Position numbers and translations under genes: made by a program. Shown piece after piece: positions 1 through 64,000 of a DNA stretch of 64,000 bases. The number at the start of each line of letters is the position of its first letter. The first letter of the stretch is position 1. The DNA is taken from positions 184,195 to 248,194 of the forward strand of contig CAJFCJ010000004.1 in the NCBI GenBank assembly GCA_904063045.1, read 5' to 3'. Under the pieces are notes generated by a model. That model was given only the letters and a program-made list of their open reading frames with translations. It did no database searches and was not told where the DNA came from. Source of the DNA: Dimorphilus gyrociliatus (lineage: Eukaryota; Animalia; Annelida).

Positions 1-232
1 AATCTTATCTCTTTTTGTCATTTAAATAACAGTTTCGCCACTGATGAAATAATTTGCATGATATTATTTATAAGTAATAAACATATTACGTTAGATGGCG
101 TTCAAGTTTGATTTTTTTCGCCATCTATAATATATTGATTAGCAGACGATGTGTATAATAGGCAATATCAAAAGTCCGATTGAGAAAATAAAAGTTTACA
201 AAATCTAATAAATAAATAAGTGCTTGTAAGCT

Positions 233-1776
233 ATGGATCATAGAAGCAAACGACGTGTCCTTATTACAGGGGTTGGAATGACGCAGTTTGAAAAACCAAA
301 AACGAAAGAGTGGAATTATTACGATATGGGACGAGAAGCTGGTAGATTATATTTATATGAAAAACTTTCTGTTTCTTTTACTTATCTCAGTCAATTCTAA
401 TATCTTTTATTTAAACTATACAAACAAATTTTGTAGCTCATCAAGCTTTACAGGACGCAGGGGTTCCTTACGATAAAGTAGAGGCTGCTGTTGTTAGTTA
501 TTGTTATGGCGAACCCACTTGCGGTACATTTTGACCTATTATCAATTTTAATGTTCAAAAATGTACTACTTACAAATTCTGATAGGTCAAAGAGCTCTCT
601 ACGAACTAGGTTTAACTGGAATTCCAATCTTCAACGTTAATAACAATTGCTCATCAGCCTCCAGCGCCCTGATGTTGGCTGGAGAACTAATAAAGGGCGG
701 GAAAGACTGCGTTTTAGCCGTTGGTAAAGTCATATTATTATACAAAAGCTACCATATTTTTTATACTATGTTTATTCATAAAAAACGAAGGCTTCGAGCA
801 AATGGAAGCTGGATTGTCATCAAGATATAAAGAAAAAGTTGCTCCTACAAAGATACACTTTGACAAAATGTACGATTTGGGAGCTGATTCGGATCTTTTA
901 CCTGGGTTGAACGAAATGACATCCGAAGTTATTAAAATATTTGCCTATTCAGCAAGAGAATATATTAAAAAGTATAATTCCGTAACTAAGCGTGATCTGA
1001 GTGAAATATCGTTGAAAAATCGAAAACATGGATCACAAAATGATAGAGCTACAAAACGTTCCTCACCCATTCCATCTATAGATGATATCCTAAAAAGAAC
1101 GTTGTGTGAACCAATCACACTTCACATGGCAGCACCAACTGCCGATGGAGGTGCAGCCGCTCTTGTTTGCAGTGAAGAATTCGTTCGAAAGAATAATTTG
1201 CAAATGCAATCTGTTGAAATTGCAGGTAAACATAACAATAATAGCCTTTTGTATTTATTAAAATATGATATTTTTATAGCTCAACATATGTTGACCGACT
1301 TGCAGTCTACTTTTGACAAAACATTTATGGATTTGTGTGGGTATAAATTAGCAAAGGAAGCTGCTCAACGATGCTACAATGATTCTAACATAAGTCCTAG
1401 TGACGTTGATGTGGTTGAGTTGCATGATTGCTTCTCATGTAATGAGCTCTTCATGTACGAGGCTCTTGGCTTTGCTAAAGAAGGTCATGGAATGGACTTA
1501 TTCAGAATGGGCTCTTGGATAAAGAACAAAAGTGGAGGCGAAATTTACAAAATGAACAATATTGTTGTCAATCCATCCGGTGGCTTAGAATCAAAAGGGC
1601 ATCCTATTGGTGCAACTGGATTGGGTCAATGCGCCGAACTATGTTGGCAATTGAGAGGTGATGCTGGAAAAAGACAAGTAGATGGAGCACGAGTTGGTTT
1701 GCAACACAACTATGGAATTGGCAGTGCTTGTGTTGTTACTTTATACAAACAGTATGGTTTAAACAGCAATCTGTGA
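233..1776 (+). CDS. SCP2: SCP2-type (SCPx-like) peroxisomal thiolase, stand-alone, without a C-terminal SCP2 domain; spliced
   Basis: ATG 233 gives [22 protein letters not shown]. Motifs present: NNNCSSAS (catalytic Cys), [17 protein letters not shown] and GLQHNYG. GT-AG introns lie near 342-438, 525-586, 724-790 and 1226-1279. The protein ends in -SNL*. Confidence 0.9.
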
Positions 1777-1979
1777 TTTGCAACTGCAACCTTCAAATCT
1801 TTAAACTACAACAAAATTGATTAACTCGTTTTAATTTGATAAGATTAAGATATATTTTTTAAACTTCAGAGTAATATAAAACACTTCTGTGTTATTCAAC
1901 TAAAACGTGTGTAATTCAATATATATACATTTATATAAGTAATAGTTTCTAAAAACATTCGACCTATAGTCTTAATCGC

Positions 1980-3402
1980 CTAGTTTAAATGGTTTTGTCT
2001 TTTAAATTCTTTCATATAAGTTGCCAAAGCTTGAGTCTCTTCTATAGTTATAGCATTGTAAACGGATGCTCTAATTCCTCCTACTGAACGATGACCTTTT
2101 AGAGATTGCATTCCTTTCTTAGCAGCTCCCTCTATAAATAATTTTTCCAAAGTTGCATTTCCATCTTTCGATCCAATACGGAAGCAGATATTCATTCGAC
2201 TTCTAGCAGTTGGTTCAACTGGGACACTAGAAAAAAAACCATGGATAGACACTATCATATAATACACATTAATTTTAAACTTACCAATAAAAGCCGTTGC
2301 TTTGATCAATAACTTCATAAATGATAGAGGATTTTTCATTTGAGAGATCTTTCATTGCGTGAGCCCCCCCTTGTTGTACCAACCACTTGAAGACCAATCC
2401 CATCATATAAATACTGAACGTTGGTGGGGTATTATATAAACTACTGTTTCCTGCTTGAACACGATAGTCAAAAATTGTTGGACAAATGGGTTGAGCATGA
2501 CCCAAAAGGTCTTCCCTGACAATAACAACTGTAACACCAGCGCAGCCAATATTTTTCTGGGCGCCACCATAAATTAGGCCGAATTTAGTAACATCTATAG
2601 GCCTTGATAAAATATTAGAAGACATGTCAACAACCAGGGGAACCTCATTTGTGTCTGGTATAAAATGGAACTCAACACCGTGAACTGTTTCATTGTCGCA
2701 ATAATATACATATGAAGCTTCTGGATCAAGCTTCCACTCTGAGACGTCTGGGATTGAAGTATAGTCTTTCATATTTGGTAGTACATAGTTAACTTGACCA
2801 TATTTTTCTGCTTCTTTTGCTGCCTTAGCTGACCAACTTCCAGTTACTATATAGTCTGCTTTACAGCCAGGTTTAAAATTCATAAGATTTAAAGGCACAG
2901 CTGCAAATTGACCATTTCCGCCTCCTTGTAAAAATAATACTTTATAATTGTCCGGAATATTCCTATAAATGAAAAGAGAATATTCATGAGAATATTAAAT
3001 CAACAGCGCCATCTAGATATTTTAAATTGCCAGCTATGGAAAGTAAATCTTTTTCTTTTAAAAATATTAAAAATCTTACATTAAGTCGCGAAGATTGTTC
3101 TCTGCCGTGTTGATTATATCGAGAAAATCTGAACCTCTATGGCTCATTTCTGTATGAGAAATATTAAAATTAAAAACCCCTAAAAAGAAATGCCAGTAAA
3201 TGATATTTCTTACCGAGGACGCTAATTCCACTTTCACCAAAGCTTACAAATTCATCCTGTGCTTGTTTCATAACCTATTTTTGTTAACACGAATGCAATA
3301 TTATAACAAAATCTATAACAACTTGCAAATCTTATATATAATTACCTGTTCGGGTAATTTAGCCGGACCAGGAGCAAAATTTATCACTTTTCTTGAAGCC
3401 AT
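1980..3402 (-). CDS. PSAT1: Phosphoserine aminotransferase; spliced
   Basis: Exon 1 reads [19 protein letters not shown]. Also present: [13 protein letters not shown], the PLP-lysine motif [13 protein letters not shown] and [14 protein letters not shown]. Confidence 0.96.
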
Positions 3403-4515
3403 ATTGAGGTGTATATTAGTAATAGACAACAAACTTTGCAACAGCAGCAATTAGTACTATTTAGCATTCGAATACTTCAGTGGCAGAAGCGAGCGAGAAT
3501 AATTGTACAGTTGTAGAGCCTTTTATAGAGTAGAGTCACGTGCTTACAATGGAGAATTCCCAGAGAATTCCACTAGTTTTTATTGAAAAGCAGTGACATA
3601 GATATTGGCAAAGTTTGGGTTTTTTTTCAATGTTAGCGGTATATATAATCAACACGCACCTTTTTCTGCTTGTTTCAACATTAAAAATTTGTTTAATGAA
3701 TATTTTGGATGGAATATTATAGGATAAATTGCACAGAGTTCCGCATAAATTATCATATTATGCATATTAATGAGGGTGAAGGTTAAAAGTGCATGTGCGA
3801 ACCTCGTGTCTGTGGATTTTTCTATTCACTTTGAATAAAGTATTCGTAACCTGGTTGTACAAAAATTAAACATTTTCTTCATGCTTACGTCACTAAGTAA
3901 TAATAATATTTATATTATGCAAAACCAGAAGACAGATATACGTTCGGTCAGTAACCCTTGTCTGCTCTCCTTTGGTACTACCTCTATAATTCTAGTTTCG
4001 AGACAGAAAAAACGTCACATCGCACTTTGATACGTGAAGAAACAAGAGGTCAATAGTACGCGCCCTTGACCGAATTCAAGAGTATACGGCATTTTATTCA
4101 ATTGCAAAACAATCAACTGAAAAACAAAAATACACCTTGTATTTTTCCTTCATCTAAATTTTTATTCTAGTGCCCTATATCTTTGTATGTAAATTATAGA
4201 AAATTATGGATATTCATATACTTAAGTCTGATTATATTAGTCATATAATTAACATTGGAAAAAAGTCTTCTCTTAATGATCATATCTTAAGAAAAGATAA
4301 CGAACAATTATACACGATCATGTCTAGTAAGCTCAATTGAAAAAAGATACTAATATATTTTTAGTTGGTATTACAGAATGAAATTTCTATTATTATAAAA
4401 AAATCAGCAATTTTTCAAAGTAAAAGTAATTTGAAAACTGGTAAAATCACAGCATAATGTTTTGCTTTGTTGCAATTTATTGTGAAAATTTAGTCTATCG
4501 TGAGAATTTAACAAA

Positions 4516-6570
4516 ATGAAATGCCATTACGAGGTACTAAATGTGGAGCGAACAGCTGACGAAAAAGATATAACAAAATCTTATAGGAAATTAGCCCTTA
4601 AATATCATCCAGGTACATAAATCACAAATTATTTATTATCGTCCATCGTCTGTATATACCACGTTTTTATTGACAGACAAAAATCCTGACTGTATAGAAG
4701 AGTGCACAAAACAATTCCATCTGATTCAGCAAGCTTATGAAGTATTAACAGATCCTCAGGAAAAAGCATTTTATGACAAACATAGAGAAGAGATCTTGAA
4801 AGGAGGTAAAGTTTCTTATATTGATATTTTTTTTCAAATTTTCAAATGTTCATTTATTTTTATTCAATACTTTAAGGGCTTGGTAAGGGTGGTGATTATA
4901 AAGATGACTGTCTGAACGTATACGAATATTTTAATAGTGCTTGTTATTCGGGATTCGATGATAGTGATAACGGATTCTATACAATATATAGGAAAATATT
5001 TGAAAAAATTGCAGCGGAAGATATTGAATATCTTGACGATCCTGATGACCTTTTATTACTTTATCCTTGTTTTGGCAATTCTGAATCAACTAGCGAAGAT
5101 GTCAAAATTTTTTACGGTCGCTGGGAAGCATACTCAACTAGAAAGTCGTTTGTATGGGTAGATGAATATGATATTCGAGAAGCACCGAACAGATATGTCA
5201 GACGCCAAATAGAGAGAGAAAATAAAAAGCACCGAGACAAAGCTAAAAAAGAAAGGAATGAAGAAGTTCAAGCATTAGTTGCTTATGTGAAAAAGAGAGA
5301 CAAAAGAATGATAGCCTATAGGAAAAAATTAGAGGAAAGAAAAGTAGAAATTGCAAGGCAAACACAAGAGAAAATGTTAAAAGATCGTCAAGAAAGGCAA
5401 AAACGAATGGAAGATTTCAAAGAAGCTGATTGGTCTTCTATGTCTACTTTAGAGAAAGAATTAGAGATGCTGGAAAAGAACGTTAGCGCTCAATTTCATG
5501 ACGAAGATGAATCATCAAGTGACATATCTAACGAAGAAAACATTGATGAACTATTAGATGCTCTTTACTGTCCTGCTTGTGATAGAATGTTTAAAACTCC
5601 AAAAGCGTAAGAAAAAATAATGATATTGTAATAAAAAAAAATCAATAGTTTCTTATTTAACAGAAAACAAAATCACGAAAATTCCAAAAAGCATAAGGAA
5701 AACGTTGCACTCTTAAAAGAAGAACTAGTTGAAGAAGATAAACATCTTCAGGACGATATTCTATTAGATGAAGAGTTAGAAGGAGAAGAAATAGAAGAAG
5801 AAGAAGAAGAGGAAGAAGAAATAGTTGAAAAAAAGTATGCCTTTTAATAGAAATAATAATGAAATTAAAGTTACTCTTCTTTTCCAGGCCGAAAAAAAAT
5901 AAAAAACAGAAAAAGAAACAGAAAAAGTTTCAAACGTACAATGGCCTATTAGAGGAGGATGATGAATTAGACGTCGTTGACAATAATTCATCAAATGATG
6001 GAGTTAATTTTACAGAAGCAAATGAAAACGAAAATAACGATAAAAAAGAACAAGCAAACGATGGTTGTCGATTCGAGGATAATCACCTAAGTGAACCGAA
6101 TGATTCAAGGTTAGCATACTGAACAATGTTAACAACTATTTTACATTTAAATATAATTATTTTCACATCCATGCATTGTAATTAGCAATTATTTATTTAG
6201 TTCTAAGAAGAATAAAAAGCAGAGAAGAAAGAAGAAAGCGGCTGTTGTAGATATCTTGTGTAATAACTCGGAACCTGAAAACGTTCAAGAAATTCCTATA
6301 TTGAATTCTGTTTCCTCAGAAGAAAGCAAAAATGAAAATACTAAAAGTAAAAGTCAAAAAAAAAATAAAAGAAAAGAAAAGAAACAACAAGGTGATGAAG
6401 ATAGCATAACGACTAATCAAGCTCATTTTTGCAATACCTGCTCAAGGGAATTTTCATCAAAAAACAAACTTTTTTCACATTTAAAAGAAACAGGTCATGC
6501 ATTACGGTTAGAAGGCGAAGATAAAGCTGAACCTTCTAGAAAGAAATTGGGTAAAAAAGGCAAACGATAG
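4516..6570 (+). CDS. DNAJC21: DnaJ homolog subfamily C member 21 (Jjj1-like); spliced
   Basis: The J-domain [32 protein letters not shown]|DKNP has its HPD split by an intron. [17 protein letters not shown] follows, then two C2H2 fingers (CPACD...H..SKKH and CNTC...HLKETGH). Confidence 0.93.
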
Positions 6571-6840
6571 TCCTTTACAATTTTTTTCTTTATTAATATG
6601 GTTTCGTAAGAATAAAAAACAAATGTAAACAAATATAACAACAAGATCTTTGAACCAACCTTTGCATAAATATAGTTCTTGGCTTATTGTATAACTTTAA
6701 TATGCAAAACGGAAGTTTTTGAATAACGATTCAATTAACATTTTTATCTTCTTTTTGTTAAGACCGGATTTATGTCCGAAAAATATTCGAACTCTTTTAA
6801 TACTGTGCTGCGTGATAAAGCTGAATGTCCAAGTATTATT

Positions 6841-8131
6841 TTAATTCCTCTCTGAATAGACCATCTGTCTGAATCTTTGAGCACTACTAGGCCTATCTAA
6901 ATTTTTTTCTTCATTTTTAAGAATTCTGTTGTCTATATCAAAGGAAGTCGCAGAGGCTGGCTTTAAACAGGACGCTCCTTTTTTATAATTGACTGTTCTT
7001 ACAACAACATGCTCCTTTGGACATAGAGGCGGTCTTGGAGTCAGCCTTTCCAATGGTGCAGGCTTTTTTGTACTTGACGGACGACTCAAGTTGACATCAA
7101 TTTTGCTTATAGATGCTGCTGAAGATGCCCTGCTATTCAATAAATCTTTTTCCAATTTAGTTCTTTCCTCTCGAAGTTCGGCTATTGATGGTTCTCTAAA
7201 ATTGTCAGTCTTAGACTGAAAAGAATATTCGTCATCTATGCAGTTTTGTAGAAAGGAAACATCATTGATTAATTGTTGAATTTCATCGGTTAATCTTTGT
7301 CTGGAGTTGATATCGTATGAATAACCAATATAGTATTCCGAAATTTATCATGCTTACCTTAAGCTTTCAACGACGACATCGAATTGCAAATAATTTAATT
7401 TATCATTCATGCTATCAAAGTCATCGCTAACACTTGACGCTAATGACATCCTATCTCTATCGCTAGACGTAAGCGGTAGAAGAGGTGTTTCCTTCCCTCC
7501 GCTTTGTGCAGTTTGTGGGCGTGTTCGATCTGATATTGATATTAAATATAGTCATGTAGTTTAAATCACACTAAATTAGATTTAGTATTTTTCACCTCGA
7601 GCTGTGATAACATAGTCTATTACAGGTGAATTAGTATTTATGGCTTTGTTGGGGTCAACTCCATCTCTTTCAGCTCGATCTTTTAAAGCTTTAATAAAAA
7701 ATTCTATCTCGTTTTTCAAGCGATCCCTGACGGCTGGTGGTTCTGGAAGTGATGTTTCCCCATTACCATTAAATCCTACCCGAACCTCTCTCCAAATATC
7801 TAACAAAATTTCCACCTGTGTGAAATTTATCATTGTTGTAAAATCTGTGCTAAAACATTTTTTTAAAGAATGCAACATATTTTAGTCTAAATTACTAAAA
7901 AATATGTTCAAAATTTAATTAATTTGCTATTTATACCTCTCGTTGCAAATCTAAACTTTCCTCGACCTTGGAAAATCCAAGCATTCGCTTAATTTCTTCT
8001 CTTTCAAATTCAGGTACTCGCTCTTCAATCAGTTTCCAAACGCTCTGAGGTGGTTGATAACCAACCGGATTTGAAAATTCAGGAGAACTCATACCACTAT
8101 CTAAATTCAATTTAAGTTCTGAATTAGCCAT
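6841..8131 (-). CDS. CCDC24: Coiled-coil domain-containing protein 24-like; spliced
   Basis: SVWKLIEERVPEFEREEIKRMLG..VEESLDLQREV|..LLDIW matches, from memory, the CCDC24 N-terminal block (SLWELVEEHVP..ERREVKRILG). The C-terminus is low-complexity and rich in RPSS. Confidence 0.75.
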
Positions 8132-8252
8132 TCTTTAGCAGTTTCACTTAAAAATTAAACTATCAGCAATATATTCTTTAAGAAATGAAAGTTCTTAAAT
8201 GCCTTTGACATTTGATTTCATCACTTTTTTACTTAAGAGGTCTTGTTTATTT

Positions 8253-8270
8253 GTTTCTAGGTCGCCATTT
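8253..8270 (-). promoter_or_regulatory. YY1-like core plus RFX/X-box half-site, upstream of CCDC24
   Basis: Minus strand reads AAATGGCGACCTAGAAAC, 17/18 identical to 59658-59675. Confidence 0.55.
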
Positions 8271-8423
8271 TTTTGTCTGCTAAAATCTTTCGCATATTAG
8301 TACACGCAAATAGATAATTAATACCTTTTTCTTAATTATTTTGAAACAATAGCTCTATTCTTTTATTTAAAAATAAAAAATATTAACATTAATTCAGCCC
8401 CATCTATCGTATTTAGACACCTT

Positions 8424-8435
8424 TGCGCATGCGCA
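8424..8435. promoter_or_regulatory. NRF1-type palindrome in the CCDC24/HDAC1 divergent promoter
   Basis: Perfect palindrome TGCGCATGCGCA. Confidence 0.65.
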
Positions 8436-8481
8436 TACAGGAAAGCGTTTTGCCGGTGCTAAGGATTAAAATTAATGAAAA

Positions 8482-10949
8482 ATGACGCAACCTCACAGCA
8501 AAAAGAAGATATGCTACTACTATGATGGTAAGAAAATTAGGAATAAGCAGAAGTCAAAATATTATACGATTAGTTTGATTTATACCCAAGAGCGATAATA
8601 CCTAGAAAATAAATTTCTGTTATTAAATTCATTGCATTTAAAAATTGTTTAAATTGTAATATTTTCACCTAAAAGAATTTCTTTATAAATTATGTTAAAT
8701 ATCAGTGAATAAAGATATCGTTCAGGAGTTTTATTAAATATAAAGTTTTCAAAAAACTATAACTGCGTAGACAGTGGAATTCCTAGTCAGGATACCGGCG
8801 AAATAAAAATCTATAACTGCGCAACTCTTTGAATTTTTAACCAAGGAGCAAATTTTTAACAATGAGTTTTAAATGCTTCAGGGGATATTGGAAATTACTA
8901 TTATGGTCAAGGACATCCAATGAAACCACATAGGATTCGAATGACCCATAACTTATTACTTAATTATGGTTTATATCGAAAAATGGAAATCTACGTAAGT
9001 AATATTTTGCAATAATTTAAAAGACGGTGTACAATGATCCAGTTTAATGATTTTATTAACATTTACAGCGTCCTCATAAGGCCATTGCTGAGGAGATGAC
9101 AAAGTTCCATAGTGATGAGTACATCAAATTTCTGAGAAATATTAAACCGGATAATATGTCCGAATACAATAAGCAGATGCAGAAATGTACGATTTACTTA
9201 CAAAAACATTACATATATATATAATTGATATTTCTTTAACAATAGTTAACGTCGGTGAAGATTGCCCAGTTTTTGATGGAATGTATGAATTCTGCCAACT
9301 TTCTGCCGGAGGATCTGTTGGTTTGTAATTCTCTACTTAAAGGAGATTATAGAATTGGCGTTTTAAATAAATTTAATTCTTTTTTAAACAAACAAAAACC
9401 TTCGCGTGATTTTATGCTTTTAATTTATGACCCTGTGTTATAGATGGCGCTTTAACATTTTTGGAGTCTTTTTATAAAAAATTTGCTTCCGTTTGTTTCT
9501 AGCCGGAGCGGTAAAGTTAAACAAACAAGCAACTGACATCGCAATTAACTGGGGTGGAGGTTTGCATCACGCCAAAAAATCCGAAGCATCTGGTTTTTGT
9601 TATGTTAATGATATCGTCCTGGCAATTTTGGAATTGCTAAAGTATGCTTAAATCTCCTGTAGGGCTTTACAGTTTAATTTAATTAACGTTATCATTTTCT
9701 TCCCAAAATTTTAGATATCATCCTAGAGTTCTGTACATTGACATTGACATTCATCACGGTGATGGAGTTGAAGAAGCCTTCTATACTACTGATAGAGTAA
9801 TGACTGTCTCCTTTCATAAGTACGGAGAATATTTTCCAGGAACTGGAGATTTGAGAGATATTGGAGCGGGCCGAGGAAAATACTATGCCGTAAACTTTCC
9901 ACTGCGAGATGGTATCGATGATGACAATTACGAAATGATTTTTCAACCTGTTATCAATAAAGTAATGGAAATGTATCAGCCAACTGCTATTGTGTTGCAG
10001 TGCGGTGCAGATTCTTTATCTGGAGACAGATTGGGGTGCTTCAATCTAACGCTAAAAGGTAAGCATTTAACTATTAAATAGAGACATATTGCTTAACATT
10101 AAAATACTTTAACAGGACATGGAAAATGCGTTGAGTTTATGAAGAAGTTCAATCTTCCACTTCTAATGCTGGGTGGTGGAGGATACACTATTAGAAATGT
10201 AGCAAGATGTTGGACACAAGAGACAGCCATAGCTCTTGATATAGATATTGCTAATGAGTTACCGTACAATGACTATTTTGAATATTACGGACCAGATTTC
10301 AAGCTAAATATTAGCCCAAGTAATATGGCTAATCAGAATACGCCTGAATATTTGGATAAGATTAAGACACGATTGTTTGAAAATTTACGCATGCTACCCC
10401 ATGCTCCGAGTATTCAAATGCAAGGTATTATTTGTTTTCTTTTATTTTAAATAAACTGTTAGGAAAACAATTGCATAACAATTTATTTTTTTTAGACGTT
10501 CCAGACGATGCTATTAATACAGAATCCCATAATGATCTAAATAATTCAGATCAAAGAATATCAAGTAAGTTATTTTTATCATACAAATCGTTCATTAATA
10601 ATCGTTCGTTCTTAAGTTCGGGCTAGTGACAAAAGAATTGAAAGAGATGAAGATCTTGAAGATTCAGAGGACGAAGGTGAAGGTAGAAAAGATCAGGAAA
10701 ATTTTAAATCTAAAAGACCTAGATTGGACGAAGATGTTAAAAAATTACCAAAGAGTCCAGTCGATGATAAGATGGTAGAAAATGACGTAGAAAGCAAGGA
10801 GGAAGAGTAAGTCCAATATTTTTACACTTGATAGCTTTTCACAAATCTATATCTCGATCTTTTCTAATAGAACCAAGAGCACTGATGCGGAGATGAAAGA
10901 CGCAACGAACATAACAAATAATAAAGAAGAGAACGATACTGCTGTCTAG
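8482..10949 (+). CDS. HDAC1: Class I histone deacetylase (HDAC1/2, Rpd3); spliced
   Basis: [82 protein letters not shown], and an acidic C-terminal tail. Confidence 0.97.
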
Positions 10950-11460
10950 TGTGTACATATTTTTCTCAGATGAAAATGTGTAACATTTTGTTCAAGATAA
11001 CTTTCATATCGTGTTCATGAAAAATATGTTTATCATTTATTTTTCATAAAAAACAATAAATTCATGTCCTGTATTAATGTCTCAAAAGCGCCGGGTGAAA
11101 CGACAATCAAGGATACTTTTTATAATAGCATATAAGATGGGATTTTAAGCAAAGATATATACGATACTTTCGTCATTTATCTACGTCGTATCTTATTTCT
11201 TAATAACTATATTATAATATTAAATATAGAGAAACTTTTTCCATCCTTAAAGAAAATTGTATAAAAAAAGTCTGGTGGTCATGGTAACCAAAGAAATCCT
11301 TTTAAAAAAAACTTTAAGGGTTAGTATCAGTAAATCTTTCCCTTCTTCTAAATTATAAATCATTACCCTTTGACCTCTAACATTGGTTATGGCGATTGCC
11401 GATTCAATAATAAAATCATATAGCCAAAAAAAAAGAAAAATAATACTAGAGAGTACTGAA

Positions 11461-12819
11461 TCAAGCTACTTCATCACCGTTGATAGTCGTTATGCCAGCC
11501 AAACTATCAGACGAACTGTGTAAAGAAGGAGTTTTACTTTTCACTACTTTCTCTTCAGGTTCATTCGAAAGTTCAATCATATTAGATAGTTTGTATTTTG
11601 CCAATATGGGCAGAGTACTAGGAGGCACAGGAATTTTCTGTCTAGAAGAACTATTTTCCGAACAAAGGGCTTTACTATCTTCTTTCCTAGAGCTATCTTC
11701 CTCAAATAACGGATTCAAATCATCATCAAAATGAAAACTCTGAGACATTAATGTCAACTTGGGTTTTTCTTCCGAAATTTCCTTCTCTTTTTCCACAATT
11801 TGAGAGTATCTCCGATCCCCCGTGGAATAAACTTTACCCAGCTCTTTCACACTGCTTCGAAATTTATCTAGTTCTCGTTTCTCATCAAAAACAATGCTTG
11901 TTTGTCTAGTTTTCATCTTGTTAGCAATATTCGCTTGAACGCTTTTAACTTCAACTATTGCATCTTTGGCACGAGAAAAATCCGCATTTTTTATTAAATT
12001 TTCATGATACTCCTTCAACGAAATAAGACATGTCTTGGCCAAATTAATTTCTTCCAATTCCGAATTGATCTTGTTCGATTTTTCGGTGTATAAACTGACA
12101 ACCATCTGTTTTAAAATGGTCGCTCTTTTTGTTAGAAAATGGACATGTTGCTCAAATACGGAATCAATTTTTATTAGAGCCTCATCTTTTTCATCAGAAA
12201 ATTTTTGTCTCTCGGCTTCAAGATCTCTTTGCTTTGATAAAATAGAATTCGTTGCCCGGTCAGTTGTCGTATCTAACGTTGTTTTTAATTCAGCTACAGC
12301 CCCTAAATATTTTATGAATTTACATATAAAATATATTACTATACACTTATGTTTAAAAGCAATTTTTGTATTACCTGCTATAGGAGCCCTCTTCTTTTCA
12401 TGTCTTTCTTTGCAGTATAGCATATCCTCTAGGCACTCGTCGCATACAGCCTGGGCGCAAGATGAACAATACTGTAGCAATTCTTTCTTATGTTCTTTGC
12501 AAAGAAAACTCTGGGGCGATTCTACAAAACTAGAACCGTAGACTAGTTGCTGTATATATTTAATGTAGAAATTTGGCTGTAGAGCTGTAATTCCTGCGCA
12601 TGGCAGGACAGTAAAACTTCTGCATGACGGACATTCAATCTCGTCGGTATTTGCATGTTTCGAATACTCCGTCAAACACATTTTGCAGAAAGTGTGATGA
12701 CAATTTAGAAAGAGAGGTCTATGCTCATGTTGATCAAATAGATTCCGGCATATTAAGCACATTAATATATGCTCATAGTTTTCTTCTCGCACCGGCGTTC
12801 TTCGACTTAGTGAGTTCAT
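11461..12819 (-). CDS. TRIM-like RING / B-box / coiled-coil protein with a Ser-rich tail
   Basis: RING CLIC...C.HTFC..C...CPSC, then B-box C.EH.....YC..C...VC..C.....H, then a coiled coil. One 72-nt GT-AG intron lies at 12303-12374. The first ATG is at 12819; an upstream exon is possible. Confidence 0.8.
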   Translation of the reverse strand: MNSLSRRTPVREENYEHILMCLICRNLFDQHEHRPLFLNCHHTFCKMCLTEYSKHANTDEIECPSCRSFTVLPCAGITALQPNFYIKYIQQLVYGSSFVESPQSFLCKEHKKELLQYCSSCAQAVCDECLEDMLYCKERHEKKRAPIAGNTKIAFKHKCIVIYFICKFIKYLGAVAELKTTLDTTTDRATNSILSKQRDLEAERQKFSDEKDEALIKIDSVFEQHVHFLTKRATILKQMVVSLYTEKSNKINSELEEINLAKTCLISLKEYHENLIKNADFSRAKDAIVEVKSVQANIANKMKTRQTSIVFDEKRELDKFRSSVKELGKVYSTGDRRYSQIVEKEKEISEEKPKLTLMSQSFHFDDDLNPLFEEDSSRKEDSKALCSENSSSRQKIPVPPSTLPILAKYKLSNMIELSNEPEEKVVKSKTPSLHSSSDSLAGITTINGDEVA

Positions 12820-14858
12820 AGTTTCTTCTCTTATCAATTACTTTTACTAAAATATCCAAGTTTTAGTCGAAAAAGTCAATGGTGCATCAAAAAATAGCCA
12901 ACAGTTTGACAGGCTGTCAATTATAGACATTTCTGCATGCTTAATCACTGTAATATGATGGTTTTCACGAAACCCGATACAAATCCATTTGTTTGTCGGC
13001 CATTTTGAAAAATGATGGTACCGTACTATTTTGCAATGCTCGTCGCAAAGTAAGCTAACCAATTGATTCGAGTAATTCTTTCTTGACCAAAAAGGGAAAG
13101 AGAGTAATTGATATTTACAAGGTCAAGGTTAGCAAGTTATATTACTCATGATCTCACATAGCGGAAGTTCCAGAAAGTAGTATAAAAAATTCACAAAAAA
13201 GAAGGAAAATAAATGGAAAATAAAGTTTTCAGCTATTAAAATGTCTATTTGTAACGTTTCTGTTTAGTTTTTAAGAAAAGAATTAGAGAAATATTTTATA
13301 CGAATATAAGTCCAGTAAACCCATATTAAGATGCAAAGGTGATAAAACACCAGGGTATTACTATATAATTAGACTATATATTGTATTGGGCAGGGCAAAG
13401 CCATTTTTAGATAATTTTTTAAATTAATTGGTTCTTTTTTTGTTATTTATAGAATGCAGGCGGTTTGTACATTCATCCTAATAATTTGTTTTCTTTTTGT
13501 ATTAAAAATCCAATATTTATTATTAAAAGTAGGTTAAATGCATTATTATTTTTTTCTTATAGATGTAAGACTTTACTTATAAATTTGTTTTACTCTGAAA
13601 TGGAATTAAAAATCAGTTAAAGTAATTAAGAATTTTACAAAGAATTCTGTATTTTGATTTTAATAGAATTTTCCCTTTACTTTAATCAATCAATCTCAAA
13701 CTAATAGTTATAAAAACAATTTAGCCTATCCTCCATCCAACCAAGAAGATAATTTGATTAGAGCAAGAAGGGAATTGATTACTAATGACTTGGAAGAGAA
13801 AAGAAAATAATGTGAAATTTAATACTTAGAAAACGATAAAATGTAAATAACACCGAAGAAAAAAGTCACAAGAATAGTAGATAAAATGATTTTTTTTAAT
13901 AACCACGTGATAATTTATTGTGGATCATTTGACGAAGAGATAATCCGATTTTTTTAATCGATCGTAGTGGGAAAATATATTATTATAGACACATATTTTA
14001 GCAATTTACGAAACAAAAGTAAAAAATTGTCAATAAACTAATCGTCTAAACATGAAAAAGCTCTCACAATAAGAGAATTTAAAGACAAAATCACTAAAAA
14101 GTTTTACTTTCACCCTTTGCCCTTAAGGTACGCATGAAAAGAGAAATTTTAAAGAAACTTTAAGATCGATATGTTATCAGCATAATGTCAATCAAAGAAC
14201 TGTAATTTTTCTGAAGCGGAGAATAAAAGAGGTAAAAAGAATAGAAACAAAAAGAAATGCTGGCATCAATCAAATCAATTTGTTAATTAACGACGAATTT
14301 GAAATTGTCTATCGATTTATTTTCAAAGGAATCTAAATTGTATAGTCTGAATAGTCTAGAAGGGCTAGTCGACTATTCCATTTATACTAAAGAAAGAATC
14401 ACCTAATTTAAAAAATGGTTTAAGGCAAACGTGGAAGATATTATCCAGCAGTGGTCAGGGTATTGTTACCCAACTTTGGCAGCTTTGTTTATCCTTGTTG
14501 TGATAAATTATGGGGTTGAAAACAGATTTCTTTGTACACGGGGATCATATTTCAGATTTAAATTGTAGAGGAAAATTGATAACGAGGAAGATTAGATTTG
14601 AATGAGAAACAGTCCTATATAATATCCCGAACACGTCTTCTATTTCATTTAACAATCATTTGATAAAACCTGTCATGAATTCAATTTCATATGGCTCTCA
14701 TTATGTTTCAATCTTATTAAATTTCATATGTTTAAATGAAGATTTCGTCATCATTAATCTTTAAATATATTTATTTTAATTGCAAGTATAATTTCATCGG
14801 AAGAGAAAAAACACTACTTACGGAAGAGTGAAATTTTGATGTAATCCTATATAAAACA

Positions 14859-17800
14859 ATGAACAGGAATGCAGTCAATTCACCATCGCTAAAAGATTAT
14901 CATGATCTACGCTCAAGAGCTGAATTAGAAAGATCTCCTGCTGAACATGAATTGATTAGTGAAAATTATGAACGAGGTTATTATATAAAATATTTTCTGC
15001 AGCTATAAGTTTATATTGCTATCATCTAGAAACTAGTGTAAGTAGCCCTATGGGACTGAATGAATTAAGTACAAAGTATATGGAGATTTTAAAGCAAAGA
15101 GAAAAAGAAAGAGAGATATTTCGAAATCTTCAGATTAGGTTACGTACACGTGAGGGACAATTTCGAATTCTTCGCCATGCTATGGGAGATGCTACGATAA
15201 CTAAGATATTAACAACAGTCAATTTACCGAATATCTGTTTAGGGCGAAGGCTTAATGAAAGTAACTTGGAAGAAAGATTTATGGATGCTGAAGATAAAAT
15301 TCGTCAAATGCAGATCGACTATTCAGGAACTCTACATAAACTAGAAGAACTAAGTGCTAATAAACATGATCTATTAGATGAAATAGATAAACTGGAGGAA
15401 AATATAATAGACTCTCAAAAAAGTTTACTTAGTGTTCAAAAAGACAACAAATATTATAATAATATGGTAAAAAGCATTCAAAAAGGCAACCAGAAGACTG
15501 TAATTAACATAAATATTCGTTGTTATATTAATAATCTAGATTAATTAAAAATTCTTTACAATATAGGATAAAGAGATTAAGAATGATCTTATTCAAATTG
15601 TTGAAATTCAATTAGCTCAAAAACAAACACTGATTGGAAAGATTGCAAGTATGAATAAGAAACACAAAGAATATGAAAGAATAATCCGATCTATGAACAA
15701 AGAGGTAGAATTGAAAGATTGTAACCAACTGTATTGAATAGTTAAATGCTTTTTTATAACAAAATATTAATTAATTATAGTTAAAAACTGGCCATGACCC
15801 TGTTCAAAATCTACTTTTAAAGAATAAAACTTTAAAATTGGATAATGCTGCCTTAAAAGCTACCTCTTCTGAATTAAGAGTGCTTTTATATCATCAATAT
15901 AGTAAAACAGAAAGTAAATCTAATTCAAGTGAATCATTTAAAGAAAGAGATCAATTACTTCAAATTATAAAAGGTTTGAAAGAACAAGTAAATCTTAGAG
16001 AAGTAAGCATTAAATCAAATTATTTATTAATTACTAAATAACTATCGATGATTTTTTCTAAACCTTTTTAAGAAATATGAGAATTCAGAAAGACAAAAGT
16101 TAGTTACTTACCAAATGAGAATATCTAATTTAATCTCTGAAAAGAAAAGGATAGAAGTTCAATGCCAAGAATTGAAAGATAATTTACAATCTCTTATAGA
16201 AAAAGTATATTTTACTCTATTAGAACTTTTTTTTTTGTAAAAAGAAACTTTCTTCAATTAACTTGTTCGTTACATAGCCAATCAATAATCCTGATGATCG
16301 TGAGAAACTCTTGGAAAGGAAAATCTACAAATTGACCCAAGAGCTAATGGAACAAAAATTACAGAATGAAAAATTGCAAGATGAATTAAGCAGTTTTCAA
16401 TCATCCGACTCTTCTGATGATTGTAATTCTGAGAATAGTACAAAGAACGAAATTAAGCGTTTACATTTAACTATTGACAACCTGAAGGAAAGGTATTAAA
16501 ACAATAATTTAGAAAATATCCTTTTACACCAAATTAATTAAAAAATTTCCATTCTCTCATTAGAAACTTTGACCTTGAAAAACTCAATAAACAGGCAGAA
16601 CTGAGAATAAATTCTCTAAGAGCAGATATAGCCTCTCTAACTGAACAGAGTTCCAAGATAAATACGGATGATATGCAATATAAACTCATTCAAATCGAAT
16701 CTGAGAAGGAGAAACTGTCTTGTGAAAAAAATTTATTAGAGGAGAAAGCCAATCAATTAGAAAACGAAGTGAAATTTATAAAAGAACTTCAGTTAGAGCT
16801 TGAAAAAGAAAAGAAATTAAGACAAACTGTAGAAGATCAATTATCAACTCTGAAGGAGAGTGAAAAAAATGAGGAAAATAAAAGGAATAGAAAAGATATA
16901 GAGAATGAGCTTGAAGAAGTTACTAAAGACAGAAATATGCTTAATGATAAAATGTTAGAATTATCAGATACTTTGCAAAAACTGAGAACAACTCAAGAGG
17001 ATATGACAAAAAGAAAGAATTGTTTAAATGATCATATAAATCTATCACAGGGGTTCACCGATGAGAGAGTGAGATATACTAAAAAAATTGAGACTTTGGA
17101 AAATAAATTAAAAAGTGCCGAAAAAAAATTAACTTTAGAAGAGCAAAGGTCAAATAAAGCTAAACTTACTGAGCTCTCTTTGGAAAAGGAAATTAGGATA
17201 TTAAGTAGGCAGAATGAAAAAATCAAACAAGAGAATATAGTTCTGAAAGAGAGTAATCAAAGTCTACAAGCGGTTAGAGAAGATATTCAACATCTCGAAA
17301 ACAAGGGAAAGGACTTAGAGAGATCTGCAATGGATATAAAGAACAAGCATAAAGATGTTCATAAACAATATAAACATTTAAACGATGAAATGCAAAAAGA
17401 TATTACCGATTTGCACAATTGCGTTTATCACGCTGCACTAGAAATGAAAGAATTTATGTCAAATGGTGGTAATTTCGATGATAAGGAAATAAAAGAGATC
17501 GTTAAAGATTTGACAGAGGAAAAAAAAACACAGGTTCAAGTTATTAACAAGTTGCATGACAAAATAAAGAGTTTGGACGAGGATATTAGACGCTATGAAA
17601 CGGAGATTGCTAACTCTAATAAGGTAAATCAAAATTTAGAGAATTGGAACAATGAACTCAAGAATGAGGTAGAGAAGATATCTAAAAAACTCGAAGAAGA
17701 ATTATCAGAAAGGGACAAAGTTGAAGGCGAGTTGGATAACGTTAAAAAAAATCTGTCAATTTCCATTGAAAATTCTCATACTCTAGAAAATAGGATAGCC

Positions 17801-19583
17801 TTATTAGAGCAAAATGGTCAAAATAAAGATAAACAATTAGACGTTCTTGAGAAAGAATTAGAAATGATATATCAAGAATTAGATCATTTTAAAACTAAAG
17901 TTGCTGAAAATGGAATAGAATTAAAGAAAAAAGAAGAAATAAATATTGAATTAATAAAAACTTTAGAGGAAATTAAAAGTGAAAATGAATGTTTGAAAAA
18001 CGAAAGTCTTACTGCTTATAATAGTAAAACTAATTTAGACGAGACTCTGTATAGAAGTCAGCAAGAATTGGAAGAATTAACAAACGTAAACTTTGAGCTT
18101 AAACTTAAACTAAAACAGAATGAAACGAATGAATTAAAATTAATTGAAAAGCTTAAAGAATTAGAAACGAAAATTAATTCAATTAATAAGGTAAAACTAT
18201 TTATTATCATTCATATTATTTTCATTGAAATAGAGGATTGTTAACAATTATTGTTATCCTTATTATCTCTTTCCCATTCTAGAAATATGATGCAGAAATT
18301 AACAAAAAATTTGAAGAGCAACAAGAATTAAATTCATCTCTGCTGAATGTTCAACAGGAATTGCAAAATAAAATATCTGAATATGAGTAAGATACCTTTC
18401 TTTAACTAACAATTAAAGATAAAAACGTTTCTTTTTAATCAGTAAATTATATAAACAACTCGAATTAGAGAGGCAATTTAAATGTCAACTTGAAAATGAT
18501 AAAAGAAAACTGGATTTATTAATACAAGATTTAATTAAGGAAAAAGGACTTTTAAAGAGTACGATAGAAGATTTGAAAAAACAAAATTTAATTGAAGAAA
18601 ATGATAATAGTCAGACAGTTTCAACTCATGAAATTACAAGGAAATTAAGTTATTTAGTACAAGTATAGTATTATTAATAAAAGATAAATACACCAAATAA
18701 AGTGATTCTCATTCCTTTGTCTAGGTAAATTGTCAAATATGCCAAACTCATATTGATAGTAATGATAAGGTAAATATAATAGACATTATACTTTGCATTT
18801 ATTTTACTAAGTAATCATTTGTTTATGCAATGTTAAAAATCTCCAGTTGACATGCGCTATATGCTGTAGAGAACTTTGTTCAGAATGCTGCAGTCAAAGT
18901 GAAATATCAACAACCAAGTAATACATTGATTCCCTTCTCTTCATATCAACTTAACAATTCTACTATATTTAGTATAACATCTAGATTTTGCGATGAATGT
19001 TACTCATTGAGACGAAAGGATGCCGATAATATAAATCAAAATTCATCTAAAATCACTTGCGCTTCAAATAAGGCATCGTAAGTAATAATATAAGTAGACA
19101 TAAATATCATGAAGAGCTGACATTATCTATGTATCTTTTAGAGATCACATTATCTACCCATCTCGAATGGTTGACAAAAAATTGCATATGGAGGGACTTT
19201 CTCTTGGTAGATACGAAGAACATGTTGTACCTATTTATATTGATAAAATAGGTACAAAATTAATCTGGAAATTTCACTCAAATCCAAAAGATATACAATT
19301 ATCCTTAGAATTTTATAGAAATATAAAAGAATTTGATAAAGAGAATATTACTCAACAAGTTATAGAACCAACAGTTTACGGTTGTTCAAAAAAAATCTTT
19401 ACAGGAAAGTTAAATGTTCATAAAGCTGGATTTTATGTTTTCAAATTCAATAATATTATAAATGAAGACATCCAGTAAGTTGATTTTTAATGCTCGCAAA
19501 AAATGAACTTATAGTATTATTTAAAAACAAACAGCCAGATAGAGAATTATTTATCCTACGAATTATTGATTGATGAAAAGTGA
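14859..19583 (+). CDS. FYCO1: Long coiled-coil protein with a FYVE-like Zn finger and a C-terminal GOLD domain (FYCO1-like); spliced
   Basis: About 900 aa of heptad-rich exons (15030-18660) precede an 8-Cys finger spliced as CQIC...CAIC....CSEC...CDEC. A GOLD-like segment follows (LIWKFHSNPKDIQLSLEF...GKLNVHKAGFYVFKFNN). No RUN domain was seen, and both ends are approximate. Confidence 0.6.
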
Positions 19584-19860
19584 GAGAAAGGAGATTATGA
19601 GACAAACAAAGCATATACGTTTTTCATATGCTAAACAGCTGTTATACAACATTATATATATATTATTTTCAAATTTATATAAGAAGTAAAGATACTTAAT
19701 AAAATATAAAAACCTATAATATGCATTAGTTTTTTAAATAAAATACAAAAATATGTCAATAGAACCAGATTTTTCGGTTCTCATCCAAGCTGTACGTTAT
19801 TTAGCCATACCATTTCCGCTCACAACTTGTGGCTGGGTTTTAATAACTCAACTACCTGTA

Positions 19861-22425
19861 ATGTCCAGATTATTAACCGAAGAAGCACATAATCTTTTCA
19901 GTACCAAAAATATGAAGCTAGTCTTTTTGAGCATTGTTGTTTTGGCGATTATTTTTGGTAATTTATTTTGTTGTTAGAGAAATTAATTCTACTATTTAAT
20001 AATAGACAATTAAGAGATACATTACTTTTATTTTTAAACGAATCCTGAATAAATAAATTCGCCTTTTGTTTTGGACAGCTGTTGGATATACTGCAGTATC
20101 CCCATTATCATCGTAAGTATAAACAAACTTAGTTTTGAAAGGTAATTCTTCATAAGTTTACTTTATCTATTCATTTTATATAGAATTAGAGACAGAGGGT
20201 CCAACAGAGACTTAAGAGAGTTCAAAGATAACGTAGCAGCCTTAACAGCAAAAATACAAAAATTTGAGTCGGCGTAAGTAAAAACCAATAAGATGTCAAT
20301 ATTACATTTACAGTTGTGCATATTATCACAATGGTACAGCTTTGAATATATATGATATAGTGATAAGTTCTTTATACTCATATAGTGCTAACAAGGAAAG
20401 TACCCCTAAAGATACTGAAGAATTAAAAAAAGACCTAGCAGAAATAAAAGAGAAATTTCTAAAATTTGAAACAGGGTAAGTAAAATTAATTAACTAAGAT
20501 TTCAATAGAATTTGGTAAATTGAAATATACAGTATAGATTTCTTATTTTTATCCAAATAGATATAGTCAAAAAACAGAAATTGAAGAATTGAAAAATACC
20601 ATCGCAGAACTAAAAGCTCAAGTACATCTACTTGAATCAGGGTATGTACAATTATTCTAATAAATATAAAAACTAGAATTTATGACGACTTTCCAATATA
20701 TAATAATATATAACTTTATATATTTGATATGCTATTTGGCTGAAAAGTTATAATAAACTCAGTCATTTAAAAACAAAGATATTACTTCCCAAAACGATAT
20801 GATAACTTGTATATTAAATGCTTCAGCTTAAAACCAGATAATGTGTAAGTTACAACCTTGCAATGAGTTTATCATCTTTAAATAATTCACTTAAAATAAA
20901 TATTAAACGCAATTCTTATTAACTGCCTTTTTGTATAATTATATTATTGATTATGTGGCTTTTCTTTCATTTTCAATCATATTTTAAATTTTTTTTATTA
21001 GGCTGTTGTGTAGTTTTTTAATGTTCTTCCATATCATTACAGGCAGTTGATTGTTAGATGACTGTTCGTAATAATTATCTTTTTCTTATTACTTTTATCC
21101 GAAACGAATTATTTTCAAAAAATCTCTAACAACCGTCAATATGTTATATATTGGAAATAATTTAGAATATCTTATACAGGCACAAAAGATATCCCGAAGT
21201 AAAATTTTTAAATTATAAAGATAGAAAGAGAATATTAATAACCGGTGGTGCGGGATTTGTTGGTTCACATTTGGTTGATCAACTAATGTTAGCCGGTCAT
21301 GAAGTTATTGTTGCCGATAATTTTTTTACTGGAAGACGAAGAAACGTTGAACACTGGATAGGGCATGAAAACTTTGAGTTAATACATCATGACGTAGTTA
21401 ATCCATTATTTATTGAGGTAAGGGTACTATCCATCATATATACTGTATTTAGAACAATTAAAAGGACATCTAATTATCATATTTTTCCCCTTTATAAGGT
21501 TGATCAAATATATCATTTGGCGTCACCTGCTTCACCTCCTAATTATATGTATAATCCAATAAAAACAATTAAAACAAATGCTGTTGGCACTATTAATATG
21601 CTTGGTATAAGTTTACATATTTTCTCAATTGTCATTAGTGACCGTGTTTGTTTTTCTTTTTCACATGCAAACTAAAGGTCTAGCCAAAAGGGTTAAAGCA
21701 AGACTACTCTTGGCCTCCACGTCGGAAGTGTACGGTGACCCCGAAGTTCACCCTCAACGAGAAGACTATTGGGGTCACGTTAATCCAATAGGACCACGAG
21801 CTTGTTACGATGAAGGGAAACGAGTTGCTGAAACTATGTGCTTTGCTTATAAAAAACAGGAAAATGTTGAGATTAGAGTAGCAAGAATTTTCAATACATT
21901 CGGTCCAAGAATGCACATGAATGATGGAAGAGTAGTTTCAAATTTTATTCTACAAGCCTTGCAAAATAATGATATTACTATATATGGCAATGGTACTCAA
22001 ACAAGGTTGGAATTTGATTAGGTTATATTTTGTTAATAGTTTTACCAATTATTTAAATTTTTCGCAGATCTTTTCAATATGTTAGCGATCTAGTGGCAGG
22101 TTTAATATCACTAATGAATAGTAATTACTCTTTTCCTGTAAACATTGGAAATCCTGATGAGCATACGATTCTGAATTTTGCTCAAATAATCAAATCACTC
22201 GTTGGGGGTACTTCAGAGATTGTCCATAAAAAAGCAATGACTGATGATCCAAGAAAGCGTAAACCAGATATTTCATTGGCTAGGAAAGAATTAAATTGGA
22301 TGCCTAAAGTTGATATGATAGCAGGAATTAACAAAACAATTGATTTTTTCCGCAGTGAACTGGTTAGGTCAAAACATCAAGAAAGAAACTTTTTTAAACC
22401 TCATTTAGATCAAATATCTCCTTGA
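19861..22425 (+). CDS. UXS1: UDP-glucuronic acid decarboxylase (UDP-xylose synthase), type II membrane protein; spliced
   Basis: Exon 1 carries a signal anchor ([15 protein letters not shown]). Stem exons 20079-20112, 20184-20273, 20386-20475 and 20561-20641 splice in frame to [38 protein letters not shown] and YDEGKR (YxxxK) are present. Confidence 0.95.
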
Positions 22426-22441
22426 AATATCTCCTTGAAAT
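22412..22441 (+). repeat. 13-bp tandem duplication (AAATATCTCCTTG x2) spanning the UXS1 stop codon
   Basis: Read directly: aaatatctccttg aaatatctccttg aaat. Confidence 0.9.
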
Positions 22442-22841
22442 TATACATTTTTTATATAGCTACAGATTACCACTACTAAGGAAAAAGGATTTGCCTCTAA
22501 TAATTGTTTATATTCTTTTATTTAATTAATTTATAATTTCACTAAATCGTAAATGTTTTATGAAGGGGGAATAGATTTGCAGCACATTTTTTTATCGTGT
22601 TTCTATCAAACACATGTGATACAATTGACATAAATGCTTTTTACCTCTGTGATTATGAAAGAATAAAATAATTGAAGTAAACATATATTGTTCAAGTATA
22701 TCTGATGAATTATAGAGTTTAGTAATACCAAATTTATAAATATAACTGGTAGATGATATATTTTACTATATTGGTCATTTAGTTACTCAGAGTCGGTTAG
22801 ACATAGACATATTCAACAAACTAGAAACTTCTTTAGGAACA

Positions 22842-23819
22842 ATGGTAAGTTAATTTAAACTTTGAGAAACTTTCACAAAACACTATACCTAATATAAACC
22901 CTCTTTTAGTCCACATTAACAGATGAACAAATGAATGGTAAATATTAAATATAGTAATACTTGTAAAAGTACTAATTGTCTTTGTCATATTTATATCAGA
23001 ATACCATGAGACCTTTCTACTTTTTGATACTGTTGGGGATAACAAAATTGCAGCCAGTCAACTAGGAGATGTTTTAAGAGCTATGGGACAAAATCCAACA
23101 GAGAACGATGTGAAGAAATGTCTAAAAGATGGTAATGTGCGCTTAAGTTTTGAGCAATTTCTACCCATCTTAACAGGCATCGCTAAAAGTAAACCAAGTA
23201 ATACTTTGGAAGATTTTACTGAAGGTTTCAAGGTAAGAACAATAAACGTTTTCATACATAAACCATAAAAAACAATCAGCTATAGACTGGTTTGGAAGTC
23301 TCTAAAAGGATTTAATTACACATACACTTTTTGCATAAGAAATGATAAAATTTCACTTAAAAAAGAAACTTTTATCTTTTTACCGAAATGGTATAATTAC
23401 AGTTTTAATGAGTAAATACTACTAAACTTTTTTCTCTCTCTATAAACTACTAGTTAAATTTTCCAAAAGCCATTTATTACTGTTTGTTATCTACGAGCAA
23501 TTGAGTATTACAATAAACACTTTTTTATCTATCTTTGTAAATATAATGTACAGGTTTTCGATAAGGAACAAAACGGGACTATCAATTCAGCCGAATTACG
23601 ATACTTATTGACCTCTTTAGGCGATAAACTTAGCGACGATGAGGTTGAACAACTCTTAACTGGCCACGAGGATCCTCAAGGGAATGTACATTACGAGAGT
23701 AAGACATCAAAATTTATTTATTGATGATATTACAAGCTGATAGATTATATTATCTATTAAATAATATCTTAATTGTTTCAGATTTCGTTAAATCGGTTGT
23801 CGCTGGAGGAAGTTTTTAG
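22842..23819 (+). CDS. MYL6: Myosin essential (alkali) light chain, non-muscle type (MYL6/Mlc-c-like); spliced
   Basis: The first coding exon is ATG only (22842-22844, then gtaagt), typical of EF-hand genes. It continues STLTDEQMN|EYHETFLLFD..GDNKI...LGDVLRAMGQNPT, VFDKEQNGTINSAELRYLLTSLGDKL and FVKSVVAGGSF*. Confidence 0.9.
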
Positions 23820-25034
23820 CGGCTATTTATTTATACGATACTCTCAATTCTGCAACAACAAAAAGAATTCCTTAATCAGAATTCTTTTAGAGTAAAAAGA
23901 TATTCTCAATCAACCTTTTTTTGTAGATAAGAAAGCGACACGCCTTCTTTGCTTTAATATAACTTCGGCAAAGCTATAGTTTTATATACGCTATTTATAA
24001 TAAAAAAAAAAAATATTTATATATATATATATATAATATATCTAATTACGTCCATAAATATTTCTCTGTCTGTGACAGTCTCTTCCGTGTGCTTTAAAGA
24101 GTATCTAAGACAATAGATCTGGCCACTATATGTGTTTTATTATTATAAATGTCTTTGATAATTTTATGGCTTATTCAAAGGAATGTGAAATATTTTTTGC
24201 AATTGATTCAAGTATAAAATATTCGCCGACTTAATGCTAGTCATAGTTGGACATGATATAAAGATTTTTGTTCCCTCTTATTGCATAATATATGCTATAT
24301 TTTTTGCCTTAATATTTAAATAAAAAGCATTCTTTCATAACTGCATAAAAAGAATTGTAATATATATTTTGAGGTATCTTTTTTAGCTATAAAATCTTAT
24401 TTTCAGGTTTCACATTTATAACTTTTAGAGCAAAGACTACAATACTATTTAATAAAGTTTTATATACTTTATTAGCATACATTAACCAGCAGACTCAACA
24501 AACGATAAAAATTAAAGTTATTAGAATATAGATGGCGTAGTCTTCTAAGTAAATGTTCTTTAATTGGCCACAGGACATATTTTGTTTTGACAAAATATTA
24601 CGTTTAAACAAAAGAAAAGGACCTGATTCTATGAAAAAATTAATAATGATATACTTTTAATATCAATAGTCATTTATTAGTATTTCATTAGTACCATTTC
24701 TAACTTAATTAAAAAAATATACCTTTTTTTGTTGATATTCCATGAAATATTCAATAGATTCTAAATAGAAACGAAAAAATACATTTAACTATATCCAGCG
24801 AACTTTTGAGCGGTAAAGTGCTAAAACTTTTTCCAAAGTATGAATATCTTTGAGGAGATTATAGAAAAAATCAAAAAACTAAGTCACTGTTGTTAGGAAC
24901 TAAGTCTGTTTTTTAGGTCTTTTTTAACCTAGCTTTTTGTCAATAAATCTATAACTGATTTTCTACGAGTAGGTCCAAAACATTTCGCTGAGTTGCCGTG
25001 TACGAAAATAGATATTGCGTAAAGGTAGCTAGAA

Positions 25035-25206
25035 CGCATGCGCTCGAACGAGAAAATACTAGATCACGCATGCGCTTAGGCAGTCTGAGACAAGTTTGAG
25101 CACCAGGCGAGTCGATACGACCTACGTCAGCAGTCTGTATTATTTTCAGCTATAGGCTTACATCATGCATATAGTATATAAGCTCGCCGTTCGCTCAGAA
25201 ATATCA
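25035..25206 (+). promoter_or_regulatory. Putative promoter of the vWA gene: two CGCATGCGC (NRF1-type) sites, a TATA box and an initiator-like site
   Basis: CGCATGCGC at 25035-25043 and 25067-25075. TATATAAG at 25175-25182, with TCA at 25204-25206 about 30 nt downstream. Confidence 0.45.
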
Positions 25207-25327
25207 AACAGTTCTAACAGAACACAGCTTAAAAAGGAAAAAAAAGCTAAAGACAGCTTGATAACTAATAAAAGAAAACTTTTATTCCTTATTCCTAAAT
25301 ACTTTACAAAACTCTAATTCAAAAATT

Positions 25328-26947
25328 ATGTCGAAATCTGATGATTGTGGCTCTCCTTCTGCATCTGCAGTAGATGGCCCTAGTGGTGCCGCAGCAGCGG
25401 GAATTATGCCTATGGATGTAGTTATTTCCTTTGATACTACTGGATCCATGTCTAGTTACTTGGCTGAAGTCAGGGCCAAAATGTCAGAAATCATTGAACG
25501 TCTATTCACTGACCTCCCAACTTTGAGAATCGGTGTCATCGCCCATGGTGACTACTGTGACAAAAGAACTTACATCACCAAGCATCACGAACTATCGAAT
25601 AATGTAGCTGATTTAGTGGATTTCGTCAACAAAGTTGGAACTACTGGTGGTGGTGATTGGGAAGAGTGCTATGAATTAGTCCTCCACGAAGCCAGAACAA
25701 AAGTTAATTGGGTTAAAGGGGAAGCCGACAGAGCTTTGATTATGATCGGAGACGCAATTCCCCATGAGCCAAATTATAGCTTGAACACAAAGAAACTAAA
25801 TTGGCGTAAAGAAACATTAAGTTTGTACGAGGACTTGGGCGTTAAGATTTATGGTATTCAATGTGGTACAAACCCCAAAGCAAAGCCATTTTATGAGAAA
25901 ATTGCAAAGGCTACAGGTGGAAAGCATTTAGATTTGAACAACTTGGGCTCAATTGTTGACATGTTGATGGCTATTTGCTATAGAGAAAGAGGAGCTGAAA
26001 TGTATGATGCTTTCGAACTTGAAGTTCGTGAAAGGGAAGGTGCCGCTCTTAAAGCTGATTTAGACAAAATGTTCAAAGATCTTCGTGATGATGATGTTGA
26101 AGCGGATGCTGCTGTAATGGGAGATGTAACCAGTGATGGAACTCCTACAAAGCCATCCATGTTTAGAAAGGCTTCTTCGTCAAAATTGGCAAAAACTGAT
26201 TGCTTAAAAAAGGTCAAACCAAAATCAGTAAGAAGAACTGTAAGAAAAGCTGGAGCTGCAAAAGTTGGTGCAGCTAAACCATCTGCTGCTAAACTTAGAT
26301 CAAAAAGGAAGTTAATTTTTGAATCGGATAGCCATTCCGATTCTGATTCTGAATCTAAATCAGAATCTGAAGATGAAGTAGTCGTCAAGAAAGCTAAGAA
26401 ATCTGATGATAAAAAAGCTGATAAGAAAGTTAAGAAATCCGAGGCTAAAAAAGACAAAAATGTTCGTCTAAATCGAGAGGATTTGAAAACAGATAAATTC
26501 TCAACAGAAGACGGACTAGCTTTTGGAAATTGGCGATTAGCTATGGCACCAAAACGAAGTGTTAAAAAATTTGCAAAGTACAGTTGGTCCCTTATTGGAA
26601 AAACGACTTTGGCTCGAAACCAACTTTGGACAAATTGCAAAGCCAGGGCTCTCTATGAAATTGCTATCCAACTTCCAAATAAGAGAAAGATGGGAGTTGC
26701 TTGTCTATGCTCCAAATGGACAAACCCAAAACTTTGGAAGAATAACTTGATAAAGAAAACAAGTGGATTTAATGAAAAAATAGCTGATGCAGTTCAAAAA
26801 GGCTACAAAATATTTATCAGGAGGGCACCTCTTCCTCTAACGACAAAATCGTTAAGATCTTCATCCAAAAGCGGACCTCAAATAATAGATGAATTGAATG
26901 GCAGATTTGATTACGCCTGGCACAAACCAACAAGAGATATCTATTAA
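25328..26947 (+). CDS. Intronless 539-aa protein: vWA domain, basic/acidic low-complexity linker, and a C-terminal ET-like (GIY-YIG-like) domain
   Basis: Uninterrupted ORF. vWA MIDAS-type motifs: DVVISFDTTGSM, GGGDWEECYE and LIMIGDAIPH. The C-terminal motifs are ALYEIAI, QKGYKIFIRRAPL and RFDYAWHK. AATAAA lies at about 27047. Confidence 0.85.
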   Translation: MSKSDDCGSPSASAVDGPSGAAAAGIMPMDVVISFDTTGSMSSYLAEVRAKMSEIIERLFTDLPTLRIGVIAHGDYCDKRTYITKHHELSNNVADLVDFVNKVGTTGGGDWEECYELVLHEARTKVNWVKGEADRALIMIGDAIPHEPNYSLNTKKLNWRKETLSLYEDLGVKIYGIQCGTNPKAKPFYEKIAKATGGKHLDLNNLGSIVDMLMAICYRERGAEMYDAFELEVREREGAALKADLDKMFKDLRDDDVEADAAVMGDVTSDGTPTKPSMFRKASSSKLAKTDCLKKVKPKSVRRTVRKAGAAKVGAAKPSAAKLRSKRKLIFESDSHSDSDSESKSESEDEVVVKKAKKSDDKKADKKVKKSEAKKDKNVRLNREDLKTDKFSTEDGLAFGNWRLAMAPKRSVKKFAKYSWSLIGKTTLARNQLWTNCKARALYEIAIQLPNKRKMGVACLCSKWTNPKLWKNNLIKKTSGFNEKIADAVQKGYKIFIRRAPLPLTTKSLRSSSKSGPQIIDELNGRFDYAWHKPTRDIY

Positions 26948-28087
26948 CTACAAACTAACTCAAAAGTCATATTTGTACAGTAAATATTTAAATTAAAAAG
27001 TTTGTCATGTGTGATATGTACTAGTGTATAGATAGTAGATTATTTCAATAAATATCGCTTAAAACAAAAAACAATAACTTGTCTTATTGACTAGAAAGTG
27101 AAAAAATTGTATAAATACCATTGAAAGTGTAGTAATGATATATTGAATTTATCCGATGATATTTGGAAGTTAACTAACTAAATGTAGATTATTTCTACTA
27201 GTAAAGTTGAACATTGATTTGTTTTATACAGTAAATCTTGTTTAATCATTTTAAAAGTGGGTAAAGGGGGGTTAATATGAACAGGTGTGCATTAATTAAA
27301 TGAAATTCCAACAAAATTATTCAATAAACTACAAGTCATTAATCCTTAATTAATACTTTACAGTATTGTAACAATTTATTGTTTATAGAAAGGTCATTCA
27401 GCTTTAATTACCAGTTTTCAATGTGAACTATATAGTCTTTTTTATATCTAAGCTATGAAAAAGTTTTCAGTTCTTTTAATAGTTTAGATAGTTAATTAAT
27501 TAATTAATTTGGAATAACTCGAACTGTGCTTTAAACTATTTTATTACGTTTGTAAACAATATTTCTTATAGATCAACTTTTCGTCAGATGAATTGCAATA
27601 ATTAAAGTAAGGGATAAAGAAAATTAGCTGAACTAAACGAAATCTGTATCACATAGTATGAAAATGGGTATTCAATTTTGTAAAGAAGGTGGATGAAGAG
27701 TGAAAGAATTATACTTTAAATAACCTTTGGTACATAGATATTTTTTTGGTAATAGTAGCGTACTATCTCTAAATGTTACTTTTAGTAAACCAAAATCGAA
27801 TACATTTATCGCGCAAATTTTGGAATCGATTTGATACGATTTCTGCTTTCGATTTACAGTCATCGTCAGATTCCGCTTCCGATAGTTGGTGATAGTCCAG
27901 TTAGTTTTTGCCAAATATCAAGGTTTGTTTTATGACTCAGTTCGCAAAAATTGTTTGAGACTTTCCGGAAATAACGTGGATATATTGCTATACGTTTATA
28001 TTAATTGCCATTGCATTTTACAATTTTATTAGTATCTTTTTATTTTCATTGGAGCAGACAAGTGATAGAATTACGTAATTGTTGAAG

Positions 28088-29008
28088 ATGAGCTTTCAAT
28101 GGACCGTTGTAGCAACGTTCTTGTACGTTGAAATAGCTACGGTGATCTTGTTGATGATACCAGGCATTTCGTCAGCTGCGTAAGTTGAATCATACTCATT
28201 TAAACAACTTGAAAAATTAATGAGTTTTAATTTTTAGATGGCAAAAGCTATTTCGATCGAGACTGTTTAAATTTGTCAAAAATTACGTGAATTTGTATTT
28301 TTACGTATTTGTCGCACTTTTAGCTTTGTTATTTGCTGGTATGTTAACAAAATTGCTTCGATTTCATCATATCTAAATATATCTCTATTCTTATAGATGG
28401 CGTAAGAGACGTTCGTAAATACAGAGGTGAAGAGGATGTGAAAGCAAGACCAGATGCAGAAATTCATCAGCATATGAAATTATTTCGCGCTCAGAGAAAT
28501 CTCTATATTGCTGGATTTGCTCTTTTCCTGTGTTTGTAAGTGGGAAAATGATAAACAAAACTCTTTGTAACTTGTAACAAATTAATTGATTATCTAGGGT
28601 AATTAGGCGAATCGTAAGCTTGATCTCTAATCAGGCTAATCTAGAAGCTAAATGTTCTGCTGCTCTCAAACAAGCTGAAAGTGCTTCGGCAACTGCTAAG
28701 CAATTTATGAAGACAGCAGAAAAAGGAGCTCATAAAAATGCCATTGACGAGACGATGCTGGAGGAGCTAGACGACGTGAAAAAAGAGTTAGCTAAGAAAA
28801 ACGAAGAATTACGAAAGATTAAAGTGGATTTTGACGCTTTAAAATCTCAGGCGGAGAACGCTAACATAGAATATGATAGAGTTTTGAGTGAACTCCAAAA
28901 TTCTCAAGTAAGTCAAGAAGGTACCATCAGTTGCTGCTAACTTTAATATAAACCTTTTTTCAATGACAGAACAAAGGAAGTGAAGGAGCCAGCAAGAAAG
29001 ATGATTAA
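28088..29008 (+). CDS. BCAP31: B-cell receptor-associated protein 31 (BAP31); spliced
   Basis: MSFQWTVVATFLYVEIATVILLMIP, MKLFRAQRNLYIAGFALFL, a coiled coil, and the C-terminal ER-retrieval signal KKDD*. Confidence 0.95.
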
Positions 29009-30059
29009 ATAACAAAATCCAATACTATATTTAATTACTGTCAATTCTATCTTTTAAATGGTTTGGATATATTTTTTGGCATCTCTCGAAATACTGTGTG
29101 ATTAAATAATTCATTAAATTAAAACACTATATGCTATTGTACTATGTCTGCATATTTCATAGGAGAGTAAAATTAATGTTCAATCCACTAGTTTAATGAA
29201 ATATTGTCAGTTTTACTCAAAAATCTTAATATTATTTAATATTATAAATGATGGCTAAAATTTACAGAAAAAAAGAGGAACAGGCTTCAATTAATAAAAA
29301 TTTTTCACTTTGATTTTAAAAGAGATATTTAGAAATATTTTTATAATTTCTTGAATAAAATCTTTCTGAAGATAATTCAATTTTTTATTTATTATCTTTC
29401 GAACTGATAAAATTTGTTTTGAATTTTTTGTTGAACTTGAAAGAAAAAAAAAGCAGGTAGTCCATGTTTCTTTTCTATCTTGTTTATTACAGTAAATAAA
29501 AATTTAAATTACATTTATTCAAGAGATTAATTTGATTAAAATATGCAAATTCTTATCTAAATATGCGTATTCCTGATAATTTATATTTCATTTTGTCGTT
29601 TCAAGCCTATAATAATTGTATTAATTAATCATAAAGTCACTGATTGCTTTCTAAGCTACAGTAATTCCCTGAATCACCGTAAGGAGAAAAATATTTACTA
29701 ACAAAACTTAAAAAAATATAGATAACATTCAATGTCAAGGTAATTGTTTTAAAATTAATTCAGAAAGAGGTCGATAAGCCAGAAATACGTAGATACATAA
29801 ATACTGAATTTTTAGGATATCACTGAAATTTATTTATGGCAAAAGAAACGTTTCAGTTTCGTCTAAAAAAAAGAGGCTTAATTTTTAAATAACTAATTCA
29901 GACTTAAACTTTTTTTTTTAAAAAAAAAGAAATGTAAAGTAAATAAATTGAATTGGCGGGAAAGTTAAAAAAACGAAGGCATATTAAAATGAAAATTAAT
30001 ACAATAGCTTCGTTATTCTTTATAATTTTTCTCCCTATTCTCCTTTTTCCCAAAGGCTA

Positions 30060-32541
30060 TCACAGATCATCGTCTCCTATATCCTCAAAGGCTGTGTTAG
30101 TTTGCAACTTTTCATTATAAGATCTACTCTTTGAAAGTGGTGCCGTTTCCTATATCAGTAAAATTTTCGTTAGAGATCCTTCAATTCTTTATTTACAATA
30201 CAAACCGAAATACTATTTTGAATATCAGAATTGGAATAGGATGTTTCAAGTGGTGATTTTGTGGGTGAAGAAACCTATAAATATTAAATTAATACCAATT
30301 AAATAGGCCACTTCGAATAGAAGATGTTATTAGCCTATTAATATAACAATATTATTTACTATTACAAATCGCATTGATAAGAAACAAATTATATTTTATC
30401 AGTAGGAAAATACTATACTTACAGTTTTTGCTATGTAAGCTTGTTTTTTCTTTTCTGTTGTCTAAAATATAAAAAAGAGGGAGGGAAAAGGGGGAAAACC
30501 AATTAGTTAATGTCTTCGAATGAAAAAGAAAATTTTCATTTACTTTTTTAACTCTTTCTCCTTCTCTTTTAAGTAAAAGTTCATCAACCATAGACTGCAG
30601 AAGCATACTCATTAAAATTGCTTGATTTGAAGTGACTGTTATCCATTGTAAAGTATTTTTTGCAATCAGATATTCGAAAGCCAATTCGGTTTGCAGTTTT
30701 TCATCTTCTTCGTCAGTATCTTTATTTAAAACCTTAAATGATTGAAAGGAAAGAGCATGATAAGAGTATGTAATACATTCTTTTAGTTTTTATGTTACTT
30801 ACGGCTGTAGTTATCCTCCAACATCGTATTCTGGTAATTTTGAAAACTCCTCCTTTGAACGTATTCTATAGGAATTTTATTACGTTAATTAAAAATTGAA
30901 ATATTTGAATAATTGTTCATTTACAGGTGCAATTTCGATTCTGAAAATCATTTCTTTATTCCCAGCCGCAATTATAACATTACAATTATCATGAGGATAA
31001 TTTGTGACACAAGGTTCGAATTTTATATAACCATAAAACTTCAAAGTCTTAATTAATCTCAAATACTGAAAAGTGAAAGGATTTATATGATGTTGTATGG
31101 ATTAAGAATGTATTCTCTCTTTTTTTTACCAACTTCTTTTTTACTATTTTTTTGTTGCAGCGTTTTAAGCTGAGCGATTTGGTCCGCTGATCCTTCAATC
31201 CAACCTTGTTTCAAGTCACTGACAGCCTTTAATAAATATTAATAAAAATTATTCAGATGAGGCTTAAAAATGTTTAAATTGTACCTGACAAAAAAGTAAA
31301 TTAAGACAAATCCTATCTTCCATTAAAGCATCTTCATAGCTTGCATCCCAGAAGCTAAACGTGAAAAGAATAGTAAACATATTTGATCTAGAATAATAAC
31401 TGCTAAGCAAACAACCTTTTACGAAAGATAATTCTGTGGGAGTATTTTTCAGAGGCATTTCTTAGTGAAATATAAGGAGATTCAAATTCTTGTAACGGCC
31501 TTACAACTGTTGAAAAGATATTCAATTGAAATTAATAAACTTAATGCAATTTTAGATAGTATTAATAATTCAAAGAAACAAAAATTACTTACGAATTTGT
31601 CTATCATCCACTAACTTTACTAAAAACAATCCAAAATAAGCCATATACTCTTCCGCTAATCCGATTTCGTTTGCCGCCGCCTATAAGAGATTAAGACTCG
31701 AGAAATTCAAGTAACTGTTAAAATTCTATCTTAAATACTTACACTCATCACTTGTTCCGTTTGGGCCATGTTACTACATTCTATTGTTACTTTTTGGCCA
31801 TTTACCAAATAAATATCAATGTTTATATTGCAACTTTCTTCTTGTAAATTACCCTATTATTAGTTTTTCAGTTAAAATAAATATCAGGAAATTAGACTCA
31901 ATTAAGTAATTAAAGAAAGAACAACCTGTTGAGCTTGAATCATAAAATTGCTGAATATGCTAGAATTTAGAACTTCTGTTGTCTGGCTGACTGTTAAGAA
32001 ATGTTATATTAAATAATTATTTTCTTTGTAAACTAAGCGACAAGTAGAATTTCGATAAGAATCTCTCTACGTAAAATAATACTTGTTGCCTACTTGTAGA
32101 TATTTTAGTTCTCTAACCTCCTTGAATGTAACTCTCTAAGCCCATTCTTCTTGATTCGACCTGAGTTTTACTAAGGGCTAATAATCTCTTTGGTGGAAAA
32201 GATGGAAGTTGCCCTGACCCAAATTCCTTTTTTAACTACGTAAACATTTGTAAAACAAATAATCAAATAGAAGAATCATGCAGGAGAATGTGACTTACGT
32301 GTTCATGAAGTAAATGTAATTGCCTATATCTAACTGTACAATGGTGAGCACCGTTAACGTTAATTCTATAGACCTGTAAAGAGAGGGAGAAAAGTATGAG
32401 ATGAAACGCCTACCGATATTAAAGATTTGTGCGAAATAAATATATATAACAAAAAAAATAGAAAATACATAAATGTCTAACTGTATAAGGTACTCCTTTT
32501 TCATCCACTTTTTCTTCTGTATCAGGAATGGAGAAATGCAT
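30060..32541 (-). CDS. SNX17: Sorting nexin-17 (PX plus FERM-like); spliced
   Basis: MHFSIPDTEE, LPSFPPKRLL, AFEYLIAKNTLQWITVTSNQAILMSMLLQSMVDELL, and the C-terminus AFEDIGDDDL* (the SNX17 Retriever-binding tail type). Confidence 0.93.
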
Positions 32542-33108
32542 CCTTGATCAGAGATTTAACCTCTATGATGGCTCGCTCTGTAAAGTTTATGCTATTGGAA
32601 AATTTTTCGGGAATTACTAAAGTCTGTTACGAAGTATTGGTTAGAAACGATCAGTCACATGATGTTACTAAAGGCTTCTTTGTTTGATGTATTCACAAAT
32701 AAAACAATAGAATTGTACAATTTGTAACTTTTTTAATAATCTTTCGCAATTTCAATAGGTAAAGAATAACTTTCTTAGTTTTAATTCTTTTTCGTAGAGT
32801 AAAAACTCTAGGAGAGCAAAAATTAAATTTATTTAATGAGTCCAAATATGACTCATATAAAACTATTGAACGAAAATATCAAACTAATTAAAATACTTTA
32901 GAAAGAAATTTAGGTATACCCATAGCCATAGGCTAAAAGTTTTCTACCACAGACCAGGCTAATACATCCGGGTGAGTGGAGCTGTAAAGTTTTCTTCGTT
33001 TATTTAAGAAAGTTGTAAATTCGTGGTAAGTCTATTTGTAATTATTCGAAAAATAATGAATACAATCGGGAATTACAGATACATTGCTTTTCCCCAACAA
33101 TCATCTTT

Positions 33109-35581
33109 ATGGCGGGCGTAATTTTGGAAACAATAAGTAATAAAAAACTAATTGGCTTCGGTCTATTCTTATTGGTTTGTCAAATAGCCGGATTTCTACT
33201 CGGTGGATTAATAGGTAAGAACCCATTGCACTAAGAATTCAATTTAGAAGCAATAAAATCTGTACGAGGTAGCACTGTGCAAATAGGCCTACATGTTTTG
33301 TTTAATATTGCAGAGGCGAAGCCATCTCACGTAGTTTCTATATTGGGTACACCGTGTTGGAAGAATCCATACAGCAATGAAATAGTTTATACGAGACAAT
33401 TGAAGTACAATTCAAGTACTGGAGAGAAATGTCATGTTGTAAGGATAATCTGTTATCAATAACTATAGATGGCGCTGTTGTACCTGTAACAAGCTAATTT
33501 GTATTTATCTAGCATATGGGAAACATGCACTGCTTTCCTTTAAAGAAAGTTACCTTAATAGTATTTTTGTACAACTATCTTTCCCTAAGACTACGTAGAG
33601 CCAGTTATACGCCAATATTATCCCTTAGTTTACTCCTTCATTGTCAAAGTGTTCTTTCTATTATTAGCCTACCGACCATGCAGAAGATTTTCCTCAACAT
33701 ATAGTCTTTGTCTTCCAAATGCCCTTACCAAGAGATAGTATTGATCTAAAAATGTCTCGATGGTTTCAATATATGGTTGGCGTGATTCACATTGATTGGA
33801 AACCTACTACTGGAAAACAAGCATCACTTTCAAATTCAGAATTGGCGTTGAATGTTAAATTAGGCTACAGAGATGAAAGAACAAATTGGACAGTTATGGC
33901 TCAATCAACAGAAAAACGATCATTAGATTGCGTTAAAGTATAGTATATTGTCATTTAATAACAAAATAATAATTCAAGCTTGTCTTGCGTTTTACATATT
34001 CTTAGGAAAAGGATTATTATGAATGCGATATCATTCCTCTATACGAAATTGGAAGTGTTCATCACGATTTCTATCTCTTGAATTTAATGTACAATACAAC
34101 AAAAGTTCGAGATCTACAAATAGACAGTATATACTTGCACGTAATTCTACAAACGGGAGGTTTTACCAGAGTTTGGCTATCTTTGAAAACTGTCACATTT
34201 CCATTGATTATTGGTCTTGTAATATTTTTTTGGAATCGTATAAGAAAGTTATCTAGATCTGCTAATTTATTGGAAAAGTAAGAAACATTTTATTATTAAT
34301 AGAAAGAGTCTATATTAAAATCCACCCTTTACTTTTAGAATCATATTTGGAATGGGACTAACATTGGCATTTCTTGACTGTAAGTTTTATATAATTAATA
34401 AGAAAATTACAATTATAACATACTATATGTAAATATCTCTATTTGTCTTTTAGGTCCAATTGAATGGTTAACTCTAGGAATGAAAATTCCATTTATGTTA
34501 TTGTTGAACGATATTCGTCAAGGTATTTTCTATTGCGCATTGCTAAGCTTTTGGATTGTTTTTTGTGGAGAGCATATGATGGATAAAGTCATCAGAAATC
34601 GGTATTTTAATTAATTAAATTTTAAATATTATTTCTAGTATAAAAATCAAACAACAACTAAATTAAATCTTGTTTAGAGTTTCTGTCTATTGGAAAGAAC
34701 TTACGGCTGTTGGTATTGGATCCCTATGTCTTTTTATCTTTGAAATTTGCGAGAGGTTCTTATAACTTTAAATAATTACCGAATTTTATGAATTATTTAT
34801 CTATTACAGAGGAGTTCAATTAACCAATCCATTCTTTACTATCTGGGCTGATAACATTGGAAAGAGAGTTGCTGTGGGTTTTTAAAATATTTTCTGGTTT
34901 TTGCGTAATAAACTAAAAGTTTCTTTCTTTTCCCTTTTCTTTATATTTTAGTTAGCTTTTATAATTTTAGCCGGGATTTCAGCCTGTATTTATTTCTTCC
35001 TTCTCATGTTTGTTGTATTCAAAGCTGTAAGGAATATCAATGCAAAGAAGAGTGCTTTACCCGGAATGAATAAGAAGAGGAGAAGCTATTTTAAAGGGCT
35101 TATCTACAGATTTAATTTTCTTATTCTTTCAACTCTAGTATTTGCTGCTATGACAATTATCTTCTTCATTATCAGCCAGGTTTAATTTATTGATGATGGA
35201 AGGTTATTCACATTAACTGGTTCTGATTTGTTTCAGGTTAAAGAAGGTAATTGGAAGTGGGGTACTGGCTCCTGGCATGCCTCTGAAGATGATGATAGTG
35301 AAAATCTTGACTTGGACGAAACTCAACCTCTTGAATATACGAGCGCTTTCTTTACGGGAGTATTTTGTATGTGGAACATATACGCGGGATCTTTACTATT
35401 TTTATACGCTCCATCAAAGAAAAATCCAAATTTACCCGAAGATGAACAATCAGACGAAAGAGGAGAAGAGATAGAATTTAGCCAAATAAATTCTGAGGCT
35501 GTAGCATTAGCTCCTCGAAGCCGAGAGAATGATGGACAAAATTCATTTTTAAGCACACTTCAAAAATCAGCAATGGATTAA
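33109..35581 (+). CDS. WLS: Wntless (Evi / GPR177 / MIG-14), Wnt cargo receptor; spliced
   Basis: MAGVILETISNKKL, FQMPLPR..LKMSRWFQYM, GGFTRVWLSLKT, LNDIRQGIFY, and SAFFTGVFCMWNIY..LLFLYAPS. Confidence 0.96.
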
Positions 35582-35995
35582 AAGAAAGGAAACATCTTTG
35601 AGAATCTCAGTTCTTTAAGTTTTATACATTTGTTTTTTTGGTTAGTTTTTACCCTTTTTGCCGTGTTTATAATGAGCATTCTTTTTTTATGGTAGTTATT
35701 TCTTTAAAAACAAACGTGAATACTTAATATTTCTTAGTGATTTTTTTTAATATTATAACGTTTTATCACTTTTTGCATTGAATTTTTCTACGTGACAAAC
35801 CATGAGAACATTTCAAAGAGTTTATATAAAATTAGATATAGAACTTTTTTCAACACTACTTTTATTCAAAAAAAATACACTGCCTAAATTAAATAATACA
35901 TAAAAAAACAACTCATTTCTCTTAGAGACAAACAATAACAACTATAGTAAAGCAACAAATTAACTTCATTGAATTAGCTATTTAAATTATTCTTA

Positions 35996-36737
35996 TCATT
36001 TCTTTTCTTTACTTACTTTATTCGTTTTTCTATCGTTTGCAGAATCTTTTTTAGGGTCTTTGTCAGATTTTTTATGGGCTTTGTCCCACATTGCATTTCT
36101 TATGAGTCTCTTAGCTGCGCCTGTATTGACTTTAGCACGAGATAGCTTCTCTTCGATATCTTTAACTCTATTCATTGTCTTTTTTATTCTATTCTGTAAA
36201 GAAAGAGAACAGTAGACTTTTGTAAACTTTTCTTAATCAATTTCAAGAGGTTTACCAGTTCTTGCCCTATTTCGTGTTCCTTTGGATCAATTCCCTTGGT
36301 AATGAGATAAACTGTAACGAGAACCAGATGATAGTCTAATGATTACTTTCATAAACTGTAGACTTACCACGAAACAAGGCATTCATTGAATATATACCAG
36401 CCAGGTCTAATTTTGCCTTATCTAGTGCTGACAACTGAAAATGTTTATTTAAATGAATATACTGGTCATAACTAAGGCTAATTAAACCGATTTAGTTTTC
36501 GTTACGTAAAAGTAACATTAACACTAGGATTACGTCAACAATTGTTTACATTATTTTGATAAGGATTAATTTTGTTTGATATAATGAATACTTTTTAAAA
36601 GAACATGCCTCATCGTAAACTTTGTGAGTTTTGGCCTGCATTTCTTCAATGACGGTAGCTACATTTGTCAAGTTGTCGTGAAACTCTTGGGTTTTGCTGA
36701 TAACATCTTCTGGTAAGGTATCTTCTTGCCTTTCCAT
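35996..36737 (-). CDS. C1D: Nuclear nucleic acid-binding protein C1D (Rrp47, exosome cofactor); spliced
   Basis: LSALDKAKLDLAGIYSMNALF, YLITKGIDPKEHEIGQEL, RVKDIEEKLSRAKVNTGAAKRLIRNAMWD, and a Lys-rich tail. Confidence 0.9.
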
Positions 36738-36939
36738 TTTATGAATTTATCAATCCACGTTTTCTGAATCTCAGCGTTTATGTCCTATTAAGGACTATGT
36801 TATTACTTAGAATGTATTTCATCAAGGGTCTTGCTAAATTCCTGATTTCCGGTAAAGCATCGCGTCGCAATACAAATTTACCAATTAGCGCGTACCGCCT
36901 ATACTTCAATACTGTTCGCTTTTACTACATCGTGTAAAT

Positions 36940-37521
36940 ATGGATGAGCCAATCCCGAAAATATCGAAAAAAGGTTTCTCAGAACAAGATTTAGAAAGAC
37001 TGTTTGCTCATCGCTTTACTGACATGGATGAAGAGTATATTAAAAACCTAGCTGCAGAGGATGAGACTCCTCCTTGCGTTCAGGGTTGGACTACGAAACC
37101 GAAGCGATCATTCGATTACATGAGGTACAGATATAAAACTCGTGTTAAATGTCGTTTTCTAATTTAGCTATTGAACTATAGGAGAGGTGGACGAGATGGT
37201 AACCGGGTCTACCACACTGGAAGAAGATATAGCGGAGATGACCGAAGAGACTATCACGGAGGTGAACGACGAGATGAAAGAAGAGACTATCACGGAGGTG
37301 AACGACGAGATGAAAGAAGAGACTATCACGGAGGTGAACGACGAGATGAAAGAAGAGACTATCACGGAGGTGAACGACGAGATGAAAGAAGAGACTATCA
37401 CGGAGGTGAACGACGAGATGACCGAAGAGACTATACGCGAAAAAGAGACTATAACCAAGGGAATCGTGATCGAAGTAGAAGTTATGATAGAAAGCGTTCA
37501 CGACAGCATTCTCCCAAGTAA
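36940..37521 (+). CDS. RAMAC: RNMT-activating mini protein (RAM / FAM103A1) with an expanded Arg/Asp/Tyr/Gly tail; one intron (about 37126-37180)
   Basis: LERLFAHRFTDMDEEYIKNL....TPPCVQGW matches the RAM activation domain ([20 protein letters not shown]....SPPIVEEW). Confidence 0.85.
37249..37434 (+). repeat. Coding minisatellite: 36-bp unit x5 (DYHGGERRDERR)
   Basis: The unit GACTATCACGGAGGTGAACGACGAGATGAAAGAAGA starts at 37249 and recurs every 36 nt. The fifth unit has ACC for AAA, and a partial GACTAT follows at 37429. Confidence 0.97.
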
Positions 37522-37831
37522 TACTCAAAGTTATCCTTCAAACATGTCCAAAAAAACTTTTTTACTGATGAAATTGTTATCACTATATCGAAATAGAATT
37601 TTTATCGTACCAAGAGAGTTCATCATTTCAGTTTATTGATGAGAAACATATTTTTAAAGAGGATAGTCAGGATGAAATATAAGGAAAAATTGATAAATAT
37701 CACATTAATAAAAACTTATGAGAAAATACTGCTAAATTGTATTAATGTTGCTGGAAAACTAAAATATTGAACATTTTTTGTAAAAAAAAAGTTATTATAG
37801 AATTCACTTGTCTACTAAATGTAAAGCACTG

Positions 37832-40362
37832 TTACAAATCACCAAAAAGACGTGATTTTGAACCTAAAGCATCTCTTACGTTCGTATTTTCTCCCCTAGT
37901 CTGTTGAGCTAAGCGCTCTTCCTCCTCCTTCAGCGTTTCGGCTTTGAGTTCTTCATCATCAACAACTCTTGAATTTTCTGTGTCTGTTATATAACCCATT
38001 TCGCCTGTGTAGTGAGTTGGTTCCAGCAGTAAAGGTTCTGCACTTAATGCTACCAAGTCGCGAGGCTCAAAATGAGACTTCCACTCTTCATTAGGGTGTT
38101 TATCATACATTATAGGAAGATATTCGTCAACAGCTATCATCTTTGATAATGGGTTTTGACCAATTAATTTTCTGGCTCCAGACTCTGATAAAGCATAGCT
38201 GATTGTCCAATACGTGTAGTCGACCCAAACCAAGTTTGGTATGTCGTCTGATACAGTATATTCATTGGCATTTTGTAATCTCTTTCTGCCGAGATATATT
38301 AAATCCCATGGTTGCGACAAACTGTCAGCTGCTTTAATTGCTCTAAAAAGATTCTGCTTAAATCCGTTCTTAAATCTAACATCATCCTCGAATATTAATA
38401 CTCGTTCGTATCCTTTTTCAACAATCTTGAAGAAAGAAAGAAATCTTGTTTCGTTATAACAATACAAGTAAATTGAGTTAAAAAAAATACACTTACATCC
38501 TTCCAAATAACATAATGGGAAAGAAAACAACCGATTTCGCCTAAAGTTAATGGTCTTTCTCCGTAAGGATCTTTGTATCCATCTAACATTTGGACACCAA
38601 GTTCCTTGAGTCGGCTTTCAGACAGTTCCCTATTTATTCAAAGAAAAAATTGTATACTTCATGAGTTTGACTGTTGTAGTTTTTTCATTTTACCTCCCAT
38701 CAAATGCTTCAATGCGAGTATAATTTATATTAAGAATATCCATGCAAGCTTTCATTCTTTTCATTCTATCTGGACGACGTTTTAGATTGATAATATAAAT
38801 CTATAGTTGATTATAACACATAGAGTATATTTAAATAAAAGATAAGTTATATGTTATACTTTATCGAAATTTAAGAGCTCTCTTGGACCTCGTTCAGGAG
38901 CAAGATAACTTAATCCTTCTAAAGGAGAGTCTGTGTAAGCAGCCACTTGAAGTAGCATTTCTTCAAATCGGAGACGCTCTGTTGTCAGCCTATAAATTTT
39001 TTATTGAATAACTTGAATTTGAAACTAATTTAAGAACAAACTGATGACGAGCGTCGAGTGGCGCAGTCATCCATCCAAAGTAGTCAGTATTGACAATATG
39101 CATCTTAATTCTGTTCCTTTGATTATTTTGTGCAAAATAAATAATGTCATCAATTTGATCGGAAAAAAGATCCAATCTCTTTGGTAGGAAATTGATAAAA
39201 TTGCTTTCTTTTCTTCTTAAATCAATTAAAACAACTGAATGGACCATTGGAACCTAAAAATCATTTGTGTTTGAGAAAATTTGATGTGAAATTCAATTTT
39301 TTAAAAGTCACTATTGTGTTTGTCTTTAAATTTGACAGATTGTAACTTTACACTTTAAAAGAATCTTTATGAGCAGACAATGTTATTTTAAGGACATTTA
39401 TAAAAGTATACATACATCAAAGCAACCTTGGTGATGTCTGAATAATATCGGAAGATAATCCGGCGTTCTTTGATAATAACCCTTTACAGAAAGGTTAAAA
39501 TAATATTTTAATTGCTATAAAATAATAGATAAAATATTTTCCTACATTTTCGTCCATACCACACCAAAAATTACTGTATGTATTGGATCCTGTAATATTC
39601 AGCATTGGAGAAACTATGGTTCTAGAAGGATTTGAGAATAATAAATAAAACACATTAGGTTTGGTAGTGCATTTCCACATGCTGTTTTTTATTACCTCTG
39701 TTGTGATATGAGTATTTTTAACGTATTAGGATTTGATAAAATAGCATCCGCATCAGTAACCTATTAAAATAAAATAGATATATTATAAAGAATAATATAT
39801 TCTTGTGTCTTATACCATGAAGAAATCTGCCCATTTATTTCTAGCAACATCAATAGCTTCTTGTTTTAGTTGCATAACATGTTTAAACCTCTCTTCAGTC
39901 CAGTCAAGTGGAGATGATTCATTAGGGAAAGCTGAAGTTTGGGGTTATGTAGTATATTTTACATGATAATTAATAGAATTTTTGATACAAACATTGTGAT
40001 TCTCTCGAATTTTGAAAATCGATTGAATGATACATATCATTTACGTTCGATATCCAATTGGACAAAAGTTCTATTGAATAATCGATATTGTGATCGGACC
40101 GAATCCTTAAAAAGATGTAACGAATTAGTAGATGTTAGAATAAATATAATTGAATGTAAAATGTTTATTCTTACCATAATGAAATTCGCCTTTTTGGATA
40201 ATCTAACTTTTCCAAATATTTTAAAAAATACGGTAAACTGTGCTCCTTATTACGGACTAAAATGCAGATAAGAACACTTGGCTCTTGATAATCAGAGCAC
40301 GTTGCATAAGATATAAAGAGTACAATTAAAAAGAGTATTATCGTATTTAAGCCTATCCTCAT
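37832..40362 (-). CDS. COLGALT1: Procollagen galactosyltransferase (COLGALT / GLT25D); spliced
   Basis: Signal peptide, then [67 protein letters not shown] and [14 protein letters not shown]. Confidence 0.93.
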
Positions 40363-41017
40363 TATTTGATATAAAATAATAATTAGATAGTTTTAAAACA
40401 GTGGGTTTGACTAAGAGCTGCACGAAAATCGGAATTGCCCTTCGGTTACCTATTCCACCTCGGCTGAGTCGATTGTAACCTAAAAAATTGAAATCGAACC
40501 ATTCTTTTAAGTTTTTTTTTGTTTGAGGTTGTAGAATATTCTACAGAGAGCGCTAAAATGCAAAGTTTATTTTATAATGAACTATTTACGAACAACTTTT
40601 AACATAGTTGTATCAGTAGCTATAAACACAAATAGAATAATGTTTGTTGTTTCAATATAAATGCTGAAACTAGAAACTATTTTTACCATTCTACCCTGGG
40701 TGATTTATTGCTACCATATACTGTATATCTTACACGTGTACTATCGACACTCCTTTTTCCAAATGACTTACTCCATTATCAACACATACCAAGTCATGAA
40801 TTTTATTCAATAAACATCTTTTACTTCTCCTTTTACAGATTTATACATATAAATATTGCGGTACATATATAAACAGTTGAATTGCATGATTGTTAAATTA
40901 ATCTCAACTTAATTTAGCCGCCACCTAACGGATATTTCGCTAATCTCCTTACAATGAGAATTAATCTCATGAACAGATACTCTTATACTTGTCTGAACGC
41001 ACATTCCAATCTAAATC

Positions 41018-42996
41018 ATGAAAGTCTTCATTTTTATACTGACATTCTCATCTCTTTCTTATCTTAGCGCTGATTTATTTACAGCCAATGCGGGACTTCA
41101 AGCTTTATCTAAAAGCGAGGGTAAACTCTTTATTGGATTGAAAGAATATATTAAAGTGGAGCAAGAACGCCTGAAAGTATTGAGAAAGTAAATATTAGTA
41201 ATGTTATATTTTCTATTCAAAATGTTATAATTTTAGAAAAACTTTCATTATAAATCAATTACTTTTTAATAGTCAAATCGACGATATGAAGACGAAAGGG
41301 TTTGCTAAAAAGTTCACTGGAGACGCTCTTCAATTTGTAGGTCATCCAATCAATGCTTTCCACGTTATTCGGCATTTTACAAAGTTTTGGGATTCAATTA
41401 GTAAAGATTCCGCCGTTCCAGCTAACGCTCACATTTTGGAAAATAGCTGGGTTTGGGCAAATCTTGCTGACGAATCTCGCAAACCTACGATTAACGATTA
41501 TTACGGAGCTGCAAGGGCAATTTTAAGATTACAAGACATTTATAACATTCCTATTGACGAAATTGTAAACGGTAGCATCATGGGTCAAACTGTTGGGGAT
41601 CTGTCAGCTTTAGATTGTTTTGAACTAGGAGTTTCAGGGCTTCAAACTGGAGTAACATTTTTTTCTAACATACATTTACATTTTCATTAAAAACTTTTTT
41701 TTTAAATAAATACAGAAATATGAACAAACAATTAGATGGCTTAAAAAAAGTCTTGAAAAAGCTGAAGAAGATGATGAAGACCCACCAAAAGATACTAGAA
41801 GATTAATAGCTCAAGCTTATTATCATGTAAGAGTGTTAACTTTTTAGATATACTGTATATACATTTGCAGTTATTATAATTTTGATTTTTCGATAAACAG
41901 ATGGGAATGATTGAAGAAGCAAAGAAAGAGGCATTGATTGCATATAACCAAGATTCTATGAATTTACCCCTATATTCGGAATTGGGCTTATATAGAGAAC
42001 TTTCATCAAAGAATAAGATTGATAATGAAAAATATGAAAAATTCTTAGAGTTAAATAACAATACTAAATTGAATCAATATAGACATTATTGTCAAAAAGG
42101 ACCATCAGTCGATCCAAAACAAGCATCCAAATTGCAGTGTAGATTTAAGAAATTAAAAAATAATCCGTTTGAAGTTTACAAAATTGAAATTAAATCGTAT
42201 GACCCATGGATAGCTATAATACACGATATAGTTACCGATAAAGAAGCCGAGAAGATAATCCAACTTTCAAAACCATACGTAAGTTTATTATTTAAAAAAT
42301 TCTTCAAATTTTTAACTCTGTTCAAACAATGTAAAGCTGAAAAGATCTAAAGTTGGAGGAAATACAAATAATCAATTTTCTGAGATACGTATTTCTCAAA
42401 TGTAAGCTTTTCAAGAACAAAATGAAAACTTATTAATGAATTGATGAACTAATTTAAACATTTCAGAGCCTGGCTGTATGACGACCTTGATCCCTTTATC
42501 AATAAAATATCAGACAGACTTACGGCTGCGACTGGCTTAGATGCTCATAAGTCAGCCGAACCTTTACAGGTAGCTAATTATGGCTTAGGGGGACAGTATG
42601 AATTACATGAGGATGCCTTCGGCAATAATACAACTAGGCCGGGGGATTTACCTGGAGATAGGATATATACTTTGATGATTTATCTAAGTGATGTTGAAAA
42701 AGGCGGAAGTACCATTTTCCCTAATTCTAAGGTGAATCTTGAACCGATTAGAAATGCTGCTGCAGTTTGGTTCAACATGAACAAGGCTGGCTCTGCTGAC
42801 ACAAGACTACTACATGGAGGCTGTCCAGTTATTTACGGAACAAAATGGGGTAACAATAATTTTCGTATAATGTTAACAAACTAAAACTTTTGCTCTGTCA
42901 TTTATAGTGGCTAATAAATGGTTCCGTTCAGTAGGACAAGAATTTACATATCCTTGTGGCTTAACTGAACAGGAGGTTCATGAAAAATTTGATTAA
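41018..42996 (+). CDS. P4HA: Collagen prolyl 4-hydroxylase alpha subunit; spliced
   Basis: Signal peptide, then DLFTA, FVGHPINAFHVIRHF, GAARAILRLQDIY, AEPLQVANYGLGGQYELHED (HxD), GDRIYTLMIYLSDVEKGG.T.F and LHGGCPV..GTKW.ANKW. Confidence 0.93.
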
Positions 42997-43569
42997 GTCA
43001 TATAATATTCCACATATATTGTTAGAAGGTTTTCGACTTATCTATAAGTTTATACCATTTCGATTTTACATTCAACTTCAGATGACAATATTTTATGTGC
43101 TTTTATTGAATTGTTCATTTAAAATCAATAAATAATGAACCATTTGAGTTATCAGAGGTGATCTTTTATTAAAAACAGAATATTAGTGTCGTATTTCTGT
43201 CAATAAGCGTTTTAAAAAGCTATTTTTTTGGCGGGAAACAAAAAAGTGCAGAAATCTCGCAACTGGTTGTCACGTGGTCTTTATACACCGGAAACAAAAT
43301 TTCTCCTATCTTATCGCTGTTTGGTTACAAGGAAAGTTATGAGAGTTGTTTGCTAAACCTTTACTCGGAATAGTATTCCATGTTAAACAAAATAAAGATT
43401 AAAAAATGGCGCTCAAGCGATAAAACTTAACTTTATTAGTAAGTTAGCCAAAGAAAACAAGAATCAATCACATTCTGTGAGAGAGATATTCATATTCACT
43501 TGATTTCTGAAGTATTAAATAGCTTCTAACCTTTTTTATCGTTATTATTAAATCTTCAAGTAAACTTCT

Positions 43570-45575
43570 ATGATAAATAATATGCATTTCGACAACTCCT
43601 TTGAGGTGGATAATAGTTATTATGAAGGAATAGATACTGATAATCCGAACGACGCTTTGGATAATTACTACTTGTTTGATGAATTTCAAAATGAAAATGA
43701 ACTTTTTGATAGTTTATCATTTTCTGATCTAGTTTCTCAATGTGTTCTAGTTACTCTACAACAAATATGGTCTGATATTGGTCCTCTTTTAGGCCTCTGT
43801 TTTATCCAGAAAATAACTGTTAGACTTTTAATAAAACGTAAGTAATAACTATATTAGAAACTTTTAAATCTTTATAATATTAATATTTAAAATATTTGAT
43901 CTTCAACAAAAAACAAGTTGCTTTTTTTTCTTATGGAACATTCTTATTCTTAAATAGATTTAGATAAAAGCAACCTTACGGACTTCCTAATCCATTCAAC
44001 TTCTGCTGTATGTGGTATTATCGCTTTACATAAATTTTTCAAAGAAAATCTTACATACATCATCATATTAACATTTCTTGCCTATTTCGTTATAAGAACT
44101 GCCGTGTGTCTTTGTAAAGGATACACTGGTTTAGTACTTTCATGTGTAATATTCCTATATTTAATAACTTGGTAAGGATATCTTAATTTCTAATTTTAAC
44201 TCAAGTTTTAAAGAACGTTTCCTGTAGCGAACTTTATATGGTTTCACCTCAAAAGTGGCATCAAGTTCGAGGTTCTCAAATGATCCTTTCTATGAAACTA
44301 ATCTCATTATCTATCGACCTTGACAATAATCAAATTATCTTGCCAAAGTTTATAAGCTTTCTTGGATACACTCTTCACACCGGAAGTGTAATATTTGGTC
44401 CATGGATCTCCTTTCAACAGTATACTTCAAATATATCAACAAGGGAGAAAAAATCTGACAGAGAATGGGTTTTTAAACTATTTAAAAGTCTAACTCTATC
44501 TCAAATTTTTCTTGCAATATCGACATGTTTACTCCAATGGATTATACCTGATGATACAAATAAGTATAAATTATTCTTCTATTGTAAATACATAATGAAT
44601 ATTTTACTTCAACATTTATCTTTCCAGATGGTTATTAGCTTATCGAGATGCGCAGTCATTCAGATTTAGCCATTACTTCGTTTGCTTTTTCTCGGAATGT
44701 ACTCTACTTACTTCCGGTATAGGAAGGTAATTGTAAAATTTATCTGAAGTTATGTTATTGTGCTTTTACTCGCCTCTAGGGATATTACAGTTGTAAAACC
44801 GCTGAATATAGAACTTCCTAGATCTTTAGTTGAAGTGGTCACTTCTTGGAATCTCCCAATGCACACTTGGTTAAGAAAATGTTTGTAGAAGCTTTCTGTA
44901 TAAATATGTTTAATATCTTAATGAAACCCAACAGATGTATTCAATCAAGTTAAACATTTCGGATACTTCTTTGCTATACTAATAACGTATGCAGCTAGTT
45001 CCTTACTTCATGGATTAAATTTTCAACTTTCCGCTGTTCTACTATCCTTGGGATTCTATAGTTATGTTGAATATGGTAATTAAAATACTTCTCTTTCAAA
45101 TTAAGAAAAATTTCATTATTCTTTTTAACAGCATTAAGAAGAAAACTTGCAAATCTATTCAATTCATGTATAATGGCTAAGAGATGCAAACAATCTGACT
45201 GTCCAAATCATCAAAACAAATATGTAAACTATCCTGCCTTTTTTTTTCATTTACATTTTTATCAAGTTTATGTTTTATTCTTATTCAGTGGAAATCTTAC
45301 GTTTTAAGTGCGAACGTGTTTTTTGGTTGTCTAGCCATTTTCCATCTTGCTTATCTTGGTTTGATGTTTGATAGTAGTGATCCAGAGCAAGCTGAAAGCG
45401 TAAGTGTTTTGCTCTTTCACTCAATATTTTCTTATATTCACTATTCACTATCATTACCTGTTTTATTACTTTACAGGGCTACAGTATGACTTACACACTC
45501 TCTAAATGGTCAAAACTTAATTATGCGAGTCATTTTGTTGTTTTAATTACTTATATTTTATATTTATTAATATAA
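43570..45575 (+). CDS. PORCN: Porcupine, the Wnt O-palmitoleoyltransferase (MBOAT); spliced
   Basis: [66 protein letters not shown], and YAASSLLHG (catalytic His). Confidence 0.95.
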
Positions 45576-45852
45576 GGAATTTCCTTTTTTTAATGTATTT
45601 TACTTTTAAAATAAAATTTTGTAATAATTCAATTTTATTAGTTTTTCGTGTTTTTAAAAATTTAATGTGAATAAATTTTCTGTGCCTCCCAAATAAAACT
45701 ACCAACTTGTTGAGATAGTATAGTAAAAGCCTTCGCAATATTGAGTCATACCAGTTTCTATTGCGAAATTAAGCAAAACTTCATTGTTTTCGATTGAGCT
45801 GTTCTTCATGTCTCGTCTGTTGTTGTTATACGCCACTCTTTAAATCATAACT

Positions 45853-47137
45853 ATGAAATATTTGATATCTTCTCCCGGTAAAGTAATACTACACGGTGAA
45901 CATGCTGTCGTTTATGGAAAGGTTTGTCTTAAATTGTTTCCATGAGCGATAATAGCAGAGTTTCTTCTCATAGCATGCTTTAGCAGCCGCTGTGGACTTA
46001 AGGACAAACTTAACAATTGAAATATCTGAAAAACCTAACTTTCAAGCAGTGTTTCTCAATCGTGATTGGCTTATCGATTTACAACTATCTGATTTGGTGT
46101 CTTTTAGTCACCGTTTACATTTACCCAACACACCTCAGGAGCCGTCCGACGATGACTTCACGATTTTGTGCCAGTTGTTAAATATCAGCAGATCAGATAC
46201 ATGGAAAGCCCTTGATCTAGCAAAAATATCAGCCGTTTGGCTATTTCTTTGTATATGTAGATACAGGTAACATACATAAAAAATTATTTCATATTGTCCT
46301 CTTTCATGACTCAACCTTCTATTGTAGAATGAACTCAGGATTATCATTAGCCTTTACGACGGAATTGCCTATAGGAGCTGGATTGGGTTCATCCGCTTCT
46401 TTTGGATCCTGCTTAAGTTATGCCTTCCTCCTACATTCCAAGAGTGGTCAAGAGCCATTCAATCCAGAAAACATAAATTTATCTTTAGTAAATGAATGGG
46501 CTTTTATTAGCGAAAAGCTTTTACACGGAAATCCATCTGGAGTTGATAATGCAACAACAGTTTATGGAGGTGCTATGCTCTTTAAATCTGGTCATTTTAC
46601 TAGAGTCCGAATGCCCACTTTTCGAATTGTACTAATCGATACAAAAGTTAACAGAAGCACTAGGGAAATAGTTGAAGGTGTTCGAGAAAGATATGAGACC
46701 AACAAATCTAAATATGAAAAAGAAATGCATGTCTTTGATCAAATTACTTTAAAAGCAAAAAATATTTTTGAAGATAATATGTCCTACGATAAGTTTAAAG
46801 AATTTGAACAATGTATTATTGAAAATCAGTGTGCTCTGGATAGAATTGGTGTGGGTCACGAAAAAATAACTAAGGTTTTAAAGGCAGCTGGAATGTTTAA
46901 GATAACAGGGAAACTAACTGGAGCAGGAGGAGGTGGTTGTCTCTTCGTTCTAATACCCGAAAAGTTCCCAGGTATTTTATTGTTAACTATTAAAAACCGA
47001 AATCTTATTATTTATTATTATTTACATTTTCAGAGAAAGAATTAAAAGAGCTTAGTTCTCAAATAGAACAAATGGATTGCAGAGTTTATATTACAAAAAT
47101 TGGTGTTCAGGGGATCAATTGCTCTGTTTGTTTATAA
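45853..47137 (+). CDS. MVK: Mevalonate kinase; spliced
   Basis: [53 protein letters not shown] and [10 protein letters not shown]. Confidence 0.96.
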
Positions 47138-47240
47138 GAAATTTAAGTTTACAAAATTTTTGAATTGTTACTCCTTCCAGTTATTTTTCTCTTACAAAAT
47201 AAATGATTTTTGGGAAAAAAGAATGATATAAACTATGAGA

Positions 47241-47335
47241 ATGTGATAGATATTCCTTATCTTGAATTAACATGTCTTTTGTGACTTTCTGTTAAAACAG
47301 TCATTATTTCTCCTTGAGATTGGAATTGATCACAT
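47241..47335 (-). promoter_or_regulatory. SECIS element (type II) in the SELENOO 3' UTR
   Basis: Minus strand: ...ATGA CTGTTTTAACA GAAA GTC ACAAAA GAC A TGTTAATTCA AGAT... The AUGA/GA core lies at 47304-47301 and 47262-47259. Helix II is about 10 bp with two U-U mismatches. Unpaired AAA precedes an apical mini-helix GTC/GAC. A lower helix pairs ATGTGAT with ATCACAT and TTCC with GGAA. Confidence 0.9.
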
Positions 47336-47351
47336 TCATTATATTAAGTCT

Positions 47352-49610
47352 CTACGAAGATCACGTAATTTTTCTTTTTAGTTCAATACGTGGTCTTCCC
47401 TTGTCGTATAAAGCAACGTACTTCTGTCCAAGACTCTTATTGCTGCAGAAATTGTGAGGATAATCGTCATACGGATGAGAAATTAGCTCCAGAACCGTAT
47501 TAACGTCATCATAGTTTCCTTTTTCAGTCTCTTCAATCACACGTTGAAGAATATAATTCTTTAGAATAAATCTGGGGTTTATGTTTTTCATCAATATTGA
47601 CCTTTCTTCTGAAGACACAGTCTCACTCTTCAGTCTCTCTCTATAATTTGACACCCATTCTTTCCACATGATAAGGTCACGTTGTTTTTTGGAATCATTC
47701 GCTATGTTGTGAACGTCTCTAACAATCTGTCTGTTATTAAGTTGTAGCGTTGCTTGTTCAGCCTTTTTTACATATTTATCAACAAGATCAGGACGAGTTT
47801 GAAGTATCCACATAGATCGAACAATAGCCCTGAGGTAAAACGAAACGATTTAATATCTTATATTTAGAAAGAATTATGAACACTTAATAAAACTAACTCA
47901 GAACTCGATGTTTCTTTCTTTCTATATATGTGTTTCATTGTTGTTGAATCAGCGCAGAGAGATAAAATTCTGTCAATTAAATTAACTTCTTCATCTTTGC
48001 TAGACGATGCCGAAATTTCACAGAGAATTCTGAAAGTTTTTGAATAATCTGCTCCTGTAATATACATAACTTTTAATAAACTTTCCAATAATTCATCATC
48101 CTTTGATTCATTTTTGAAAAGACCCAGCTGAAAAAATAACAGGAAATTTTAATATAGTTGAAAAAATTTCTTTCAGGTGAAGAAGATATATTTAAACCTT
48201 TTTAAACATGATTTTCCTATATTCTGCTTTATATACTTCATCAAACATATCAATCTTAATTGAAGAGTTTTCAGTAGTAAAGAGTGATGACATGGAATTA
48301 GCTAATTTCTGTATTGACCACTTCATCATTTCTGGCTGCTTATCAAATTTAAACAAAGCCCAGTGATCTGTTAAGTATATAAGATACTCTTAATGTATAG
48401 ATTGCTTTAATAATATACCTGAAGCATTGCATATATGATCTGGATCATATTCTTCTAGGAAAGCGAAAGGACCATAATCAAGTGTTACTCCGACCAGACT
48501 GACGTTATCCGTATTATTAGTTCTAAAAATTGCGAATGATTTCATTAAATTAAAGCCGAAGAGAATTCCAAAGTATTACCCGTGACAAAACCCTACTGAT
48601 TGCCATTGAGAGACCAATTTGGCAGAAGAATAAAGAACGGCATTAAAAAATTCCTTATATCGTTGATCAATAGTTGGACCAGCTAACTAGAGAAAAAATT
48701 CATCTACAGAGTGCAAAAAGATAAAGTACCATTGAAACAAACTAAAGTACCTGGGGGTAAAAATTATCAATTGTATAATTGCAAATGTTTTCAATTAAGT
48801 GAGGGGTTTCCCAAGATGGTCCATGTGCTTTCGTTTCCTCATCTGCTGGATCGCAAATTTGTAAGGAACCAATTCTAAAACCATTAAATTCTTTTCTCAT
48901 TATTATTCATGAAATTTTTGACGAACTACCTAAGAAACGTTGGAGCAAATCTTCCCAAAATAGATACTCTTTCCTTAATAGGATTACCATCGTAGCTTAC
49001 ATCTCTATCAACAAACGTTCCAGATGTGATGCAAGTTGCAGCTCTAGTTGTTGGTATACCGAGAAAGTGCATTGCCTAATTAAAATTTTATTCTGTTGTT
49101 GTTACCGTTGTTCGTTACACTAATTTTGTATGTTACCTCACTTGCAAGGAACTCTCTTACAGTACTTCTTAGTACCTTCCTGCCATCAGCACCAGCTCTA
49201 CTAAAGGGTGTTCGACCACATCCTTTTAATTGCAATTCCACCGTTTGTCCATTGTTGTCAATCTCCCCAACATAGACTGTTGCCCCATCGCCTAGTTGAC
49301 CTGAGAAAAAACCATATTGGTGTCCACAATAACTATGAGCAGCAATTTCGGAACCAGTTAGAAGTTTGTTCCCTGAAAAGTATTCTACGAAATCGGGATC
49401 TTTAACGCAAGATTCGTCTAAACCGAGAGTTTTCAGTGCGTTTGGAGAAACTGCTACAAGCTGAGGATCTTTGACACGCGTGATGTCAGCCTTAGTGTAG
49501 CAGAAGCCTTTAACTTGTCTATGAGTTCTATATTCTTTTGATTTATCGAATGGTAGGCTATTCAAAGCCGTATTCTTAAATTTTATGGCTCTCCACGTTT
49601 TGGTAGACAT
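47352..49610 (-). CDS. SELENOO: Selenoprotein O (protein AMPylase), with in-frame UGA read as Sec at 47361-47363; spliced
   Basis: [57 protein letters not shown]...DYGPF and NPRFILKNY. The end reads ...AAA ATT ACG TGA TCT TCG TAG (K-I-T-U-S-S-stop), compared with vertebrate CVTUSS*. Confidence 0.95.
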
Positions 49611-49793
49611 GTTTAAATAAACCAAATGATATGAAACAAGCCAATTGATAATCTAAAGCCTCTTGTAGACTGTACTAAAAAACATCCGTTTACTTAATAT
49701 GGCGGGAAATTTAAATATAATTCAATAATTGACTTTCCTCTTTATCACTTTCTACACTTATAAAAATTCCTATATCTAATTATAGGCTTCAAA

Positions 49794-49799
<6 letters not shown>

Positions 49800-49830
<31 letters not shown>
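49800..49830. repeat. (AT)n microsatellite
   Basis: About 15 AT units read directly. Confidence 0.95.
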
Positions 49831-49832
<2 letters not shown>

Positions 49833-50300
49833 CTGAAGAACAAGTTGTCAAGAAAAGTGACAGTACTGTCACTTCTATTAGTATATAATCAACCATATTC
49901 ATAGTGGTATAGAGAAGTGTTACAACAAAATTTACCGTTATTAGTAAAAGTAAACTAGTTTATCTTTCACAGGAGAATGAATAATCAGAATAAGATAGGT
50001 TTTTTTCTTTCCAGTTAATCGGTTAGAAAACTATTGAATGTCAAGAAAATCATGAAAAGAGTATCCTTTTATTTATTTATATCCATTATTGTCTTTCCTT
50101 GTTTATAAAATTAAGATTTTCGTCACCTTCTTTACATGGAAGAAGACAAATAACCTGAAAAAAGTTAATGGAAAAAGATTCAATTTATTTATTCAGTTTT
50201 CAAAGAAACCTCTCCAATCCAAGTCATTCTCTGTTAATCTAAGCATAAAAGTAAATAATCTTTAGTATTTAATTAAATATTCACTCATTATTTAGGTTGA

Positions 50301-53300
50301 TTATTCCTTAAGGAGAAAAGACTGTTTGGATTGAGGAAAGAGGTCTCCCTCTTTGTATAAGATATTTCTTACGTGATCATCTTTCTGAATAGGAAGAGTC
50401 GATTTTGGCATGGTTAGTGTTACGCGGGCTTTACTACTTTCCGAGATTCTTCTGTAAAGTGCCAGACAAATAATCTTTAAGTCTCTAAGAACTTTGGTAA
50501 AAAACGACCCAAAATCTTTCGTTTCCGTCTATTAATTTAATAAGATTTTACTCATTCTCAATTAGTTGATAAACTATACAAACATTTTCATATGCAAGTG
50601 ATAGAGGTGGAGCATTTATTGGCATATTTACTACTCTTCCTTGATCAGGATCGATTAGTTTGATATCTAATTGCCTTGTTATTAATTCATGTAATTCTTC
50701 ACCACTTCGTCCTGTTGCTAAAACCTTGGCAATAGTCATCAAAGATGAGTCTGTATAGGCCTTTTCGAGATGAAACAGATAAAACGGTAGAATTATTCGA
50801 AAGAATCCAAAATAAGCAAACAAACAATAATTTATGTACTATATACCGAGGCTATGAAAGCATCTAGCTCGCATCCTGGTAAGACATTACCCCCGGCAAA
50901 TGATGCTGTTGTAACTATGGAAGAAGAATCATTTCGATCTTCCTCTAAGAATTGAATGTTTGACGTGGTATCTACGTTGAAATTGATAAGAAAATTATTA
51001 TTTAATTGTATACATCTAAAAGAAATAGTCGAACCGAGAGATGATATAACGGGTATAAAAGATTCCGAAAGAAATCTATGTGTCCAAGAGTTTGGAGTAT
51101 GTCCAGCTCTTGTTAGCAAGCAAATCTTAACATCTGCATGCAACTCTGTTAACATACTTTTTATCGCCAGAGTTGCCAAAGTCACATCGGCATCATCTAC
51201 TTCCGGTGCTGTAAATACAAGACAACTTCTGCAAGTTGTTATACTAGCTGTGCTAAAATCATGCTGTATCCCATTAGTTAACTGAAATGAAATAAAAAAT
51301 GCTAAATAATCTATTACACGACGTTTACAGGCCTATCAAATTAAATTACCTGAACAATATGTATATTCTTAAAGTAGCAAATATCGTCCCATTCGTCTTC
51401 AATTGTTTTTAAATCACAAACCAATACAATATCAATTAAATCCTGTTCGGGTATAGAGGAATATCTCATCGGTACAATGAATTGTAGGAGATTTAATTTC
51501 GTAGAAACAGCTGATATATAAACAATCACGTGATCTTGTAACTTAAGTTTATTCTAATTTGCAATTAAATTCAATTAATTAAACAATTCGTTTTTGGATT
51601 AAAAATCGTATTATTTTACAAACTTTGCCTCTTATTGTACATTTATCCATAGATTTTCCATAATCAATATGATATTTTTCATAGTCAACAATAGAAGTCA
51701 TTCTCGATAATTTCTTAGATAACGAAGATCGTCTATAATTGCAGATGGGAGGAAAGAAAAGAAGGAAAGAAGGAAGGAAGGAAAAAGAATAAATTAGTTA
51801 GTAATTTCATAATTATTAATATAATATCAAACCTCTCGCCAAATTTACTTAGGAAATGAGAGCTAATTAAAGTCTCCGTCTCGTCATTAGTAGCATATTT
51901 TACTAAAATAGAATGAATACCTCCATCAAGTGTTGATAATCTGTAAAATTGAAATTATGATTGATAATAAAAAACTAATATATTTAAGAAATTGCCATAT
52001 GTGAACCCTTCTCTTAAGCTGAAATCTTTTGGTGTTATAAAGAATAATTTAATCTCTCCAGTTATTTTATAATGGGCTCCCGGATTTAAGATTGTAAAGG
52101 AACCATCTTTTGTTGATTCTTCAACAGCAAATAGTATAATATTTAACTTTTGCCAGCATAATCTATTCAATATTTTTAAAGCAATACATTTTAGCAAAGT
52201 GTAATAATATTTAATAATTTTTAATGTATTTACTCAACAGCACTGAAAAATAGACGGTTCAATAAACTGTTTGGTGGATTCTGAATGACTTTTATCTTAT
52301 GATTCGCTCCATTAAGATATAAATTTTGCCAAGTCTTTAACGTTTTGCAATAAACCTAAAAGAAAAAATGTCCATAAACTAGTACGCTTATGATACAGTA
52401 TATATAATTGTATATATAGGAACATAATAAAAACCTGATTTCTATGAATAAATAAATTCAAATATAATGAAATAAACCCAGGAATCATGCAATTTTGAGC
52501 TAAAATACCATTTCTCAATTCTGAGAAGCATATTATTTGATCTTTATTGTCTCCCTGCCATCTCCATGAGGCAATATTGAGAACTTTTAACTGAAAAGAA
52601 CATAATAAAGCTGTTAGTAACAATTGTAAAATTGATATTGTAGTTGTTTCTTTTAATAGTTGAATGTTCGAATAAGTACCCTACTCTCCTCTTTTAATAA
52701 CTGTAGAATTATTCTTGCTTCGGAATAAAAGCTTTTTATAGCGATGGCTTGCAGAATGTTTTCTTTATCATCTTGATAGGGAGTTTTAGATTGTCTGTCT
52801 GCCAAAATGATTATACTATCCGCGTAGTGGAGCTAATTAACAAAAAACTGGCATTAGAATATAAAACGGATAATGCTAATCTCAGATGCCTTAACGTCTT
52901 TTAGATCGGAAGTTTCAAATGGAGTCCCAATAAAGAACGCGACGTCTCGGTAACACCTCTTAAAGAAGGCGTCAATTTCGCAATCTATTTTGTTCCTTTT
53001 AGGAAATAGATATAACAGAAAGAGTAGACAAACTTTCAGTTTTTTCTTAAACTTACTTTCCTAAAAAGACTAAATCAATATCTTTTGCATTTTCCTTATC
53101 ATGAAATAAATATGCAGTATTAGGAACGTTTCCCGTCGTTACTTGGCCACAAATAAGAATGTGACGCCGACCATAATATCTTACGTAGGGTTGTCTTCTA
53201 TTCATCGATTCTCCTAAATATTTTACAATTTCCGGAATGGATTTCGTAAACATAACAAAAGATCCAATAATAAATAAAACCATCAAAGCTCGTCCCAGTA

Positions 53301-54399
53301 TAGTAGATGGATGAACATCACCAAATCCAACTGTAGACATTGTTACCAAAAGCCAATAAACGCATTGCCAATAGTGAATTTTCTGAAAATTGGCATATCT
53401 TTCCATAGGATCACCGTTATTTTCCAACTGTTTAAATAATGTTTTTGATTATGAATAATCATAAGGAAATCTAATCTTACTAGATGAAAAAATCCAGCAC
53501 AAATAAACCATAACGTAATGAATGTTGTAAATACTTGAATAATTCGTATTTTTGCCCTTGTTTTAAGGATATGTGTTAAGATGAGAATTTCTGGTAGTTG
53601 TAAAAAGTAAAGCATTCTCATACATCGAAATCCCAACCAATTTCTATTGAAATACAGCGACAATAAGGTAGGAATGATTGTCACAAAGTCGACAAAAGTA
53701 TATAAATCGAACCAAAATTGTAATTTATCACTGGCTGCTATTAGCTGATATTTGTTTAATAGATGGGAAAAAAAACAAAAGTACATACAATATACTGTAT
53801 ATAATCAATATATAAATATTAATATCGTACCTACCCTTATTGTAAAAAATATAATAAAGAAAACATTTAATATTATATCCGTTACTTGCTTTGGATTATC
53901 CACGACGGTTCCGCAATTCTCCCTTTCAAAACTAATTCGAAAAGTATAATACCATTATATTATGATTGTTATATTAAAGTATATAAACCTTGTAGCGTCA
54001 ATAAAATAAATACAAATTGATATGGAATACATCACTAACGAAAATCCAATCTAATAATAGAAAAGTAAGTTTTAGTTATTGTATTATTGAGTTAAGATAC
54101 GCAAGATTGAAGATAATCAGAATATTTTCCTGACGTACATAAATCTTTGATAAGATTGTAGATCCTCTAATTATTTGAGCAGAAAACGATCGTATTTTCG
54201 ATCCTGTTGCCTCAATACCAGATGGCGTAGATCGAATTACAAATTCTCCATTCTGTGATTCAAAAACTTCCCCAGCTCTTCTAAATGAATAAAAGAGTCC
54301 CCTGGTAAGTAGTATGATTATTAAGCCCAATATCCAACATCCAGCAACAATTAAGGCATGAATATACCAATAGTATTCCAAAGTGCAGCCATAAAACAT
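50301..54399 (-). CDS. Divergent Slo-family (BK/Slo1/Slo3-like) K+ channel alpha subunit; spliced
   Basis: S0-like N-terminal TM, then FVDFVTIIPT, NWLGFRCMRML (S4), YWLLVTMSTVGFGDV (pore), RHILICG (RCK1), ELRNGILAQNCMIPGF and QFLEED (Ca-bowl region). The C-terminal exon reads FGSFFTKVL...ICLALYR. The 3' end is approximate. Confidence 0.85.
51765..51783. repeat. Short (GAAG)n purine microsatellite inside the Slo locus
   Basis: gaaggaaagaaggaaggaag read directly. Confidence 0.6.
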
Positions 54400-55237
54400 G
54401 TCCTCTTCATCTATACAGACTTATTGCCTCCCTATAACTTAGTATTCTCTTGTCACGTTTTGGGCTTACGGGACAACCACCTCTATTAAAGTTTTCATAG
54501 CATACAGGCTCTAAGTTAGGCCACGTTTTCTTACGTATTATGTATAGGTAAAGCACACGATAGATGTTTTTCTGATATATGACAAGGCCACAATGAAAAA
54601 AATGACAAAAATGTTCAAATTGGAAGGGTTTTATTAAGAAAAAAATAACTAAAACCTTTATATTGAGAATTGTTAAGGAAAAGTTTAATAAGCTTATTAT
54701 AAATTTATTGAAATGATTGATGAATATTGAAATGTATTATGTCTATCTTTTTATTATATTTAAAAAAGAACTGAGATAAAAATCTATATATTTGACTTTC
54801 AATGATTGTCATTCATTCGTATTAATGAATTGTCAAGCTTGAAGTAAGCTCAATTGTTAGAAAATTTCTATTCTTTTATTAAATTTTGGGTAAAACAGAA
54901 CAAAACAATGAAAAGAATCAGATGATAAGACAAAATTAAATATGCTTCAGATATTTCTAACTCAGCACTTTGTCCTGTCTTTTTAAAATATTTATTTGTA
55001 ACCAAGAAAGTTTATAGAAACAAGAAAAAAAAGGAAGAAAAGGGCAATTTTATCGTGTCTCTATGATCTATATTTTACCCTATAAGTATATCCTTCTCTT
55101 CTTAGATTAACTCCGCCTCTATCTAATCGATGTCATCTTCTCTTTCTGTTCAATAAGTGGATTTCCTCTCCTTCTTTCTCCCTTTTTTTATTATTATTTC
55201 TTTTTGGAAGACGAATTGAAGAATTATCTATCTTTTC

Positions 55238-57402
55238 TCAGAAATCCAGCTCTTCATCATAAAAATACGTGTCACTTATCTCGCTATCTCCGCAAGAACC
55301 CGGAGTTGCCGTTGGAGTTTGTGATGCAAATCCTGATGAAAAGAACATGTTAGCAAGAGATTCATCATAAGCTGTCTTTTCTGAGAGTGTTTTGATGATA
55401 TCCTTCTCCAAGTAACCCGATGTTATAACACTAATTGCATCCGTCGGAACTGCTTTACACATTTCTGGTTGATTATTATTCAAAAAACACAGACTGGTTG
55501 CGTGGACGGTCCATGTTTGTAAAACATAGATTTTTCCATCTAAAACTTGTAACTTTGTCATTTCGTGTCCCGGTGTCATTTCTATATCACCCAAATGTTC
55601 CTCAGTCAATCTCCAACTACTAGTATTTACATCGAATTTTAATATTTCCTCATTAGGACATCCAACGCATATGTCATCATTATCTGTCCAAAGGAGATAA
55701 GATTTTTGAAGAAATTCATCACAGGAAACTGCCGGTGGATCATATTCTATAAATGTTCGCGAATCCATATCAAACGAGAAAAACGATATAGGGGAATCGG
55801 AAACCTCGCATCTTGACCAAAGGAAAACTTGTTTGTCTTTAAATGTTACAGCTCTTGCGGCACTAATGCGTAATCTTCGGGGGAAATTATATAGCAATAT
55901 TCGCCGTCGTAACAATGTTGTATCGCATAAAGCTAGACAATCTTGTTCGCAAGTCGATAGTGTCGTTATTACATAGCCTCGGCAAGTAACGACGGCAGGT
56001 CTCAAGTCAGAAGGATGAACGAATACTTTCGTTAATTCTCTGGAGTAAGCCGGACCGATTCTGAAAAACGAATAACATAGGATAATTAAATATAAAAATA
56101 ATAGACCGATAAATAATACATTTCTTACTTATAAAGCATGATGTCCGCTCTAGAAGAAGCAATATCAATAATTAATATATCGAAGGAGTCTAAGAGCATA
56201 GGATAAGGCTGAGCAGTTGGCAATAACAGGCAGTAAAGTTTATTTTTTTGTAGACATAAACTAGCAATACCAACATTATCGGGTATAAGCTTTGATATGT
56301 CCGTTTGTATCTTTAATTCCAGCCATTTATGGTTAGTAACGTCATAAAATAGAAAGAGTACCTGCTTATAGAAAACATTCTGAGCTAAGATTGGTAGGAC
56401 AGGGAGCAATTGCTTATAGGTACACTTCTTCTGACATGATATACAAAGCTTGTCTCCAGGAAAACTTCTTGGTCGTTTTACTGGAAGAGCAGGTGAGAAA
56501 GTTCTCTGCAGCATTAACGAATTAGGCCTTATAGGTCGCTTTTTAGGAATATTGCAGTTAGTGGAATTATTGAGATAAAGTGTAATTTTTTCATTAACAT
56601 TATTAAGTTTTGAAAAGACTAAACTATTTTTCAGCAGTTTTATATCAGCAATTGTCCAAGATTGTAGATTTAAGCATTCCAGAAGAGAATTTAGACTATC
56701 TGAATCAACTCTTGTAGATGCAAAATTCGCCCAGTTTATCACGCACTGAGCAGCATTCGATGTATTTACGAACTTCATTAGTGTTTTATCGCTTAGCAAC
56801 ATTTGAAAATAGTTAATTGGTAATTCAAGAATGTGTTCGCTAAAGATGAAATAATCAGCAAATCTGCATTCTACTATTTTCCTGGTTGTTTTATATAATT
56901 TTAAAAATTGGTATCGATCTGCCATGATACAAAGATACAAACAATTACTTAAAGAAATATTTCCATGGTTTAAAAAATAGCAGGTTATAAAGTCCTTTAA
57001 CTCTTCTAAGAGGAAAAAATCTGACAGTCTCATTAAATCTTCTACATTGGCAGGATAAATCACTATTCTTGAAGTGTAAAAATAATCCAAAACTTCTTCG
57101 AACGATTCGATAGAGTTGAGATTTAACGAATCGGATAGATTGATTTCATTGTCACGATGTTCCCTCCAACCTAGTTTATCATCATCAGTAAACATGGAGC
57201 GAAAATACAAGCATGAACTAGCTAAAATTGCTCGATGAGCAGGAAAGGCAGTTCCATTTACTAAAATTTTAACATCGCAAAATTCTCCTCGTCTCCTTTG
57301 GGATAATAGTTCACTAACTAATACACTATGATCCGCGCGAACAAACGAACATTTGCTTTTCTTGAATGCGTTATTCATAATTGATGTGCCATCAACTGCC
57401 AT
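55238..57402 (-). CDS. BTB-BACK protein with a degenerate kelch-like C-terminus (KLHL/KBTBD-like); one intron (about 56062-56128)
   Basis: BTB FCDVKILVNGTAFPAHRAILASSCLYFRSMF...DYFYT and BACK-like ISLSNCL...ADRY. The C-terminal region is beta-rich with Trp-spaced segments but has no clean GG kelch repeats. Confidence 0.8.
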
Positions 57403-57614
57403 TTTGTCAAACTAGTTTGGCTTCGCTGCCCCTTATTTTATACGGCGTCTAACTACTGACATCTAGGTGTATTTTATTTGCGTCTAAGGAAATTTTTACA
57501 CTCTTTAATAAAAAACAATATATCTTAACTTTTTGCTTTTTATTTCTATTAATTATATTTTTTCTCGTGGAAAAGAAAGAGAATATTTTTAATTTTCGAT
57601 CGAATCATATACAT

Positions 57615-57625
57615 TGCGCATGCGC
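57615..57625. promoter_or_regulatory. NRF1-type motif upstream of the BTB gene
   Basis: TGCGCATGCGC about 210 bp upstream of ATG 57402, next to an (AT)n tract. Confidence 0.6.
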
Positions 57626-57953
57626 GTAGGACATATATATATATATATATATGAAATATGGCGGGTAAATTATCGACTTTTCAATTGTTTCTCTTAAGAG
57701 TAAAAAAAGTATTAAATACATATTATATAGTGTTGGAAGAAATTATTATATATTTAAAAAACTATATTGAATAATTTGAATACATTAGTAAAAGTTTTCA
57801 AATATGTTGTTGATATATTCTAATCGATATTCGTCTTCTTCAACGGAATTTTAATCTGAAAGATAGTTCGTTTGTTATATGATATCCATTATTACTATTA
57901 AATTTGAAGAAGAGAAATTTTAAAGAGTTATCAGAGAGTTGTTTAGAATAAGT

Positions 57954-59533
57954 TTATTGCATAAAGACTATGGATAATAAAAATATCAATATGGATTATT
58001 GACAAAGAAAAGCAACGAAAAAACGCAAGTCAATGAAATTTACTTACCATCTTTATTAGCAAAAGAATCTATCCTCTGATCTTTCCATTCTAATAGTTTT
58101 AATAATGTTGCTTTAGACGCAGTATCTACATGTGTTTGTACATTTGGTAGCATTTTATGTGCTGCGGCGACGCCGTATAGAACTCTTGAAGAACTGATGG
58201 TATCTAGGTTGCTCGATGTAGCTGCCCTAGCTGTTGTGTAGGCTTTGTTGAAATAGTCAACGGCGTCTGCATATCTACCAAGGGAATTAAAAATAGCTCC
58301 AAGAGCCGAGCACGACTGGGCAATAGCGACGTCATCATTCGCCTTTTCAGCAACCTCAACGCGTCTTTGTAATAGAGCTATAGCCTGTTCAACATTTCCC
58401 GATAATTCGTGTGATTTTGCTAATTCCTGGCAAGCTTCACCTATGTGGTATAGAATAAATTGTTACCTATAAAATAGCCAATCGAAGATAAATACAAACC
58501 AATTCCTGCCTCATCGTTATTCGATTCACTGCTATTTAAATATGATTTGAGATATCCCAGTGCTTCTTCAGGCTGTCTGTTTTTGTTATAGGAAACACCT
58601 AATCTATAAGCTGCCGTTCCCTCCAAAGTAGCATTACAACTTTCTTGTGCTTTTTCGTGAGCTAACTTTAGATATTGAATCTGAGCCTTTAAGTCACCCT
58701 CCTTTGCGTAAATATCTCCAACTTTTGTAAAAACTCTTGTTAAATCTTCACATACTTTAATTTTTAAGTTTATGGATTCAGACGATTCACTAGTGTTTAA
58801 AATACTGTAGGAATTTTGCAGGTGGATCATTGATTCTTTATCATTACCACTTTCCTCAAGGATAAGACCAACGTCCCTATGAGCTTTAGCCTGGATTAAG
58901 CCGCCTTTGTAAGATGCTGTCTTTAAACTTGAAACAAAGAAATGTTCTGCAAGCCATTGACTATGGGGAACAGAGTTCTGGAAAAACTCGGCCAAGCACA
59001 CTTGCTCGTCATAAACTGCTTCTAAATTTTCTTCTCTCTTATAGTTTTCTGCTCTAGAGAGATGTTCGCGAAGAACCTCTAGTTGATCTGTTTGTTCTGG
59101 TAGTCTAGGGAGAGACCAGATTGTAGATTCAGGCCCGGCTAGTCTTCTCGTTTCTTCTTGCCTTTCAACAAGCGCGTAAATTTCTGCAAAAGCCTCATGA
59201 TAACCTTCTTCCAAAATCTCTATACATAATTGTTGATAATATTCATTTCTATATTCGCTTGTTTCAGGTTTAGTTAGGAGGGGTTGTTCTGCTCGTAGTG
59301 TGTGTAGACGATGAACAATTTCTATAAGGGTACACTTAGTTAATAAAAAATATGTGTTTTTTAACAATTATACCTTTGTCTCTTTTACCATGCACTCGAT
59401 TTTTGCCTAATTTATTGGCTACAGAAATTGGACTTGCAGTTAATCGTCTTTCTCCTCCTCCAGGTGCAGAAGGTGGAGGTGAAGCAACAACTTTTTGGCC
59501 ATGAGTTCCAATTGCAGGTAAAGCTGTAGCCAT
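57954..59533 (-). CDS. TTC29: Tetratricopeptide repeat protein 29; spliced
   Basis: LCIEILEEGYHEAFAEIYAL, EQTDQLEVLREHLSRAE, WLAEHFF, AAYRLG, GEACQELAK and AQSCSALGAIFNSLGRY. The last exon is approximate. Confidence 0.85.
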
Positions 59534-59657
59534 TTCCCTCTTAGAATGTTAAGCTAACCAAAAGTATTATTTTCATTACGTTTCCAATATTTTAATGATA
59601 AGTTTAATTGTTTCTATCCAACTTAAGAGAGTACTAAAAATTCAACTGTTTCAAAAC

Positions 59658-59675
59658 AAATGGCGACCTAGCAAC
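59658..59675 (+). promoter_or_regulatory. YY1-like core plus RFX/X-box half-site in the TTC29/SYMPK divergent promoter
   Basis: AAATGGCGACCTAGCAAC, containing the RFX half-site CCTAGCAAC. Confidence 0.6.
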
Positions 59676-59891
59676 TAACTAATTTGACTAAATACCGCAA
59701 AGAAATAGAACCGTTTGAACTTTCTTCAAATTTAAATTTATAGATGGCGTTACTGTTCTTTTCTCTAATCTTCAATAGTAATCGCTAGCTAAATTTAGCA
59801 ACACCGAGTTTTCGGTCTTTGCTAAACGTACACAATTGTTTATTAATTTAATTTTGTGTTCAATTTTTCATCTAAAATCATTATTTGTACA

Positions 59892-62800
59892 ATGGAAGAT
59901 GATTTAATGGCTCTCTATCCTGATGGAGAACAGGATTCCCAAGCTCTATATGACAAGGTAATAACATTTACATTGTCCAATTTTCGTTAGGATCTTATAA
60001 CGACCTTCCTTTAGATCGTGGAATTAATTAACGAAGCATCATCTCTACATAGCGGTGATGAAAGATGTGCAAACTTGAACATGGTAAGAGGTTTTCTACC
60101 TGCTTAAATTTTTTTTAAACAACATAAACTCTTAACAAAATGCGTTCATATACCAAAAAAATTTAAATATTCAATCAGAGTTATTTTATAAACAAAACTA
60201 CATTATTTAATATGACAAGGTAGCATTAATTATACCAAATAATAACATTAATATCAGGTTCATGACTTATTGGTAAATCGATGTCCTCAATATTTGGATA
60301 ACTTTTTTGACGTGAGTTGCCGCTCTTTAATATTTTTTCTACCTTATCTTAATTCTTCAATTTGATAATATGTAGGAATTCGTTGCTTTCCAAACGGATA
60401 ATTACATTCTTGTAAAAAAAGGCGTTCTAAATTTTTTAGAAGCAGCTTGGTATGTATTTAATATTCTTTTTTTTTAAATTCGTCATTCTTTTTATGTTTT
60501 TCAGCGACAAAGATTTAGAAATGTTGCCTAAAGTTATAAATCATTTAACACTATTGTTAGAAGACGAAGTTAACGATGTTCGAAAAAAAGTTATGCTTGT
60601 TCTACCTTCAGTGTATAGCAATTGTTTAAGGGTAATTATATTTATAATATAATTTTATAAGAAAGAATTCAATGGAAGAAACTTGTTTTTTGCAGTGGAT
60701 TTTATCTGCTAGAAGTATCAGCACAGAAATGGAAAATACCTGGCAGTTCTTAAATCAAATGCAAAGGAAAATAATTGATGAGCTAGATTCAGTCAATGAT
60801 GGGTTTGTATTCTAAATTCTCTTCGTTTAATAATTTAATAATATATGATATTCTTAATAAAATAGCATAAGGACCCACGCTGTAAAATTTACAGAAGGCT
60901 TATCTATCGTTTTATCTGAAAAAACAGAAGTAAATTTATATTTTTCTTTTGAAAAACTTATTCAAGTTTAATTATTTTTTTATTATTTAAACAGGATTCT
61001 ATTTTAACAAGCCGAACGGCAAATTATACTACTTTAGACAGTATTCCAAATAATCATTCATTCTTAAAATGGACAAAATTAGAAGATGAAGGCAAGCAAG
61101 CTTTAGATTCTCTTCTAGGATTCTTAGCACTATCACACATATCAAGGTTTGAAGTTTTACATATATATTTTTTTCGTGTAACCGCTTTTAATTTTCATCA
61201 AAATAGCGTAAATCTAATGACTTGTATAGCATCGTTGACAAATATCGCCAGACAAAGACCGCAATTTATGGATAGAGTTGTAAAAGCTTTTGAAGCTCTT
61301 CACGGTTTGATTTCGTATTAGTAGAAGCTAATTCCATTTTTTTTACGTATTCTTTTATTTCATAATAGTTAATTTACCTCCTACACTTGCTAAATCTCAA
61401 GTTTCCAGCGTACGCAAGGATTTAAAGATTCAACTTCTTTCACTGTTGAGGCACCCTTGTTCCATAGATTATCATACTCAAATAACCACATTGTTATCGG
61501 GGTTGGGTGCAACGCAAACTGAAATTGTTAAAAATCAGCCGAAAGTCGACGAACGAAGAGGAAAAAGGAAGTTAGGTGATGAGAAAGCAAGGCAAATGGC
61601 CATTGGCGAAAAGAGACCGCGTTTGGAGGCGAATATGGAAGATTTATCGGATGATTATGAAATGTCTGGCAATGTAAATAAAATATCCTTGGGAGAAGAC
61701 TCAAAGTTTGACGCTGTTGAACAATTAGCACGCGATCTTCTACCTCGTCTTATCCCACAGAACGTCACTGACTTAGTCTTACTATCAATGGTAGCTCTAC
61801 CAGATACTATACCTCCTCACTTCCAGTCTTCGTTTACACCAATATCTGCTGCTGGAACACCTCAACAGATTGAACATGTTTCAAAACTCTTAGCTAGCCA
61901 GTTCATTGGTGCTGGTTTAAGTAAATATGGCAAAGTAAGAAAAGAAAAGTCAGAGGAAGTCAAAAATGTTGATGATCAAGTAGCTCCCGTAAAGCCCGCT
62001 ACTTCAGCTAACGGTATGTATATTCTCATAATTTTAGATCCTTGTAGGGAATATATTTTTTTCAGATTCCAAAAAACCTGTAAATCAGGAGTCTGCCGAT
62101 AAATCTAAGTTGCAACCCAAACCACCTGTTCGCCGAGCCAAGAAATTTAAATTGCACGAAGTTACTGTTAAATTAGACGATAGTGCCAGGGATGAAACAG
62201 CATTGGAGGCCTTTAAACGTGTTTTAGAAACAAACAACCTGGAAAAGTTTGGTGCGAAAACAGCTATCAATAAAATTATTGTATCTCTTGTTTGTACTTT
62301 TGGAGGATCTATGAAAACAACTCTATTAGATTATATACTAAAAGATATAAAACAACAAAGTGACTTGGCTCTTTTATGGCTCTACCAGGAATATGCCAAT
62401 TTTAAAGGCTATGGAGCTATTAAATCGGATGAAGAGGACATTGAAACAAGCAAATATGGTAACTTACTTACACTGTTACTCAATCAACTACAAGAAGAAT
62501 TTGATGCTGGAGAGTCGTACGTAATATTCACTAATTATCAGCTTTGTTGTATAAAAATTTGATATTTTTCAGTTTATTTACAAGAATTCTTCTTGAAGCT
62601 CCTCTGCTTACAAACGAAGCTACACAAGTTTTACAGCGGTTTTGTCAAGATCCTGACCGTATTGGTGTTGGATTGAATACATTGAAAACATTAGTTCTCT
62701 ATAGACCAAAAGCAAATTTGCTTCACAACCTTTTGGCGTTTTCCATGAATCCTCATAATGAAATCCGCTCGAAAGCTTTAAACATAATTAAAGAATTATT

Positions 62801-64000
62801 TATCTCTAATGAAGAATTTCGCCAAGAAATGGAAACCGAAGCGTTAAAAATTACTAATTATTTACTTGATGAACACCCTCCCAAAGAAGTGTTTAGTTCA
62901 GTGGTCGCCTATACTGAATCACCAACGTGGAATGAGGATTTAATTAAATTGTGCCTAAATTTGTATGCTTTGTTGCTACCGTTGAAACATTCTCTAATTC
63001 ACGAGTAAGATATTATGGGACTAAATCTCAAGTATGAAAAATTAATTGATTTATTCTTTTAGGGTAGAGAACATATATCCCAAGATTCCAGCCGAAATGA
63101 AACGAACAGTGTTAAGGAGCCTTGAGATACCAATTCGTAGTATGGGTATGGATTCCCCATACCTTCTTCAATTTGTTGAACAATGTCCCCAAGGCACTGA
63201 GACTCTGGTTACGCGCGTTATTCACGTTCTAACAGAAAGGGTTGCTCCATCCCCAGCTCTTGTTGAAAGAGTAAGGGATTTATATGAAAAGAAAGTATCA
63301 GATGTTCGATTTCTTGTACCTGTTCTGGCCGGTTTAAAGAGAAAAGAAGTATTAGACGCTCTGCCAAAATTTATGCAACTGGCCCCTATTGTACTAAAAG
63401 AAGTTTTTAACAGAGCTTTAGGTGCGTCTCATGGTCAGACTGGACCCTTAAGTGCGTCGGAACTGCTTGTCGCATTGCATAATATAGAATCTTCAAAAAC
63501 CGTTGATGTAAAAATTGTCATTCGATCAATAAGTCTCCTTCTGCAAGAAAAAGCTGTTTGCACTCAGGAATCTATTATTGCTGCTCTGCAGGAATTGGTC
63601 GAGCAAACACCTTTACCTACACTACTAATGCGAACAGCATTACAAGCCTTAAATTTACATCCGAAATTAGCAGGATTCACTATGCAACTGATGCAGAAGC
63701 TAGTACAAAAAAGTGTTTGGAAAAATAAGCGGGTCTGGGAAGGATTTATCGTATGTTGCCAAAGAACGAAACCCCAATGCTTTGGTATATTACTACAGCT
63801 ACCTCCTCCTCAATTAAAATCAATATTTGAAGTGGCTGGAGAGCTGAGAGAAAAATTATTGGAACATGTTAAACAATTTCCCCCACATCAGAAAGCCAGA
63901 ATAGCCAGAGCTATGATGCAAGTTCTTGAAAAGGATCCGGCAGAAGAGCAAAGGCTGGCCGAATTGGCTAAAAAGCAAGAACAAGAACGAATAGCTGAAC
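59892..64000 (+). CDS. SYMPK: Symplekin (3'-end processing scaffold), 3'-partial; spliced
   Basis: DSVNDGIRTHAVKF.E, NLMTCIASLTNIARQRPQFM, NLPPTLAKSQVSSVRK, DVRFLVPVL.GL, VWEGFIVCCQRTKP and LLQLPPPQL. The gene runs off the end of the window. Confidence 0.96.

Follow-up and report, generated by a model that had tools for sequence, protein, structure and literature searches.

A single-exon Dimorphilus gyrociliatus gene joining a prokaryote/phage-type vWA domain to a GIY-YIG-like domain of the plant ET type

We analysed a 64,000-nt stretch of the Dimorphilus gyrociliatus genome (hereafter the window, meaning the whole of that stretch) and identified in it a single-exon gene whose 539-aa product combines an N-terminal vWA domain with a C-terminal domain of the GIY-YIG fold, most similar to the domain of plant ET proteins (PF19239). 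With somewhat better than even confidence, we favour the joint reading that this ORF is a functional, expressed, single-copy host gene from a spiralian family of chimeric origin, and that its product would bind nucleic acid rather than cleave it in the canonical manner. The features of the gene are as follows, with the plus strand meaning the forward strand of the window.

25254–27017, plus strand: unspliced mRNA, minimum extent (contig from RNA run X4, 1,764 nt)
25254–25327, plus strand: 5'UTR, with an in-frame TAA at 25262–25264 and no upstream ATG
25328–26947, plus strand: coding sequence, 539 aa plus stop, ATG start, single copy in the genome
25412–26047, plus strand: vWA domain of prokaryote/phage type, aa 29–240 (PF00092, PF25106, AF2 model)
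25433–25447, plus strand: putative metal site (MIDAS) D36-T-T38-G-S40 within SFDTTGSM; its remaining residues are T106 and D142
25943–26086, plus strand: helical extension of the vWA domain, aa 206–253 (MAICYRE...YE.EVR), helices in the model
26102–26467, plus strand: low-complexity linker, aa 259–380, not alignable across the family
26243–26311, plus strand: basic tract rich in Lys and Ala, with the NLS-like KLRSKRK at its end, aa 306–328 (sequence)
26321–26377, plus strand: acidic Ser/Asp/Glu tract, aa 332–350 (sequence)
26387–26458, plus strand: KK repeats, aa 354–377 (sequence)
26468–26932, plus strand: extended GIY-YIG domain of ET/PF19239 type, aa 381–535 (AF2, VIA, Atlas, A2 profile)
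26474–26533, plus strand: N-terminal extension motif R383-E384...F391...F399-G-N-W402 (family consensus RE..F..WSxW)
26648–26671, plus strand: strand beta1, ALYEIAIQ, with Y443 as the GIY tyrosine (model strand 67–74)
26690–26710, plus strand: strand beta2, MGVACLC, with C459 at the YIG position (model, conservation, P0122 comparison)
26807–26833, plus strand: strand beta3, KIFIRRAPL (R498 invariant, R499 87%)
26906–26926, plus strand: FDYAWHK signature with D528, Y529 and W531 (conservation scores)
26948–27017, plus strand: 3'UTR, with ATTAAA at 26992–26997

The gene, its transcript and its family

The ORF is present exactly as given in a preliminary description of this DNA, as confirmed by checking the translation, and every motif quoted there was recovered in the 539 residues, including ALYEIAI (aa 441–447), AVQKGYKIFIRRAPL (aa 488–502) and ELNGRFDYAWHK (aa 522–533). 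The X4 mRNA contig is collinear with positions 25254–27017, showing 0 differences and no joint at a depth of about 1,180, and the ATTAAA signal lies approximately 20 nt before its end. Because the X4 contigs of a neighbouring gene are spliced, skipping GT..AG introns of 58–62 nt, we regard this run as RNA-derived. A search of the 78-Mb genome returned a single copy of the gene, and the A2 domain profile likewise produced one match only (1.1e-32). Purifying selection acts on the gene: in comparison with a related population, pN/pS is about 0.23 and every replacement falls at a non-conserved site.

The genomic surroundings differ in part from the earlier account, in which this was the only intronless gene nearby, set in gene-free DNA. 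The single-exon structure was confirmed, but the window contains three other long uninterrupted ORFs:

11461–12837, minus strand: RING/B-box ORF
16673–18244: 523-aa ORF without a family
56125–57402, minus strand: BTB/BACK ORF

The 1.5 kb upstream is not free of transcripts, since X4 contigs map at 24047–24364 and 24379–24980, the latter carrying a minus-strand intron. On the downstream side, strong transcripts are indeed absent from approximately 1.05 kb.

A family search returned 1,232 matches, including named proteins from molluscs, Owenia, Capitella, Lingula, Lineus and Tubulanus. The family spans molluscs, annelids, brachiopods and nemerteans, the alignment shows both the vWA and the GIY-YIG domains to be conserved, and the Dimorphilus gene thus belongs to an old and widespread spiralian family that is uncharacterised. 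Conservation across four phyla is at odds with the earlier suggestion of a recent arrival by retroposition or transfer. Furthermore, the Lingula and Lineus orthologues contain introns, two of them at shared positions, and the intronless state in Dimorphilus is for this reason not evidence of recent arrival. The preliminary description knew of no animal vWA-ET fusion, and our literature search also found no description of a vWA–GIY-YIG fusion. The family is also missing from the 2006 classification of the GIY-YIG superfamily (PMC1564403). Of the prospect that the architecture would prove to be that of a known, conserved and characterised animal family, only the wide conservation was borne out.

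The vWA domain and its bacterial and phage relatives

As had been proposed, a vWA domain occupies the N-terminal region; its MIDAS is complete. When isolated, aa 1–251 match PF00092 with 30.3 bits (cut-off 23.8) and PF25106 with 28.3 bits (cut-off 27). The AF2 model of the domain has a pLDDT of 91.3, and Foldseek retrieved integrin beta-I and TFIIH p44 with E 1e-10 and probability 1.0. Across the animal, phage and bacterial rows of alignments A1 and A3, residues D36, T38, S40 and D142 never vary, with T106 conserved in at least 90%; the metal site that they form is putative. TFIIH p44 (4wfq) is among the best structural matches (rmsd 2.4), and TFIIH p44/Ssl1 and Ku70/80 use an intracellular vWA as a protein-interaction module in DNA/RNA machineries, a use that we propose below for the Dimorphilus domain too. 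The relation to these proteins is one of fold only, and they have no nuclease-fold partner in the same chain.

In sequence, the vWA half shares 43–52% identity with a “vWA + tail” protein of bacteria and phages, which contains the same SFDTTGSM, AHGDYCD, GGGD..ECYE and IGD..PH motifs. The phage-contig protein P0103 is 51% identical over aa 29–236, and its alignment indicates that the helical extension of the vWA domain is common to the prokaryotic and phage proteins up to about residue 236. The contig that encodes P0103 also encodes Acb1, RtcB and an RNA ligase, a context confirmed by a second phage contig. These vWA-tail proteins of approximately 370 aa have a uniform architecture in bacteria, large phages and some giant viruses. 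They are encoded by named phages and occur on at least 153 viral contigs (33–51% identity) and at least 297 bacterial loci (43–52%), with examples in Rhizobium phage RHph_I1_18, Virus Rctr197k, crAss-like Bacteroides phages, Nostocales, myxobacteria and Clostridium. In Nostocales, the gene lies upstream of ligA. Neither these proteins nor the Dimorphilus protein have a name in NCBIfam or PADLOC.

The vWA-tail proteins end in a tail of approximately 127 aa, where the Dimorphilus protein instead has its linker and GIY-YIG domain. Among spiralians, this tail is kept only by some paralogues: P0090, Lingula P0005 (E 7e-22) and Owenia P0118. In the Dimorphilus protein the tail HMM has no match, and the tail sequence of P0103 finds nothing in the Dimorphilus genome. 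The GIY-YIG domain gave no match by tblastn against 50,697 phage genomes, and this half is absent from every prokaryotic or viral locus that we examined.

In the phylogenetic tree, all spiralian vWA forms constitute one clade with a support of 99, which suggests that the gene was transferred once, in the distant past, and that GIY-YIG later took the place of the tail; sampling of non-spiralian eukaryotes in this comparison was non-exhaustive. The Dimorphilus protein has an annelid-leaning position in the tree. According to this scenario, a spiralian ancestor would have acquired a prokaryote/phage vWA-tail gene once and anciently, the gene would have duplicated, and the GIY-YIG domain would then have replaced the tail. 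Owenia and Lingula still carry intermediate forms, from which the order of these steps can be worked out. The horizontal transfer put forward earlier is supported, on the evidence of identity and the tree, for the vWA half at the origin of the family, but not for the whole gene or as a recent arrival. In the first tree, a position of the spiralian vWA within phage diversity looked plausible, but it is not statistically required: viral monophyly remains acceptable under the AU test (p 0.64), and in the tree bacterial sequences are interspersed with those of phages. Given this AU result, we make no claim of a phage donor.

The C-terminal GIY-YIG domain

The AF2 model of the C-terminal domain has a pLDDT of 83.5 and a pTM of 0.82. 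In a VIA scan of 48,161 chains, GIY-YIG nucleases occupied ranks 1–5 and 7. T4 EndoII aligned over 119 residues with a Z of 9.4, followed by PD-T4-3 (Z 5.3), Hpy188I (4.8), I-TevI (4.4), UvrC-N (4.3) and Eco29kI (3.8), with unrelated folds reaching at most 3.9. The best non-self match in the Atlas was a cluster of Streptophyta proteins, all of which carry PF19239 (TM 0.68 over 140 residues), and the feature and structure neighbours found there belong overwhelmingly to GIY-YIG families, together with the protein's own family. At the profile level, 18 of the 44 family domains match PF19239 at E up to 0.01, with no match to any other family; in P0047, P0053 and P0086 the scores of 26–27 bits exceed the gathering cut-off (21.4 bits). 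These matches are driven by the FDYAW stretch (profile positions 108–161). A link over the full length is provided by the clam protein P0122, which matches the A2 domain profile with E 1.7e-56 and PF19239 with 155 bits over profile positions 2–158; hhalign supports this link with a probability of 98.4% over 139 columns. The resemblance of the last approximately 160 residues to the plant ET type, put forward in the preliminary description, is upheld by the relatives' Pfam matches, the P0122 bridge, VIA and the Atlas. The domain is also very basic, with a net charge of +20 and a pI of 10.2 over aa 381–535; the median pI in the family is 10.3, and 97% of its domains exceed 9.

Residue conservation was scored on 237 domains, 124 of which are fused to vWA. 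Because hhalign produced no direct alignment to a solved enzyme, we mapped the catalytic positions by sequence alignment to one bridging protein, P0122. The tyrosine of the first motif is kept as Y443, a position occupied by Tyr in 90% of vWA-fused and 86% of other domains. The Tyr and Gly of the second motif are lost; the corresponding position is C459 in the Dimorphilus protein and Tyr (54%) or Phe (26%; together 80%) in vWA-fused domains, and the Gly is not conserved in the family. The helix-1 arginine position, where the alignment is least certain, is occupied by N473 and is Arg in 28% of vWA-fused domains. At the site of the metal-binding glutamate, none of the 237 domains' columns 517–522 shows a conserved acid; this sequence alignment places I520 there, adjoined by D521 and E522. 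Finally, the C-terminal Asn is replaced by H532 and is present in only 13–26% of family domains. By this mapping, one of the five canonical catalytic positions would remain in the Dimorphilus protein, and the erosion noted earlier is substantiated. The protein does retain a set of residues specific to the family, consisting of R383 (97%), E384 (91%) and W402 (98%; these three in the 124 vWA-fused domains), E444 (100%), the invariant R498, Y529 (98%) and W531 (98–100%). The RE..F..WSxW-type extension motif to which the first three belong also precedes each repeat of P0122.

Like the domain of plant ET1 and ET2 (PF19239), the Dimorphilus domain is of the extended GIY-YIG type, and both the spiralian family and P0122 preserve the strand-1 Y-E, strand-3 Arg and (F/Y)DYAW(N) signatures. 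We take plant ET sequences to carry the same motifs, for example as GLYELGV and LLSTFDYAWNK. The C-terminal Cys/His zinc- and DNA-binding repeats of plant ET proteins are absent from the Dimorphilus protein by sequence and Pfam, and here the domain is C-terminal and fused to vWA, unlike in plants. The Dimorphilus protein has only the GIY-YIG domain in common with ET proteins and does not count as one of them. In the sequence alignment, its YxG, Arg, Glu and Asn positions are unconserved, while nickase activity has been reported for the ET2 domain. T4 EndoII (DenA, 2wsh) is the closest structural relative, with 119 of 134 residues aligned at an rmsd of 3.4, including the N-terminal extension beyond the GIY-YIG core. 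The two nevertheless share 13% identity, with no link at the sequence level by hhalign, and EndoII is a stand-alone protein of about 136–144 aa with the full catalytic set, whose structure title reports a tetramer.

The apparent loss of four of the five catalytic positions makes binding of DNA, or of another nucleic acid, without canonical cleavage the most likely activity of this domain. The strict conservation of Y443, E444 and R498 could, however, reflect catalysis rather than binding, and a shifted or non-canonical active site may exist, because the helix-1 Arg alignment is the least certain and D521 and E522 adjoin the aligned Glu position. In the mechanism that we propose, the GIY-YIG domain would bind DNA or another nucleic acid, while a partner protein would be recruited to the vWA MIDAS by way of an acidic side chain. 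The whole protein would thus be a nuclear, nucleic-acid-bound adaptor composed of an acidic vWA domain, a basic linker with NLS-like clusters (net charge about +14 over aa 241–380) and the very basic GIY-YIG domain. Nuclear location and DNA sensing are inferred, and KLRSKRK is a presumptive NLS by its sequence. Among aligned family members, the acidic tract of the linker occurs only in the Dimorphilus protein and its 66%-identical relative P0002.

Alternative readings and biological meaning

The alternative that survives best is an active nuclease with a non-canonical site (e.g., Y443, E444, R498 and Y529) that would defend the genome from viral or transposon DNA, the vWA domain acting as its regulator or sensor. 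We consider this possible but rather unlikely. It would account for the phage nuclease T4 EndoII as the best structural match and for the 90–100% conservation of Y443, E444 and R498, and it is in line with the report that the GIY-YIG domain of plant ET2 can replace the nicking domain of UvrC (PMC6585611). Mollusc genomes with many paralogues of varied architecture, as is typical of conflict genes, and the phage or viral affinities of both halves point in the same direction. On the other hand, neither a helix-1 Arg nor a metal-binding Glu is conserved among the 237 domains, the Dimorphilus protein additionally lacks the second Tyr and the Asn, and its gene is single-copy. Y443 and E444 are moreover adjacent on a strand, and strand geometry implies that their side chains should face opposite ways.

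That the gene is part of a mobile element or of an endogenous virus, with no host function, we regard as very improbable. The gene is intronless, its vWA is viral or prokaryote-like, and GIY-YIG domains are found in Penelope-like elements and homing endonucleases (PMC1564403); molluscs, including commercially important bivalves, have many copies of the family, and clam P0122 carries a transposase-type HTH. We rejected this reading on the single copy in 78 Mb and the absence of terminal repeats, having found neither TIR or LTR nor long direct repeats around the gene. A Pfam scan detected no RT, integrase or transposase domain in the protein, and conservation across four phyla with intron positions shared by two of them, purifying selection and abundant mRNA also speak against it.

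Slightly less credible again is the view that the GIY-YIG/ET resemblance is a chance or modelling artefact, the C-terminal region being an unrelated basic domain. PF19239 does not match the Dimorphilus protein itself at E up to 1, nor its genome at E up to 10 (control genomes were likewise unmatched); its assignment to the PF19239 type accordingly depends on transitive links between profiles and on the predicted structure. Foldseek found no match for the C-terminal model in the PDB at E of 0.001 or below (best E 0.12), hhalign of A2 against the single sequences of T4 EndoII and I-TevI gave no alignment, and searches of PDB chain sequences with the whole protein and the A1 and A2 profiles gave nothing useful. 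Despite their weak E-values, the geometric best matches of Foldseek include T4 EndoII and Hpy188I, and the Foldseek result is settled by the exhaustive VIA scan, with its GIY-YIG enzymes in the top ranks. The PF19239 matches in 18 of 44 relatives, the full-length P0122 bridge and the Atlas neighbours also oppose an artefact.

Bacterial or phage contamination of the assembly, which the identity of the vWA half to such proteins might suggest, has a negligible chance of being correct, as the gene lies inside a 2.5-Mb contig with spliced animal genes on either side, the transcript has an ATTAAA signal near its end, in Dreissena, Lineus, Lingula and Owenia the orthologues contain introns and stand beside animal genes on chromosome-scale scaffolds, and the GIY-YIG half is missing from the prokaryotic and viral loci examined.

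The vWA–GIY-YIG family adds a fourth type of animal GIY-YIG protein to SLX1, ANKLE1 and the Penelope endonuclease. SLX1, ANKLE1/LEM-3 (COG3680) and the Penelope-like endonuclease likewise have the fold but belong to other subfamilies with other partner domains (RING, ankyrin plus LEM, and reverse transcriptase, respectively); they keep their catalytic residues, and none is fused to vWA. That the gene is strongly expressed in so compact a genome speaks for a genuine cellular role of the Dimorphilus protein. The gene also provides a clean case of a chimeric animal gene, one half of which is close to a bacterial/phage protein, and draws attention to a prokaryotic and phage vWA-tail protein that is widespread and unnamed. 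More tentatively than for any reading of the activity above that we take seriously, the captured vWA-tail gene, after its tail was swapped for an EndoII/ET-type GIY-YIG domain, might have become a new animal genome-surveillance protein, later expanded in molluscs as a conflict gene. Its targets would be foreign, damaged or modified DNA, which such a protein might recognise and perhaps also nick by means of a non-canonical site. ET proteins have been described as plant-specific (PMC6585611), and the spiralian domain is animal, so that the GIY-YIG domain of these regulators reaches beyond plants. If the surveillance reading is true, the ET-type GIY-YIG domain, deemed a plant innovation tied to the control of DNA methylation, would have had an independent and ancient career in animals.

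The vWA-GIY-YIG gene and its surroundings

The sequence at 25328–26947 (plus strand) translates as an intact ORF of 539 aa with an ATG start, and every motif quoted for it in the preliminary description was found in the translation. Its G+C content is 36–41% in the coding stretch versus 22–31% in the flanks. A 1,764-nt contig from the public read run X4 corresponds to 25254–27017 with no differences and no joints. X4 contigs of the next downstream gene skip three GT..AG introns of 58–62 nt and are thus spliced, which identifies this run as RNA-derived; the vWA-GIY-YIG ORF is a real transcription unit. The 5′UTR carries an in-frame TAA (25262–25264) and no upstream ATG, and ATTAAA is located in the 3′UTR ~20 nt upstream of the contig end. 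The gene is single-copy in the 77.9-Mb assembly, and neither inverted nor long direct repeats flank it.

Two marine metatranscriptomes contained contigs 90–97% alike to the gene. Among the 37 differences listed, beyond which there are 28 further ones, 20 were synonymous and 17 nonsynonymous; the pN/pS derived from these listed differences was ~0.23 over aa 247–503, and all listed replacements fell at non-conserved positions. Separately, a contig of depth 3 from another RNA-library run (X1) joins 25356–25554 to 27119–27190 on the minus strand, leaving out 1,564 nt that are bounded by GT..AG. It may represent an antisense transcript, spliced and covering nearly the entire gene, or else a chimeric assembly.

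The description of this gene as the only intronless one in the window, preceded by gene-free DNA, was overstated on both counts. The window contains other long uninterrupted ORFs:

11461–12837, minus strand: RING and B-box (TRIM-like) protein, long single ORF
16673–18244, plus strand: ATG-initiated 523-aa ORF in an intron-rich region, no Pfam matches
56125–57402, minus strand: BTB/BACK protein, long single ORF

Given the single RING/B-box and BTB/BACK ORFs, the vWA gene is not the sole candidate single-exon gene. The upstream DNA includes transcribed, spliced minus-strand sequence, represented by two X4 contigs within 24047–24980, one with a 94-nt minus-strand intron (24629–24722). Their source may be a neighbouring gene transcribed divergently, or else a non-coding RNA.

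Architecture of the two conserved domains

The vWA domain spans residues 29–240, and the isolated N-terminal piece matched PF00092 (30.3 bits, cut-off 23.8) and PF25106 (28.3 bits, cut-off 27). Its model (pLDDT 91.3, from a 32-sequence alignment) matched integrin beta-I domains and TFIIH p44 in Foldseek (E 1e-10). Four MIDAS residues (D36, T38, S40 and D142) are invariant, and a fifth, T106, is nearly invariant. Residues H73, C77, C114 and H146, in the pattern HGDYCD ... ECYE ... PH (aa 73–146, window 25544–25765), are near-invariant across the animal, phage and bacterial vWA family and may form a second metal site besides the MIDAS.

The C-terminus of the window protein itself returned no matches in searches of Pfam and of PDB sequences, so its assignment as a GIY-YIG/ET domain rests on four agreeing lines of evidence, all of which bear out the resemblance initially proposed. 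First, PF19239, the ET-type GIY-YIG family of Pfam, scored above cut-off in three relatives and at E up to 0.01 in 18 of 44 aligned C-terminal domains, with no other family found. Second, when 1.84 billion representatives were searched with a profile built from these 44 domains, 389 proteins were found, including the Mercenaria mercenaria protein P0122 (E 1.7e-56; hhalign probability 98.4%), which matches PF19239 over profile positions 2–158 of 163 (155 bits). P0122 has 991 aa, with a transposase-type HTH ahead of six tandem copies of the ET-type GIY-YIG domain; these repeats carry the near-canonical motifs VYIGKG, VYTGKAK..RL and AEN..YAWN, and the protein is likely an active relative with an unusual tandem-nuclease architecture. 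Third, the AlphaFold model of residues 375–539 (pLDDT 83.5, pTM 0.82) was aligned structurally to each of 48,161 PDB representatives. GIY-YIG enzymes took ranks 1–5 and 7, with unrelated folds appearing from Z 3.9.

GIY-YIG enzymes matched by the model of residues 375–539
T4 EndoII: Z 9.4 (119 residues aligned, rmsd 3.4)
PD-T4-3: Z 5.3
Hpy188I: Z 4.8
I-TevI: Z 4.4
UvrC-N: Z 4.3
Eco29kI: Z 3.8

Fourth, the best ESM Atlas match outside the protein's own family was a Streptophyta cluster with PF19239 in 100% of its members (TM 0.68, 140 residues aligned, spanning the whole domain), and the Atlas's own model of the protein gave an agreeing result. Among the matches listed, the language-model neighbours carried GIY-YIG families (PF01541, PF19239 and Eco29kI). 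The ET proteins, which bear the PF19239-type domain, have been described as plant-specific (PMC6585611).

Catalytic residues and likely activity

We scored 237 family domains (124 vWA-fused and 113 others), using the near-canonical P0122 repeats as the alignment bridge.

Canonical GIY-YIG positions in the window protein and the family
First Tyr (GIY): Y443; Y in 90% of the 124 vWA-fused domains
Second Tyr (YIG): C459; Y/F in 80% of vWA-fused domains
Motif Gly: absent; not conserved in vWA-fused domains
Helix-1 Arg: N473; Arg in 28% of vWA-fused domains
Metal-binding Glu: I520, with D521/E522 alongside; no conserved acid in columns 517–522
C-terminal Asn: H532; Asn in 13–26% (range across vWA-fused and other domains)

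The alignment thus agrees with the earlier impression that catalytic positions are eroded (C459, N473, missing Gly). Near-invariant instead are R383, E384, W402, E444 (100%), R498 (100%), Y529 and W531. The GIY-YIG domain of the window protein has a net charge of +20 and a pI of 10.2 (family median 10.3, with 97% above 9); the linker, which contains NLS-like clusters, is likewise basic, and the vWA domain is acidic (pI about 5). Our reading of these sequence features is that the C-terminal domain would be a module for binding nucleic acids in which canonical catalysis has been lost. The main rival is an active nuclease with a non-canonical active site. Most likely, the protein would bind nucleic acids non-catalytically and couple this to the recruitment of proteins through its MIDAS.

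Ancestry of the spiralian family

A word search identified 1,232 relatives, labelled “uncharacterized” or “VWFA domain-containing” at source; those named come from bivalves, gastropods, a chiton, the annelids Owenia and Capitella, the brachiopod Lingula and the nemerteans Lineus and Tubulanus. Both domains are conserved across the family, many mollusc genomes encode several paralogues and longer variants, and the GIY-YIG/ET-type domain is also present in other architectures. The window gene and its Dreissena orthologue have no introns. The Lingula and Lineus orthologues have three each, two of them at common positions within the vWA domain, corresponding to residues ~171 and ~227 of the window protein, and the Lingula GIY-YIG domain occupies exactly one exon (aa 461–642), which starts at the domain boundary. 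The intronless state of the window gene therefore does not point to a recent arrival; it is either ancestral or the outcome of a secondary loss.

Relatives of ~360 aa without the GIY-YIG domain share 51% identity over residues 29–236 and are encoded on contigs where small genes are densely packed; one of these contigs also carries Acb1, RtcB and RNA ligase, and another carries MazG, thymidylate kinase, dCMP deaminase and a phiTE_072-like gene. These are phage-like contexts.

Phage and viral vWA genes
Virus Rctr197k: 45% identity
Rhizobium phage RHph_I1_18: 38% identity
595-kb uncultured phage: 36% identity
crAss-like Bacteroides phages: 32–34% identity

The vWA gene is also carried by at least 153 IMG/VR viral contigs, mostly of 100–530 kb, four giant-virus MAGs and at least 297 bacterial loci (43–52% identity) from cyanobacteria, myxobacteria, Clostridium, Ktedonobacteria and CPR. 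The 80 bacterial proteins examined (L090–L169) without exception, and most viral ones (L010–L089), consist of the vWA domain and a ~127-aa tail, roughly 370 aa in total. This vWA-tail protein is highly conserved and has no NCBIfam or PADLOC name, and no GIY-YIG domain was found within 3 kb of the prokaryotic and viral genes examined. In 22 cyanobacterial loci ligA follows its gene immediately and in the same orientation, and its phage genes sit among nucleotide and nucleic-acid repair genes; these neighbourhoods are weak pointers to DNA transactions.

The tail also occurs in some spiralian proteins, at the N-terminus of Lingula P0005 (38% identity, E 7e-22) and on both sides of the vWA domain in Owenia P0118, the product of a spliced gene that has TRAPPC10 as its neighbour on a scaffold of 37 Mb. 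The window's own genome has two vWA paralogues, with identities of only 23–24%. In a tree rooted on them, 25 vWA-GIY-YIG proteins formed one clade (SH-aLRT 99); when bacterial rows were added, these and the tail-bearing spiralian proteins formed one clade (99) apart from the bacterial and phage rows, which were intermixed. Viral monophyly was not rejected (AU test, p 0.64), and we therefore name no donor for the vWA half. Most simply, the gene would have been acquired once, in ancient times, and then duplicated, after which the GIY-YIG domain took the place of the tail.

In the reference GIY-YIG classification (PMC1564403), the animal entries are confined to Slx1, COG3680 and Penelope. Our literature search found no published description of a vWA-GIY-YIG fusion, in line with the initial statement that none is known to have been described in animals. 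The core idea of the preliminary description is confirmed, with a broader scope than proposed: the window gene belongs to a spiralian family that is conserved, expressed, uncharacterised and chimeric in origin.
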